A stretch of 61,886 nucleotides of DNA from assembly GCA_037440805.1 (NCBI GenBank), contig JBBITK010000002.1, positions 1 to 61,886 of the forward strand. Reading direction: 5' to 3'. The translations under genes and the position numbers were made by a program. The DNA comes from Arcobacter sp. (GTDB lineage: Bacteria; Campylobacterota; Campylobacteria; Campylobacterales; Arcobacteraceae). This document shows, one piece after another, positions 1-61,886 of this stretch. The notes under the pieces were generated by a model. That model saw nothing but the letters and a program-made list of their open reading frames with translations. It had not been told where the DNA came from and searched no databases. Within the stretch, counting starts at the first letter, position 1. Each line of letters begins with the position of its first letter.

Positions 1-207
1 TAGGATTTGCTTCTTTAGATGAAATTTATTTTCATCGCTAAAAGAAGTTAAAAATGAAAAAATGAATAGGTCCCTTTAAAATGGGACATTTAGTAGGCTT
101 TATTCTTAAAGCCCTTTAGGATTTGCTTCTTTAGATGAAATTTATTTTCATCGCTAAAAGAAGTTAAAAATAAAAAAAAGAATAGGTCCCTTTAAAATGG
201 GACATTT
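1..207. repeat. Tandem direct repeat, period 116 bp (copies 1-91 and 117-207), built from short inverted repeats
   Basis: TAGGATTTGCTTCTTTAGATGAAA...GTCCCTTTAAAATGGGACATTT occurs twice with 2 substitutions in 91 nt. The window start may truncate further copies. Confidence 0.92.
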
Positions 208-223
208 TAAAGGAGACAAAGTT

Positions 224-1216
224 ATGGGATTAAAAGAAGATATAAACTACTCTTTATGGTGTGATTTTATTGAAAGAGATTTTTTAGAAAATAGATTTAT
301 AGAGATTATAGAAGATGGAACAATTCACGGAGCAACATCAAATCCAGCGATTTTTGAATCATCTATTACAAACTCTGTTGCTTATAAACAACAACTTGAT
401 ATGTTACAAGCAAACAACGCAAAAACTATTTATGAAGAGTTAGCTTTGGCAGATATCAAAAGAGCTTCTGTTTTATTGGGAGATTTACACAAAAATGATG
501 CTGATGATGGATTTATTTCTATTGAAGTTGACCCTCTGTTATGTGATGATGCACAAGGAACAATAGAAGAAGGAATCAGATTGTATTCTTTGATAGGTGC
601 AGATAATGTAATGATAAAAATTCCAGCAACTCCTGCTGGATATGTTGCAATGAAGGAGCTTACTTCAAGGGGAATAAATGTAAATGCTACTTTGATTTTT
701 TCTCCACAACAAGCAATAGAGTGTGCAAAAGCATTGGATGAAGGGATTAAAGATTCAAATAGAGATATAAAAGCTGTTGTTTCTGTATTTGTTTCAAGAC
801 TTGATAGATTGGCAGATAGTGAGTTTTTAAACAAAGGTTTAGAGACTTCAAAACTTGGAATTATGAATGCAATTAAGTGTTACCATGAGATAAACAAATT
901 CCAAAACCCAAATATTAGAACTTTGTTCGCAAGTACAGGAGTAAAAGGAAATGAATTAAGTCCAACTTATTATGTGGATAATTTGATTTTCCCAAATTCA
1001 GTAAATACTGCACCTTTAGGAACTATTGAAGATTGGTTGAGAGATGGAAGTAAAATAGCAACACCAATTACAAGTGAGAGAGATTGTGATATTTACTTTG
1101 AAAATATCAAAGAAAAAGGTGTGAAAATCGAAGCAATTTACAATAAATTATTGGTAGATGGTTTAGAAGCATTTAAAAATTCGTTTAGAGATTTGTTATC
1201 AAAATTAATAAATTAA
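224..1216 (+). CDS. tal: Transaldolase
   Basis: GATSNPAIF, ISIEVDP, VMIKIPAT, NVNATLIFS and SVFVSR motifs. Start moved to ATG 224, which follows AAGGAG. Confidence 0.95.
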   Translation: MGLKEDINYSLWCDFIERDFLENRFIEIIEDGTIHGATSNPAIFESSITNSVAYKQQLDMLQANNAKTIYEELALADIKRASVLLGDLHKNDADDGFISIEVDPLLCDDAQGTIEEGIRLYSLIGADNVMIKIPATPAGYVAMKELTSRGINVNATLIFSPQQAIECAKALDEGIKDSNRDIKAVVSVFVSRLDRLADSEFLNKGLETSKLGIMNAIKCYHEINKFQNPNIRTLFASTGVKGNELSPTYYVDNLIFPNSVNTAPLGTIEDWLRDGSKIATPITSERDCDIYFENIKEKGVKIEAIYNKLLVDGLEAFKNSFRDLLSKLIN

Positions 1217-1285
1217 GAAAAAATTTAAACATCAATGGATAAAATTTATCCACTGATAAAAATAAAATTTAAAAAAAGGTTTAAT

Positions 1286-2644
1286 ATGAATAATTGGAAT
1301 CCAAATAGTTGGAGAGATTTTCCAATAAAACAGCAACCAGCTTATGATAATGCAGAAGAGTTAAAAAAAGTAGAGGGTGAATTGGCTTCTTACCCGCCGC
1401 TTATTTTTGCAGGTGAAGCGCTAAATTTAAAAAAACAGTTAGCAGATGTTGTAAATGGGAAAGCATTTTTACTTCAAGGTGGAGATTGTGCCGAATCATT
1501 CAATGTATTTAATGCTACAAATATAAAAGATTTATTTAAAGTTATGATGCAAATGGCTGTTGTTTTGACTTTTTCAGGTGGTTGTCCTGTGGTAAAAGTT
1601 GGACGAGTTGCAGGGCAATTTGCAAAACCTAGAAGCTCTGATTTTGAAGATATAAACGGAATTTCTTTGCCTTCTTATAGGGGAGATATTATAAACGATA
1701 TAGATTTTACAAAAGAAGCTAGAAGAGCAGATGAGCAAAAACTAATAAAAGCATATAATCAAAGTGCAGCAACAATGAATCTTTTAAGAGCCTTTTCAAG
1801 AGGTGGTATGGCTGATTTAAATCAAGTTCATTTATGGAATTTGGATTTTGTAAAAGATAACTATTTGGGTGCAAAATATGATGAGTTGGCTAAAAAAATT
1901 AGTGAAACTTTGAAGTTTATGAAAGCTTGTGGAATTACAAGTGAAAATACACCACAACTAAATCAAACAACTCTGTTTACTTCACACGAAGCATTGTTGT
2001 TAAATTATGAACAAGCATTAACTAGAAAAGATTCAATAACGGGTGATTGGTTCAACTGTTCTGCTCATATGTTATGGATTGGTGATAGAACAAGGGCTTT
2101 AAATGAAGCACATATTGAATATTTTAGAGGAATAAAAAATCCAATTGGTTGTAAAGTTGGTCCTTCTATGCAAGAGGATGAACTTATAAGATTGATTGAT
2201 GCTTTAAATCCTTTAAATGAAGCAGGAAGATTGAATTTAATCGTTAGAATGGGAGCAAATAAAGTTGAAGATTTCTTCCCAAAACTTTTAAGAAGAGTAA
2301 AAGCTGAGGGTAAAAATGTATTATGGTCGAGTGATCCAATGCACGGAAATACAATAAAAGCTGAAAATGGTTATAAAACTAGAGATTTTGAAGCAATTTT
2401 AAGTGAAGTAAAACAGTTTTTCCAAATCCATAATGCAGAGGGTACTTATGCAGGTGGAATCCACCTTGAAATGACAGGTCAAAATGTAACAGAGTGTACA
2501 GGAAGTACAAGTGCTGCAATTACTCAAGAGGGACTTGCAAGTAGATACCACACTCAATGTGATCCAAGATTAAATGCTGACCAAGCTTTGGAGTTGGCAT
2601 TTATGATAGCTGATACTTTAAAAGAGGCTAGAAAAGACAGATAG
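1286..2644 (+). CDS. Class II 3-deoxy-7-phosphoheptulonate (DAHP) synthase
   Basis: [33 protein letters not shown] and CDPRLN motifs. Start taken at MNNWNPNSW. Confidence 0.95.
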
Positions 2645-2676
2645 AAAAAGAAAAGGTTTTAAACCTTATCTTTTTT
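2645..2676. terminator. Bidirectional intrinsic terminator
   Basis: AAAAAGAAAAGGTT-TTA-AACCTTATCTTTTT hairpin between convergent genes. Confidence 0.65.
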
Positions 2677-3016
2677 ATAGGAAAGTATTTTTATAAACTT
2701 CTTCATCCCACGCAACAACTAATTTATCATCAAACTCAATAACAGGTCTTTTGAATAAAAGAGGTTCTTTACATAACCACTCAAATTTACCATTTGAATC
2801 AAGATTTAACTCTTTTAAATTTAGAGTTTTATATTTTGTACCCTTTGAGTTAAAAAGTAGATTTATATCAGCTTTTGAAGTCCAAGATTTGATTTTTTCA
2901 CTTGATGGAGTCTCTTTTTTGAAATCAAAAAATTCAACTTCAATATTATTATCTTTGAAAAATTTCAAAGCATTTCTAACACTTCCACAAGTTTTTATTC
3001 CATAAACTGTAATCAT
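2675..3016 (-). CDS. ArsC/Spx/YffB family protein
   Basis: YGIKTCGSVRNA and PLLFKRPVI motifs, 113 aa. Confidence 0.85.
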   Translation of the reverse strand: MITVYGIKTCGSVRNALKFFKDNNIEVEFFDFKKETPSSEKIKSWTSKADINLLFNSKGTKYKTLNLKELNLDSNGKFEWLCKEPLLFKRPVIEFDDKLVVAWDEEVYKNTFL

Positions 3017-3027
3017 AAAACTTCTTC

Positions 3028-3321
3028 TTATTCAATAATTTTTGGAACGATGAAATATCCATCTTCGCTTTTTGGAGCATGTTTTAAGATATGATTTGAA
3101 AGTTCTAAGTTTTGGATAGCCACATCTTCTCTTAATTGTGTTCCACCTTCAACTGGACTAAAAGTAGCCTCAATTCCAGAAACATCAATTTCATTCAAAT
3201 TTTCAACAAAGTTTATAATATCTCCAAGTTCTGATTTTAGTTTCTCTTTTCTTGAATCATCAATCTCTAAACTTGAAAGTTTTGCTAATTTTGCTATTAA
3301 GTTATCATCAACATTAATCAT
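3028..3321 (-). CDS. gatC: Asp/Glu-tRNA amidotransferase subunit C
   Basis: KLAKLSSL, LRED and APKSEDGYFIVPKIIE. Confidence 0.95.
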   Translation of the reverse strand: MINVDDNLIAKLAKLSSLEIDDSRKEKLKSELGDIINFVENLNEIDVSGIEATFSPVEGGTQLREDVAIQNLELSNHILKHAPKSEDGYFIVPKIIE

Positions 3322-3364
3322 TTTTTATCCTTAATTTTTATAATTTATTTTATCAAAAAAGAGT

Positions 3365-4489
<1,125 letters not shown>

Positions 4490-4589
4490 TTAGGAAACCT
4501 TTGTATTAGATATATTCTTTATTATACTAAACTAATCGTTAATTTTTCAGGACAAAGAACTATCAGAGTATTTAAGCTATAATATTTAT

Positions 4590-6020
4590 ATGAAAAAGAT
4601 ATTAATTATTTTAGATGGAATTGTTGCAAAAAAATTGATGCACAGAATTGTTGAATCAAACACGGGAGACAATGCTTATGATGTTGTCTATATGAATGAT
4701 TTAATTTTACCGATTCAAAAACCTTCAAATTTTACATTTTATAAGTTTGACCCCACATCAAAATCTAAATTAGCTATGGTATTAGATAAGGATATTCATA
4801 GTGAAGTGCTAATGGCACTAAATTCAAAAGATGAGATGTTAAGTGTTATAAAAAATATTAGAGAACATAAACAAAATATGCCCATAACTATTCTTGATTA
4901 TTGGGGAATAAAATTAAATGACCCTCATCTTGATATTTATAAAGGTATTGAAGTTTTGGCAAATGGAATGGTTGAAAAGCTTCCAAATGTACCAGTTGTT
5001 GCACAAAATATAGGTCTAAAACAGGGTGAAATAATGGAAATAAGAGTTCCATTTGGTAGCTCTTATGCCTATAGATATGTGGGTTCTATTGAACAAAAAG
5101 AGTGGAAGATTTTTGCTTTATACAGAAATCAAAAGCTTATGAACATAAAACCATCATTAGTTTTAAAGCCAAATGATGTAATTTTGGTAATTGGAAAACC
5201 AGAAGTATTAATGCAGGTTTATAATGCCATTGGTAAAACACAAGGTCAATTTCCAATGCCTTTTGGAAACAATATCTATTTATATTTAGATTTGTATTTA
5301 CAAAAAATAGAAGATGTAAAAAAAGCAGTTGAAGAGGCAAAATTTTTAAATCAAAAATTAAAAAATAGAAAATTAATAGTTAGAATTACAAGACCTACAA
5401 CAGTTGATGTTTTAGATTATATAAAATCTGAATTTAAATACAATGACCCTACATCTGTTTTGATGATAGATTATGCAAATAAAGGTTTTGCAAAAATTGT
5501 AAAAGAGGATTTTAGAAAATCAGATGTTGGAGCGATTATACTAACAAAAGAGATGTTCCGAAATAGAACTCTTGTGGATAGTATTTTAAATCTAAAAGTT
5601 CCAATTTTTAAGTTAGGAAATGAGAGTTTAAAAGCCATAAAAAGAACAGGTGTAATTTTAAATGATAAAAACTCTTATCAACAAATCTCTCCTATAGTTT
5701 TTGATGTTGCAACACAGCTAAAAACAAAGATTAAGCTATTGAATCTTGACCCAATAGGACAAGATGATAATAAAAATGATTTAGTGAACCATTTCGAAAA
5801 TCTATCTAAAATTTTTAATGAAAAAATAGAGGTTGTATCTAGTGGGAAAAACCCTATTAGAGAGTTCAAAAAAGAGAAAAATATTTTACATATTTTACCA
5901 TTGCGAAAATTGAAATTTAAAAAGAGAAATATTTTTGGCTTTTTAAATACAAATAGTGATTTTATCGCTTTTAATATGACAAAATATAATCAACTTCTAG
6001 TACCTATTGTAGAAGAATAA
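4590..6020 (+). CDS. COG3400-family protein with TrkA-C (RCK-C) domain
   Basis: NIGLKQGEIME..VPFGS.YAYR, typical of the Campylobacterota family found next to tgt. Confidence 0.75.
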   Translation: MKKILIILDGIVAKKLMHRIVESNTGDNAYDVVYMNDLILPIQKPSNFTFYKFDPTSKSKLAMVLDKDIHSEVLMALNSKDEMLSVIKNIREHKQNMPITILDYWGIKLNDPHLDIYKGIEVLANGMVEKLPNVPVVAQNIGLKQGEIMEIRVPFGSSYAYRYVGSIEQKEWKIFALYRNQKLMNIKPSLVLKPNDVILVIGKPEVLMQVYNAIGKTQGQFPMPFGNNIYLYLDLYLQKIEDVKKAVEEAKFLNQKLKNRKLIVRITRPTTVDVLDYIKSEFKYNDPTSVLMIDYANKGFAKIVKEDFRKSDVGAIILTKEMFRNRTLVDSILNLKVPIFKLGNESLKAIKRTGVILNDKNSYQQISPIVFDVATQLKTKIKLLNLDPIGQDDNKNDLVNHFENLSKIFNEKIEVVSSGKNPIREFKKEKNILHILPLRKLKFKKRNIFGFLNTNSDFIAFNMTKYNQLLVPIVEE

Positions 6021-6035
6021 ATAAGGAAAATATTA

Positions 6036-7166
6036 ATGAATTTTGAAAAATATCCATTTGAAAAATTAAATGAATTATTAGCAGATATAACACCAAATGA
6101 AGCTTTCGAGCCTTCGGTTTTGACTATTGGTGAACCAAAATTTGAAACACCAACTTTTATTCAAGAGAGTCTAAAAAATTCAACAGACCTTTTAAAAAAA
6201 TATCCATCAACTATTGGGGAACCTTTTTTGAGGGAATCCATGATTAATTTTATAAAAGCTAGATTTGATGTAACTTTAGAAAAAAATCAAGTTTTACCAA
6301 CTTTTGGAACAAGGGAAGTTTTGTTTAACTTTCCTCAATTTGCACTTTTTGATAAAAAAAATCCAGTTATGGCATTTACAAATCCTTTTTATCAAATTTA
6401 TGAAGGTGCAGCGATTGCGAGTAGAGCAGAAGTGATTTATATAAATCTTACAAAAGAGAATGGTTTTAAGGCATATTTGAGTGATGAAGATTTGAAAAGA
6501 TGTGATTTAGTAATTTTAAATTTTCCAAATAATCCAACATCAGCTTCTATGGGAATTGATGAGTTAGGCGAGTGGGTAAAAAAAGCTTTAGAATTTGATT
6601 TTATTCTTGTAAATGATGAGTGTTATAGTGAAATTTATTTTGATGAAAACAAAAAACCAGCATCACTACTTGAAGCTTCTATAAAAGTTGGGAATAGTGA
6701 TTTTAAAAATGTTTTGGTTATGAATTCTATTTCAAAAAGAAGCTCAGCACCAGGGCTTAGAAGTGGAATAATTGCTGGAGATGCGACTATTTTAAAAGAT
6801 TACTTACAATATAGAACCTATATTGGTTGTGCAAGTCCCGTTCCTCTTCAACAAGCAGCAGCATCAGCTTGGAATGACCAAAAACATGTTGCAGAGTTTA
6901 GAAAAATCTATAAAAAGAATTTTGAAATTGCAAATGAACTTTTAGGAACACCAATTCCAGAAGCTACATTTTATATTTGGCTTGAAGTTGATGATGAGAT
7001 AGAGTTTACAAGAAATTTATATAAAGAAAAAAATATCAAAGTATTACCTGGAAGTTTTTTGGGTAGAGATGGTTTAGGAAAAGGTTACATTAGAATTGCT
7101 CTTGTTGAAAATGAAGTGAAAACAAAAGAGGTATTACAAAGATTAAAGGATTTTATAAATGGATAA
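6036..7166 (+). CDS. dapC: Succinyldiaminopimelate aminotransferase (class I/II PLP)
   Basis: YPFEKL, IGEP, NFPNNPT, DECYSEIY and SISKRSSAPGLRSG motifs. Confidence 0.88.
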   Translation: MNFEKYPFEKLNELLADITPNEAFEPSVLTIGEPKFETPTFIQESLKNSTDLLKKYPSTIGEPFLRESMINFIKARFDVTLEKNQVLPTFGTREVLFNFPQFALFDKKNPVMAFTNPFYQIYEGAAIASRAEVIYINLTKENGFKAYLSDEDLKRCDLVILNFPNNPTSASMGIDELGEWVKKALEFDFILVNDECYSEIYFDENKKPASLLEASIKVGNSDFKNVLVMNSISKRSSAPGLRSGIIAGDATILKDYLQYRTYIGCASPVPLQQAAASAWNDQKHVAEFRKIYKKNFEIANELLGTPIPEATFYIWLEVDDEIEFTRNLYKEKNIKVLPGSFLGRDGLGKGYIRIALVENEVKTKEVLQRLKDFING

Positions 7167-7740
7167 AGAGACACTATTTCAAGCAAGAACAAACCCTGAT
7201 TTTTTAAACTATTTGGAAGAGGCAAGGGTTAAATATATGAAAGCAAAAGATATAGCTTTGATGTATGAAACTTTGGATTCTATGTTGGTTTTGGATTTGG
7301 ATGAAGATAAAATAAATGAGTTGTATCAAGAGATTTTAAAAATATCTTTTGAAAATGTCGAAAAAATATTGGCTGAACATAAAAAATTAGATTTAGAAAA
7401 TGAAAATTTGCATTATGCAAGAGCTTTATATGAACACGCTATTGAAAAATGGTCAAATGATAATTTTCAAGGAGCAAAGGAGCTATTTTTTGTTTTGGCA
7501 AATATTGTTGAAGATGAAATTCTGGAAAAAGCTTTAAATATCTTAATAATATTTTTATCATCAAATATTAGTTTAGATGATTTTTATGATACAAAAGTTG
7601 ATTTAGAAGCTGATGTGGATGATGAAAAATATGGATATTTTATTATAAATTTTAGATTTGATAATGAAGAATTTTTAAATGAAAATAAAGATATTTTAGA
7701 GAGTGAATATAAAAATTTAAAACATTTATTAGGAAATTAA
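7159..7740 (+). CDS. Hypothetical acidic helical protein
   Basis: 193-aa ORF overlapping the dapC stop and abutting the murC start. Confidence 0.75.
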   Translation: MDKETLFQARTNPDFLNYLEEARVKYMKAKDIALMYETLDSMLVLDLDEDKINELYQEILKISFENVEKILAEHKKLDLENENLHYARALYEHAIEKWSNDNFQGAKELFFVLANIVEDEILEKALNILIIFLSSNISLDDFYDTKVDLEADVDDEKYGYFIINFRFDNEEFLNENKDILESEYKNLKHLLGN

Positions 7741-9048
7741 TTGAAAGTACATTTTATAGGAATAGGTGGAATAGGTCTTTCTGCCCTAGCTAGATTTTTA
7801 AACTTTGATGGTCACGAAGTAAGTGGTTCAGATATGAAAAGTTCTTTAATTACAAAGGCTTTAGAAGATGAGGGGATAAAAGTTTCATGCCCTCAAAGTG
7901 CTTCAAATATAGATAAAAATTTCGATATAGTAATCTACTCTGCTGCAGTTACAGATGAGAATCCAGAGTTAATAGAAGCAAGACTTAAACAGATAAGAAC
8001 TCTTTCAAGAAAAGAGGCATTACCAATTATTTTAGGTGATAAAAAAAATTATTGTGTTGCAGGAGCTCACGGAAAATCAACAACAACTGCAATGTTGGCT
8101 TCAATTTTAGAAAGTAGTGCATTAATTGGTGCAATTTCTAAAGATTTTGGTTCAAATTTTAGATATGTAAATGATTTGATAGCTTTTGAAGCAGATGAAT
8201 CAGATGCCTCTTTTTTACTTTCAAATCCATATTGTGCAATAGTTACAAATGCTGAACCTGAACATATGGAGTATTATCACTATGATTATGATAAATTTTA
8301 TGGTTCTTATGAAAGATTTTTATCTTTAGCAAAAAAAAGAGTTGTAAATGGTGAAGATAAAGATATACAAAAACTAAAAATTGAAGATGCTACATATTTA
8401 TACCCATCAACGGATATAAAAAATCTTTGCTACACACTAAAAGACAATCAACCTTGTACTAGATTTGATTTAAAAGATTTAGGAACTTTTGAAGTTTGGG
8501 GATTTGGTTTTCATATGGCAACAAATGCCTCTTTAGCGATACTTTCAGCACTTAATGAACTTGATGTTGAAACTATTAGAAAAAATCTTTTAAATTATAA
8601 AGGTATTAAAAAAAGATTTGATATTGTTCAATCAAATGAAAAATTTGTTGTAATTGATGATTATGCACACCATCCAACAGAGATTGAAGCAACTATGAAA
8701 TCTATTGAATTATATGACAATCTTACAAATCTAAATAAAAGAATAGTTCTTTGGCAACCGCATAAATATTCACGAACAAGTGATAATTTAGAGGGTTTTA
8801 AAAAATGCTTTAGAAGATGTGATGAACTTATTATTTTGCCTTTATGGACAGTTGCAGGTGAGAAAAAAATAGATATAAATTTTGAAAAAGAGTTTGCTTC
8901 ATATAATCCTATTTTTGCAGATAGAGTTGTGGCAAGTAATGGAAAAATCGAACTTATAAAAGATGAAAAAATCATTAAAACTTACGATAGTGGAATATTT
9001 TTAGGTGTAGGTGCTGGAGATATTACTTATCAATTAAGACATAAATAA
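7741..9048 (+). CDS. murC: UDP-N-acetylmuramate--L-alanine ligase
   Basis: HFIGIGGIGLS, GAHGKSTTT, EADESD and DDYAHHPTEI. TTG start. Confidence 0.97.
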   Translation: MKVHFIGIGGIGLSALARFLNFDGHEVSGSDMKSSLITKALEDEGIKVSCPQSASNIDKNFDIVIYSAAVTDENPELIEARLKQIRTLSRKEALPIILGDKKNYCVAGAHGKSTTTAMLASILESSALIGAISKDFGSNFRYVNDLIAFEADESDASFLLSNPYCAIVTNAEPEHMEYYHYDYDKFYGSYERFLSLAKKRVVNGEDKDIQKLKIEDATYLYPSTDIKNLCYTLKDNQPCTRFDLKDLGTFEVWGFGFHMATNASLAILSALNELDVETIRKNLLNYKGIKKRFDIVQSNEKFVVIDDYAHHPTEIEATMKSIELYDNLTNLNKRIVLWQPHKYSRTSDNLEGFKKCFRRCDELIILPLWTVAGEKKIDINFEKEFASYNPIFADRVVASNGKIELIKDEKIIKTYDSGIFLGVGAGDITYQLRHK

Positions 9049-9062
9049 AAGTAAAAAATGGA

Positions 9063-9833
9063 TTAGTTTACAAAAACTTTTCCATTTTCAACTCTTATTT
9101 TCCCTTCCAATTCATATTCAAAAATCATAGAAGCATATTTTGTTACAACATCATCATAAATAGGATGGTTTTTACAATACTCTAAAAATTCATCTTTTAT
9201 AGACTCTTTTTTTATATCTCCAAATTTTGATACAAACTCATCAATATTATAAATGGCTTTTGCTAAACCAGTTTTTAGAAGTTGATTTGTTCCTTCACTC
9301 TCCCCAATTCTATGGGGTATTGTAAATACTTCTTTTCCCATTTTAAGGGCATATTCTACACTTCTTAAACTTCCACTATTTAAATCTGCTTGTGTAACAA
9401 CTAGCACATCTCCCAATGCTATAACTAACTCATTTCTTTGAACAAAACTCCAATTTGTAGCTTTGAAATCATCTGCATAGGTAGAAAGTATTAATCCATT
9501 GTTTTCTATATCTTCAATAAGTTTTCTATTTATTGCTGGATATTTATGATTTAATCCACAAGGACTCACCATTATTGTATTGTTTGTTCCTGAAGCTTTG
9601 TGTGCAATAGTATCAACTCCTATTGCTCCACCACTTACAATACAAATATTTAAAGATGAGAGTTTTGAAGCTAATTGGTGAGTCAAAATTTGCGTGTAAG
9701 AAAAAGGTTTTCGTGTGCCTACAAAGGCTATTTTAGGTCTATTAAGTAACTCTAAATTACCTTTATAAAAGATATTTTCTGGATATTTTTTTAATTGTTT
9801 AAAGGCAGATATTTCAAAATCTATTTTGTTCAT
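9063..9833 (-). CDS. dprA: DNA-processing protein DprA
   Basis: AFVGTR, VSGGAIGVD, FVQRN and SGSL motifs. Confidence 0.93.
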   Translation of the reverse strand: MNKIDFEISAFKQLKKYPENIFYKGNLELLNRPKIAFVGTRKPFSYTQILTHQLASKLSSLNICIVSGGAIGVDTIAHKASGTNNTIMVSPCGLNHKYPAINRKLIEDIENNGLILSTYADDFKATNWSFVQRNELVIALGDVLVVTQADLNSGSLRSVEYALKMGKEVFTIPHRIGESEGTNQLLKTGLAKAIYNIDEFVSKFGDIKKESIKDEFLEYCKNHPIYDDVVTKYASMIFEYELEGKIRVENGKVFVN

Positions 9834-9881
9834 AAAAATCCAATATAATAATTTTATTTATTATATCAGATATTGGTTTGT

Positions 9882-11207
9882 TTATTGAAGCTCATTTACA
9901 TAAACAATTTCAACTCCATCAAACAACTCTTTAGCATCTCTTAATACTTTAAATGTTGCTTCATGGGGATGACCTATTGCTAATGCTTTACCTTTTTTCT
10001 TGGCTGTTTTTATAGCTTCAAGAAGTTGTTTTTTTATATAACTATACTCTATTTTATTATCTAAAAAAGTTGTTCTTGAAATATGAGGCATATTATACAT
10101 CTCAGCATATTTTTTAGCATAAGATTTTGAAGCTGTTTTACTATCTACAAAAATAAAGTTATATTTTTTTAGTGCTTGGAAAAGTTTTCCCATTGCTTCA
10201 TCATTACCTGTGAAAACAGAACCTGTATGGTTGTTGGTATATATTGCATTTGGATACCACTCTCTTAATTGTTTTACTCTAGCCTCTATTTTTTCATAGG
10301 AGTCTGTTGTATACAAGGTATTTTCTTCTTCCCCTTTGAAAGCTTTAGATGCTTGCATTGGAAAATGTATCATATAAAAAGGTAAATCTAAAGCAATTTT
10401 TGCAGAATTTTTATGTCCCCTTGTTGGAGGCAAAAAAGCCATATTAACTTTATAACCCATCGATAAAATCCTATTTTTTTGATAGGTTGTAGTAACATCA
10501 TCAATTACGATGGCTAATTTAGGTTTTCCATTTGAGTTATATGCTTCAGTATTATTGTTTTCTTTAGTCTCTATATTTGAAGATTTATCTTCTGTTATTT
10601 CATCATACGCTTGTTTTTTATTTTTAGTTTCTTCTATTTTTGTTTGAGGAGTTTTATTTTCAGTTTTTGTTTCAGTAGGTAAAGAATTATTTTTATTTTC
10701 TAACTCTTTTGCTCTTTGTAACTCTTTAGCTTTATCTTTTTCTAACTCTTCAATATTCTTTTTTATTATTTCTTGAACTGAAGAAGTAGTATTATTTTGA
10801 ATATTTTCTACTTTTGTATCAACTTTTTCTTTATCTTCTTTTTTATTTTCATCATCTTTTATTTTTGATTTATTATCATTTTCTTCATTTTTATCATCAT
10901 TTGGATATTCATCAAATTTATCACTTTTTATTTTTGATGTATCTTCAACTTTCTCTTTTATATTATTTTTAGGTGTTTCCACAACTTTAGGTTCAATAAT
11001 AACTGGTTTAATAGTATCTTTATCTTTTTTTTCAGTTGTTTCTAAAATATTATTTTCTTTCTTTTCTATGGAGTCTTTTTTCATTAAAAAGTAACTTGCT
11101 GTGGCAATGGTACTTGCTATTAGTAAAATAGATAAAAAAATATTTATAGTTTTAATTTTTGAAGGCTTTTTTTTTATTTTTTTAGATTTGTAAGTTTTGT
11201 CTGTCAT
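9882..11207 (-). CDS. Divergent polysaccharide deacetylase family protein (N-terminal TM, K/E/D-rich linker)
   Basis: KLAIVIDD, HFPM, NNHTGS, FVDSKT, FLDN and AIGHP motifs. Confidence 0.9.
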   Translation of the reverse strand: MTDKTYKSKKIKKKPSKIKTINIFLSILLIASTIATASYFLMKKDSIEKKENNILETTEKKDKDTIKPVIIEPKVVETPKNNIKEKVEDTSKIKSDKFDEYPNDDKNEENDNKSKIKDDENKKEDKEKVDTKVENIQNNTTSSVQEIIKKNIEELEKDKAKELQRAKELENKNNSLPTETKTENKTPQTKIEETKNKKQAYDEITEDKSSNIETKENNNTEAYNSNGKPKLAIVIDDVTTTYQKNRILSMGYKVNMAFLPPTRGHKNSAKIALDLPFYMIHFPMQASKAFKGEEENTLYTTDSYEKIEARVKQLREWYPNAIYTNNHTGSVFTGNDEAMGKLFQALKKYNFIFVDSKTASKSYAKKYAEMYNMPHISRTTFLDNKIEYSYIKKQLLEAIKTAKKKGKALAIGHPHEATFKVLRDAKELFDGVEIVYVNELQ

Positions 11208-11229
11208 TATGATTTTCGATAGTGAAGTG

Positions 11230-11254
11230 TTTAAGAGAGGAACCCTCTCTTAAA
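11230..11254. terminator. Hairpin downstream of ilvC
   Basis: TTTAAGAGAGG-AAC-CCTCTCTTAAA perfect 11-bp stem. Confidence 0.7.
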
Positions 11255-11260
11255 TTATTT

Positions 11261-12307
<1,047 letters not shown>

Positions 12308-12330
12308 TTAGGGATTATATCTAAGATAAA

Positions 12331-14253
12331 CTAAATTTTTGGTAATTCTATTTTAAAGGAAGCACCTCTATAATTCTCTTTATCTATAATAAAATTTTTA
12401 TTTTGTACAGTTAGTGAACCTTTCATATGTTTTTCAACTATCTCTTTACTCATAAAAAGTCCAATTCCTGTACCTTGACTTTGATGTTTTGTTGTAAAAT
12501 ATGGGTCGAAAATTTTATCAATTATAGATTTTTCTATTCCCCCTGCATTATCTATTATCTCTATAATATTGGTATTTTCATGGGAATAAATAGTTACTTG
12601 AATAAATTTTTGTTTGATTTTTCTTTCATTTAAAACATCTTTTGCATTGTTGAAAATATTTAAAAATACTTGAGTTAATTCATTTTCAAATCCAATACTA
12701 AAGAGTTCATTTTCTTTGTAATCTTCTACTAAATTTATGGAATTTTCTTTAAAAATTATATTTAATATTGTTAGACTATTTTTTAGTGGTGTCAAAATAT
12801 TGAATTTTGTTTTCTCTTTGTCTTCTTTGAAAAAAGTTCTAAAATCATCTATAGTTTGAGATAAGAACTGAACATAATTTGTTATATCTTGCAAAGATTT
12901 TTTCATACTTTCATTATCTGCTAAATGTAACTCTATCTCCAAAATTTTAGAAGAGGCAGTTGATGAAATTGCTGATAATGGTTGTCTCCATTGGTGAGCA
13001 ATATTTCCTATCATCTCTCCAAGAGCTGCAAATCTTGACTGTTGAATCAGTTGTTTATCTTTTTTTCTATTTTTTAATAACTCTTCCATAATTCTTATTT
13101 CAAGATTATTATTCAACTCTTGTAATTCTCTAGTCTTTTCACTAACAATATTTTCTAAATTATCATTTAAAATTTTTAATTTTCTTTGTACTTCTATCTC
13201 CTTTGAAATATCGTTTAAAACAATAATGATAATGTAGTTTTGTTCATTTATTCTGTCAAGATATTTTTTTCTAGCAGTAATGGAAAAATGCCTAAGTTCT
13301 CCTTTTTTTTTCATTGCAACTTTGTATTGTTTTGAGGGGTTCCTTAAAATTTGTTCGAACCACATTAATCCATTGTAATCTTTATTTACAATATACTCAG
13401 GATTATTTAAATCAACAAAAAATTCACAAATACATATTTTTTTCTGATAAAAATCATTAAAAGATTTAAAATTACTAAAAAAGTTTAATAAAGCACTATT
13501 TGCATCTATCATATATTTACCATTACTAACAACTACAATATTTGGTTGTCCATCCAAAATAGCCCTAGTGGAAGCTTGTTGAGTTTGTAATCCTTTTTCA
13601 TTTTTATTTATTCTTTTTGCAACAAAATAACCAAAAACTAAAACAAATATTATGATAAAAAGTAAAATTAAAAGTTCTGTTTTTTTATAGTGTTCTTTTT
13701 GTTTTTTTATCTCCACTTCTAATTCATTTAATTCCGAAATATTTTTATTTAGAAATTCATTTGTTTTAGAATAAATTTTTTTAATAAAAATAGGAGACAA
13801 TTTAAGTAAAGCTTTGATTTTTTTATCTGTTAAAATGTAATGTTTAAAATCATCTTTATCCTCAAAACTATTTTTTTCTTTTAGATAGGTAGATATTAAT
13901 TTTCCATTTTCCAAAAATGTTTCAATATTTACTTCAAAAGAGAGGTTTATTAATAAAGATTTTTTTTTGATATTTTCAATATTAGTTGCAATATTTTTTT
14001 GAATAAAATAGTTAGCCTCTTCATTTGGAGATATTATTGAAAAATTATAGAAATTTGAGTTTAATTCATTTAAATTAAATATAATATCTTTTGAAGTTTC
14101 AATATTTTGCTTCAAAGAAGCCGTTTTTTCATCTAATTTATTTATTAAATCATTGAAGAAAAAATTTGTAAAAAAAAGTAAAGCCAAACCAAGAATAAAG
14201 GTTGTTAACAGTAAACCTAATTGATTCATTGTTTTGGAAAAAAAGTTTTTCAA
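12331..14253 (-). CDS. Membrane-bound sensor histidine kinase with PAS-like region (orphan)
   Basis: Two TM segments, H-box IAHQWRQPL, N-box NNAKD, DNAGGI, FDPYFTTK and GTGIGL. TTG start. Confidence 0.93.
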   Translation of the reverse strand: MKNFFSKTMNQLGLLLTTFILGLALLFFTNFFFNDLINKLDEKTASLKQNIETSKDIIFNLNELNSNFYNFSIISPNEEANYFIQKNIATNIENIKKKSLLINLSFEVNIETFLENGKLISTYLKEKNSFEDKDDFKHYILTDKKIKALLKLSPIFIKKIYSKTNEFLNKNISELNELEVEIKKQKEHYKKTELLILLFIIIFVLVFGYFVAKRINKNEKGLQTQQASTRAILDGQPNIVVVSNGKYMIDANSALLNFFSNFKSFNDFYQKKICICEFFVDLNNPEYIVNKDYNGLMWFEQILRNPSKQYKVAMKKKGELRHFSITARKKYLDRINEQNYIIIIVLNDISKEIEVQRKLKILNDNLENIVSEKTRELQELNNNLEIRIMEELLKNRKKDKQLIQQSRFAALGEMIGNIAHQWRQPLSAISSTASSKILEIELHLADNESMKKSLQDITNYVQFLSQTIDDFRTFFKEDKEKTKFNILTPLKNSLTILNIIFKENSINLVEDYKENELFSIGFENELTQVFLNIFNNAKDVLNERKIKQKFIQVTIYSHENTNIIEIIDNAGGIEKSIIDKIFDPYFTTKHQSQGTGIGLFMSKEIVEKHMKGSLTVQNKNFIIDKENYRGASFKIELPKI

Positions 14254-14315
14254 TTAAAATCCTAATGAAAATAATTTTTTAATTAAGTAACATAATATAT
14301 AAAAAAAGGAAAAAA

Positions 14316-16166
14316 TTGTATAAAAATATATTTATAAAAATAGAAAATAGAGAAAATATCTTTTCAGTTGAAGAAAACTCCAAAATAAGAGAATTAATAA
14401 AAGAAGAAATATTAATAGAAAATGAAAATGGATATGAAATAAACTCAAAATACAAAGTTGCAACAGTTAAAATAAATAAGAATTTAGTAATTTTGGAAGA
14501 TATATCAAATGAGCACAAAAATATAAAAATAGATATGGAAGATTTAAACGGTGCTTATGATGGAGATTTTGTTTTAGCTAAAAGAGTTTTTAATCCAAGA
14601 AGTAGAAATAAAGCAAAAGTTATAAAAATTTTGGATGGTAAAAAAAATGAAATTTTAGTTTATATAAAAGATAAACAATTTCATACTCTAAAAGAGAATC
14701 TTACTTTAAAATCTAAAGAGGCTCTAAATTATAATGATGGCGATATTTTGTTGGTTGATAATAAATCATTTGAGCTTGTAAAAAATATTGGGAATATCTC
14801 AAATCCAGCTGTTGATGAAATAATCTCTTTGATTTTATATAAAGAAGATTATAGACTTGATAAGAAACTTTTAGTGGAAGCTAAAATGGATGATGAAAAC
14901 AGAAGAGTTGATTTAAGAGAGTTACCATTTTGTACCATTGACCCAAATAGTGCAAAAGACCACGATGATGCAATATATTATGATGAAGAGCAGAAAATTT
15001 TATATGTTGCAATCGCTGATGTTTCTTATTTTGTAAAAGAGGGAAGTGAACTCGATGAATTGGCATTTTTGAAATCTTCATCTATTTATTTACCAAATAA
15101 AGTTTTACCAATGTTGCCAAATGAGTTGAGTGAAGATTTATGTTCACTCAAAGAGGATGAAGATAGATACTCTTATGTTTTTAAAATCTATTTGGATTTG
15201 GAAAAATTCACAGTTATCAAAAGTGAGCTTTTTGAAGCAATTATTAACTCTCACAAAAAATTTACCTATGGAAGAATAGATAGGGTTATTGAAGGACATT
15301 TTGATCAATATTCAAAAATGGAAAAAGAGATTTTTGATTATCTATTAAGCTTATATGAAATCACAAAAAAATTTAGGGCAAAAAGATTGCTGAATGGTTA
15401 TGATTTTAGAACAAGTGAAAATAGATTAAGATTAAAAAATGGAAAATTAGAGAGTATTGAAGTAGAAACTTCAACAGATTCACATCAATTAATTGAAGAG
15501 TGTATGTTACTTGCAAATGTGGAAGCGAGTAAAAAATTAGCAGGAAAAGGTATTTTTAGAATTCATGAAGAACCATCTTTTAAAGATATTTCAAAACTTG
15601 TTGATGAAGTAAATTTATTAGGAATTGAAGTAAAACTGCAAAAAGATGTTCATTCAACAATTACTCATATTCAAAACAAAGCTAAATATTCAATGATGGC
15701 ATTGGAAATTGATGAATTAATTATTCAATCCCAAGCTCAAGCAAAATATAGTTCAAAGAATTTGGGACATTTTGGTTTAGGTTTCTCTTCATACTCGCAT
15801 TTTACAAGTCCAATTAGAAGATACTCAGATTTAGTTTTACATAGAATTTTAAAAAGCAAAAGAATACCTCAAAATATAGATGATATTTGTGAACATATTT
15901 CATTAATTGAGAGAAAAATAGACCAATTGGTTTGGGATTTGGAAGATAGAAAATATGCAAGATGGGCGAATGAAAATATTGGTGAAGAGATAAAAGTTAG
16001 TGTTAGTGATATTCAAAGAAGTAGAGGTATTTGTTATGAAAAGATTGTTGGAATGAAAGTGATTTTTGACAACTACAAAGGACAAAAACTCTTTACAAAA
16101 TTGAGAGCAACTATAAAATCTGCAAATCTTTTCACAAAAGAAATAGTAGTATCTATAAAATATTAA
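14316..16166 (+). CDS. rnr: Ribonuclease R (RNB domain)
   Basis: TIDPNSAKDHDDA, HFTSPIRRYSDL. TTG start is uncertain. Confidence 0.9.
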   Translation: MYKNIFIKIENRENIFSVEENSKIRELIKEEILIENENGYEINSKYKVATVKINKNLVILEDISNEHKNIKIDMEDLNGAYDGDFVLAKRVFNPRSRNKAKVIKILDGKKNEILVYIKDKQFHTLKENLTLKSKEALNYNDGDILLVDNKSFELVKNIGNISNPAVDEIISLILYKEDYRLDKKLLVEAKMDDENRRVDLRELPFCTIDPNSAKDHDDAIYYDEEQKILYVAIADVSYFVKEGSELDELAFLKSSSIYLPNKVLPMLPNELSEDLCSLKEDEDRYSYVFKIYLDLEKFTVIKSELFEAIINSHKKFTYGRIDRVIEGHFDQYSKMEKEIFDYLLSLYEITKKFRAKRLLNGYDFRTSENRLRLKNGKLESIEVETSTDSHQLIEECMLLANVEASKKLAGKGIFRIHEEPSFKDISKLVDEVNLLGIEVKLQKDVHSTITHIQNKAKYSMMALEIDELIIQSQAQAKYSSKNLGHFGLGFSSYSHFTSPIRRYSDLVLHRILKSKRIPQNIDDICEHISLIERKIDQLVWDLEDRKYARWANENIGEEIKVSVSDIQRSRGICYEKIVGMKVIFDNYKGQKLFTKLRATIKSANLFTKEIVVSIKY

Positions 16167-16190
16167 ATTTTTAAAATAGGGCAAAAAACA

Positions 16191-17168
16191 ATGTATAAAA
16201 ATGAATTTGATAATTTACTAAAGCAAGGTAAAATTTTTAAAAACTATCTATTTTATGGGCAATCTATCTATTTGATAGAAGAATATTCCACAAATTTAGC
16301 AAAAATACATAGCCAAGATGATGATTTTGAAAAGATATATTTTGAAGATTATGATTATAAGGAAGTAAAAGATAAGTTGGCTCAATCTTCACTCTTTTCT
16401 GATAGTAATGTGATTTTATTGAAACTTGATAAGAAAATTCCAAAAAAAGATTTAGATAGTTTAGTTGATACTTGTTCTTCAAATCCAAATTCTATTTTAA
16501 TAATTGCTTGTATGGGAGATGTAGATTTCAAAACAATGGAAGATAGTTTTAAAAAACAAAATTGTGCAAGTGTTAGATTTTTTCATCCAACAGATAGTGA
16601 AGCTGTGAGATTTTTGGAATATCAAGCAAAAAATTTAAATCTAAAATATGATGTTTCAGCATTAAATCATCTATATTTTATGCATAAATCTGATTTATCT
16701 TTATGTGTAAATGATTTGAGAAAATTAGCAGTTTTAAATGAAAATATAACATCATCATTAGTTAATCTACATTGTTTTGGTATGGGAAATGTAAATTTTG
16801 AAGATTTTTTATATGATTTATTAACAGGCAAAGATATAGGAGAAGATTTAAATTTACTTTTAGAAAATGGGGAAAATGAGATTTATTTATTAAACCAAAT
16901 TGTCTCTTTTATTCAACAGCTTTTTATGATTTCATCCTACGCAAGGTCTATTGGAGAGCCAAACCCAAAGGAAATTTTGGGATTTATTCCCCCTAAAAAT
17001 ATTTGGGAAAAGAAATCAAAATTAGCAATCGGAATTAAACCTGAGAAATTTGAAGAGATGTTAAATTATCTATTAGAAGTTGAACTTTTACTAAAAAGCT
17101 CAAAAATAGATAACCATAATTTGTACCTTCAATCTGTTCTAAGAAATTTTACAGTTTTTTTTAGATAA
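16191..17168 (+). CDS. holA: DNA polymerase III delta subunit
   Basis: LFYG and QSSLF motifs, about 325 aa, positioned between rnr and rpsF. Confidence 0.85.
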   Translation: MYKNEFDNLLKQGKIFKNYLFYGQSIYLIEEYSTNLAKIHSQDDDFEKIYFEDYDYKEVKDKLAQSSLFSDSNVILLKLDKKIPKKDLDSLVDTCSSNPNSILIIACMGDVDFKTMEDSFKKQNCASVRFFHPTDSEAVRFLEYQAKNLNLKYDVSALNHLYFMHKSDLSLCVNDLRKLAVLNENITSSLVNLHCFGMGNVNFEDFLYDLLTGKDIGEDLNLLLENGENEIYLLNQIVSFIQQLFMISSYARSIGEPNPKEILGFIPPKNIWEKKSKLAIGIKPEKFEEMLNYLLEVELLLKSSKIDNHNLYLQSVLRNFTVFFR

Positions 17169-17189
17169 AATCACGCACTTTACAAGAGT

Positions 17190-17250
17190 GAGTAGTCCTT
17201 GCTGATATTAGAAATGTAAAGAATACCGGCGTAATCTATAAGGAGAAAAA
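17190..17250 (+). promoter_or_regulatory. Putative S6:S18 ribosomal protein leader
   Basis: TCCTTGC (17196-17202) can pair with the TAAGGAG Shine-Dalgarno. The ..GC..TAATC..TAAGGAG layout resembles the rpsF leader. Confidence 0.6.
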
Positions 17251-17607
17251 ATGTCAAAATTAAAACATTATGAAACAATGTTTATCTTAAAGCCTACTTT
17301 AACTGAAGAAGAAACAGTAGCGCAATTTGAATCAATCAAAGCTATGATTGAAAAAAATGGTGGAGAAATTGCAGTTTGTGACGATATGGGAACAAGAGAA
17401 CTTGCATATGAAATCGAAAAATGTAAAAGAGGTCACTACTATGTGATTTATTTTAGAGGAAATCCATCAGGAATTGCTGAAATCGAAAGAAATTATAGAA
17501 ATAATGAAAATTTAATTAGATTTATTTTTATAAAATATGAGTCTAAAAAAGAGATCGCATCTTGGACAAGAATGAGCGAAGAGGCAGCTAAAAAAGCAGC
17601 TAAATAA
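17251..17607 (+). CDS. rpsF: 30S ribosomal protein S6
   Basis: HYETMFILKP and LAYEI..KRGHY. Confidence 0.97.
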   Translation: MSKLKHYETMFILKPTLTEEETVAQFESIKAMIEKNGGEIAVCDDMGTRELAYEIEKCKRGHYYVIYFRGNPSGIAEIERNYRNNENLIRFIFIKYESKKEIASWTRMSEEAAKKAAK

Positions 17608-17625
17608 TAATAACTAGGAACCCTT

Positions 17626-18141
17626 ATGTACAATAAAGTAGTAATGATAGGAAATTTAACTAGAGATATTGAATTAAGATATTTACCATCTGGTTCTGCA
17701 ATAGCAAAAGGTGCAATAGCTACATCTTTTAAATACAAAACTTCAACTGGTGAACAAAAAGATGAAGTTTGTTTTTTAGATTTCAATATTTTTGGAAGAA
17801 GTGCTGAGGTTGCTAATCAGTATTTAAGAAAAGGTTCAAAAGTTTTATTAGAAGGAAGACTTGTGTTTGAACAATGGACAGCACAAGATGGCTCAACAAG
17901 AAGTAGACACTCTTTGAGAGTTGAAACTATGAAGATGTTAGATTCTAAAAATGATTCTGGAAATATGAATTCAGAGAGCAACTATGGTTCTCAAAATAGT
18001 TATATGCAACCTACGAATCAATATGATGAATTACCATCTGGTAACAGCTACAGTGGTGGTATAGCTGCTCAACAACCAAAACAAAATTTTGAGTATAAAA
18101 TACCTGAAATTGATATAGACGAAGACGAAATACCGTTTTAG
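17626..18141 (+). CDS. ssb: Single-stranded DNA-binding protein
   Basis: NKVVMIGNLTRDIELRY and acidic C-terminal DEDEIPF. Confidence 0.98.
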   Translation: MYNKVVMIGNLTRDIELRYLPSGSAIAKGAIATSFKYKTSTGEQKDEVCFLDFNIFGRSAEVANQYLRKGSKVLLEGRLVFEQWTAQDGSTRSRHSLRVETMKMLDSKNDSGNMNSESNYGSQNSYMQPTNQYDELPSGNSYSGGIAAQQPKQNFEYKIPEIDIDEDEIPF

Positions 18142-18156
18142 AAAAAGGAAAATCAA

Positions 18157-18423
18157 ATGGCTGAAAGAAGAAAATACGGAAAAAAATATTGTAAATATAC
18201 TGAAATGAAAATCGATGCTATCGATTACAAAAACACTGAGTTATTAAAAATTTCTATGAGTGAAAGAGGTAAAATTATGCCTAGAAGACTTACTGGAAAT
18301 TCTAAAAACTTCCAAGAAATGGTAGAAAAAGCAATAAAAAGAGCTAGACATATGGCATTAGTACCATACATTGTTGATACTAAAAATGTTACAGATGCAG
18401 CTTACTCTAAAAACGCTTATTAA
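18157..18423 (+). CDS. rpsR: 30S ribosomal protein S18
   Basis: [18 protein letters not shown] and AIKRAR. Confidence 0.97.
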
Positions 18424-18440
18424 TATTTAGTTTTTAGTAC

Positions 18441-18474
18441 AAAAAAGGGAAGAGTTTATCTCTTCCCTTTTTTT
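18441..18474 (+). terminator. Intrinsic terminator after rpsR
   Basis: AAAAAAGGGAAGAG-TTTAT-CTCTTCCCTTTTTTT. Confidence 0.88.
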
Positions 18475-18495
18475 ATTTTTAAAAAAGAGAAAATT

Positions 18496-18690
18496 ATGGA
18501 AGAGAAATTAAAAATCGCTTTAAGATTAAGATTTGAGTATTACAACACATTTGAAGGAAAAGAGGATATTTGGCATAAGAAATATAAAAATAATGAACTC
18601 TATGAAGTTGTTGTAAAAAGTTTTGCTTATGATTTTAAAGAGATAGGCAATATGATGCCAAAATTAATAAAAGATGAAGGAAAATTATAA
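18496..18690 (+). CDS. Small hypothetical protein
   Basis: 64-aa ORF with a plausible RBS and protein-like composition. Confidence 0.6.
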   Translation: MEEKLKIALRLRFEYYNTFEGKEDIWHKKYKNNELYEVVVKSFAYDFKEIGNMMPKLIKDEGKL

Positions 18691-20142
18691 TTCCTCCATT
18701 TTAATATAATCAGAATCAGTTCTGATTGTAAACAATGGAACCCTTTTTTCCCAAACGGTTTTACTCGGTGTGTCCATAAGTGAAATTCCAAGAGCAGTTA
18801 ATTCATCTCTTACTTTATCAGCTGTTGTGAAATCTTTTATTTTTTTAGCTTCATTTCTTTGTTCTATTAAAGTTTCTATTTTTTGTTTTGTATTTTCATC
18901 TATTCCAAATTGAAAATAAGAATAAGCATCATTTCCTGCAAAACCTAAAATATTTTCAATAAACTCTATATTTGAAACAATCTCCATTTTTAGATTCTTA
19001 TCTTTTGGATTTATATCTAATTTATCATTTGAAACAGAAACAAACTCATCAATAACAGCAAAAGCTTTTGAGCTATTTAAATCATCATTTAAAGCATTTA
19101 AAATATCTGTTTTGAATTGTTTATTTATTTGTGAATTTGCTATTCCATAAACTCTTTTTTTAAGTCTATAAAGCTTATCAAGTCTTTTTTTAGAAGCTAT
19201 TAAATCCTCTTCATTGAAGTTAAAATCTGCTCTATAGTGTGCAGACATCAAATAAAATCTAATAACTTCCCCAGAATAAGCTTTTAACACATCCTTTAAG
19301 AAAAATGAGTTACCCAAAGATTTACTCATCTTTTCACCATTAATATTTACAAAACCGTTGTGCATCCAATATTTTGCCAAATGTTGTCCGCTAGAGCATC
19401 TAGTTTGTGCAGCCTCATTTTCATGGTGAGGAAAGAGTAAATCCGCTCCTCCTCCGTGAATATCTATTTGATAAGGGGTATTTTTGTATGCTAAATGTTT
19501 TTCTATCATAGCACTACATTCAATATGCCATCCTGGTCGCCCTAAACCAAATGGTGCTTCAAAACTAACATCATTTGTTTTTGCAAATTTCCATAGGGCA
19601 AAATCAGATGGATTTCTTTTTTCTTTGTTTTCTTCAATTCTTGATTGTGAATTCTCATCACTTATTTTATGTGAAATTTCACCATAAGAGTTATCTTTTG
19701 AAGTATCAAAATATACACCATCACTTGTAGCATAACCAACATCTTTTGAAATGAGATTATTTATCATATCTTTCATTATTTCAAGATTTTCAGTAGCTTT
19801 TGGTTCTATTGTATTTGGAAGAATATTCAAAGAGTTCATATCATCTTTATATGCTTGAATATATTTTGATGTGATTTCTTCTAAAGGTAGGTTTAAATCT
19901 GTCATTTTTTTGATGATTTTATCATCAATATCAGTGAAATTTTTGGTCATAGTTACTTCATAATCATTTGCTTTTAAAACCCTATGAAGTAAATCAAAGG
20001 CTATTGCACTTCTTGCATGACCCAAATGAGAATCATCATAAACTGTTGGTCCACAAACATATATTTTAACTCTCTTCTCTTCTATTGGTTCAAAAAGAGT
20101 TTTCTCTTTTTTCACCGAATCATAAATATATATTTTATTCAT
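18685..20142 (-). CDS. cysS: Cysteine--tRNA ligase
   Basis: YVCGPTVY, HLGH, GWHIECS and KMSKS. Confidence 0.98.
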   Translation of the reverse strand: MNKIYIYDSVKKEKTLFEPIEEKRVKIYVCGPTVYDDSHLGHARSAIAFDLLHRVLKANDYEVTMTKNFTDIDDKIIKKMTDLNLPLEEITSKYIQAYKDDMNSLNILPNTIEPKATENLEIMKDMINNLISKDVGYATSDGVYFDTSKDNSYGEISHKISDENSQSRIEENKEKRNPSDFALWKFAKTNDVSFEAPFGLGRPGWHIECSAMIEKHLAYKNTPYQIDIHGGGADLLFPHHENEAAQTRCSSGQHLAKYWMHNGFVNINGEKMSKSLGNSFFLKDVLKAYSGEVIRFYLMSAHYRADFNFNEEDLIASKKRLDKLYRLKKRVYGIANSQINKQFKTDILNALNDDLNSSKAFAVIDEFVSVSNDKLDINPKDKNLKMEIVSNIEFIENILGFAGNDAYSYFQFGIDENTKQKIETLIEQRNEAKKIKDFTTADKVRDELTALGISLMDTPSKTVWEKRVPLFTIRTDSDYIKMEEL

Positions 20143-20143
20143 T

Positions 20144-21307
20144 TTATTTAAATAGTGCTTCTAATGATTTTGTATCAGTAACTTTTTCTTGAGCAGGTGT
20201 GATTTGTACATTTTCACTATTTGAAGAAGTTGTGCTAGAAGCAGTTTCAACCAATTCAATCTCATATTTTGTAAGCATTGAAGCTAATCTGATATTTAAA
20301 CCATCTTTTCCAATTGCTTTTGATTTTTGATCACTAGGAATAGTAACAACAGCTTTACCTTTATCTGCACCTTTTGCAGGTTCTGTGATTTTTACAGAGT
20401 TTATAATTGCAGGAGATAAAGCTCTTGCTATGAACATTTCAGGAATTGTAGAGTATTCAACACAATCAATACTTTCGTTACTTAATTGCTTAGATACCGC
20501 ACCAATTCTTACACCTTTTACTCCTACAACAGCACCAATAGCATCTATTTGAGGGTCTATTGTAGATAGAGCTATTTTAGATCTAGTTCCAGGAATTCTA
20601 GCACTAGCTTCAATTGTAACTTTTCCATCTTTTAATTCAGGAACTTCAAGAGTTAAAAGGCTTTCTAAAAATTTTGGCGAAGTTCTTGAAATATCAATTA
20701 ATAATCCATTTGATTTATCGATATTTACACCTCTTACTACAGCTTTTACTGTGTCTCCAACTCTAAAAGATTCACCTTTTATTCTGCTTTTTCTTTGTAA
20801 AACACCCTTTACCTCTCCAATTTCAATAAAAGTGTTTTCTTGTCTATCTATTCTTGAAACTGTTCCAGAGATAGTTTTTCCAATTTTATCTTTGTATTTA
20901 TTAAGTAAATTCTCTTCTATAAATCTTTGAATTCTGTATTCAAAATTGTTATGTAAAATAGTGGCAGCATTTCTTCCCATATTTTCAAACTCTAAATCAT
21001 AGTTTACAAAATCTCCAATTTCTAAATCAGAATCTAACTCTTTTGCTTCACTTAGAGGAATGAAATTATCAACATTAAATGTAGTTTCTACTCCTATTCT
21101 TGGATCTTCATCAGAAACAACCTCGATTTTTTGGAAAAGTTGAAGCTTTTTATTTGCTCTATCTATTTTTGCATCAAATCTTAATGTTTCATCAACCATT
21201 TTTTGTGCAGTTTTAATCAATGATTCTTTTAAAGCATTTTCAACATCGTCTATTTTAAGACCTTTTTCGTATGCTATTGAATCTAAAATATCTATTATTT
21301 TATCCAT
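20144..21307 (-). CDS. nusA: Transcription termination/antitermination factor NusA
   Basis: S1 and KH domains (ARIPG.RSK, AIGKDGLNIRLAS). Start at MDKII. Confidence 0.96.
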   Translation of the reverse strand: MDKIIDILDSIAYEKGLKIDDVENALKESLIKTAQKMVDETLRFDAKIDRANKKLQLFQKIEVVSDEDPRIGVETTFNVDNFIPLSEAKELDSDLEIGDFVNYDLEFENMGRNAATILHNNFEYRIQRFIEENLLNKYKDKIGKTISGTVSRIDRQENTFIEIGEVKGVLQRKSRIKGESFRVGDTVKAVVRGVNIDKSNGLLIDISRTSPKFLESLLTLEVPELKDGKVTIEASARIPGTRSKIALSTIDPQIDAIGAVVGVKGVRIGAVSKQLSNESIDCVEYSTIPEMFIARALSPAIINSVKITEPAKGADKGKAVVTIPSDQKSKAIGKDGLNIRLASMLTKYEIELVETASSTTSSNSENVQITPAQEKVTDTKSLEALFK

Positions 21308-21459
21308 AAATAACCTTCTGTTTTTTAACATTGAAATGTTGTGTTTTGATTTTCAATGTGGAGTGTAGTCTTGGAGTATAGCAAAATAACCCTTTTATAG
21401 AAATAAAAGCAATATTAAGTTAAAATCTAAGAACTTATAAAAACAAAAAAGGTCTTAAA

Positions 21460-21702
21460 ATGGAATTATTATTAGTTAGAAATGAATTAAATGAAAAGCC
21501 AAAAAAAGTACAAATTGAGAAGTTAAAAGAGGATTTAAAAAACAACGGTCAAAAAATATTCTATTTTGATAGAGATAACTCTCACAAAGATATGATGGCT
21601 TTAGTTGATAGCTTTGAGAAAGATGGTTTTAATGTGTATTTTAGAGAAGTAAAATACGGTTTAGCAGATGATGAGTATATGTACGAAGTACATGCACTGT
21701 AA
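21460..21702 (+). CDS. HP0268-family protein
   Basis: IFYFDRDNSHKD and REVKYGL...YMYEVH, upstream of miaB as in Helicobacter/Campylobacter. Confidence 0.85.
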   Translation: MELLLVRNELNEKPKKVQIEKLKEDLKNNGQKIFYFDRDNSHKDMMALVDSFEKDGFNVYFREVKYGLADDEYMYEVHAL

Positions 21703-21723
21703 TAATTAATTGTGAAAGATAAT

Positions 21724-23034
21724 ATGAGTCAAAATAAAAAACTATTTATACAAACTTTAGGGTGTCAAATGAATGACACTGATAGTCAGCATATTCAAGC
21801 AGAACTTGAAAAACATAAGGGATACTCTGCAACAGATAAAATTGAAGATGCAGATTTGATTATAATTAATACTTGCTCAGTTAGAGAAAGACCTGTTCAA
21901 AAACTTTTTTCTGAAATTGGACAATTTAATAAAAAGAAAAAAGAGGGTGCAAAAATTGGTGTTTGTGGATGTACAGCTTCACATTTAGGTAAAGATATCA
22001 TAAAAAGAGCACCATATGTGGATTTTGTAGTAGGAGCTAGAAACATCTCAAAAATAAAAGATGTGGTTGATGTAAAAGGTGCTGTTGAAGTATCTATTGA
22101 TAATGATGAATCAACTTATGAATTTGCAACTGCTAAAACAAATAAATATAGAGCAAGTGTAAATATCTCTGTTGGTTGTGATAAAAAATGTACATATTGT
22201 ATAGTGCCTAGTACAAGAGGTGAAGAGATCTCTATCCCTCCTGAAATGATTGTAGAACAAGTGCGAAAATCTGTTGAAGAGGGTGCTGTTGAAGTAATGC
22301 TTTTGGGTCAAAACGTAAACTCTTATGGAAGAAGATTTAGTGATAAAAGAGAGAAGTATACATTTACAAAACTTTTACAAGATGTTTCAAAAGTTGAAGG
22401 TTTAAAAAGAATTAGATTTACTTCTCCTCATCCATTACATATGGATGATGAGTTTATTGAAGAGTTTGCAAGAAATGAAAAAATCTCTAAGTGTATTCAT
22501 ATGCCTTTACAAAGTGGTTCAACTGAAGTTTTAAAAGCTATGAAAAGAGGTTACACTAAAGAGTGGTTTTTAAATAGAGCTTCAAAAATGAGAGAATTAG
22601 TACCAAATCTAAGAATTACAACTGATATTATTGTGGCTTTCCCTGGTGAAACACAAGAAGATTTTGAAGATACTTTAGATGTGGTAAATCAAGTTAAATT
22701 TGATCAAATTTTTAATTTCAAATACTCTCCAAGACCTGGAACTGAAGCTTTAAATATGGCTGATAAAGAGCTTTCTGATGAAATAGGAAGTGATAGATTA
22801 ACTGAACTTATAGAACTTCATAAAAGATATTTAGAAGAGTCTATGCCAAAATTAATTGGTACAACTGTAAATGTTTTAATTGAGAGTTTAAAACCAAATG
22901 GAGAAGTTTCTGGTTATACAGATAACTATTTACAAGTTTTTGCAAAAGGTAGTGATGAATTACTTGGAAAATTTGTAGATATTAAAATCATAGATGTTAC
23001 AAGAACAGCATTAAAAGGTGAAGTTGTAAAATAA
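21724..23034 (+). CDS. miaB: tRNA-2-methylthio-N6-dimethylallyladenosine synthase
   Basis: TLGCQMN, NTCSVRE, CDKKCTYC radical SAM motif and TRAM domain. Confidence 0.97.
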   Translation: MSQNKKLFIQTLGCQMNDTDSQHIQAELEKHKGYSATDKIEDADLIIINTCSVRERPVQKLFSEIGQFNKKKKEGAKIGVCGCTASHLGKDIIKRAPYVDFVVGARNISKIKDVVDVKGAVEVSIDNDESTYEFATAKTNKYRASVNISVGCDKKCTYCIVPSTRGEEISIPPEMIVEQVRKSVEEGAVEVMLLGQNVNSYGRRFSDKREKYTFTKLLQDVSKVEGLKRIRFTSPHPLHMDDEFIEEFARNEKISKCIHMPLQSGSTEVLKAMKRGYTKEWFLNRASKMRELVPNLRITTDIIVAFPGETQEDFEDTLDVVNQVKFDQIFNFKYSPRPGTEALNMADKELSDEIGSDRLTELIELHKRYLEESMPKLIGTTVNVLIESLKPNGEVSGYTDNYLQVFAKGSDELLGKFVDIKIIDVTRTALKGEVVK

Positions 23035-23648
23035 TGACTAAATATTTGAAATTAAATGTTTTGCCTTATTTATTATATTTTTTGGCAAGAATTATTTACT
23101 TTACAAATAAAAAAGTTTTTCATCATCCAAATTTTAATGACAATGAGAGTTTTATTTTTGTTGCTTGGCATGGAGATTTATTGGCTCAGCCAATAAATTA
23201 TAAAAAAAATAGACCAAATCATATTGTAAAAACTATGATTAGTCAGAGTAAAGATGGTGAAATCATTGCCAAAGTATATTCACTTTTTGGAGTTGAATCT
23301 ATTAGAGGTTCCTCTTCAAAAGGTGCTGCAAAAGCATTGATAGGAACTATAAAAGAGATAAAATCTGGAAGTGATGTGGCTTTAACTCCAGATGGTCCAA
23401 GAGGACCTAGATTTTCCATCGCAGATGGTGTTATTGCCATTGCACAAAAAAGTGAAGCTAGAGTTGTAGTTCTAAACTCCATACCTTCAAAATTTTGGCA
23501 ATTTAATTCTTGGGATAGATTTGTTTTACCAAAACCTTTTGGTAAAATAGATTTTTATATGAGTGAGCCTTTTGATATTTCAAAAATGGAATTTGAAGAA
23601 GCAAGAGATTTTATTAAGAATAAAATGATGATTCATGCAATGCCTTAA
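23034..23648 (+). CDS. DUF374 / lysophospholipid acyltransferase family protein
   Basis: WHG, SQSKDGE, RGSS, TPDGPRGP and SWDRFVLPKPF. Confidence 0.9.
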   Translation: MTKYLKLNVLPYLLYFLARIIYFTNKKVFHHPNFNDNESFIFVAWHGDLLAQPINYKKNRPNHIVKTMISQSKDGEIIAKVYSLFGVESIRGSSSKGAAKALIGTIKEIKSGSDVALTPDGPRGPRFSIADGVIAIAQKSEARVVVLNSIPSKFWQFNSWDRFVLPKPFGKIDFYMSEPFDISKMEFEEARDFIKNKMMIHAMP

Positions 23649-23669
23649 AACTAAAGTTTAGGAAATATA

Positions 23670-25355
23670 ATGTTTAACAAAGAGTTTTTATTTATAAACG
23701 CTATCAAATACGCAAATGGTCAATTAAAACTTGATTATAAAAAAATCAAAGATGAACAAATTGTTGAAACTAATAACTCTGCATTTTTAGCAGATAGTGA
23801 TATTATTCCTATTGATATTGCTCACAAATTAAATAGTTCACAATCAGAAAATCAAAATAGTTATATTTCTACACTTTTAATAAACGATAATCCTACTATA
23901 AAACCTATTGGCGAGGCTATAAATTCTAAAGAGTTTGATATTGCTCAATTTAATCAAGAGTTTAATATTGTTACTACAAAAACTAGTATAACAGAAACTA
24001 CTAGCTATTTTCATTTGACGGGTTTAGATTATATATATTCAGCATTTCATATTATGAATTTACATTTGGAAGAGAATGTAAGTAGCGATGAGATGTTAGT
24101 TTTTTTGTTTAATAATAAAGCATATATTCTAATTGTAAATAAAAATTCATCGATAGTTTTTAATGGTGTTGAAGAACTTATAACATTTGAACATATTAAA
24201 AAAACCCATTTCTATAATAATGATATGGATAGACAAATGTTATTTGATGAAGTTTATTTCTTTGAATTAAATTCAATTATCACAAATACTCTATCAAATT
24301 ATTATGCCAAAGATGGTAGTGAAACAATTAAAAAGATCACAATTTTATACACAATAAAACAGATAACAAATGAACAATTAGAGCAACTAAGAGATGAAAC
24401 TCTTATAAAAGTAGATTATCATCCAATTAATATTGATGAAGAAATTTTTGAATTATCAAAAAATAGACATTTCAAAAAAAGTTTCATTAAGCCAAGAAAG
24501 AAAAAGAAAAAATCAAATATAGTATGGTTTATAGCTATTATTTTAACTATGATTTTGATTTTTATAGGATTTAAATATAGTGATGAAATAGTTAATATTT
24601 TATCTTCTAATAAAGAGAAAACAGAAAAAGTTGTTGTAGAAAAAATAGAAGAAGCAAAAACTGAAGAAAAGATTTCTCCTAAAATAGAACCTAAAGTTGT
24701 AGTTGAAGAGAAAAAAGAAGAGCCAATAGTTGTTAAAAAAGAGGAAAAAATAGATATTAAATTACCTGATCATATCTATTTAAATGAGATTATCTCAAAT
24801 AAAATTAGTACAATTTTTGGAGTAATATCTTATGATGTGGTTTTAAAAGATATTAGAATAGAAGATAATGTCGTTGTATTAAATAGTACTCTTTTGAAAA
24901 AGAGAACTTTTGAAAAATCATTAAAACCAAATTTAGAGAAATTATATAAAGAGGTAGATTTAAGAGTTGAAGATAAGAATAAAAAGGCTTTAATTGATTC
25001 TACTATAACATTAAAAGATGAAATATTATCTTCAGATATTAATTACAAGAATTTTAATGGTAAATATGATGTTGATAAATATCTTTCTACAACAGAAGTT
25101 GATGAAGTGGTAAAATCTTTAATGCCAAAAAATGCAATAATAAAAAATTTAGAAGTTAATGAAGTTGATTATGTATCGAAATCTAATTATAAAATTAATA
25201 TTTTGACTAAATCTCCTGTAGAGTTTTTTAATTTAATTGATAGATTAAATGCTCAAAATAGCTCAATAAATATCAATTACCCTATTTCTATGAAAAAGAC
25301 TTTAAATGGAATAGAAATAGAGTTTAATTTAGTTTATAATCAAGGGAAGAAATAG
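23670..25355 (+). CDS. Bitopic membrane protein, possibly fused PilM/PilN/PilO-like
   Basis: About 280-aa N-terminal domain, KKKKKS plus one TM, K/E linker and two C-terminal alpha/beta domains. The function is inferred. Confidence 0.6.
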   Translation: MFNKEFLFINAIKYANGQLKLDYKKIKDEQIVETNNSAFLADSDIIPIDIAHKLNSSQSENQNSYISTLLINDNPTIKPIGEAINSKEFDIAQFNQEFNIVTTKTSITETTSYFHLTGLDYIYSAFHIMNLHLEENVSSDEMLVFLFNNKAYILIVNKNSSIVFNGVEELITFEHIKKTHFYNNDMDRQMLFDEVYFFELNSIITNTLSNYYAKDGSETIKKITILYTIKQITNEQLEQLRDETLIKVDYHPINIDEEIFELSKNRHFKKSFIKPRKKKKKSNIVWFIAIILTMILIFIGFKYSDEIVNILSSNKEKTEKVVVEKIEEAKTEEKISPKIEPKVVVEEKKEEPIVVKKEEKIDIKLPDHIYLNEIISNKISTIFGVISYDVVLKDIRIEDNVVVLNSTLLKKRTFEKSLKPNLEKLYKEVDLRVEDKNKKALIDSTITLKDEILSSDINYKNFNGKYDVDKYLSTTEVDEVVKSLMPKNAIIKNLEVNEVDYVSKSNYKINILTKSPVEFFNLIDRLNAQNSSININYPISMKKTLNGIEIEFNLVYNQGKK

Positions 25356-25378
25356 ATTTTAGATTTGTATGAGAATTA

Positions 25379-25412
25379 AAAAAGGGGAAGATTTTGATAT
25401 CTTCCCCTTTTT
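25379..25412. terminator. Bidirectional intrinsic terminator
   Basis: AAAAAGGGGAAGAT-TTTGAT-ATCTTCCCCTTTTT between convergent genes. Confidence 0.88.
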
Positions 25413-25431
25413 CATAGCAATGAATTATAAA

Positions 25432-26607
25432 TTAATCCATTGTTCCTGCAGGTACATGAACATGACCTTCCATAATAATTCTTGCACTTCTACTCATAGT
25501 TGCTTTATCAACTACATATTTTCCATTTTCTTTTTTAATTACTGCACCAACTTTTAAAGTTCCTGATGGGTGTCCAAACTCAACTGCAGTTTTTTCTCCT
25601 CCACCAGCAGCTAGATTTACTAAAGTTCCTTCAATACAAGCAGCAACACCAATAGCAACTGAAGCAGTTCCCATCATAGCGTGGTGTAATTTTTGCATAG
25701 ATAATGCTCTTACGTGTAAATCAATCTCATCTGCTTTGATTTCTTTACCACTTGATGTAGTAAAATCAGATTTTGGAGCAACAAAAGCAATTTTTGGAGT
25801 ATGTTGTCTTGTTTCTGCTTCTTTTAAGTCAGTTATTAAACCCATTTTTAATGCCGCATAAGATCTAATTGTTTCAAATCTTGCAAGTGCTTCAGCATCA
25901 TTGTTTATATCAACTTGAAGTTCAGTTCCTTTGTATCCTATATCAGCAGCATTTACAAAACAAGTTGGAATTCCAGCTGTAATCATAGTAGCTTTAAATG
26001 TACCAATTCCTGGAACTTCTAAATCATCTACTAAGTTTCCTGTTGGGAATAACTCTTCACTTGGATCTACAGGTTCTGCGAACTCTAATACGATTTCTTC
26101 AGCTGGGAATGCAACACCATCGATGTAGTAATCTCCCATCTCTTTAACCATACCATTTTCCATAGTTACATAACAAAGAATAGTTTTTTTGATATTTGCT
26201 TGCCAAATTCTTACACAACAAACACCATTTTCAGGCACATTATCAACTAATCCTTCTTTAATTGCAAAAGGACCAACTGCACTTGATAAATTTCCACAGT
26301 TTCCACTCATATCCACAAAATCTTTATCGATTGCAACTTGACAGAAATAGTAATCTACATCGTGATTTGGAACTGAACTTTTTCCAACTAAAATAGCTTT
26401 AGAAGTAGATGAAGTTGCTCCTCCCATACCATCCATTTGTTGTTTATAAACATCAGGACTTCCTACGATTCTTTGAAGTAATTTATCTCTTTTTGTTGGA
26501 TCTTCTTGTGCTTGTGCAGGTAAATCAGCGATGTTGAAGAATGTACCTTTAGAAGTACCACCTCTCATATATGTAGCTTTTACTTTAAATTGCGGTTGAT
26601 AACTCAT
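25432..26607 (-). CDS. prpF: 2-methylaconitate cis-trans isomerase
   Basis: YMRGGTSKG, GNCGNLSSAVG, LHHAM, GHPSG and SRSAR. Confidence 0.97.
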   Translation of the reverse strand: MSYQPQFKVKATYMRGGTSKGTFFNIADLPAQAQEDPTKRDKLLQRIVGSPDVYKQQMDGMGGATSSTSKAILVGKSSVPNHDVDYYFCQVAIDKDFVDMSGNCGNLSSAVGPFAIKEGLVDNVPENGVCCVRIWQANIKKTILCYVTMENGMVKEMGDYYIDGVAFPAEEIVLEFAEPVDPSEELFPTGNLVDDLEVPGIGTFKATMITAGIPTCFVNAADIGYKGTELQVDINNDAEALARFETIRSYAALKMGLITDLKEAETRQHTPKIAFVAPKSDFTTSSGKEIKADEIDLHVRALSMQKLHHAMMGTASVAIGVAACIEGTLVNLAAGGGEKTAVEFGHPSGTLKVGAVIKKENGKYVVDKATMSRSARIIMEGHVHVPAGTMD

Positions 26608-26700
26608 GTTTTCTCCTGTTTTGATATAAAATTATCTCTAAAAATATAGTAAATACCTTTAGAGATAATTTTAGGGCAAAGCCCTAAAATTCAATTATTA

Positions 26701-29295
26701 CTATTTACCAGCAATAACATCTTTAGCGAATTTTTGTAAAATTCCACCATTTTTGTAAACATCAACTTCAGCAGAAGTATCTAATCTACATAATACGTCG
26801 AATTTAACAACTTCACCATTTGCTCTTGTCATAACAACAGTTAAGTCACATCTTGGAGTGATTTCACCCTCAATGTCAAATGTTTCTGTTCCATCGATTG
26901 CATAAGTAAATCTTGTTTCACCATCTTTGAATTGTAATGGTAATACACCCATTCCAACTAAGTTAGTTCTGTGAATTCTCTCAATTGATTCAGCAATTAA
27001 AACTTCAACACCTGCAAGTCTTACACCTTTAGCTGCCCAGTCTCTAGAAGACCCTTGTCCATAGTTAGTTCCAGCAATAATGATAAGTGGTTGTTTTCTA
27101 TTTGTATACTCTTCAATAGCTTCCCACATTCTAGACTCAACACCCTCTGGCATAATTTTTGTTAATGAACCTTGTTTAACAGAACCATCTTCTTTTTTAA
27201 CCATTTCGTTAAATAGTTTTGGATTTGCTAAAGTAGCTCTTGAAGCTGTATGGTGATCCCCTCTGTGTGTTGCATAAGAGTTTAAATCTTCTACTGGTAA
27301 TCCCATTTTTAAACAATATTCACCAGAAGCTGAGCTTGGTAAAATTGCATTTGATGGAGATAAGTGGTCAGTAGTGATATTATCTGGGAATACCCCTAAT
27401 GGTCTCATATTTTTTAATGCTGGCATTTGCATATATTCATCTTCCCAGTATGGTGGTTTGTTGATATATGTAGATTGCGTATTCCATTTATAGAATGGCG
27501 ATGCTGTAGTTCCAGTTAAACCATTTCTAGCAAACATTGGCTCATAAATAGCGTTATACATTTCAGGTCTAACGTATTCTTTTTCAATAGCATCGATTTC
27601 AGCATCACTTGGCCATAAATCAGCTAATTTAATATCATTACCATTTGCATCTTTACCTAAAACATCATTTTCAATATCAAATCTAACTGTTCCTGCTAAT
27701 GCATAAGCAACAACAAGTGCAGGTGACGCTAAGAATGCCTCTTTTACGTATGGGTGGATTCTTCCATCAAAGTTTCTGTTTCCAGATAATACAGCAGTTG
27801 AATAGATATCTCTATCAATAACTTCTTGTTGTATTTTTGGATCTAATGCACCTGACATACCGTTACATGTTGTACAAGCAAAACCAACAACACCGAATCC
27901 TAATTTTTCCATTTCTGGTAATAATCCAGCTTCTCTTAAGTAAACTTCGATAACTTTTGAACCTGGAGCTAATGAAGATTTAACCCATGGTTTTCTTGTT
28001 AATCCTAAAGCGTTTGCTTTTTTAGCTAATAAACCAGCAGCAATAACGTTTCTTGGATTTGAAGTATTTGTACAAGAAGTAATAGCAGCAATTAAAATAC
28101 CACCATCTGGAATTAAATCACCCTCTTGAGTCCACTCTTTTACGATTCCTTCTGCTCTTAAAGTAGAAGTTGGAACTAATTTGTGTGGTTTAGAAGGACC
28201 AGCTAATGATCTTGATACTGATGTTAAATCAAAAGTTAATGTTCTAGCATATGTAGCTTGTTCAAAAGCATCTGCCCATAAACCATTAGCTTTAGCATAA
28301 GCTTCAACTAATTGACATTGTTTTTCTTCTCTTCCAGTTACTCTTAAATAAGAGATAGTTTGGTCATCAATAGCAAACATACCTGCACTTGCTCCATACT
28401 CAGGAGTCATATTTGCAATAGTAGCTCTATCACCTAAGTTTAAGTATTTGATACCTGAACCATAGAATTCTAAGTATGCAGAAATAACTTTGTTTTCTCT
28501 TAAGAATGAAGTCATAGCTAATGCAATATCAGTAGCTGTAATTCCAGGAGCTCTTGTTCCAATGATTTCAACACCAATGATTTCTGGAACCCTCATATAA
28601 GAAGGATTACCTAACATTACGTTTTCAGCTTCTAATCCACCAACACCAACAGCAATAACACCAAGTGCATCAACATGAGGAGTATGTGAGTCTGTTCCAA
28701 CTAATGTATCAGGAGATGCAACACCATCATTTAAATGAACTACTGGAGACATTTTTTCTAAGTTGATTTGGTGCATAATACCGTTACCTGGAGGGATAAC
28801 ATCAACGTTATTAAATGCTTCTTTTGTCCAGTTAATAAAGTGGAATCTATCTGCATTTCTTCTATCTTCGATATCTCTATTTTTTTGGAAAGCATCTGGA
28901 TCAAATCCACCACACTCAACTGCTAACGAGTGGTCAACGATTAATTGAGTAGGAACAACTGGATTTACTTTTAGTGGATCTCCACCTTTTGAAGCAACTG
29001 CTTCTCTAAGACCTGCAAGGTCAACGAAAGCTGTTAATCCTAAAATATCGTGACAAATAACTCTTGATGGGAACCAAGGGAAATCTTTGTCTGTTCTTTT
29101 TTCTATTAATTGTACTAATGAATCTTTTAAATCTTCAGAAGGACATTTTCTTAATAAGTTTTCTGCTAATACTCTTGAAGTATAGTTAAGTTTTGCAAAT
29201 GAACCTGGTGTGATATCTTCAACAGCAGATTTTACATCGTAGTACTTAACACCATCAACACCTGGAAGGTCTTTAAGATATTTTTCGTTTGTCAT
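26701..29295 (-). CDS. acnD: Fe/S-dependent 2-methylisocitrate dehydratase AcnD
   Basis: Aconitase motifs (DHS, GTDSHT, SCTNTSNP, ACTTCNG, GSSRDWAAKG), 864 aa, between prpC and prpF. Confidence 0.95.
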   Translation of the reverse strand: MTNEKYLKDLPGVDGVKYYDVKSAVEDITPGSFAKLNYTSRVLAENLLRKCPSEDLKDSLVQLIEKRTDKDFPWFPSRVICHDILGLTAFVDLAGLREAVASKGGDPLKVNPVVPTQLIVDHSLAVECGGFDPDAFQKNRDIEDRRNADRFHFINWTKEAFNNVDVIPPGNGIMHQINLEKMSPVVHLNDGVASPDTLVGTDSHTPHVDALGVIAVGVGGLEAENVMLGNPSYMRVPEIIGVEIIGTRAPGITATDIALAMTSFLRENKVISAYLEFYGSGIKYLNLGDRATIANMTPEYGASAGMFAIDDQTISYLRVTGREEKQCQLVEAYAKANGLWADAFEQATYARTLTFDLTSVSRSLAGPSKPHKLVPTSTLRAEGIVKEWTQEGDLIPDGGILIAAITSCTNTSNPRNVIAAGLLAKKANALGLTRKPWVKSSLAPGSKVIEVYLREAGLLPEMEKLGFGVVGFACTTCNGMSGALDPKIQQEVIDRDIYSTAVLSGNRNFDGRIHPYVKEAFLASPALVVAYALAGTVRFDIENDVLGKDANGNDIKLADLWPSDAEIDAIEKEYVRPEMYNAIYEPMFARNGLTGTTASPFYKWNTQSTYINKPPYWEDEYMQMPALKNMRPLGVFPDNITTDHLSPSNAILPSSASGEYCLKMGLPVEDLNSYATHRGDHHTASRATLANPKLFNEMVKKEDGSVKQGSLTKIMPEGVESRMWEAIEEYTNRKQPLIIIAGTNYGQGSSRDWAAKGVRLAGVEVLIAESIERIHRTNLVGMGVLPLQFKDGETRFTYAIDGTETFDIEGEITPRCDLTVVMTRANGEVVKFDVLCRLDTSAEVDVYKNGGILQKFAKDVIAGK

Positions 29296-29394
29296 TTTTT
29301 TGTATCCGTGTTTATTTTTAGTTTTTATGAGATTTAGGCTTACGCCAACAGCTTTAAGTTAGCAAAATGCTAACTTAAATCTTAATAGTTGAAA

Positions 29395-30504
29395 TTATGC
29401 TCTATCTTCGATAGCAACAAATTCTCTAGGCTCTGGTCCTGTATACTCAGAACTTGGTCTGATAATTCTGTTATTTGCTCTTTGTTCAAATGCGTGAGCA
29501 GCCCATCCAGCAGCTCTTGACATAATAAATAATGGTGTGTAGTATAATCTTTCGATTTCCATATAGTGGTAAATTAATCCACCGAAGAAGTCGATATTAT
29601 CTGGTAAACCTTTTTCAGCTTTTACTTTGTCTCTAATTGCAGTTGCAATATCAAATAATTTAGGATCAGAAGTTTCTAATTCTTTTAATTCAGCAGCTAA
29701 TTCAAAACCAACTGGAGATCTTGGGTCTAAGTTTCTATATACTCTGTGACCGAATCCCATGATTTTTTCTTTTCTAGCAAATAATTCATCAACAGATGAT
29801 AATGCATGTTCAACACTGTCAAATTGTAAAACAAATTTGATAGCAACTTCGTTTGCTCCACCATGTAAGTGACCTTTTAAAGTTCCAATACCAGTTGTCA
29901 TACAAGAGTAAATGTCTGATAATGTAGAAGCTGTAATTCTGTTAGCAAATGTAGAAGCATTAAATTCGTGCTCTGCATATAATGTTAACATTGCGTTCAT
30001 AGCTTTTACTTCAACAGCTAATGGTTTTTTCTCTTTTAATCTTTCTAAAATGAAACCAGCGATTGTAGTTTCGTCAGATTTTAAACAGATTTCTTTACCA
30101 TTTTTGTGCCAGTGGTGCCAGTAAACTAAAAATGATGGAAATGCTCCTAATAATCTGATGATTTTTGCCATTTGGTCAGAGAAATCTTCAGCTTCAGGCT
30201 CAACACATCCAAGTGCTGCAGTTGCAGTTTTCATAACATCCATTGGATGTGAAGATGCTGGGATTGATTTTAAAACATTTTTTACAGAAATTGGTAATTC
30301 TCTTCCTGCAATAATTTTTCTTGTAAAATCTTTTAATTGAGCTTTAGTTGGTAATTCTCCAACTAATAATAAATATGCTACTTCTTCGAAATCTGCTTTT
30401 AAAGCTAAATCTTGAATTGCATAACCTCTATAGTTAAGACCGTTTCCTAAACCACATGTACAAATTGCTGAACTTCCAGCTGTAACACCTGCTAATCCAC
30501 CCAT
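29395..30504 (-). CDS. prpC: 2-methylcitrate synthase
   Basis: EHEFNASTF, LHGGANE, MGFGHRVY and NRIIRP, in the prp operon. Confidence 0.95.
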   Translation of the reverse strand: MGGLAGVTAGSSAICTCGLGNGLNYRGYAIQDLALKADFEEVAYLLLVGELPTKAQLKDFTRKIIAGRELPISVKNVLKSIPASSHPMDVMKTATAALGCVEPEAEDFSDQMAKIIRLLGAFPSFLVYWHHWHKNGKEICLKSDETTIAGFILERLKEKKPLAVEVKAMNAMLTLYAEHEFNASTFANRITASTLSDIYSCMTTGIGTLKGHLHGGANEVAIKFVLQFDSVEHALSSVDELFARKEKIMGFGHRVYRNLDPRSPVGFELAAELKELETSDPKLFDIATAIRDKVKAEKGLPDNIDFFGGLIYHYMEIERLYYTPLFIMSRAAGWAAHAFEQRANNRIIRPSSEYTGPEPREFVAIEDRA

Positions 30505-30562
30505 ATTTTCTCCTTAGTTAAATTTTAAGTTTATTAAATTTTAGTTTTTTTGATAAAGCTAA

Positions 30563-31450
30563 TTATTTAGCTTTACCTTTTGAAAATAATTCATCCATTT
30601 TTTGCTCATAAGTATGGTAACCTAACATATCGTATAATTCCATTCTTGTTTGCATTGTTCCTAAAACACCCTCTTGAGTACCTTTGTCTTTTAACTCTTG
30701 GTAAACTGCAAGTGCTGCTTTATTCATTGCTCTAAATGCTGATAATGGATAAAGAACCATTGCAATTCCAACTGAAGCTAATTCTTCAGTAGTAAACATT
30801 GGAGTTGCTCCAAATTCAGTAATGTTTGCTAATACTGGTACACTAATAGCATCTGTAAATTCTTTATATTCTTTTAAAGTGTGAACTGCCTCAGCAAAAA
30901 TAGCATCTGCTCCAGCTTCAACATAAGCTTTTGCTCTAGCGATTGCAGCTTCTTGACCTTCAGATGCATGAGCATCAGTTCTAGCAATAATGTAGAAATC
31001 TGGGTCTAATTGCATTTTAGCATCAACAGCCGCTCTGATTCTATCACACATTTCTTCAGTAGATACTAACTCTTTATTTGGTCTGTGTCCACATCTTTTT
31101 GCTGCAACTTGATCTTCGATATGTAATCCAGCAGCTCCAGATCTGATAAATTCTTTAACAGTTCTAGCAACGTTGAAAGCATGTCCCCAACCAGTATCAG
31201 CATCAACGATTAATGGAGTATCACAAATAGAAGTAATTCTTCTAACATCAATACATACATCTTCGATCATTGTCATACCTAAATCTGGTAAACCGTAAGA
31301 AGCGTTTGCAATACCTCCACCTGATAAGTAGATAGCCTTATGTCCTACTCTTGTAGCTTGTAAAGCTTGGTAAGCATTAATTGTTCCAACTATTTGTAGT
31401 GGAGTATTTTCTTTTAATGCTTCTCTGAATCTTTTTCCTGCGCTTGTCAT
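30563..31450 (-). CDS. prpB: Methylisocitrate lyase
   Basis: GLPDLG, VDADTG and KRCGHRP. Start at MTSAG (31450) after AAGGA. Confidence 0.97.
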
Positions 31451-31629
31451 ACACTCATCCTTTAAAATTAAGTTGAAGATTATTATACATCTTTTATTCA
31501 ATGATGTTATGTATGATTTTTGTAAGATAAAAACAATTTTTTTCAATAAACTAACATAATGTACAATAATTGTAAAATATGTAAAAAAATAGTACAATAC
31601 AAAATATATTCTAGTCAAGGCACTATAAA

Positions 31630-32607
31630 ATGAATTACAAAAACACTATTGAAAAGCTAATAGAGATATATAAAAGGTCTAATTTAAGTATTTCAAAATT
31701 TGCAACATTAATAAATAAAGATAGAAGAACAGTTACAACTTGGATAGATAATATTGCAGAAATTGAACCAACAAAAGATATAAAAGATAGAATCTGCCAA
31801 GTCTTTAGATATCCAGATTATATTTGGGAAGATGGATGTGATGGGGATGAATTTTTAAAATCTATCACACAAATACCTCAAAAGGAGGTAAGAATAATTG
31901 ATGAAGATTATTATGGGAGATTAAAATATATTATGGAGCAAGAGCAACATAGAAGATTTGTTATTCAAGCCCAATTCCCAGGACCTATGTACAGAGATAG
32001 TACAGTCCAAAGAGTTTATAGAAGTTCTACAAGTAGTGAGATTGAAGAGTTAAAGCAACAAAGAATAAATCAAATGTTGAAATATGATTATGATACAACA
32101 GAGTGGTATTCAATTAAATCTGTTTTATCTTTTTGTTTTGCAAGTATTGGAAACTTTTATACAAAAGAAGAAAAGATAAAAGTTTTAGAGCTTGTTTATG
32201 AATTGTTCAATAATAATTACAATAAAAAACTATTTTTATTTGATTCTTTTTCAAGAAAAATTTATGGAATGGAAACAACATATATTTCTATAAATGTAAA
32301 ACAAAAAATACTATTTTTTAAATCACCAATAGAATCAGTTTTTATTGAGATTAGAAATAAATCTTTGGTTGAAAGAATGCATAAATATTATAGCTCTCCA
32401 ATAGAAGCACCTTCCCATGTGAACTTTTTAGAATCAGTAAAAATCATAAAAATCTTACAAGATGCAGTAAGATATAACAATGATATAAAACAAGCCTATG
32501 AAATGATAAATAGACAAACAGATTATGGAGAGCTTTTTTACAATAATTTAAGTATTGATTTGCAAAAAGAGGTAACAGCTCCAAAAATTGGTCAAAAAAG
32601 AAATTAA
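31630..32607 (+). CDS. XRE-type HTH protein, putative transcriptional regulator
   Basis: N-terminal [24 protein letters not shown]....ICQVF fits an XRE/Cro HTH. Divergent from prpB. Confidence 0.65.
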
Positions 32608-32673
32608 TACTTGCCTTTAATTAAATAATAAAATAATTTAAATATGTTACAATAAAAACAAAAAGTATTTATT

Positions 32674-33543
32674 ATGAGAAAAAGTATTCTGGAGTCAATG
32701 ATTCCTTTTGTTTTTATATTTTTGTATGGAAGTGGTTTTGTTTTTACCCAATATGGATTGGAGAATTCAACACCAATGGCTTTTTTGGCTACAAGATTTT
32801 TTCTAGCTTTTTTAGTTTTGTTTACAATATGCCTATTTTATAGGATTTCTTTCCCAAAAAATCTAAAAGAATTCATTCACATATCAATAGCTGGGATGTT
32901 AACTGTAGGAACATTTTCTATTGGTGCATTTTTATCAATATCCTATGGGATTTCAGGTGCTTTATCTGCTTTGATTATAGCTTTGCAACCAATTATTGTG
33001 GCATTTTTGGCTATAAAATTTTTAGGAGAGAGTCTAAATAAAAATATTTTTGTGGGTTTATTTTTGGGTTTTTTAGGTGTAACTTTTGTGGTATATTCAA
33101 AAATCAGTTTCACAAGTGAGATGATTTTAGGAGTTTTTTGGTCGGTTATTGCACTTTTTGGGCTTAGTTTTGGAAATATCTATCAAAAAAAATATTGTTC
33201 AAATATGAATCTTTTTGTAGGTGGAGCAATACAGACTTTTAGTTCGACTATTCTTGTTTTACCTTTTTTATATTTTGAAGATTCCCATATAAATTGGAAT
33301 CAAGAGTTTTTTGTAGCTTTAATATATATGGCAATTTTTGTAAGTATTGGTGCTTTATCGCTTTTATATGTAATGATAAAAAACAAAGATGTTTCAAAAG
33401 TGGCATCTATATTTTATTTAGTACCAGTTAGCGCTGTTATTGTTTCATATTTTTTATTTGATTATGGTATTGATTTTATTACAATTTTTGGGATAATTAC
33501 TGTATTTATAGGTATTTCTATAATAAACAAAAAGAGAAATTAA
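32674..33543 (+). CDS. DMT/EamA family transporter
   Basis: About 10 TM, 289 aa, LATRF, ALQP and YQKK patterns. Confidence 0.9.
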   Translation: MRKSILESMIPFVFIFLYGSGFVFTQYGLENSTPMAFLATRFFLAFLVLFTICLFYRISFPKNLKEFIHISIAGMLTVGTFSIGAFLSISYGISGALSALIIALQPIIVAFLAIKFLGESLNKNIFVGLFLGFLGVTFVVYSKISFTSEMILGVFWSVIALFGLSFGNIYQKKYCSNMNLFVGGAIQTFSSTILVLPFLYFEDSHINWNQEFFVALIYMAIFVSIGALSLLYVMIKNKDVSKVASIFYLVPVSAVIVSYFLFDYGIDFITIFGIITVFIGISIINKKRN

Positions 33544-33659
33544 GAAAAAATGTTTCTTAATCTCTGAAAAAAAGAGAGTTTTTTCTTTTTTTCAACTTTC
33601 TCTTTTAGCTCTTTTGATACTTTTTCAAGATGTTTTGGTTTGTAAATATACTCTTTCAT
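33540..33659 (-). CDS. Unannotated 39-aa basic protein with C-terminal amphipathic helix
   Basis: Translated by hand: MKEYIYKPKHLEKVSKELKEKVEKKKKLSFFQRLRNIFS*. The ATG lies 1 nt after the stop of the OmpA/MotB-like gene. Confidence 0.6.
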   Translation of the reverse strand: MKEYIYKPKHLEKVSKELKEKVEKKKKLSFFQRLRNIFS

Positions 33660-33660
33660 T

Positions 33661-34644
33661 TTATTTTTTATCCAAATAATTTTGCAACTCTTTTATGGCT
33701 GTTTCGTTTTTGATAAGGAATTTTATCTCTATTCTTCTTGATGCATCTTTGTCTTCTATCCCATCTTTATAGATTAAATCAGAAGATGATTTCCCACTAG
33801 AACTTACAAATTTTCCAAGTAAATCTTTATTTATTAAATTTGCATCATATAAAAATTGCATAACTTCCAATGCTCTTTTTTGGGATAATTCTAAATTTGT
33901 TAAATATCCACCATCACTATTAGTATGCCCTTCTATAGTTATACTTTGAATATATTTTTTTACATCTTCATCTGTTAGTAATGTTTGAAGGTATTGTTTC
34001 ATAACTGTTGATAATTTTTTCTTAGCTTCCTCTTTTAGTTTATATTGTCCTTGGTCAAACAAAATATTTGAAGAGAATTTTATAGCTCCTGTTTTATCAT
34101 CAATATCAATAGAATTACCTAATTTTTCTTTTAGTTTTGCAATAACAGTAAGTTTTATTCCTGTTAAATCTTTGATTTTTGCTTTTGTTATATCAAACTC
34201 TTCAACAAGTTTTTGTTGAATTTTTGATTGTTCAATCAATGATTGAGCAAGAGTTGCTATCTCTTCTTCTTTTAGAGCTATTAAATTGTGTTTATTTAAA
34301 ATCTCTTGAGATAATTTTTCATAATTTTCATTATGTTCTTTCTCTTTTAATTCATAACCAAGTAATAAATCCTTTAATTTATTAAGTTCTGTTAAATTTA
34401 ATTCATTTAAAGCATTTGATTTGGCTAATCTCTCTTTCAAATCCATAACAACTTTATCTTTACTCAATAGTTGTTCTTGACTTTGATTTAGTGCATTTTT
34501 CTCTTTTTCTAAAATAGCTTGAGTATAAAGATATTTTATAACTATTGCTCCTATAACAAGTATAAAAACAAACAGAAGTCCAGCCATTAAATCGGCATAG
34601 GAAATCCAAAAATTTTCATCATTTTTTTCGTGTTTTTTATACAT
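33661..34644 (-). CDS. ZorB/MotB-like protein with N-terminal TM, coiled coil and OmpA peptidoglycan-binding domain
   Basis: FWISYADLMAGLLFVF, IEGHTNSDG, NLELSQKRA and SRRIEI. Confidence 0.85.
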   Translation of the reverse strand: MYKKHEKNDENFWISYADLMAGLLFVFILVIGAIVIKYLYTQAILEKEKNALNQSQEQLLSKDKVVMDLKERLAKSNALNELNLTELNKLKDLLLGYELKEKEHNENYEKLSQEILNKHNLIALKEEEIATLAQSLIEQSKIQQKLVEEFDITKAKIKDLTGIKLTVIAKLKEKLGNSIDIDDKTGAIKFSSNILFDQGQYKLKEEAKKKLSTVMKQYLQTLLTDEDVKKYIQSITIEGHTNSDGGYLTNLELSQKRALEVMQFLYDANLINKDLLGKFVSSSGKSSSDLIYKDGIEDKDASRRIEIKFLIKNETAIKELQNYLDKK

Positions 34645-34650
34645 TTGAAA

Positions 34651-35868
34651 CTACTTTGATGATTGATTTAATTGTGCTAAATCTTCAACTATTTTTGCTG
34701 TTTGTTCATCTATTAATTCTAAAGAGTTTTTTAGTTTTTCAGTAAATTTAGAATCATAGTTTTCAATTTGAGTTTCAAGTTTTGAACCTATAAAAGTAAC
34801 TTCACTTTTCATATTCTCTACACCTTTAAGTATCTCTGTATATAGGTTTTTAACATTTTCAGAACTTAAATGTTGTAAAGAGTTATTTAAAGTTTCAATA
34901 CTACTATTTAGTTTTTCAGATGTTTTTCCAAAAATTTCCCTTTGGTTTTCAAAAAGTTGAACATTTTTATTTACATGGGAAGTCATAGTTTTGATAGTAT
35001 TTGCCAATTCTTGATTATTCTCTACATTATCACTAATTCTTGTTGATAACTCTAACTCTTTTTTCAATATATCTTCCAATAAAGATACCCTTTGTTCTAT
35101 TAGACTATTTATATTTTCCACATAATTATTTGAGCTTAGTTTTTCAAATAATTCATTCATTTTTGCAAAGCTATCTAAATTGTTTTTAACATGTATTGTT
35201 TCAATATCAATTTTTGTCCAAAAGTGAGATTTTGTATCTTCTTTGATTGTGTAAATGTCATGTTCAAATCTACTCATTCCAATTTTTTCAAAAAATGTCC
35301 ACCATAAAGATAAAAAAATACCATAAATAGATACATAAAATGCTGTTCCAACTCCACCTAAAAGTTTTGAAATTTCACTTTCTAAAGCTGTTGTATTTCC
35401 AGAATTAAAATCAGGCATACTAAACGCAATAGATATAAAAGTTCCCAAAATTCCAAGTGTTGGGAATACTGCAGAGGCTATTGATGAGAAATTAGTATTT
35501 CTAAGATTATTTGTATAATCTTCTAAAAAACTATCAACATCTCCATTTGCTTTAGTTGTATTCCCCAAAGTCAAAAGATTTTTTTCTACATAATCTTGTA
35601 AACTCAATATTAAATCTTGTTTTTGGTTCCTAAATTTACAAGAGGCATAATAAGCATTATTTTTTATAAAAAACAGATATATCAAATATATAAATCCAAT
35701 TAAAATTACACTGTGAATTTCAATCTTTAGGGATAAATAGTTTAGATAACACATCAATACTGCAACAAAAAGAATAGTTGGTATTGTTAAAAGCATAAAT
35801 ATTTTTGAAGATTGACTACATCTATAATTACTAGTTTCTATATGTATGGTAGTTGATTCATTTTGCAT
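34651..35868 (-). CDS. ZorA-like MotA/TolQ/ExbB ion-channel protein with long helical C-terminal tail
   Basis: PTLGILGTFISI and TAFYVSIYGIFLSL TM motifs, then about 210 aa of heptad-rich tail. Confidence 0.82.
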   Translation of the reverse strand: MQNESTTIHIETSNYRCSQSSKIFMLLTIPTILFVAVLMCYLNYLSLKIEIHSVILIGFIYLIYLFFIKNNAYYASCKFRNQKQDLILSLQDYVEKNLLTLGNTTKANGDVDSFLEDYTNNLRNTNFSSIASAVFPTLGILGTFISIAFSMPDFNSGNTTALESEISKLLGGVGTAFYVSIYGIFLSLWWTFFEKIGMSRFEHDIYTIKEDTKSHFWTKIDIETIHVKNNLDSFAKMNELFEKLSSNNYVENINSLIEQRVSLLEDILKKELELSTRISDNVENNQELANTIKTMTSHVNKNVQLFENQREIFGKTSEKLNSSIETLNNSLQHLSSENVKNLYTEILKGVENMKSEVTFIGSKLETQIENYDSKFTEKLKNSLELIDEQTAKIVEDLAQLNQSSK

Positions 35869-35994
35869 TTTAATTCCTGATTTTATAGTTTTTAGTTTAG
35901 AAAGTTTAGCATATTAAAACTAACTAAGTTTTAATTTTTTGGATAGTTTTATGAATAAAAGTTTAATTTTTATGAAGAGTTTAAGAGGTAAAAA

Positions 35995-37272
35995 TTACCT
36001 CTGTGTTTTATTAAACTCGTCTCTTCCTATGAAGTTAGTTTTGTTTGTTTCAACAACCATTTGTTTTGCCATTTGGTCATTTACATTTGCAACCTCAAGG
36101 GTATGTTGTGCTCTTTGTGCATTTTCTTGAGTGATTTTATCCATTTGAGAAACTGCATTGTTTATTTGCTCAATTCCTCTTTGTTGTTCTCTCAATGAAT
36201 TGGAAACATCATTCATAATAACTCTTGTTTTACCGATATTTTCATTGATAATTGTATATTCATTTATCATATCGTTTGAAGCAACTTTTCCTCTTTTTGT
36301 AACATCAGTTGCATCACCAACAAGTTTTTTTATCTCTTTTGCAGCTTCTGCAGCTCTTGAAGCCAAACTTCTAACTTCAGCAGCAACAACAGCAAAACCT
36401 TTTCCAGCTTCTCCAGCAGTTGCTGCTTCAACAGCAGCATTAAGAGATAGGATATTTGTTTGGAAAGCAATTTGGTCAATTACAACAATAGCTTCTTCAA
36501 TAGCTTTTGTTTTTTCATCAATTTCATCCATTAAAGTAGCACTATCTTTTGCATTTGAATAACCTTTTTCTATAGAAGTTCCAAGGTTATTTGAGTAAGT
36601 TAGCATATTTTGAACATTTCTATTATTTTCAACGATAGTTGATGTGATTTGTTCAATAGCAGCAGCTGTTTGTTCTAAAGTTGCAGATTGTTCAATAACA
36701 CTTCTACCTAATGAATCCATATTTGCTTTTAATAAATCAGAATTTGCACTAAGTTTAATGTTGTTTTTTAGACTGCTTAAAAGCATTTTGGAAATTTTTA
36801 TATTTACATGATTGATTTGTTCTATCATATCTTTTAAATCATTGTTGTAATTATTCTCAATTTGAATAGTAAAATCATTTTTATTGTATTTATCCATAAA
36901 TGAAACTACAGAATTTATAGTTTTTCTAAATTGCTCTAAAGTTGTATTTATGTTAGAAGATATCTCTTGTAATTTTTGGTTTTGTGAATTTCTACTAACT
37001 CTCACATCATATTCACCATTACTTGATTGTCTTGTAACATCTATTAAATCATTTAGAATTTCATCATCATAATTTTGTGAAATAGGTTCATTTTTCACAA
37101 TAGTTTCAATCTTATTTTGACTTTCTTGAGGTATAAAATTCACCCCTATAAGTGATAATATGGAAACCACAGAAACTATAATATGTATAGTTGAAGTTTT
37201 TTCAGCGGTAATTAACAAAAATAATATTGTTAATATGGCAATCGACGACGATATAATCGTACTTTTATTCAT
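35995..37272 (-). CDS. Methyl-accepting chemotaxis protein
   Basis: [37 protein letters not shown]. Two closely spaced TM helices. Confidence 0.95.
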
Positions 37273-37280
37273 AATTACTC

Positions 37281-38393
37281 CTAGAGAATATTTAATTGAT
37301 GTGCTAAATCTGCTGCTATTCTATCATAATTTCTAACAGCTAGTAATCTTTTTTGTCCATTTATTCCAACATTTGTAATCTCTTCTTTAGAAAGTGCGAT
37401 TATGTACTCAAGTTTGTTTTTGATGTTCTCTTCGTTGAAATCGCAAAACCATGCACTTGTATAATCTTCAAAGATTGAAGCATTATTTTCATTGTTACTC
37501 ATTATGCACGGAATAGCACTTGAGTAATAATCTAATACTTTCATAGGAGTTGAACTATTAAAGAGTGATATGTTTGGTAAGGTAGCCAATCCAATATCAG
37601 CTTTTGCAATCAAATCTAATAAATCACTTCTTGAAGTAGCATTATAAATCTCAACATTTTCAGATAAATCAGGGAAATTTTCCATCATACTACTTAGATA
37701 TTCAGGGTCTTTTGTGGAAATCATTATTTTAAAATCATTACTTTCTATTTTACTAAAAGCTTTTAAAACAGTTTCAAACTCTCTTAATTTATCAAGTGTT
37801 CCAGCATAGAAAAATCTTTTCTCTTTTCCCGTATGCTGTATATTTTCATGTAAGTTGTCAGGGTCTATGGCTGATGGAATTACAAATGTTCTTATTTTTA
37901 CATCTTTGAAATAATCATTTTTCATTTGAAAAGATGTTGGCAAAAATATATCGCATTCATTGATTAGACTTATTTCACTATATGTTTGGATTTTATTTGA
38001 AATTACATCAAAAATTGATTTTTTATTATTTGCTTCATCTGTTTGAAGTTTTGCAATTCTTTTAGGAAAGGAGAGTCTAAATCCTACTTTGAAACTATAA
38101 TTTGGTCGTTTTTTGAGTACCTCTTTTAGTAAATTGATTGTATTTCTAACAACCACAAAAGAGTAAGAGTTTAAATCTATGCCATTTTCTTGTAGTTTTT
38201 CCAAAAGATTTGTTTTAAAACTATCTGGAACAATTATTCTGTTGTCCTCTTTTATCTCTATTTCATTTTTTGTTGATGAAAAAAAGATAGTATTTATATC
38301 AAAATGTTTAGTTAAATATTTTTGAAATAAAGGTCCTATAAAACTATGGTCAGTGTGTTCATCTTGGTCTGTGATGTATAAAAATTTGCTCAT
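37281..38393 (-). CDS. Glycosyltransferase (GT-B, GT4-like)
   Basis: FYAGTL, ADIGLA and [17 protein letters not shown]. Confidence 0.85.
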
Positions 38394-38483
38394 ACTTTCC
38401 CCTTTTGTAAAATATTAAAATTTTATTATTTCTAAATAGCAACAAAAAAGCATTATTAATTTAAGATTAGTTATTATGATTTT

Positions 38484-39251
38484 ATGAAAAATACAAGTAT
38501 TGAATTTATAGGTTATTTTAGAACTGTTCTTGATATTTATAATGGAATAACTATCGATTATAAGGACTTGCCTCCTACTTTGGAGGAGTTTGAAATAAAC
38601 CTTGAATTTTTGATAGAAAATTGTAAAAATATAAGGAATCTTATTTGGATTTATATTGATATAAATAAATCTGACTTTATTCCAGTTGCAACAAAAAAAG
38701 GTTTCATATTTCACTCTTGTTCAAGTGAATATGTGCTTTTGGTAAAAAGATTAAAACCAAATGCCATAATACCAACTTCTGCAAATCATACATTAGGTGT
38801 TGGTGCAGTTGTAATAAATGAAAACAACGAACTTCTAGTTATAAAAGAGAGACTTTCAAATATTGGATATAAACTTCCTGGTGGACATATTGATGACAAA
38901 GAGATGATTTCAAATGCCCTTTGTAGAGAAGTTTTGGAAGAGACAGGAGTTATTGTAGAGTTTATCTCTATAGTCTCTTTAGGGCATTTTTATCCCCATC
39001 AATTTCACAAATCAAATTTATATATTTTATGTTTGGCAAAACCACTTAGTTATGAAATAGAGATAAGTGATATTGAAGAGATAGAAGATGCAAAATGGGT
39101 AAATGTTTATGAGTATTTAGCTGATGAAGAAGTGTTGGAATATTCTAAAGCTATTGTAAAAACAGCTTTAAAATGTAAAGGTTTTGAAAAAATAAATCAA
39201 GAACTTTTGACACATATAAATAGAGATTTTGAGTTGTTTTTCCCCAGCTAG
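38484..39251 (+). CDS. NUDIX hydrolase (Nudt6-like, with pre-Nudix domain)
   Basis: HTLGVGAVV and Nudix box GGHIDDKEMISNALCREVLEETGV. Confidence 0.88.
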   Translation: MKNTSIEFIGYFRTVLDIYNGITIDYKDLPPTLEEFEINLEFLIENCKNIRNLIWIYIDINKSDFIPVATKKGFIFHSCSSEYVLLVKRLKPNAIIPTSANHTLGVGAVVINENNELLVIKERLSNIGYKLPGGHIDDKEMISNALCREVLEETGVIVEFISIVSLGHFYPHQFHKSNLYILCLAKPLSYEIEISDIEEIEDAKWVNVYEYLADEEVLEYSKAIVKTALKCKGFEKINQELLTHINRDFELFFPS

Positions 39252-39253
39252 TT

Positions 39254-40353
39254 TTATACTTTTATATTGATTTGTTTATAGTAAACCAAACAAAGAGCTA
39301 TCAAAATCACTCCTAAAATAGCAAAAACTCCGTAATATAAAAAATAAGCCAAAACAAAAATCAAAATAGATTTCAAAATCCCATCAATATAACCATTAAA
39401 TATTTGTAGAGCTTCATTTATATTTGATTTATATATGTTTTTCAAAATATTCATAAATGAGGCATAAAACAAGCCAAAAGTAAAAAAATGAAAAGCTTGA
39501 ATAATACAAAGTAAAATAAAATTATCAATAAATAAATCAAAAAACAGAAGCCTCAAACCAGTAATCAAACTAGCAACCAAAAAGAGTTGATTAAAACTAT
39601 AAAGTTTAAAAAGATGGTGAGCTGTAAAAAACGCAATTATTTCAAAAAATATCCCAACACTTAATAATATACTTGTATCCACTTCACTATAACCAAAAAT
39701 ACTAAGATATACACCAATAAATGTATGAAAAAATGACATAAATATCATTACAACTCCACCAATAAGCCAAAAAGAAAAGGCATTTGTTGTTTTGATATTT
39801 TGGTTCGATTTTTCACTTGTAATGTGAAGTTGAAGCACTTTTTTTCTTTGATACAAAATAGCATTTGAAACCACAAAATAGATAAACATATAAATATAAA
39901 AAAGCAGACTCATATCTTTTATAAGAGATGGAAAAGCAATAATTGCCAAAAAAGTGAAAAACCACCAAAAGAGCCAAAAACCCTAAAAAGACCCAAATAT
40001 TTGCGGTAAGTTTTGATTTTGATTTGGTCAAAATATGAGATTACAAAGTTATTTACAATCCCAAAAAGTGTGGCAAAAAAGAGAACCAAATAGAAATTAT
40101 TTTGAAATAAATACACTAATATACACAATAAAACATATAAATTATTAAGAATATATATTTTTAGTTTTGCAAATTCTATATGTTTAAAAAGATTTATGGA
40201 TAAAAATCTAAAAAAAGTCAAACTCCCTATAATAATTCCAATTTCATAAGTTTCATATTGTTTTTGAAGTTGCATAGGAAAAACCATAATAAAATATACA
40301 ATTATAGACCAATAACTAAAATAGAAAATCTTTAGATTTGTTCGTAGGAGCAT
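39254..40353 (-). pseudogene. MFS transporter (HcaT/LacY-like) split by a 1-nt frameshift
   Basis: Two overlapping hydrophobic ORFs. Adding one T to the T6 run (A6 at 39948-39953) joins RVFGSFGGFSLF-LAIIAFPSL into a 366-aa protein. Confidence 0.8.
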
Positions 40354-40499
40354 TTTGAACCTTTTGAAAATTTGTGGAATTTTAGCAGATTTTCTTTATG
40401 GATTAAATCCATATTTCTATAAATTAAAAGTTAGAAACTTGTATAATCGCCAAAAAATTAGAGTTCTTAAAAAAAGAGCTATCAAAAAAGGAAATATTT

Positions 40500-40880
40500 A
40501 TGAAACAAATTATTGCAACACCAAAAGCTCCAAGTGCTATTGGACCATACAATCAAGCTACAACATTTGAAAAGTTAGTTTTCACTTCTGGACAAATTGC
40601 CCTTGACCCACAAACTATGGAAGTTGTAGAGGGTGGTGTACAAGAGCAAACAAAACAAGTTATGGAAAACCTAAAAGCAGTTTTAGAAGAGGCTGGAAGT
40701 TCTTTTGACAATGTTTTAAAAACTACTTGTTTTTTAGCTGAAATGGGAGATTTTGTGGCATTTAATGAGATTTATGCACAATATTTTACAAAAGATGCAC
40801 CTGCAAGAAGTACAGTTGCTGTTAAAACTTTGCCAAAAAATGTTTTGGTTGAAGTGGAAGTTATCGCTTATAAAAACTAG
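40500..40880 (+). CDS. ridA: RidA family enamine/imine deaminase
   Basis: APSAIGPY.Q, SGQI, PARS and LPK..LVEVE. Confidence 0.93.
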   Translation: MKQIIATPKAPSAIGPYNQATTFEKLVFTSGQIALDPQTMEVVEGGVQEQTKQVMENLKAVLEEAGSSFDNVLKTTCFLAEMGDFVAFNEIYAQYFTKDAPARSTVAVKTLPKNVLVEVEVIAYKN

Positions 40881-40897
40881 AGGGTAACTCTGGTTTT
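40873..40897 (+). terminator. Terminator-like hairpin after ridA
   Basis: AAAACTAGAG-GGTAA-CTCTGGTTTT. Confidence 0.6.
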
Positions 40898-40962
40898 ATT
40901 TAAGTGTTTGACTAAATTTTTATGTGCTATAATTTGAGATAAATAAAAAATAAGATTAAAAA

Positions 40963-41253
40963 ATGCAAAGAGAAATAGCAATAAATTTACTAAAAAAATT
41001 TAAAGAACTTAATCAACAAAAATATGGAATTGAAGCTTTGGGACTATTTGGTTCAACAGCAAGAGATGAAGCAAAACCCACAAGTGATGTTGATATTTGT
41101 ATAAAAACCCAAAAAGCTGATTTGTTCGCTCTTGTACATATAAAACAAGAATTGGAAGAATTTTTATCAACTCCTATTGATATTGTAAGAGTTAGGGATA
41201 AAATGAACCCTTTTTTTAAAAATAGAATTGAAAAAGAGGCTATTTATGTATGA
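40963..41253 (+). CDS. Minimal nucleotidyltransferase (MntA-type antitoxin)
   Basis: LFGSTARDEA...SDVDI motif, 96 aa. Extended -10 TGCTATAAT at 40925-40933. Confidence 0.92.
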   Translation: MQREIAINLLKKFKELNQQKYGIEALGLFGSTARDEAKPTSDVDICIKTQKADLFALVHIKQELEEFLSTPIDIVRVRDKMNPFFKNRIEKEAIYV

Positions 41254-41320
41254 TAAATCTCTTGTTCTTGAGATATTAACTCAAACTATATTATATGAGG
41301 TTGATAATGATGAGAGATAA
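41246..41320 (+). pseudogene. Truncated HEPN/DUF86 toxin N-terminal remnant
   Basis: MYDKSLVLEILTQTILYEVDNDER* starts overlapping the MNT stop. The first 13 aa resemble DUF86 N-termini. Confidence 0.55.
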
Positions 41321-41564
41321 AAATGATAAGCAAATATTAAAAGATTGTTTTATCTGTATAGAAGGGATGAATACTCCGTTTTTGGTTAGTATCGAAACAA
41401 GTTTGGGAATAAAATTAGAAAATGAAAATCCACTCCCTATTGAAGTACTAAAAGATAATTATAAAAAAGAATCAAATTGTATTGGTTTTGTACCAATTTT
41501 ATTCCTAAAGTCAGAAAAAATATTTATTTGTCCAATATCAGAATACCCTGAATGTCATGTTTGA
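41310..41564 (+). CDS. Hypothetical protein
   Basis: ORF of about 84-89 aa after GAGG. Start uncertain (41295, 41307 or 41310). Confidence 0.5.
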   Translation: MRDKNDKQILKDCFICIEGMNTPFLVSIETSLGIKLENENPLPIEVLKDNYKKESNCIGFVPILFLKSEKIFICPISEYPECHV

Positions 41565-41566
41565 AA

Positions 41567-41654
41567 TTATCTCAAGCTCACTCCAACCCTTTGTTTCTAC
41601 AAATCCCGCTTATAACTTTTAAATTTTTCAACTGTTGATTTATACTCAAAACTT
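41567..41654 (-). repeat. Degenerate duplicate of the tex 3' end (direct repeat of 42264-42352)
   Basis: Hand alignment gives 10 substitutions and 1 deletion over 89 nt, and includes the stop codon. Confidence 0.92.
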
Positions 41655-41659
41655 AAATC

Positions 41660-41689
41660 TTGACAAAAAGATACTATATTTAGTACAAT
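41660..41689 (+). promoter_or_regulatory. Sigma70-like promoter with overlapping palindrome (TA operator candidate)
   Basis: TTGACA (41660-41665), 18 nt, TACAAT (41684-41689). TACTA-N4-TAGTA at 41672-41685. Confidence 0.7.
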
Positions 41690-41713
41690 ATTTCATATTT
41701 AAAAAGGATTTAT

Positions 41714-41965
41714 ATGCAACCAATTTTAGCAAATTATACAGCGAGTATCACAGAACTCAAAAAGTCTCCTACTCAATTACTCAATGATGCAGGTGATGAG
41801 GTTATAGCTATTTTAAATCATAATATTCCAAGTGCTTATTTAGTTCCAAGTAAGTTATATGAAAAAATGATGGATATTATTGATGATTATCATTTATCTT
41901 TAGAAGTTGAAAAATCTTTAACTGATGGTGAAAAATCAATCAAAGTAAACTTAGATGACTTATAA
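41714..41965 (+). CDS. Phd/YefM family antitoxin (StbD-like)
   Basis: ASITELKKSP and AILNHNIPSAYLVP. Overlaps the toxin start. Confidence 0.92.
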   Translation: MQPILANYTASITELKKSPTQLLNDAGDEVIAILNHNIPSAYLVPSKLYEKMMDIIDDYHLSLEVEKSLTDGEKSIKVNLDDL

Positions 41966-42239
41966 TCTTGAGTTTAAACCTAAAGCTTTAAAAGAGTGGA
42001 GTAAGCTAGGCTCTACAATAAAAGAGCAGTTTAAAAATAAACTAAAAGAGAGATTGGAAAATCCAAGAGTTGAAAAAGACAAACTAAGTGGATATGAAAA
42101 TGTTTATAAAATTAAACTAAAAACTGTTGGTTATAGACTGGCTTACGAAGTAAAAGATGAAGAGATAATAGTTTTGGTATTGGCTGTTGGGAAAAGAGAA
42201 AAAGATAAAATATATAAAGATTTAAAAGATAGATTTTGA
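41955..42239 (+). CDS. relE: RelE/StbE family toxin
   Basis: YNLEFKPKALKEWSKL, YKIKL...GYRLAY and VLAVGKRE. Confidence 0.92.
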   Translation: MTYNLEFKPKALKEWSKLGSTIKEQFKNKLKERLENPRVEKDKLSGYENVYKIKLKTVGYRLAYEVKDEEIIVLVLAVGKREKDKIYKDLKDRF

Positions 42240-42263
42240 TTTTTTACTCTTTTTTTTAATAAG

Positions 42264-44375
42264 TTACTTCAAACTCACCCCAACCCTCTGTTTCTCCAAA
42301 TCCACGCTTATAACTTTTAAACTCTTCAACTGTTGATTTATACTTAAAATTTCGCTTGGATGGGCTATTCTTTTTTCACTTATTTGTGAGATATGAAGTA
42401 GTGCGTCATTTTTTAGACCAATATCCACAAAAGCCCCAAAATCTGTGATGTTTCTTACAACTCCACTTAGTATAAATCCCTCTTTTAAATCCTCAATAGA
42501 TTTTATATCCTTTGAAAACTCCACTTCATCAAATTGGCTTCGTACATCAAAACCTGGTTTTAACAACTCATTTATAATATCTTTTAAAAGCAAAATAGGG
42601 CAGTTTAGCTCTTTTGAAATGTTTTCTATTTCACTATCTTTTATCTCTTCAATTTTGTATTTTTTTTGTAATTTTTCTACAACATCATAATTTTCAGGAT
42701 GAATTGCTGTGTTATCAAGTATAGATTTTCCATCTTTGATTCTCAAAAATCCCACACATTGTTCATAGGCTTTTGCACCAATTCCTTTTACTTTTAGAAG
42801 CTCATTTTTTGAAGTAAATTTTTTGATTTTAGCTCGATAATCTATGATATTAAGTGCAAGTTTTTCAGAAATACCAGATACAAAAGATAGAAGTTTATAT
42901 GAACTTGAGTTCAAATCAACACCAACTCTATTTACCAAATCCACAGTTACATTTTCAAGTTTTAAACCTAACTCTTTTTGGTTTACATCGTGTTGATATT
43001 GACCAATTCCCAAAGATTTTGGGTCGATTTTTACAAGTGCTGCCATTGGGTCTCGAAGTCTTGAAGCTATTGAAATTGCACCTCTTATGGTTACATCAAG
43101 ATTTGGATATTCCATCATAGCTATTTTTGAAGCAGAGTAAACACTAGCACCTATTTCACTAACAACTGCATATTTCACATCTAGTTTTTCTTCATTTATC
43201 AATTTTGATATAAATGCTACTGTCTCTTGTGAAGCTGTACCATTTCCAATAGCAATAGAGCTGATTTTATATTTTTTGATGAGTTCCAAAACAACTTTAG
43301 AAGAGCCTACAAAATCCTCTTTTGGTTTTGTTGGATAGATAACTGCACTATCAAGATAAACTCCATTTTCATCGATAACTGCTAATTTACAACCACTTAC
43401 ATAACCTGGATCCATTCCTAAAATCACTTGATTAACTAGTGGTGGAGTCAATAGTAACTCTTTTAGATTTTTTCCAAAAAGAGTTATTGCTTCACTACTT
43501 GCTTTATCTTTTAGATATGTTAAAACTTCTCTTTTTAAACTAGGAAGCAATAATCTTTTTAAGCCATCTTTATATGCTTCATAAACCAGCTCTTTTGAAC
43601 TAGATGCACTTACAGGAATTCTGTATTTTTTTATATTTTCAAGCATATAATCTTCATCAACTTCTACCTTTAAGCTCAACTCTTTTTCATTTACCGCTCG
43701 GTTTATGGCTAAAAATCTGTGTGATTTTATATATTTTATCTTTTCACTCACATTTGCAACACTTCCATAAACACCATTTTCATTAAATGTTTTTGTTTTT
43801 TTGGTTTCCAAAACAGCATAGTTCAAAATGCTATTTCTAATAATCTCTTTTGTTCTAAAATCATCAGCATATCTTTGGGCTATTATGTCACAAGCACCAT
43901 CTATTGCTTCATCGATACTTTTTATATTTTCATTCAAAAATGATTTTGCTTTTTGATTTACCTCTTCGATACTATATTTCATAGATTGAATAATATTTGC
44001 AAGTGGTTCAAGACCATTTTCAATAGCATTTAGAGTTCTTGAAGATTTTTTCTCTTTAAAAGGTGCATAAATATCTTCCAAAGATTGCAAAGTTTTGGCT
44101 TCGTTTATGATATTTTGTAGTTTTTCATCAAGAAAATTTCTCTCTTTTAGGATAGAGATAATCTCCTCTTTTCTCTCAATAAGTTTCAAAGAGTAGTTAT
44201 AAATCTCTTCAAAATCACGAAGTTGTTCATCTGTGGCATTTGATGTCAAATCTTTTCTATATCTTGCAATAAAAGGGATAGTACAACCATCTTCAAGAAG
44301 TTTTAGTATGTTTTGAATAACACCTTTAGAAAAAGAGGTTTTAACTTCTAAAAGTGCTATTAAGTTTTCAGTCAA
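42264..44375 (-). CDS. tex: Tex family RNA-binding transcriptional accessory protein
   Basis: TIPFIARYRK, GMDPG...GCK, ASVYSAS, GIGQYQHD and S1 domain. TTG start. Confidence 0.95.
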   Translation of the reverse strand: MTENLIALLEVKTSFSKGVIQNILKLLEDGCTIPFIARYRKDLTSNATDEQLRDFEEIYNYSLKLIERKEEIISILKERNFLDEKLQNIINEAKTLQSLEDIYAPFKEKKSSRTLNAIENGLEPLANIIQSMKYSIEEVNQKAKSFLNENIKSIDEAIDGACDIIAQRYADDFRTKEIIRNSILNYAVLETKKTKTFNENGVYGSVANVSEKIKYIKSHRFLAINRAVNEKELSLKVEVDEDYMLENIKKYRIPVSASSSKELVYEAYKDGLKRLLLPSLKREVLTYLKDKASSEAITLFGKNLKELLLTPPLVNQVILGMDPGYVSGCKLAVIDENGVYLDSAVIYPTKPKEDFVGSSKVVLELIKKYKISSIAIGNGTASQETVAFISKLINEEKLDVKYAVVSEIGASVYSASKIAMMEYPNLDVTIRGAISIASRLRDPMAALVKIDPKSLGIGQYQHDVNQKELGLKLENVTVDLVNRVGVDLNSSSYKLLSFVSGISEKLALNIIDYRAKIKKFTSKNELLKVKGIGAKAYEQCVGFLRIKDGKSILDNTAIHPENYDVVEKLQKKYKIEEIKDSEIENISKELNCPILLLKDIINELLKPGFDVRSQFDEVEFSKDIKSIEDLKEGFILSGVVRNITDFGAFVDIGLKNDALLHISQISEKRIAHPSEILSINQQLKSLKVISVDLEKQRVGVSLK

Positions 44376-45102
44376 GAATTACCTCTTTAAAATCACTTCT
44401 TGTGTTTTTCAAAGGCTTGTTTTTAGAGGCTCGTACAGTATAAACAAATGAAATTTTTGGCGTATCTGTGTTGTTTTTACTTGCGTGATGTAGGGTTTTA
44501 CAGTGAAATAAAACAACATCTCCCTTTTGTAAATTTGTGTGAACTTTGGTTGCTATTAGTTTTTTATTCTCTTCATTTTCATCTAAAAAATTATCAACTT
44601 CATCAAATCTATCTTTTGAAAATTCGATTTTATGAGAAGCAGGAATAAACTCTAAAAGTCCATTTTCCAAAAATTCATCTCCCAAACTCAACCAAACAGA
44701 TACCAAATTGTTGTTTTCAAAGTGCCAATATCTTCTGTCTTGATGCCAAAAAGTTCTTGTACTATCGTGGGGCAATTTTGTCATAATTGAGTTATGATGA
44801 GCCAAAGTCAAAATTGGAGTATCATTTAAAATTTGTTTTAAAATAGGTCTGATTTTATCGTTTGTCATCCATTTTTGGAAAACTTCTTCCCTATCGTAAA
44901 CTTGTCTTAATCTTCTAACAGTAATGGTGTTTTTATCAAGGTTCATATACTCTTGTTCCGTCTCTATTGGAGCTATTTTATTTTCCAAGTGATATTTAGC
45001 TTTTTCCAAAATCTCATCACAAAGTTCTGTATCCGCAAAGTTTTTTAGAACCAAAAATCCATTTTTATTAAATTCATTTAATTGTTCATCTGTTAGTGTC
45101 AT
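44368..45102 (-). CDS. Phytanoyl-CoA dioxygenase (PhyH) family Fe/2OG enzyme
   Basis: F.KNGFLVL, WHQD and GDVVLFH..TLH. Confidence 0.9.
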   Translation of the reverse strand: MTLTDEQLNEFNKNGFLVLKNFADTELCDEILEKAKYHLENKIAPIETEQEYMNLDKNTITVRRLRQVYDREEVFQKWMTNDKIRPILKQILNDTPILTLAHHNSIMTKLPHDSTRTFWHQDRRYWHFENNNLVSVWLSLGDEFLENGLLEFIPASHKIEFSKDRFDEVDNFLDENEENKKLIATKVHTNLQKGDVVLFHCKTLHHASKNNTDTPKISFVYTVRASKNKPLKNTRSDFKEVILD

Positions 45103-45144
45103 GATTTACTCTTATGTTTATTATTTTTAGAATTATAGTAAATT

Positions 45145-45849
45145 TTAGTTTATTATTGCATCGTGCCATTGCACAAGAGAGATTCTTCTTCCGTTTATTA
45201 CCTTTGAAACTTCATGGGTAAAAAATGGATTACTCAAAAAAACAACCATATCTCCAGCTTTTGGTTTTAGTTTTATTTGATTTTGATTTTCATCAAATAA
45301 AAAATTAAAAAGCAATTCTCCACCACTAAAAGAATCAGAAGATGGATTTTTTTCATCATAAGCTGTTGTAAAAAGAACAGTGGAAATTTTTCTTTGTTTT
45401 GCAACAGGGTTAAATCCAATAATTTTTTCATCTTTCACAAGCATATTGGAATCATCGCTGTGCATTGCATAAAAAGAGTTTTTTAAATATTCCAAAACTT
45501 GAACTTTTGTAGAACTTGAAACAACAAGTGAAAAAAAGTTCTCTATTTTATTTTTATAATCCAAAAATCTATCGTTATAAAGTTTTAGATGAAACTCATT
45601 TAAAGAGTAAATATTTGTTTTTCTGATTTTTTCATTTGTTTGACTTTTTGAATTATCCGATTTTATTTGAGCTATTTCAAAATCTTCATTTTTAATAGAG
45701 TCATTTATCTCTTTGCATTCATCAAGTGATAAGAAATTTTCTATTATCAAATAAGGATAGTCATAATAAGGGTTTGGAAGATATTTTGTTTCAATATCCA
45801 AAGTAGTTAAAAAATCAGAACAATAAATATAGTTGCTTATTTGTGTCAT
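45145..45849 (-). CDS. 2OG-Fe(II) oxygenase (prolyl 4-hydroxylase-like)
   Basis: HSD, RKIS, FSGGEL, HEV and R.S motifs. Confidence 0.88.
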   Translation of the reverse strand: MTQISNYIYCSDFLTTLDIETKYLPNPYYDYPYLIIENFLSLDECKEINDSIKNEDFEIAQIKSDNSKSQTNEKIRKTNIYSLNEFHLKLYNDRFLDYKNKIENFFSLVVSSSTKVQVLEYLKNSFYAMHSDDSNMLVKDEKIIGFNPVAKQRKISTVLFTTAYDEKNPSSDSFSGGELLFNFLFDENQNQIKLKPKAGDMVVFLSNPFFTHEVSKVINGRRISLVQWHDAIIN

Positions 45850-45856
45850 ATTTCTC

Positions 45857-45884
45857 CTTTCATAAACTAAGCAGTTTATGAAAG
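45857..45884. other. Perfect 12-bp hairpin abutting the RBS of the 2OG oxygenase
   Basis: CTTTCATAAACT-AAGC-AGTTTATGAAAG. Confidence 0.6.
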
Positions 45885-45896
45885 TTAAAAGAAATT

Positions 45897-46127
45897 TTAT
45901 TCATTGTCGTCATAATTACCTTTATGGGCTAAATGACCTGAATCATTAAAGTCATAGTTATCGTATTCACTATAATCGTTAGTAAATATTTTTGAGTAAC
46001 CTAATTTTTGAAGTTCTTTATCTATATTTTCTTCAGACAACCTATTTTTTACCCTATTCATGATTAATTCAATGTGCTCTTCAGAGACATTATTAGCTCT
46101 TAATTCATAAATAATTGCTAAATCCAT
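45897..46127 (-). CDS. Small acidic hypothetical protein
   Basis: 76 aa, AGGA RBS, D/N/Y-rich tail. Confidence 0.75.
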   Translation of the reverse strand: MDLAIIYELRANNVSEEHIELIMNRVKNRLSEENIDKELQKLGYSKIFTNDYSEYDNYDFNDSGHLAHKGNYDDNE

Positions 46128-46167
46128 TTTATGCTTTCCTCTAAATTAATGTAATAATTTTTTTAAT

Positions 46168-47268
46168 TTACTCTTTGATAAAAAGTTTATTGTCAATATA
46201 AAAACTACTTAATATGTACAAAATAGACTTAACAGATTTGATTGAAGCTGTCTCTTCAACGGTGTGATAACCTGTAGTCGGTATTTGTAAAGTAGTTCCT
46301 TGAATAGCACCATTTGAAGCCATAATAATTCTTCCAAGTTCTGTACTTCCAAGGGTTAATAGTGGTAAACCTTTCTCTTTTCTGATTTTATTTTTTTCTT
46401 GAATAAAATTATCCTTACAAGAAAAATTTATACTATTTTTATGACAAAAATTTTTTAACTGTTTCAAAATAGGAGATTTAAATTTGGCATTTGCATCTCT
46501 ATTTCTCAAAACTACCTGTTGAACATCTGCATCATTTCTATTTTCATAGGGACTTGTATCCAATACTAAAAGCTCATTTGTAGTTATCTTATTTTTTTTG
46601 AACCATTCATGAACATAAGTCCAAGATTTACCAGCTTCTTCTTGTGCTGTAAAAAATGCTGTTCCTTGAAAACCTTTTTGGTATAAATATATTATGATAG
46701 CTGCAGAGATAACATTATCAAGTTGAGCTGATATTAAATCATCTTTTCTTTTTAATTTATCACTAAATGCAATAGGAGTACCTGGTAATAAATGCGATAA
46801 TCCATCTATTTTAAAAATCAAGTTATTTATCTCTTCACATACATAAACATCAGAAATTTGACCAATACCTAAATAACCACCACTCCAAGGCTCATAAGCT
46901 TGTACTTGTTGGTTTATATATCTTTTTGCAATAGATTGATAAGTCTGTTCAGAAACAGAATTTCCTCTTAAATCAGATCTATTTTTTGATAGAAATGCAG
47001 CGAATTGGAACTCATTTGGTCCTGTACAAATAATACCGTGTCTGTCAATGTGAGCACTTAATATACCTTTGGTTGGAGTTTCTCCTTGTGAAACTAGTAA
47101 ACCATCGTAAAGTTGAGTTTTTATGCCTATCTCTTCTAACTCTCTTTTGAGATAAAGAAGGAAAGATTGCTCCGCACCTGTAACAGAAGGTACTCTGATG
47201 AGTTGTTTTAGAATATCTAAAAAAGAGACAAAATCTACAATTGATTCATTGGAATAATAATTATCCAA
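46168..47268 (-). CDS. M42/M20-like metallopeptidase
   Basis: PSVTGAE, AHIDRHG, QLDN, QEE, LD and GYHT metal-ligand pattern. TTG start after GGAG. Confidence 0.82.
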   Translation of the reverse strand: MDNYYSNESIVDFVSFLDILKQLIRVPSVTGAEQSFLLYLKRELEEIGIKTQLYDGLLVSQGETPTKGILSAHIDRHGIICTGPNEFQFAAFLSKNRSDLRGNSVSEQTYQSIAKRYINQQVQAYEPWSGGYLGIGQISDVYVCEEINNLIFKIDGLSHLLPGTPIAFSDKLKRKDDLISAQLDNVISAAIIIYLYQKGFQGTAFFTAQEEAGKSWTYVHEWFKKNKITTNELLVLDTSPYENRNDADVQQVVLRNRDANAKFKSPILKQLKNFCHKNSINFSCKDNFIQEKNKIRKEKGLPLLTLGSTELGRIIMASNGAIQGTTLQIPTTGYHTVEETASIKSVKSILYILSSFYIDNKLFIKE

Positions 47269-47292
47269 TATTCATTCTCCAGAAAAATTTAG

Positions 47293-47359
47293 ATAGAATA
47301 AACTAAACCCTGAATATAAGCCTTTGCAAGATTAATTACAGAACTTCTTTTTATTCTAT
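47293..47359 (-). promoter_or_regulatory. Long structured 5' leader hairpin
   Basis: AUAGAAUAAA/UUUAUUCUAU outer stem, AAGUUCUG/CAGGGUUU middle stem and GCAA loop. TATAAT on the minus strand at 47366-47371. Confidence 0.55.
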
Positions 47360-47581
47360 GTTGTAATTATAAACTATAAAAAAAGAAAATATTCTAAAAT
47401 AAAGCTTAAAATATAACCAGTATACCTTACTTATTTTGTATGGTATTGAAAATATTGAAATATCTTAATAAAATCGAATATTATTGATATAGTTGATTAA
47501 ATCTATATAGATTAAATTTAATTACTATTTTATTGTAAATCGATATAATTACAAAAATTAGAGTTGATTAGAGGAGCGTTA

Positions 47582-49168
47582 ATGTCAAAAGAGTTATCAG
47601 CAGTAGAAAAACTAAAGGCTTCAAGAAATCCATTGGAAGTTATAAAAGATATGTACAAAGAGGCACAAGAGGGTATTCCTTTGAGTGCAGATTATATTGG
47701 ATTATTAAAATGGTATGGAATGTACCCTCATGTAAATAGTGAAGGTTTAGAAGATAAAAAATATTTTATGAAAAGAATAAAATTAGTTGATGCCACTATG
47801 AATTTGGAACAACTAGGAGTTATGGCAAAAATTGGTCAAGATTATGCTCAAGGTTTGGTTGATTTTACAACTAGACAAAATGTGCAATTTCACTATATTC
47901 AAATCAAAGATATTCCAGCAATTTTTGAGTTATTACAAAGTGTTGGTTTAACTTCAAGAATGGCATCGGGAGATGGACCTAGACCAATTATGACTTGTCC
48001 AGTTGGCGGAATAGATAAAAATGAGATTTTTGATGCAAGGGAACTTGTAAAAGATGTGGATACATATTTTGATAAACATGATGAAAGATTTTGTAATTTC
48101 CCAAGAAAATATAAAATAGGAATTAGTGGTTGTGGTTGTCATTGTGCAGCCCATGAAATTCAAGATGTTGCATTTACAGCATTTAAAAATGAAGCAGGAG
48201 AAGTTTTATTTGATTTAACTATTGGTGGAGGTTTATCAAAATCAAAACAGATAGCAACAAGAGCTTCAAGATATGTAAAACCTGAACAAGTAAGAGATGT
48301 GGCTGTGGCTTGTGCTGAAATTTTTAGAGATAATGGAAATAGAGAAAATAGAAATAAAGCTAGAGTTAGACACCTTTTAAATGATTGGGGAATTGAAAAA
48401 TTTGTTGATGAGATTGAAAAAATTATCGGATACAAACTTCAAGAGGGATTAGTTGAGCCAAAAATTGCTTCATTTGAAGATAGAAATCATTTTGGAATAA
48501 ACAAAGCAAAACAAGAGGGTTACTCTTATGTTGGATTTGCTACAAATTCGGGAAGAGTTGCAGGAGTTGATTTCCAAGCTATGTATGAAATTTGTAAAAA
48601 ATATAATGCAGGTGGATTATCTTTGACTGCTACTCAAAATTTTGTGGTTTATGGTGTAAAAGATGAGGTAGTTCAAGATTTAGCAGATGAGTTTGCATCT
48701 TTGGGTTATCCATACAAACCAACACCATTTAGAGCAAGATTACAATCTTGTACAGGAAAAGAGTTCTGTAAGTTTGGTATAACAGAAACTAAAGAGTTTG
48801 CTAAAAAAGTTTTAGTTGAACTTGAAGAAAAATTCCCTGATTTTACTGAAAATGTAACAATAGGAATTTCAGGATGCGGAAATGGATGTTCTCAACCTCA
48901 AATCTCTGATATAGGATTTGTTGGAGCTATGTTTAGATATGAGGGTGAAAGAGTAGAGGGATATGAAGTTTTATTGGGTGGAAATCTTGAAGGAACAGCA
49001 AAAAGTAGATTATCAAGAAAAATAGGTGTTAAAGTACCTGCAAATCAAATGGTTTCTTATGTGGAGAGTTTGATAAACGATTATAAATCAGACAATTTAG
49101 GACAAAAAACTTTCAAAGATTATTTATCTGTGTTGCAACCAGCTGGTGCTGTTGCCGATGAAGAATAG
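47582..49168 (+). CDS. Ferredoxin-type nitrite/sulfite reductase (siroheme-4Fe4S)
   Basis: FTTRQNVQFH, PRKYKIGISGC and CTGKEFC..GCGNGC. Start at MSKEL after GAGGAG. Confidence 0.92.
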   Translation: MSKELSAVEKLKASRNPLEVIKDMYKEAQEGIPLSADYIGLLKWYGMYPHVNSEGLEDKKYFMKRIKLVDATMNLEQLGVMAKIGQDYAQGLVDFTTRQNVQFHYIQIKDIPAIFELLQSVGLTSRMASGDGPRPIMTCPVGGIDKNEIFDARELVKDVDTYFDKHDERFCNFPRKYKIGISGCGCHCAAHEIQDVAFTAFKNEAGEVLFDLTIGGGLSKSKQIATRASRYVKPEQVRDVAVACAEIFRDNGNRENRNKARVRHLLNDWGIEKFVDEIEKIIGYKLQEGLVEPKIASFEDRNHFGINKAKQEGYSYVGFATNSGRVAGVDFQAMYEICKKYNAGGLSLTATQNFVVYGVKDEVVQDLADEFASLGYPYKPTPFRARLQSCTGKEFCKFGITETKEFAKKVLVELEEKFPDFTENVTIGISGCGNGCSQPQISDIGFVGAMFRYEGERVEGYEVLLGGNLEGTAKSRLSRKIGVKVPANQMVSYVESLINDYKSDNLGQKTFKDYLSVLQPAGAVADEE

Positions 49169-49469
49169 AATTTTTAAGATATTTTTTGTTTTATTATTCC
49201 CTTTTGTGCTAAATGCACAAGAGGGATATGTTGTAGAAAAAAAATCCTTATGTAATTACTATCTTTTGGAGAGTAAAAATAGTTTTTCAATTTTTGAGTG
49301 GTATGGTGGAATAGAGATTGAAAATGGGGATATTTTAACTGGAGATTTTAATTATGGCGTGGTTGAATTATATAACTCTTCAAAGGAGAGTATGGTAAAA
49401 GTAAAAATAGTAGAATATTTATTGGGTAAAGATTCCGCTTATAAAATCTACGAAGAGAAGTGTAAATAG
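49158..49469 (+). CDS. Small secreted hypothetical protein
   Basis: Signal-peptide-like MKNRIFKIFFVLLFPFVLNA, two Cys. Overlaps the upstream stop. Confidence 0.65.
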   Translation: MKNRIFKIFFVLLFPFVLNAQEGYVVEKKSLCNYYLLESKNSFSIFEWYGGIEIENGDILTGDFNYGVVELYNSSKESMVKVKIVEYLLGKDSAYKIYEEKCK

Positions 49470-49470
49470 A

Positions 49471-51240
49471 CTAAATTAACTGATTTTTTACAAACTCCAA
49501 ATAATGTCCCTCTTGTTCTTCTAACTCCTTGTGATTTCCTTTTTGTACAAGTTTTCCATCATTTAAAACATAAATCATATTTGCATTTTTTACGGTACTT
49601 AATCGATGAGCTATTGTAATAACAGTTTTTGGTTCTAAAAACTCTTTTAAATCACTAAATAGTTTTGTTTCAGTGTGAACATCTAAAGCAGAAGTTGATT
49701 CATCAAAAATTATAACTGCTGGATTTGCTATAATCATTCTTGCTATGGATAATCTTTGCCTTTGACCACCACTTAGTCTAACTCCTTGTTTTCCAACTAT
49801 TGTATCAAGACCATTTGGCATATCTTTTACCATTTCTATAAGTTGAGCCATTTTTAGGGCTTCAAAAATATCTTCATCTTTTATATTCTCATTTCCCATA
49901 GTGATATTGAATCGTAAAGTATTATTGAAAAGTATAGGCATTTGTAAAACTAAAAAGATATTTTCCCTCAAACTATGTTTATCCAAATCATCAATACTTA
50001 TGTTGTTGTACAAAATATCTCCTTGTTTTTTCGCATAAAATCCAGAGATTATTTGAGCTATTGTTGTTTTTCCACTTCCACTTGCTCCAATAATTGCAAC
50101 TTTTTCTCCTGCTTTTATTTCAAATGAAATATCCTTTAAAATCTCTTTATCTTCATTGTATGAGAAAAAGAGATTTTGTATGGAAATCTCTATATTTTGG
50201 GAGATTTCAAGTTTTTGATTTCCGCTTTTTTCAACTTCCAATTCTAATATTTGATTTATTCTTTTTATGGCATTTTTTGCATTTGCATAGGAGTATTGAA
50301 TAGTTAAAATATCTTGTACAGGTGTCATAATAAACCAAATATAACCAAACATAGCAAACATTAATCCCAAAGATAAATCACTATAAACCACCAAAAGCAG
50401 ACCAACAGCTCTGAAAATTTCAAAAGCTACCAAAAATATAGTAAATGAAAATCTCTCATAAGCTACACTTTTATAGTTAAATTCATTTGATGTTTTTTGT
50501 ATATTTTGTGCTTTGTTTATGGATTCTTGGAAAAACTGTTTCTCTTTATTACTGGCTTTTATTTGCCCAAATAAATCCAAAGTTTCATTGATATTATCTT
50601 GAAATTCACTTATTGCTTTGTTTTCTTCTTTTTTTAATAATCCAGTTTTATTTGATATTTTCTTTGATAAAACCATAATAATTGGTTGAATAAACAAAAT
50701 CATCAAACCCAAAGTTAAATCTATTTTTATAATAACAATAGCAACAGCAATCAAAGTCAAAATAGAAGCGACAAATTTACTAGCAATGGATACTATAAAA
50801 TTATCCAAAGTATTAACATCTGTTACCAAATTTGCACCAATAGAACCTGAACCCAAACTCTCATATTCATTCATATTTACAAATTTTAGATGATTTAGTA
50901 GTTTTTCTCTTATTTTGAAAGTTACATATTTTGAGATTTTTGTAAATATTTTGGTAATAATTACCCCAAAAGCAAAATAGATAATTCTCAAAAATAAAAC
51001 TATAAAAGTAACTATAGCTATGTAATAAAAAGGTGTTGTTGAACCCAATAAGGCATTTATGTTATTTACGAAAAAATCAGGTTTATTTAGTATTACTTCA
51101 TCAACCAAAAGTGGCAAAAGTAAAGGTATTGGAACACTTACAAGTATTGCAACGATAGTAATGATTTGTCCAAAAATAAGAGATTTTTTATTTTCAAGAA
51201 GTAGTTTAAATATATATTTTAGTGAGATTTTTTCGTTCAT
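49471..51240 (-). CDS. ABC transporter fused permease/ATP-binding protein (exporter type)
   Basis: N-terminal TM domain, GASGSGKT, LSGGQRQR, DESTSALD and AHRLST. Confidence 0.95.
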   Translation of the reverse strand: MNEKISLKYIFKLLLENKKSLIFGQIITIVAILVSVPIPLLLPLLVDEVILNKPDFFVNNINALLGSTTPFYYIAIVTFIVLFLRIIYFAFGVIITKIFTKISKYVTFKIREKLLNHLKFVNMNEYESLGSGSIGANLVTDVNTLDNFIVSIASKFVASILTLIAVAIVIIKIDLTLGLMILFIQPIIMVLSKKISNKTGLLKKEENKAISEFQDNINETLDLFGQIKASNKEKQFFQESINKAQNIQKTSNEFNYKSVAYERFSFTIFLVAFEIFRAVGLLLVVYSDLSLGLMFAMFGYIWFIMTPVQDILTIQYSYANAKNAIKRINQILELEVEKSGNQKLEISQNIEISIQNLFFSYNEDKEILKDISFEIKAGEKVAIIGASGSGKTTIAQIISGFYAKKQGDILYNNISIDDLDKHSLRENIFLVLQMPILFNNTLRFNITMGNENIKDEDIFEALKMAQLIEMVKDMPNGLDTIVGKQGVRLSGGQRQRLSIARMIIANPAVIIFDESTSALDVHTETKLFSDLKEFLEPKTVITIAHRLSTVKNANMIYVLNDGKLVQKGNHKELEEQEGHYLEFVKNQLI

Positions 51241-51250
51241 ATTTTATCTT

Positions 51251-51742
51251 TTAGTACAATTTTCCAAACTTATCAATATGTGTTAAATAGACTCTTAAAT
51301 CAAACTCAACTTGATGATAGTTTGGCATCATATAACAGCACATATCATAAAAAGCTTTGTTGTGTTCTTTCTCTTTGAAGTGGGAGAGTTCGTGAATCAC
51401 AATCATTTTTAAAAACTCTTCTGGCATATTTTTAAAAACTGAAGCTACTCTAATCTCATTTTTTGCCTTTAGTTTTCCACCTTGAACCCTTGAAACAAAA
51501 GTGTGCATTCCTAAAGCATTGTTGATTACATTTATTTTTGGGTCGTATTCAACCTTTGAAATTTGATATTTTTTTAGATATTCATTTTTGAAATCCATAA
51601 CATAAGAGTACAAAGCTTTATCACTTTTGTATTCGTGAGATGTTGGATATTTTGATTTTATATAGTCTGATAGTTTGTTTGTATCTATTAGTTTTTGGAC
51701 TTGTTCTTGTAGATGTTTTGGGTAATGGTTTATGTATTTCAT
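51251..51742 (-). CDS. ygjP: YgjP-like protein (M48/DUF45 family)
   Basis: NALG.HT.VSRVQGGKLKAKNEIR and HELSH..EKEHNKAFY. Confidence 0.88.
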   Translation of the reverse strand: MKYINHYPKHLQEQVQKLIDTNKLSDYIKSKYPTSHEYKSDKALYSYVMDFKNEYLKKYQISKVEYDPKINVINNALGMHTFVSRVQGGKLKAKNEIRVASVFKNMPEEFLKMIVIHELSHFKEKEHNKAFYDMCCYMMPNYHQVEFDLRVYLTHIDKFGKLY

Positions 51743-51765
51743 AAAAGTTTTAATATAAAAGAGGT

Positions 51766-53790
51766 TTAAATTTCCTCTTTTATCTTTTGTAAATCAGCTA
51801 CTTTATTTATATACTCTAATTTTTTTGTCTCAACGAAGTTTATACTCTCTTCATTTATCTCCAAATATTGCCCTTTTGAATATTTGATAATTTTGAATAG
51901 ATAGTTTCTTTTTGAAGTTAAGAAATCTTCTATTTTTTCAAATCCAAAGTTTGCTTTTAGTTTTGTAAAAATCTCATCTTCCCTTGGATGTTGAATAGCA
52001 AATCTTGAAGGCTCTTTTTTGAATAACTCTTCTGATTCGTGGATTTGTTGCTCAAAATGTGCAATGGTAGCTTGTGTAATTTGCATATATGAATATGATA
52101 ATGCACCGTTAAAATAAGCAAATTTTTTTCTAAGAGCTGAAATATTTTCCAAAATAGCTGTATGGTAAGTTTTTAAAACATTTTCATAAATTTTTGCTGC
52201 GAAGTGTCTTGTATTTGAAAATTCCAAATCAGAAGCAATTTCCCTATTTTTTCTGATTAGTTCATAAGGTTCTTGCCATTTTGCAACTTCACTATTTATA
52301 AAGCTATAAACATCTCTAAACGCTTCATCTGTTGCTAATTCATTGTTTTTTAGAAGTTTAATTGACCTTTTAAACATTTTATCAATTAATTGGTCATCAT
52401 AAAATAGAGTTTTATAAACACTATCAGAATCAATCCAATATGTTTCATACTCTATTTTTTCTATTTTACCACCCAAAAATCCTTTAGACTCTTCAAATCT
52501 ATAAGCTGGTCTTTTTTTGATATTTTTGTATGTTTCGTGGGCTATTTTTTCCATAATTGATTCCAAAGAGTTATAAATATCAAATAGCTCTTTGGAGTAT
52601 TTTTTGTAGATATTGTCAAACATCTCTAAAACTTTTGGTTCACAACCTTTTAATACCTCTTTTAGTGAGTCATAAACTTTTGTGATTGTTGCATACTCTT
52701 GAGTTAAAATATCACAGATACCTTTTAAATCTTTTTTAATCGCAAACTCTTTTGCCTCTGCTGCTTGTGGTCTCATAACATTTTCTATAAAATCAAGAAC
52801 TTTTTGGATATTTGATTCATCTAAAAGTTTTGTATTATCTGTTGCATCAGAATTTTTGATATTGTTGATTTTTTCCCTATATTTTTTGATATTTTCATCA
52901 AAAAAATCTAAATCATCAATATTTTTTTCAAGTAAATCTTTTTTGAACTCTGTTATAAGATGCTGATACTCATCTTGGATTAATACATCTTTATGTTGAG
53001 CTCTTGATTCCAAAGCCATTTTTGCAGAAATAGGAGTTACTTGAGCAAAATATTTAGCAAACTTTTCACTTACATATTTTGTTGTTGTCTCTATTTGTTC
53101 AGGAGTTAATTTATCTTTTTGATTCAAAACACATAAAGATTTATTTTTGAAGTGTTGCATATACTCTTCCAAAACTTCCGCTTCAGATAGTTTTCCTGCA
53201 TTATCAATTAGTGTTAGCCAAATAATTCCACCAACATCTTTTAAAACTTTTTTAGTAACATCTGTATCGCTTTGAGATTGTGAGTTAAGACCTGGAGTAT
53301 CTACAAATGAAATCTCTTTTAGCATATTCATAGGTGCGTATAAAGTTAAGTATTTAACATTTTTCATATCATCTTTTCGCTGATCCGTAAAATCTGCAAT
53401 GGCTTCTATTGGAGCATACTCTTGTGCACCAGAGTAGTATGTGATTTTTAGTTTGTACTCTTCACCGTAGTTGATAAAATTAACTTTTGAAGTAACAGGA
53501 GTAATTCCTGTTGGAAGAACATTTTTTGATAACAAAGCATTTAAAAATGTAGATTTACCTGCAGAAAATTGCCCAGTAATCGCAACTTCCATAGGATACC
53601 TAGCTCTTCTTAACTGCTTATTCAAAATATTTTCTAGCTGATTAGAAGGAAGGAATTTTTCATCCATCAGTTTATCTTTTATCTTTTTTATTTCTCCAAT
53701 TAAACCCGTTTCATAAACAACTTCTTCTTGTGTATATGTCTCTTTGAACTCTTGAACAAAGCTTTTTAGTATAGTTAAATTTGCACTCAT
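51766..53790 (-). CDS. Bacterial dynamin-like protein (second subunit)
   Basis: GQFSAGKST, P.T, DTPG and NQKD GTPase motifs plus a helical tail. Confidence 0.92.
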   Translation of the reverse strand: MSANLTILKSFVQEFKETYTQEEVVYETGLIGEIKKIKDKLMDEKFLPSNQLENILNKQLRRARYPMEVAITGQFSAGKSTFLNALLSKNVLPTGITPVTSKVNFINYGEEYKLKITYYSGAQEYAPIEAIADFTDQRKDDMKNVKYLTLYAPMNMLKEISFVDTPGLNSQSQSDTDVTKKVLKDVGGIIWLTLIDNAGKLSEAEVLEEYMQHFKNKSLCVLNQKDKLTPEQIETTTKYVSEKFAKYFAQVTPISAKMALESRAQHKDVLIQDEYQHLITEFKKDLLEKNIDDLDFFDENIKKYREKINNIKNSDATDNTKLLDESNIQKVLDFIENVMRPQAAEAKEFAIKKDLKGICDILTQEYATITKVYDSLKEVLKGCEPKVLEMFDNIYKKYSKELFDIYNSLESIMEKIAHETYKNIKKRPAYRFEESKGFLGGKIEKIEYETYWIDSDSVYKTLFYDDQLIDKMFKRSIKLLKNNELATDEAFRDVYSFINSEVAKWQEPYELIRKNREIASDLEFSNTRHFAAKIYENVLKTYHTAILENISALRKKFAYFNGALSYSYMQITQATIAHFEQQIHESEELFKKEPSRFAIQHPREDEIFTKLKANFGFEKIEDFLTSKRNYLFKIIKYSKGQYLEINEESINFVETKKLEYINKVADLQKIKEEI

Positions 53791-56144
53791 TAATGTAATC
53801 CTTTAACTGTAGATGAAATCGTCTGAAGTTTTTTGATATTTTTGTGAATATTAATAGATAATTCTGATCTATTTTTATCATTTTCTTCAAATGAATTAAT
53901 CTGATTTTGAAGAGTCTCTTCATCATTTTTTAGTTTTTGTTCAAATGTTTTTAGAGGTGCATTTAAAGTTTCAAAAAATGATTCAATCAATAGGGTACTT
54001 ACTTTTTTGGCTTTAGATTTTATATCCTCTTCTATTGATGAAAATTGATTTTTAATTAATCCTTCTATTTCTCTATCTAACTCATTTAATTTACTATCTT
54101 TTGATTTTGAAACAGCACTTGTGATTTGAGATACTAAAACTTCATTGTTTGTTGTCAAGAATCCAGATTTAAAATCATCTTGGAAAAATCCTCTTGCATC
54201 AAAATTATCATTTTTATGACCTATTGTAAATCCCAAATCTTGGTATTTTTGTTCACATTGTTCACCTATAGTTTGAGATTTTTTGATAAATTTATATCTA
54301 TAATCTCTAATAACATCAATAATTCCATCTTTAATAGCTGTTTCAACAATGGCTTTTATTCTACTATTTTCAGGTCTTTTTTTGATTTTTTCAAAGGAAT
54401 ATCTAACATCTCCCACAACCCTTTGTTTTATAACAGTTTGTAAATCTACTAATTCACTCTTTAAAAAAGTCTCCAAAGAGTTGATATACTCTTTTGCATC
54501 ATTTTTATAATAATTTATATCTTCTCTCATTGCTGTAAATATTCTAGTGTTTACATTTTTTCTTTTATTAAAATCTGCTAACTCTTTTTCAAGTTCATCT
54601 TTAGATTTTGAAAGAAGTTTTAATTCATAGTTGTAAAAAGATAGTTGTTTTTCTATTGTTCTTGAGATTTGATTTTTTGCTGATTGAACAACAATCTCCC
54701 CTTTTTGTGAGTTTGAACCAAATAGTGTTTCTGTTAGATATTTTTCAATCTCCAAAATACCCGTATCTTCTATCTTATAACCAGCATCTAATGCCTCTTG
54801 TTCTCTTCCAGTTCTGTGTAAAAGAGCCATTTTCCCAGAAATAGGAACAAATTTGATAGTTTTTAAAATATAATCTAATTGAGAACCTTTATTTTGTTCT
54901 CTAAGTTGTTTCTCTATTGAAGATTTTGTATAGTCTATAACCTCTTGAAGTTGCTGTTTGCTAACAGTATCAGCTCTTGTTATAACAATTAAAAGCTTTG
55001 AAATATTTTGATAAAGTAGGGCATCAATTATAAACTCAACATCTTTTAAAGTAGCACTTTGAGATACATTCATAAGGTGTAACATCATATCACATTGACT
55101 TAAATACTCTTTTGTAATCTCTTCCCTTTGGATAACTGGGTCATCAAGTCCTGGAGTATCAACTATTTCTATTCCATCAGATAAAAATTTTAAATCAGAA
55201 CCCAATTCCACATATTTTACTAAATTACATTTTTTCCCACTAGCTTCTGCTGAAGTGTAAGAAGATAATGAAGCAATATCAACTTCATCAAATCTTGAAT
55301 TTGGTCGGATATAATTTTTTAGTTCATCACCAAAAATTCTGTTTGTCTCTTGTACAAACTCTTTCATAGATTCAAGTTGTTCTGCTGATTTTAGGATTCT
55401 ATCCCACTCTTGTGTATTCCAATAAAATACCTTTGCATTTTCTGTTACATTGTGTTTTACAATAGTTAAATTGGCTGTTTCAGGTACAACAGCACTTCCT
55501 AAAATTTCTCTACCCATCAAAGCATTTAGCATTGTAGATTTACCAGCATTCATAACACCTGTAATTCCAATAGAGAATTTTTGATTATTTAAGTAGTTAT
55601 TTGTGCTTGATAACTCTTCTTGAATTTCACTATTATCAACAAAACCTTTTATCTCTTGAATAATATTTTCAATATTTGATTTTAACTCTTTGAATGAAGA
55701 TTTAACTTTATTTATAGACTCTTCTTCATTTTCAAAAAGTGTAATTTGTTCTATTTTCTCAAGTTCTTTGTGGTCAAATAAAGAGATTAATTTGTCATAA
55801 CTCTCTTGGTTTATTATTTGTTCATTTTTCAGATAATCAAATGAAAAGTGTAAAATATCAATGTAATTATTTGTAATATTTTTCATTACAGATTCAACAA
55901 TGTTATATTGCAGATGATTTAACTCATTTATGTTAGAAGGACTTTTAACATTTATTTGTTGGCATAATGTTTTAAATGATGTTAAAGGAAGGAATTTATC
56001 GTAATTTTTTCTGTTTGCACTGATAATTAAAGCATAAATAGAAAAAGTATCTTCACCTATTTTTGCATCCATTGGTTCAACATCTAAAGTTGGTTCGAAG
56101 TTTGTTCCATGATATAATAAAAAGTAGTCGTTAATAAGGCTCAT
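53790..56144 (-). CDS. Bacterial dynamin-like protein (first subunit)
   Basis: GVMNAGKST, PET, DTPGLDD and TRAD. Start at MSLINDY. Confidence 0.92.
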   Translation of the reverse strand: MSLINDYFLLYHGTNFEPTLDVEPMDAKIGEDTFSIYALIISANRKNYDKFLPLTSFKTLCQQINVKSPSNINELNHLQYNIVESVMKNITNNYIDILHFSFDYLKNEQIINQESYDKLISLFDHKELEKIEQITLFENEEESINKVKSSFKELKSNIENIIQEIKGFVDNSEIQEELSSTNNYLNNQKFSIGITGVMNAGKSTMLNALMGREILGSAVVPETANLTIVKHNVTENAKVFYWNTQEWDRILKSAEQLESMKEFVQETNRIFGDELKNYIRPNSRFDEVDIASLSSYTSAEASGKKCNLVKYVELGSDLKFLSDGIEIVDTPGLDDPVIQREEITKEYLSQCDMMLHLMNVSQSATLKDVEFIIDALLYQNISKLLIVITRADTVSKQQLQEVIDYTKSSIEKQLREQNKGSQLDYILKTIKFVPISGKMALLHRTGREQEALDAGYKIEDTGILEIEKYLTETLFGSNSQKGEIVVQSAKNQISRTIEKQLSFYNYELKLLSKSKDELEKELADFNKRKNVNTRIFTAMREDINYYKNDAKEYINSLETFLKSELVDLQTVIKQRVVGDVRYSFEKIKKRPENSRIKAIVETAIKDGIIDVIRDYRYKFIKKSQTIGEQCEQKYQDLGFTIGHKNDNFDARGFFQDDFKSGFLTTNNEVLVSQITSAVSKSKDSKLNELDREIEGLIKNQFSSIEEDIKSKAKKVSTLLIESFFETLNAPLKTFEQKLKNDEETLQNQINSFEENDKNRSELSINIHKNIKKLQTISSTVKGLH

Positions 56145-56160
56145 ATTGTATACCCCTAAA

Positions 56161-56237
56161 TATAAAAAGTTAAACACCACAAAATCTGATGTTTAACTTT
56201 TTATATTTTTTATAAATAAGGGAAAATCCCTTATTTA
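56161..56237 (-). terminator. Two hairpins after frdB
   Basis: TAAATAAGGG-AAAAT-CCCTTATTTA (56213-56237) and TATAAAAAGTTAAACA...TGTTTAACTTTTTATA (56161-56205). Confidence 0.7.
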
Positions 56238-56969
56238 CTATCTTAATGCTACTAATTTTCTTCTTAAGTAAGCAATTTTATTTTGTAATGGTAAGTGTTT
56301 TGGACAGTGGTCTTCACAAGCCATTAATGACATACAACCAAAAATTCCATCATCTTCACCGATTAATTCATAGAAATCTTCAGCAGTTCTTTTGTCATGT
56401 GGATCTATTTCAAATCTTGCAACTCTGTTTAATCCAACTGGTCCAACGAAGTTTGGTCTCATTAATAATGTACCACAAGAAGCAACACAGATTCCACACT
56501 CAATACATCTATCTAACTCAAATGTATCATTTGCTAAATCTGGATCTACTCTTTCTTCCATTTTTGTAATGTCAGTTACTTCATTAGTTACAACCCATGA
56601 TTGAACTCTTTTTGACATTGCATCCATCCATTTACCAGTATTAACTGATAAATCTTTGATTAATTCAAATGCTGGCATAGGCATTAATTGTAATTTTCCT
56701 GTTGGATAGTTAGCAATTAGTGTTCTACAAGCAAGTGAAGGTTTACCATTTACTACCATACCACAAGAACCACAAATCCCAGCTCTACATACGAAGTCAA
56801 ATGATAAATCAGCATCTAACTCTTCTCTAATTTTCATTAAAGCAATGAAAAGAGTCATACCTGGAGTCTCTTCTAATTTATATTCAACAAAGTGAGGTTT
56901 AGAAACCTTACTTCTTGGATTAAATTTAAGAACTGATATAGTTATTTCTCTACCTTTTTGAGTACTCAT
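56238..56969 (-). CDS. frdB: Fumarate reductase iron-sulfur subunit
   Basis: [16 protein letters not shown]...C and [12 protein letters not shown]. Confidence 0.97.
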
Positions 56970-58954
56970 TATAAATCTCCTGCTCTTTCATTTTTCTCTC
57001 TATAGTTCATTGGTAAACTAAATGGCATTAATGCATCTTGAATTTCATGTCTATCTTTACCTTCAGCTTGCATTTTTTCAGTTAATTCATCAACTTGTGC
57101 TTGTCTAACTTCTGAATCTGGATGTTCAATAATCATACCCTTAGCACCATATCCTCTAAATGCTGGTGGTAATTCCATAGTCATAATATCTAATGGTTCA
57201 TATGAAATAGTTGGTAATGTATCATTTTCATTTGGCCAAGAAGTTAATGTTCTATTTAACCAGTTTGCATCATCTCTTTTTAGATAATCTTCTCTATAGT
57301 GAGCACCTCTTGATTCTGTTCTTTCTAATGCTCCTCTTGCAACACAAAGTGCAACTTTTAACATTTTTGGAACTCTATATGCTTCTTCTAATTCTGGATT
57401 TCCAGCTCTCTCTTTAGATTTAACTGTGATTTGTTTTGTTTTTTTCAATAAATCTTCTAACTCATCAACCGCAGCTTTTAAGTTTTCACCATCTCTAAAG
57501 ATACCAACTTTCTGATCCATTAGGTTTTGCATTCTATTTTTAATTTTGAAAATATTTTCGCTTCCATTGTAAGCTAAAATTTCATCAAGATATTTATCTT
57601 GTTTGTCTAAGAACTTTTGAACTGTTGCAGTTGGAATAGTTACATCATTTGCTAAACAGTAATCAGCAAAATAGTTACCAATAATCATACCTGCAACAAC
57701 TGTTTCAGAAACAGAGTTTCCTCCAAGTCTATTAAATCCATGCATATCCCAACAAGCAGCTTCCCCACAAGCAAATAATCCGTTTAAGTTTTGTGATTCA
57801 CCTGTTGGTTTTGTTCTAATTCCACCCATTGAGTAGTGTTGCATTGGAAGAACTGGAGCCCATCCTTTTCTACCTTCATCAGCTGGATCAATACCGTTGA
57901 AAATTTGACAAATTTCTTGAACGTCTCTTAAGTTTTTCTCAATATGCTCTCTACCTAAAATAGAAATATCTAACCATACGTGGAAACCGTAAGGAGAAGG
58001 AACACCTTTACCATTTCTAATATGTTCAATCATTCTTCTTGAAACAACGTCTCTTGAAGCTAGTTCTTTTTTCTCAGGTTCATAATCTGGCATAAATCTG
58101 TGACCATCAACATCTCTTAAAATACCACCATCGCCTCTACAACCTTCAGTTAAAAGAATTCCTGATGGAACGATTGGTGTTGGGTGAAATTGAACAGCTT
58201 CCATATTTCCTAATGTTGCAATTCCCGTTTCAAGTGCTATAGCCGCTCCTGTACCTTCACAAATTACAGCATTAGTTGTTTGTTTAAATACTCTTCCATA
58301 TCCACCAGTAGCAATACATGTACCTTTTGCCACATAAGCTTCTAATTCACCTGTAATTAAATCTCTAACAACTGCACCATAACATCTTCCACCTTCGTGA
58401 ATAATTGATAATGCTTCTTTTCTATCTCTGATATCAACATTGTGTTTTAAAGCTTCATTTGCAACACCAAATAACATAGTGTGTCCAGTTGCATCTGCTG
58501 TATAACAAGTTCTCCATTTTTTAGTTCCACCAAAGTCTCTTGATGTAATTAATCCGTGTCTATCTTGCTCTTCAGTAATAGTTGTTTTTTTAGCATTGAT
58601 AACAGCTTCTCTTGTACCAGCTTTAACTCTTGACCAAGGAACCCCCCAAGATGCTAACTCTCTAATTGCTTTTGGAGCAGTGTGTACGAACATTCTTGCA
58701 ACAACTTGATCACATCCCCAGTCTGAACCTTTTACAGTATCAGCAAAGTGCAAATCTTCGTTATCACCATCAGACATTTTAGAGTTACCCAAAGATGCTT
58801 GCATACCACCTTGAGCAGCAGCAGAGTGAGATCTCTTAACAGGAACTAAAGATAAAACTATTGTATTTAAACCTTTTTTTTGTGCAGCAACAGCAGCTCT
58901 TAAACCTGCTAATCCACCACCAATAACTAATGCATCACAGTAATTAATTTTCAT
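56969..58954 (-). CDS. frdA: Fumarate reductase flavoprotein subunit
   Basis: [37 protein letters not shown] and RTESRGAH. Confidence 0.97.
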
Positions 58955-59754
58955 TATGCAATTCCCCCAACACTTTTATTTGTAATTTTATATTCTATTA
59001 CACTTGCAGTAGGAGCGTATTTTTGTCCAACTGTTCCATTTTTAGCATTTTCCATACCTATTTTCATATAAGCTGCCAATGAAGCAAAACCTAAAACTAA
59101 GAAAAATACAGTTAAAGCCCATTTAACTTTTTTTAATGATTTTCTAGTTGCTTTTGGATTTTCACCATCAAACCAACCCCATTTAACACATAGTCTATAT
59201 AAACCAATTGTTCCGTGGAATTCAACAGCTAATAATAAAAGAATATATAAAGGCCACATATATTCAGACCAAACTCTATCTGAACTTTCATAAGGTCCAA
59301 TATCCGCAGAGTTTGTCATTATAATATATAAGTGAACAGAACCTAAGAAGAACATTGCAAAACCTGTAAATGCTTGAGTAAACCATAATTTAGTATCATC
59401 ATGTCCCATATTTCTTGCATGAGCTCTCATTACTTGAAATTGTTTAAAATTCCCAGGTAATTTTCTCATACCTAATGCAGCATGAACAATAAATACTGTA
59501 AATATAACAGCAGCAGCAATCGTAACTAAAAGAGGATTTCCACCTTCAAATATAAAGCTACCCTCTAAAAGTTTTGTAACTTTGTACATAAATTCATTTG
59601 ATACTAATATCGAAGATACTAATAACATATGTGCCCACATAAATAAGGCTAAGAAACCACCTGTAAAACTTTGGATATAGTCAAGTTTAGCAGGTAATCT
59701 ACTCTTTTTCCCCTCAACTGTTTTCCCTAAATAACCTTCTATTAGGTCACTCAT
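58954..59754 (-). CDS. frdC: Fumarate reductase diheme cytochrome b subunit
   Basis: Five TM helices with heme histidines (VHA, VHL, FHG), Wolinella-type QFR. Confidence 0.95.
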
Positions 59755-59966
59755 TGTACATCCTTTCTATGATTAAGATTTTTTTGAATAATAGCACAAT
59801 ATTAACTTAAATCTACTTCAAACATCTTTACCATCTATGTTTTTATTCATGGGCTAAAAAGTTACAAAATGATTACAAATCCCTTTTTTAAGGCTTTTGT
59901 AAACTATATGATATTTATATGAGAAATATACGATTAAGATAAGTACTGTTACAAATTAACACATGG

Positions 59967-61487
59967 TTAATTCGTAAACAGAGAATTAACAGCAATTTTT
60001 GTTAATTCTATAATAGCGTCAATATTTAATGATGGTATAAAGAATACTATAGCAGAACCAACACCACCTAATATTGTAAGTATTGCAATGAAGGTTATAG
60101 CATAAGTAGAAACTCTTCTATCGTTAAATTCTACTGTTATTGAATGGTTTATTGGTTCGTAAAAATACATCATAGCAATAAGTTTAAAATAGTAATAAAC
60201 AGATACTATTGTTGCAATTATTGCCAGTATTGCTAAGTTTGTATATCCTGCATTTATAGCCTCAGTAAAGACATAGAACTTACCAATAAAACCAATAGTT
60301 GATGGAATACCAGCTAATGAAAATAAAAATATAGTCATCATAGCAGCTAAAAATGGTCTCTCTTTTGCTAATCCTTTGAAATCTTCATAGGTTATTTTTA
60401 TTTTTGTATCAGATATTATGTGTGAAGCTAAACCAAAAGCTCCTAAAGCTGATAATAAATATGCAATCAAATAAAATAATATAGCATACGCTGAATCAAT
60501 ATTTAATATTTGATTATCTTTGTAGCTTAACGCAATAAATGCTAAGAGAATGTAACCTGTGTGAACTATTGAAGATGCCGCTAACATTCTTTTTATAATA
60601 TTTTGAGATATGGCTAACCATGTTCCAAATACCAAGGTTACTATAATTATTACAGAGATAATAGAATCCCAAAAATCTATAATTGGAGTTATACTTTCTA
60701 AAATCATTCTAAGAAAAAAAGAAAAAATAGCTATTTTAAAAGTTGATGCCATAAAAGCTGTAATAATCATAGGAGAACCTCTATAAACATCCAATACCCA
60801 TGATTGAAAGGGGAAAGCAGCTATTTTAAATAAGAATGTGAAGAAAATAAGAGTTAATCCAATATAAATTAAGATTAAATCATCTCCAGAATGATTATTT
60901 ATATATTCTCCTAAAAGAGTAATATTTGTAGTTCCAGTTTGTCCAAATATTAAAACAACTCCCAATAAATAAAATGCTCCAATAAATGAGCCTAAAACCA
61001 AATATTTAAAAATAGCTTCAACTCTTTTTCCATCTTCTGTATTATAACCAACCATAATATATACAGAAAAAGAAGCTATTTCAAGAGCTATATATGCTGT
61101 TATCAGTTCATTTGAATGGGATAATAAAATCATCCCAAATAGAGAGAAAAGAAGAATAGAAAAAAACTCACCTTTGAAATAATTTCTACTTTGAAAATAG
61201 TGTTCACCTATTAAAAGAGTTAAAAGTGTTCCTAAAATAAGTAATAAATTAAAGAAATTTGAAAAACTATCAAAAATTAGTACATTGTTTAAAAATTCAT
61301 TATATGGTTTTTCTGAATATGAAACTCCCATATCATATGAAACAAAACCAAGAGAAATAAATAAAAATAGAGAAGCAATGAAAATAAAATTCTTAACCTT
61401 ATATTTTTCATACATACTCATAAACATCAATGTCATAGCACCTATTAATATGGATAAAATTGGAATTAAATAGAGAAAATTTTTCAT
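59967..61487 (-). CDS. nuoN: NADH-quinone oxidoreductase subunit N
   Basis: [30 protein letters not shown] and SLAGIP...GFIGK. Confidence 0.93.
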
Positions 61488-61886
61488 TTTATGGCTCCAA
61501 TTTTTAGAATATCATTCAAGTAGTGTAAAACAGTTGGTTCAAATTTATTAGTAAAAATTTCTGGATAAATTCCCATTATAAATACAAGTAATACCCAAGG
61601 AATAAGACCTAAAATCTCTTTTATTTTTAAATCTCTCATTACAATTTCTTTACTTCCATCAGATCTATCTTGTAAAATAGCTCTTTGAAACATCCACAAC
61701 ATATATGAAGCTCCAATAATTACCGTTAATGCTGAAATATATCCTAATGCATGATTAAATTCATATATTCCAAATATTATAAGAAGTTCAGAAACAAAAC
61801 CATTTGTTGAAGGAAGTCCAATATTTGCAAAAAGCATGATGGCAAAAATAAAAGTAAAAATAGGTGCTTTTTTAGCTATCCCACCT
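61484..61886 (-). CDS. nuoM: NADH-quinone oxidoreductase subunit M (5' part outside window)
   Basis: GGIAKKAP...[14 protein letters not shown] and MGIYP. The frame is open to the window edge. Confidence 0.9.

Follow-up and report, generated by a model that had tools for sequence, protein, structure and literature searches.

A ZorAB-type gene pair with a long predicted periplasmic stalk and without Zorya effectors in Arcobacter and related Campylobacterota

In descriptions to date, ZorAB motors are always phage sensors dependent on nucleases of their own. A stretch of 61,886 nucleotides from an Arcobacter sp. genome (contig JBBITK010000002.1; the whole stretch analysed is called the window here) carries two adjoining genes, A and B, whose products resemble the ZorA and ZorB motor subunits. 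Does this pair belong to Zorya, and if not, what might such a motor do? No description of the pair as a motor was found in the literature searched; the orthologues in Campylobacter jejuni, Cj0598 and Cj0599, came up only in passing mentions (supplements lay outside the search, and mentions in omics work may exist). Articles are cited here on the basis of excerpts. In that of PMC12505986, ZorAB is left out of the phylogeny and 'Campylobacter' is absent from the main text.

The analysis below shows that this pair is of the ZorAB type yet not a member of Zorya, and that it is an obligate A-B, single-copy, chromosomally inherited unit under purifying selection. We describe the predicted architecture of both subunits, propose a mechanism and weigh it against four other explanations.

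Gene layout and predicted architecture of the subunits

Gene A encodes a ZorA-like motor subunit of 405 aa, the orthologue of Cj0598 (34651-35868, minus strand), and gene B a ZorB-like subunit of 327 aa, the orthologue of Cj0599 (33661-34644, minus strand). The open reading frame coordinates place them 6 nt apart, as originally predicted. The GC content of the pair (~0.25) is similar to that of the flanking DNA, and Pfam identifies the flanking genes as an EamA permease and an MCP gene. The window content is ordinary housekeeping, including methylcitrate genes, murC, ilvC, cysS, nusA, frd and nuoN, with 0 Rfam matches. ZorC, ZorD and ZorE were absent by PADLOC among the 43 + 4 other window proteins, and no flagellar gene was found beside the pair.

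Upstream of A, an extended -10-like element, TGCTAAACT (35903-35911, minus strand), is the likely housekeeping promoter; its motif class is presumably the sigma-70 type extended -10. AATATGCTAAACT is also present upstream of A in six further loci (L001, L002, L004, L006, L008, L010), despite a different upstream gene. The extended -10 pattern was found upstream of A in 28 of 98 loci, sigma-54 and sigma-28 patterns in 0 of 98; a generic sigma-70 scan was uninformative (14 sites vs 18.4 expected). An AGGA ribosome-binding site of A is seen in the sequence at 35875-35878 (minus strand). Where the upstream MCP gene ends, a hairpin (35984-36002, no strand assigned) is a possible terminator between MCP and the pair, one hairpin being found in the scan vs 0.4 expected in shuffles; since its T-run fits the plus strand, its role on the minus strand is uncertain.

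Subunit A matches Pfam MotA_ExbB (PF01618) above cut-off at residues 123-205, which bears out the MotA/ExbB-type transmembrane motifs noted beforehand. Its structural model (64-row alignment, pLDDT 83, pTM 0.56) predicts four helices (19-41, 51-70, 125-150, 159-215), with a beta-hairpin at 98-107 between the second and the third, and then a helical tail from 219 to 404. The first helix (35746-35814, minus strand) is an extra N-terminal membrane helix lying outside the E. coli ZorA alignment: A has four predicted membrane helices vs three in E. coli ZorA, whose residues 13-280 align to 46-276 of the model. The predicted hairpin (35548-35577, minus strand), which lies in the membrane-proximal cytoplasmic domain, is a Zorya-type feature described in PMC11946911 and PMC12505986. 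Position 106, within the hairpin, is Lys in 60 of 64 rows and Arg in 4. Further along, 59 of the 64 rows have an acidic residue at position 221; to judge from the alignment, Lys106 and acidic 221 may be equivalent to the Arg108-Glu227 bridge of ZorA (PMC11946911). The Thr143-Ser180 span (35329-35442, minus strand) holds, at an offset of 4 to 8qyd, the equivalents of the ZorA ion-filter residues Thr147 and Ser184 (PMC11946911); the Thr is kept in 97 of 98 loci and the Ser in 93. No acidic pair is conserved in the A alignment at the calcium-binding position of ZorA.

The cytoplasmic tail of A (residues 219-404; 34657-35214, minus strand) would span ~28 nm if extended. The original prediction of a heptad tail stood as to a long helical tail and not as to a strict heptad: the best hydrophobic period is nearer 3.6 overall (reached by 0 of 1000 shuffles), with 3.52 in residues 247-331 and 3.62 in 339-404. 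In uncut orthologues the tail comprises 141-265 residues past Trp217, and its conservation across families is poor (column identity ~0.2-0.3). Some A orthologues carry PF28082, for which the ESM Atlas name is ZorA-like_t1.

Subunit B has one hydrophobic segment (18-36) and the sequence FWISYADLM, identical to E. coli ZorB. Its Asp18 (34591-34593, minus strand) is the ion-binding aspartate equivalent to E. coli ZorB Asp26 and is kept in 92 of 97 loci. The model, a monomer model with pLDDT 85, predicts a single continuous helix from 10 to 161 followed by an OmpA-like domain, matched by Pfam OmpA at 195-301. This peptidoglycan-binding domain (33742-34062, minus strand) contains Asn250, Leu253 and Arg257, which correspond to the wall-binding residues Asn152, Leu155 and Arg159 of ZorB (PMC11946911). 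Thus the ion-binding Asp, the ~120-aa helical stretch and the OmpA domain had all been foreseen correctly.

The main novelty of B is its long stalk. This predicted periplasmic helix (residues 40-161; 34162-34527, minus strand) is absent from Zorya ZorB and would measure ~18 nm if extended. Its hydrophobic periodicity of 3.5 was reached by 16 of 1000 shuffles. Between fixed alignment anchors, the stalk comprises 111-279 residues across 97 loci, corresponding to 16-41 nm when extended, and the distance from the Asp to the OmpA motif is 203-375 in 96 family members vs 116-131 in the eight of nine Zorya-type B proteins that could be parsed. Taken modulo 7, the stalk lengths of 77 of 97 loci fall into one class and those of 14 into a second class four residues off; there are 25 distinct lengths, 16 of them in the main class, with kin among them being non-independent.

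Kinship with Zorya motors and absence of Zorya effectors

Sequence, profile and fold comparisons all gave ZorA and ZorB as the best matches, in agreement with the ZorAB-like architecture originally proposed. A has six significant PDB sequence matches, every one of them a ZorA; for B, ZorB takes the first three places. By fold, the A model matches ZorA with Z 10.1-10.8, TolQ/ExbB with 7.1-9.4 and MotA/PomA with 6.0-6.8; 228 residues align with 8qyd_A at an rmsd of 8.4, and 98 with 8vvi_C at 2.5. As the best TolQ is only about one Z unit below, the ZorA assignment depends in part on sequence and on the hairpin. The five best Foldseek rows of the B model are ZorB, and the PADLOC ZorB1 model matches B at 8.6e-59.

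The curated NCBIfam cut-offs were missed by A for ZorA (46.5 vs 500 bits and 45.9 vs 100 bits) and by B for ZorB (82.2 vs 400 bits and 59.3 vs 400 bits). In a quick tree of A, the family and five other proteins form one clade (SH-aLRT 93) beside the Zorya I/II-type group (88), and both groups stand apart from MotA/ExbB/TolQ (95). Its 87 rows comprised 38 A proteins drawn from the 98 of the family, 9 Zorya/Helicobacter, 35 hits and 5 MotA/ExbB/TolQ of the own genome; its long branches meet at the root, and the 35 hit rows are ZorA-like by profile only. Three taxonomic families (f1, f7, f11) are each split over two subclades, which implies old paralogy or transfer. The wall-binding domain of B is not fused to the transmembrane helix without a long linker, as it is in Zorya. 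Nor does the pair overall have the patchy, mobile distribution of Zorya, though it is patchy in its own family f1 (46/120).

The absence of Zorya effectors, also claimed beforehand, extends from the window to the genome. In the genome that contains the window (G000), searches with the ZorC model, real ZorC and real ZorE found nothing, and the ZorD search gave a single weak SNF2 helicase match on contig C58. ZorC (PF15611) was over cut-off in one of 301 genomes of the phylum (G276), which has a full zorABCD (Zorya I) and not the stalked pair. The ZorE model matches 10 of the 301 genomes, among them 2 of 124 in family f3, and not the own genome. Real ZorC, ZorD and ZorE had no BLAST match in 114 flanking loci covering 1.09 Mb, and the positive controls G276 and G217 scored strongly in the effector search. 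No zorF or zorG adjoins the pair; DUF3348 was not found in the genome, the control panel being equally blank.

Distribution, inheritance and published screens

In the family to which this genome belongs (121 genomes), A matches 47 including G000, one of them weakly, and all 11 of the own genus. Named relatives at 60-65% identity are Aliarcobacter/Arcobacter, and a representative search gave 54 matches at E up to 1e-30. In the phylum set, A matches 180 of 301 genomes: 123/124 in f3 (which includes C. jejuni, C. coli, C. fetus, C. lanienae and C. armoricus), 11/12 in f4, 9/11 in f11, 1/1 in f10, 6/15 in f1, 6/23 in f7 (three weak), 22/90 in f2 (all weak) and 1/4 in f12 (weak). It was not found in the members of f5, f6, f8, f9, f13 and f14 among these genomes. 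The weak f2 matches were rejected as family members, since those inspected belong to a different, ZorA2-type family. Second A copies suggested by the phylum search were likewise rejected: profile re-search of five such genomes gave one strong copy plus weak coiled-coil matches. Queried with the C. jejuni orthologues, the ESM Atlas returned top clusters that are mostly Campylobacterota without a functional name, and one ZorA-like_t1 cluster at 0.90.

Among 98 loci picked by hand, B is the gene immediately behind A in 97 of the 97 that are uncut. A second set (34 wide GTDB loci, nearly all also in the first set, and 80 metagenome loci) has A in 114 of 114 and B adjacent in 100 of the 100 loci in which it is present; every locus with >400 bases past A has B. 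All 55 f3 loci have fba next to the pair, as against 0 of 38 others, which together with the near-universal presence in f3 supports the idea of a conserved Campylobacterota housekeeping module contained in the original prediction. There is no constant third gene, since 163 direct neighbours form 66 clusters. The commonest direct neighbour is an L,D-transpeptidase gene (35/163); Campylobacter loci have a gene for a periplasmic PPIase as the second one upstream of the pair (the names peb4 and nth of Campylobacter neighbours come from Pfam and a published gene table). As envelope context this neighbourhood is weak. The L,D-transpeptidase was rejected as an obligate partner, being found only in the own genus (12/121) and unlinked in the own genome, and so was a dynamin-like pair of the window, which is missing in five A-bearing genomes (G021, G041, G046, G094, G052) and present in many A-negative ones.

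All domains of the pair showed dN/dS of 0.02-0.31 vs 0.04-0.05 for fba in six genome pairs. At E 1e-5, A matched none of 72,556 plasmids and none of 50,697 phages; with ZorA2 as the control, 11 plasmids were hit at E 1e-20. Five genomes of genus g33, one of them C. lanienae, have Asp18 changed to Gly, Ser180 to Cys or Ala and His52 to Asp or Thr; four other g33 genomes retain all three. As all five belong to one genus, the joint loss of Asp18 and Ser180 is probably one event. It supports a predicted ion path common to A and B, and shows that one g33 lineage retains both genes after what the alignment indicates is loss of the ion site.

In two loci of named C. jejuni (L169, L171), fba (354 aa) is followed after 94 nt by A (480 aa), which overlaps B (317 aa) by 4 nt, in agreement with the Cj0597-Cj0599 layout in the table excerpted from PMC5557513. 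A and B are 37% and 42% identical to the window proteins. Cj0598 and Cj0599 are annotated just as membrane protein and as OmpA family or putative MotB.

Transposon screens revealed no significant defect of the orthologues in motility, in growth, whether on rich or on defined media, or in colonisation. In the excerpted data of PMC5430854 they are not required in three C. jejuni strains and scored 'No' in all 10 conditions used with M1cam, water survival among them. An opposite trend is found there in chicken, where CJM1cam_0576 has a log2 of -3.56 with a value of 0.026, called 'No', and its partner +2.3. In the mouse data of PMC5438104, as far as excerpted, the log2 values of the pair are -4.07 and -3.71, that of cheA is -8.5 and the significance line is -6.2; in defined medium, the values of the pair are similar to those of adjoining genes. 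We rejected these drops as a phenotype, as they lie within the general downshift of that dataset. In the invasion screen of PMC4073491 (excerpt), motA reads went from 1448 to 0, those of the orthologues from 1579 to 857 and from 647 to 505. An older 'essential' call for Cj0598 (table in PMC5557513) was rejected too: the same table lists 170-204 unique insertions, and PMC5430854 has the gene as 'not required' in three strains.

Proposed mechanism, rival explanations and known systems

A and B likely assemble as a proton-driven 5:2 rotary motor of the ZorA/ZorB type. By analogy with the solved ZorAB complexes, we hold it to be very probable that, jointly, the subunits form an A5B2 complex, the tail comprises five helices, protons flow past Asp18 with Thr143/Ser180, and the motor rotates. 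A complex prediction of four A(15-235) and two B(5-55) chains scored 0.12 against a mark of 0.32 and was counted neither way. Concerning the trigger of Zorya, the excerpted PMC11946911 proposes that ZorB falls short of the wall, which in E. coli lies ~9 nm off, as long as no phage has drawn wall and membrane together; wall contact then lets ion flow turn ZorA, whose tail recruits ZorC/D. The stalk of B removes the short-reach feature underlying this model. At ~18 nm extended (16-41 nm in the family), it makes first wall contact unlikely as the switch. The long predicted stalk likely keeps the motor on peptidoglycan at all times, and the motor would open upon a changed load on the stalk. The A tail (~28 nm) likely relays envelope strain or damage to a cytoplasmic partner encoded elsewhere.

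Our preferred reading, constant wall anchoring with gating by stalk tension and an output in envelope upkeep, describes a wall-anchored envelope-strain sensor and is put forward tentatively, with slightly less than even confidence. Upkeep is preferred over phage sensing because of core inheritance, the fixed operon, the lack of effectors and the lack of mobile copies. The lack of a fitness defect in the C. jejuni screens fits poorly with upkeep. Also against the reading, the pair is missing from most genomes of its own family and from several whole families, a constant third gene is absent, the A tail is poorly conserved across families, and one lineage keeps both genes without the Asp. The 2.5-fold range of stalk length is not expected of a fixed membrane-to-wall ruler.

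The silent screens favour another explanation and so keep it alive, as a possible though doubtful one: a core-genome phage or predator sensor that senses envelope breach as in Zorya, with a defence effector (e.g. a resident nuclease) encoded elsewhere. The nearest relatives of the pair are all Zorya motors, a defence gene predicts both strong purifying selection and silent screens (no phage was added according to the excerpted tables), and the pair is patchy among free-living lineages. Yet ZorC and ZorE are as rare in the phylum as stated above and no effector was found in the 114 flanking loci, the locus is fixed after fba, plasmid copies are absent, fast tail evolution is not seen, and in E. 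coli the loss of any Zorya gene abolishes defence (PMC11946911, excerpt).

Tol, Ton and Agl motors act through TolA, TonB or Glt. By analogy, the pair could be a force generator, with the A tail braced on a cytoplasmic structure, the motor pulling or turning the stalk against the wall and the stalk serving as a built-in transducer. In its favour, TolQ/ExbB rank second to ZorA in structural similarity, the stalk has the length to span much of a periplasm, and the pair has neither a TonB/TolA-like gene nor any other constant partner next to it. We consider this unlikely, given that the genome already has four separate ExbB/TolQ-type genes and MotA, that the orthologues show no growth, colonisation or invasion defect in the excerpted screens, and that the pair is not accompanied by any substrate or cargo gene. 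Somewhat less likely still is that the pair serves, for the most part passively, to tether the inner membrane to the wall or to space the two, in which case ion flow would be dispensable. The five g33 genomes that retain both genes without Asp18 and Ser180 and the lineage-dependent stalk length would suit it, but the conservation of Asp18 (92/97), Thr143 (97/98) and Ser180 (93/98) indicates that ion conduction is selected nearly everywhere.

A second flagellar stator or a chemotaxis component, as the label 'chemotaxis protein MotB' has it, is hardly credible: automatic database names, the MCP gene upstream and a MotB_plug match of B under the cut-off (19.3 vs 24 bits, only the transmembrane motif covered) point that way, whereas among 68 chosen genomes FliG is absent in 11 of 11 f4 and 14 of 14 g38 genomes (all at least 99% complete, all with A), the true motA/motB are elsewhere (contig C8), the invasion screen eliminates motA (1448 to 0) and not the orthologues, and in mouse the pair stays at -4.1 and -3.7, short of the significance line of -6.2, against -8.5 for cheA (screens as excerpted). 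Many A-negative genomes among the 68 carry FliG. The flanking genes, the occurrence of A without FliG, the separate position in fold and tree, and the motility-dependent invasion retained in orthologue mutants (excerpted screen) all agree with the original claim that the pair has no flagellar link.

Returning to the wall-anchored sensor, a long-conserved, effector-free lineage whose stalk defeats the 'too short' trigger implies that motors of this class have a different gating rule, and a different output, as well. The fullest form of this reading, a non-defence rotary motor of ZorAB lineage that is a permanently wall-anchored, tension-gated envelope sensor with a stalk tuned by whole heptads to the envelope of each lineage, is a possibility we regard as less likely than not. 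If true, this clade, as sister to Zorya I/II, would represent the sort of housekeeping machine that was recruited into Zorya, and Cj0598/Cj0599 would offer a tractable model for the targets of tail signalling. The analysis offers a testable identity for two core genes that are unannotated in C. jejuni and C. coli. It also indicates that ZorA/ZorB profile matches in Campylobacterales and 'chemotaxis protein MotB' labels mislead.

Among known systems, PRK09039 proteins share with B a membrane anchor, a coiled coil and an OmpA-like domain, but B scores at most 49.5 bits against cut-offs of 305-388 and is not among the six PRK09039 matches in a six-frame search of the genome. ExbBD/TolQR share the PF01618 membrane core and are second to ZorA in fold match; in contrast to them, B is OmpA-type without a Pfam ExbD match, and no TonB/TolA gene lies beside the pair. 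MotA5B2/PomAB share the MotA_ExbB membrane core and a single-pass B with Asp and OmpA-like domain. They differ in the lower fold match (Z 6.0-6.8), in lacking the long C-terminal A tail and in the plug helix and flexible linker of MotAB, in place of which B has a predicted continuous helix (10-161); moreover, the pair occurs without FliG, and motility does not need it. Cj0598/Cj0599 (CJJ81176_0626/0627, CJM1cam_0575/0576) are orthologous and in the same gene order, with a longer A tail and a location after peb4-fba and not beside an MCP gene. Closest is ZorA5B2 of Zorya types I/II (PDB 8qyd, 8vvn, 8vvi; PMC11946911 and PMC11890865, both as excerpted), with which the pair has in common both subunit folds, the FWISYADLM Asp motif, the Thr/Ser ion filter, the beta-hairpin domain, a long cytoplasmic tail, the OmpA-like wall-binding residues and the A-B gene order. 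Unlike E. coli ZorA, A has the extra N-terminal membrane helix, a tail of ~190 vs ~500 residues and no conserved acidic pair at the Ca2+ site. Unlike Zorya I/II, the pair comes without zorC/D/E, its B has a 120-residue periplasmic stalk, and it forms its own clade, far under the NCBIfam cut-offs and inherited with the core chromosome.

Gene neighbours and ion site of the motor pair

An L,D-transpeptidase (YkuD) gene restricted to the genus (locus L001, positions 6310-7782; 1316-2221 on contig C17 of the Arcobacter genome under study, G000) lies head-to-head with A, the ZorA-like gene, in all 11 other sampled genomes of the same genus, and in G000 it is found on C17, a different contig from that of the motor pair. 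In one lineage of genus g33 (loci L048, L126, L127, L128 and L133) the ion-binding aspartate of B, the ZorB-like subunit, is replaced by glycine, and Ser180 and His52 of A are changed as well. Since Thr143 and the OmpA motif are additionally missing in L128, this pair is decaying further.

Other genes of the window and a helicase locus

Tandem genes encode dynamin-like GTPases of 674 and 796 aa (51766-56180); the latter is present in 80 of the 121 family genomes, across which it showed no co-distribution with the motor pair. Divergent from prpB lies the gene of a 325-aa protein (31630-32607), for which Pfam, NCBIfam and PADLOC returned no match; of 35 loci, 14 show it in linkage with the prp cluster, and it is possibly a regulator of the methylcitrate cycle. 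An MFS_1-like permease is present as two overlapping ORFs of 144 and 231 aa (39254-40353), an apparent split that is perhaps due to a frameshift. The window further encodes a small nucleotidyltransferase, a short ORF without assignment and a Phd/ParE toxin-antitoxin pair (40963-42239), as well as a 561-aa protein with a single central hydrophobic segment (23670-25355) and no Pfam match at E 0.001. Elsewhere in G000, a SNF2-type helicase gene followed by an 849-aa ORF (contig C58, 9308-14397) matched ZorD weakly and may constitute a separate defence locus.

Complete Zorya operons and a second stand-alone pair

Full operons of Zorya I (genome G276; L113, 3185-10437) and Zorya II (G287 and G217; L111 and L112) served as positive controls. 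Several genera of family f2 carry a second stand-alone pair, of ZorA2/ZorB2 type and not related to A-B (L104, 7627-11036; also L105, L106, L107, L108, L109, L110, L114 and L115), Helicobacter winghamensis being one named carrier. These tailed proteins of 600-880 aa are encoded at a conserved site immediately preceded by exbB-exbD, mostly as smpB-exbB-exbD. The ZorE model had no match in any of five tested genomes with this pair. In a quick tree the pair clusters with true Zorya II (support 98), and it looks like a Zorya II motor that was domesticated independently.
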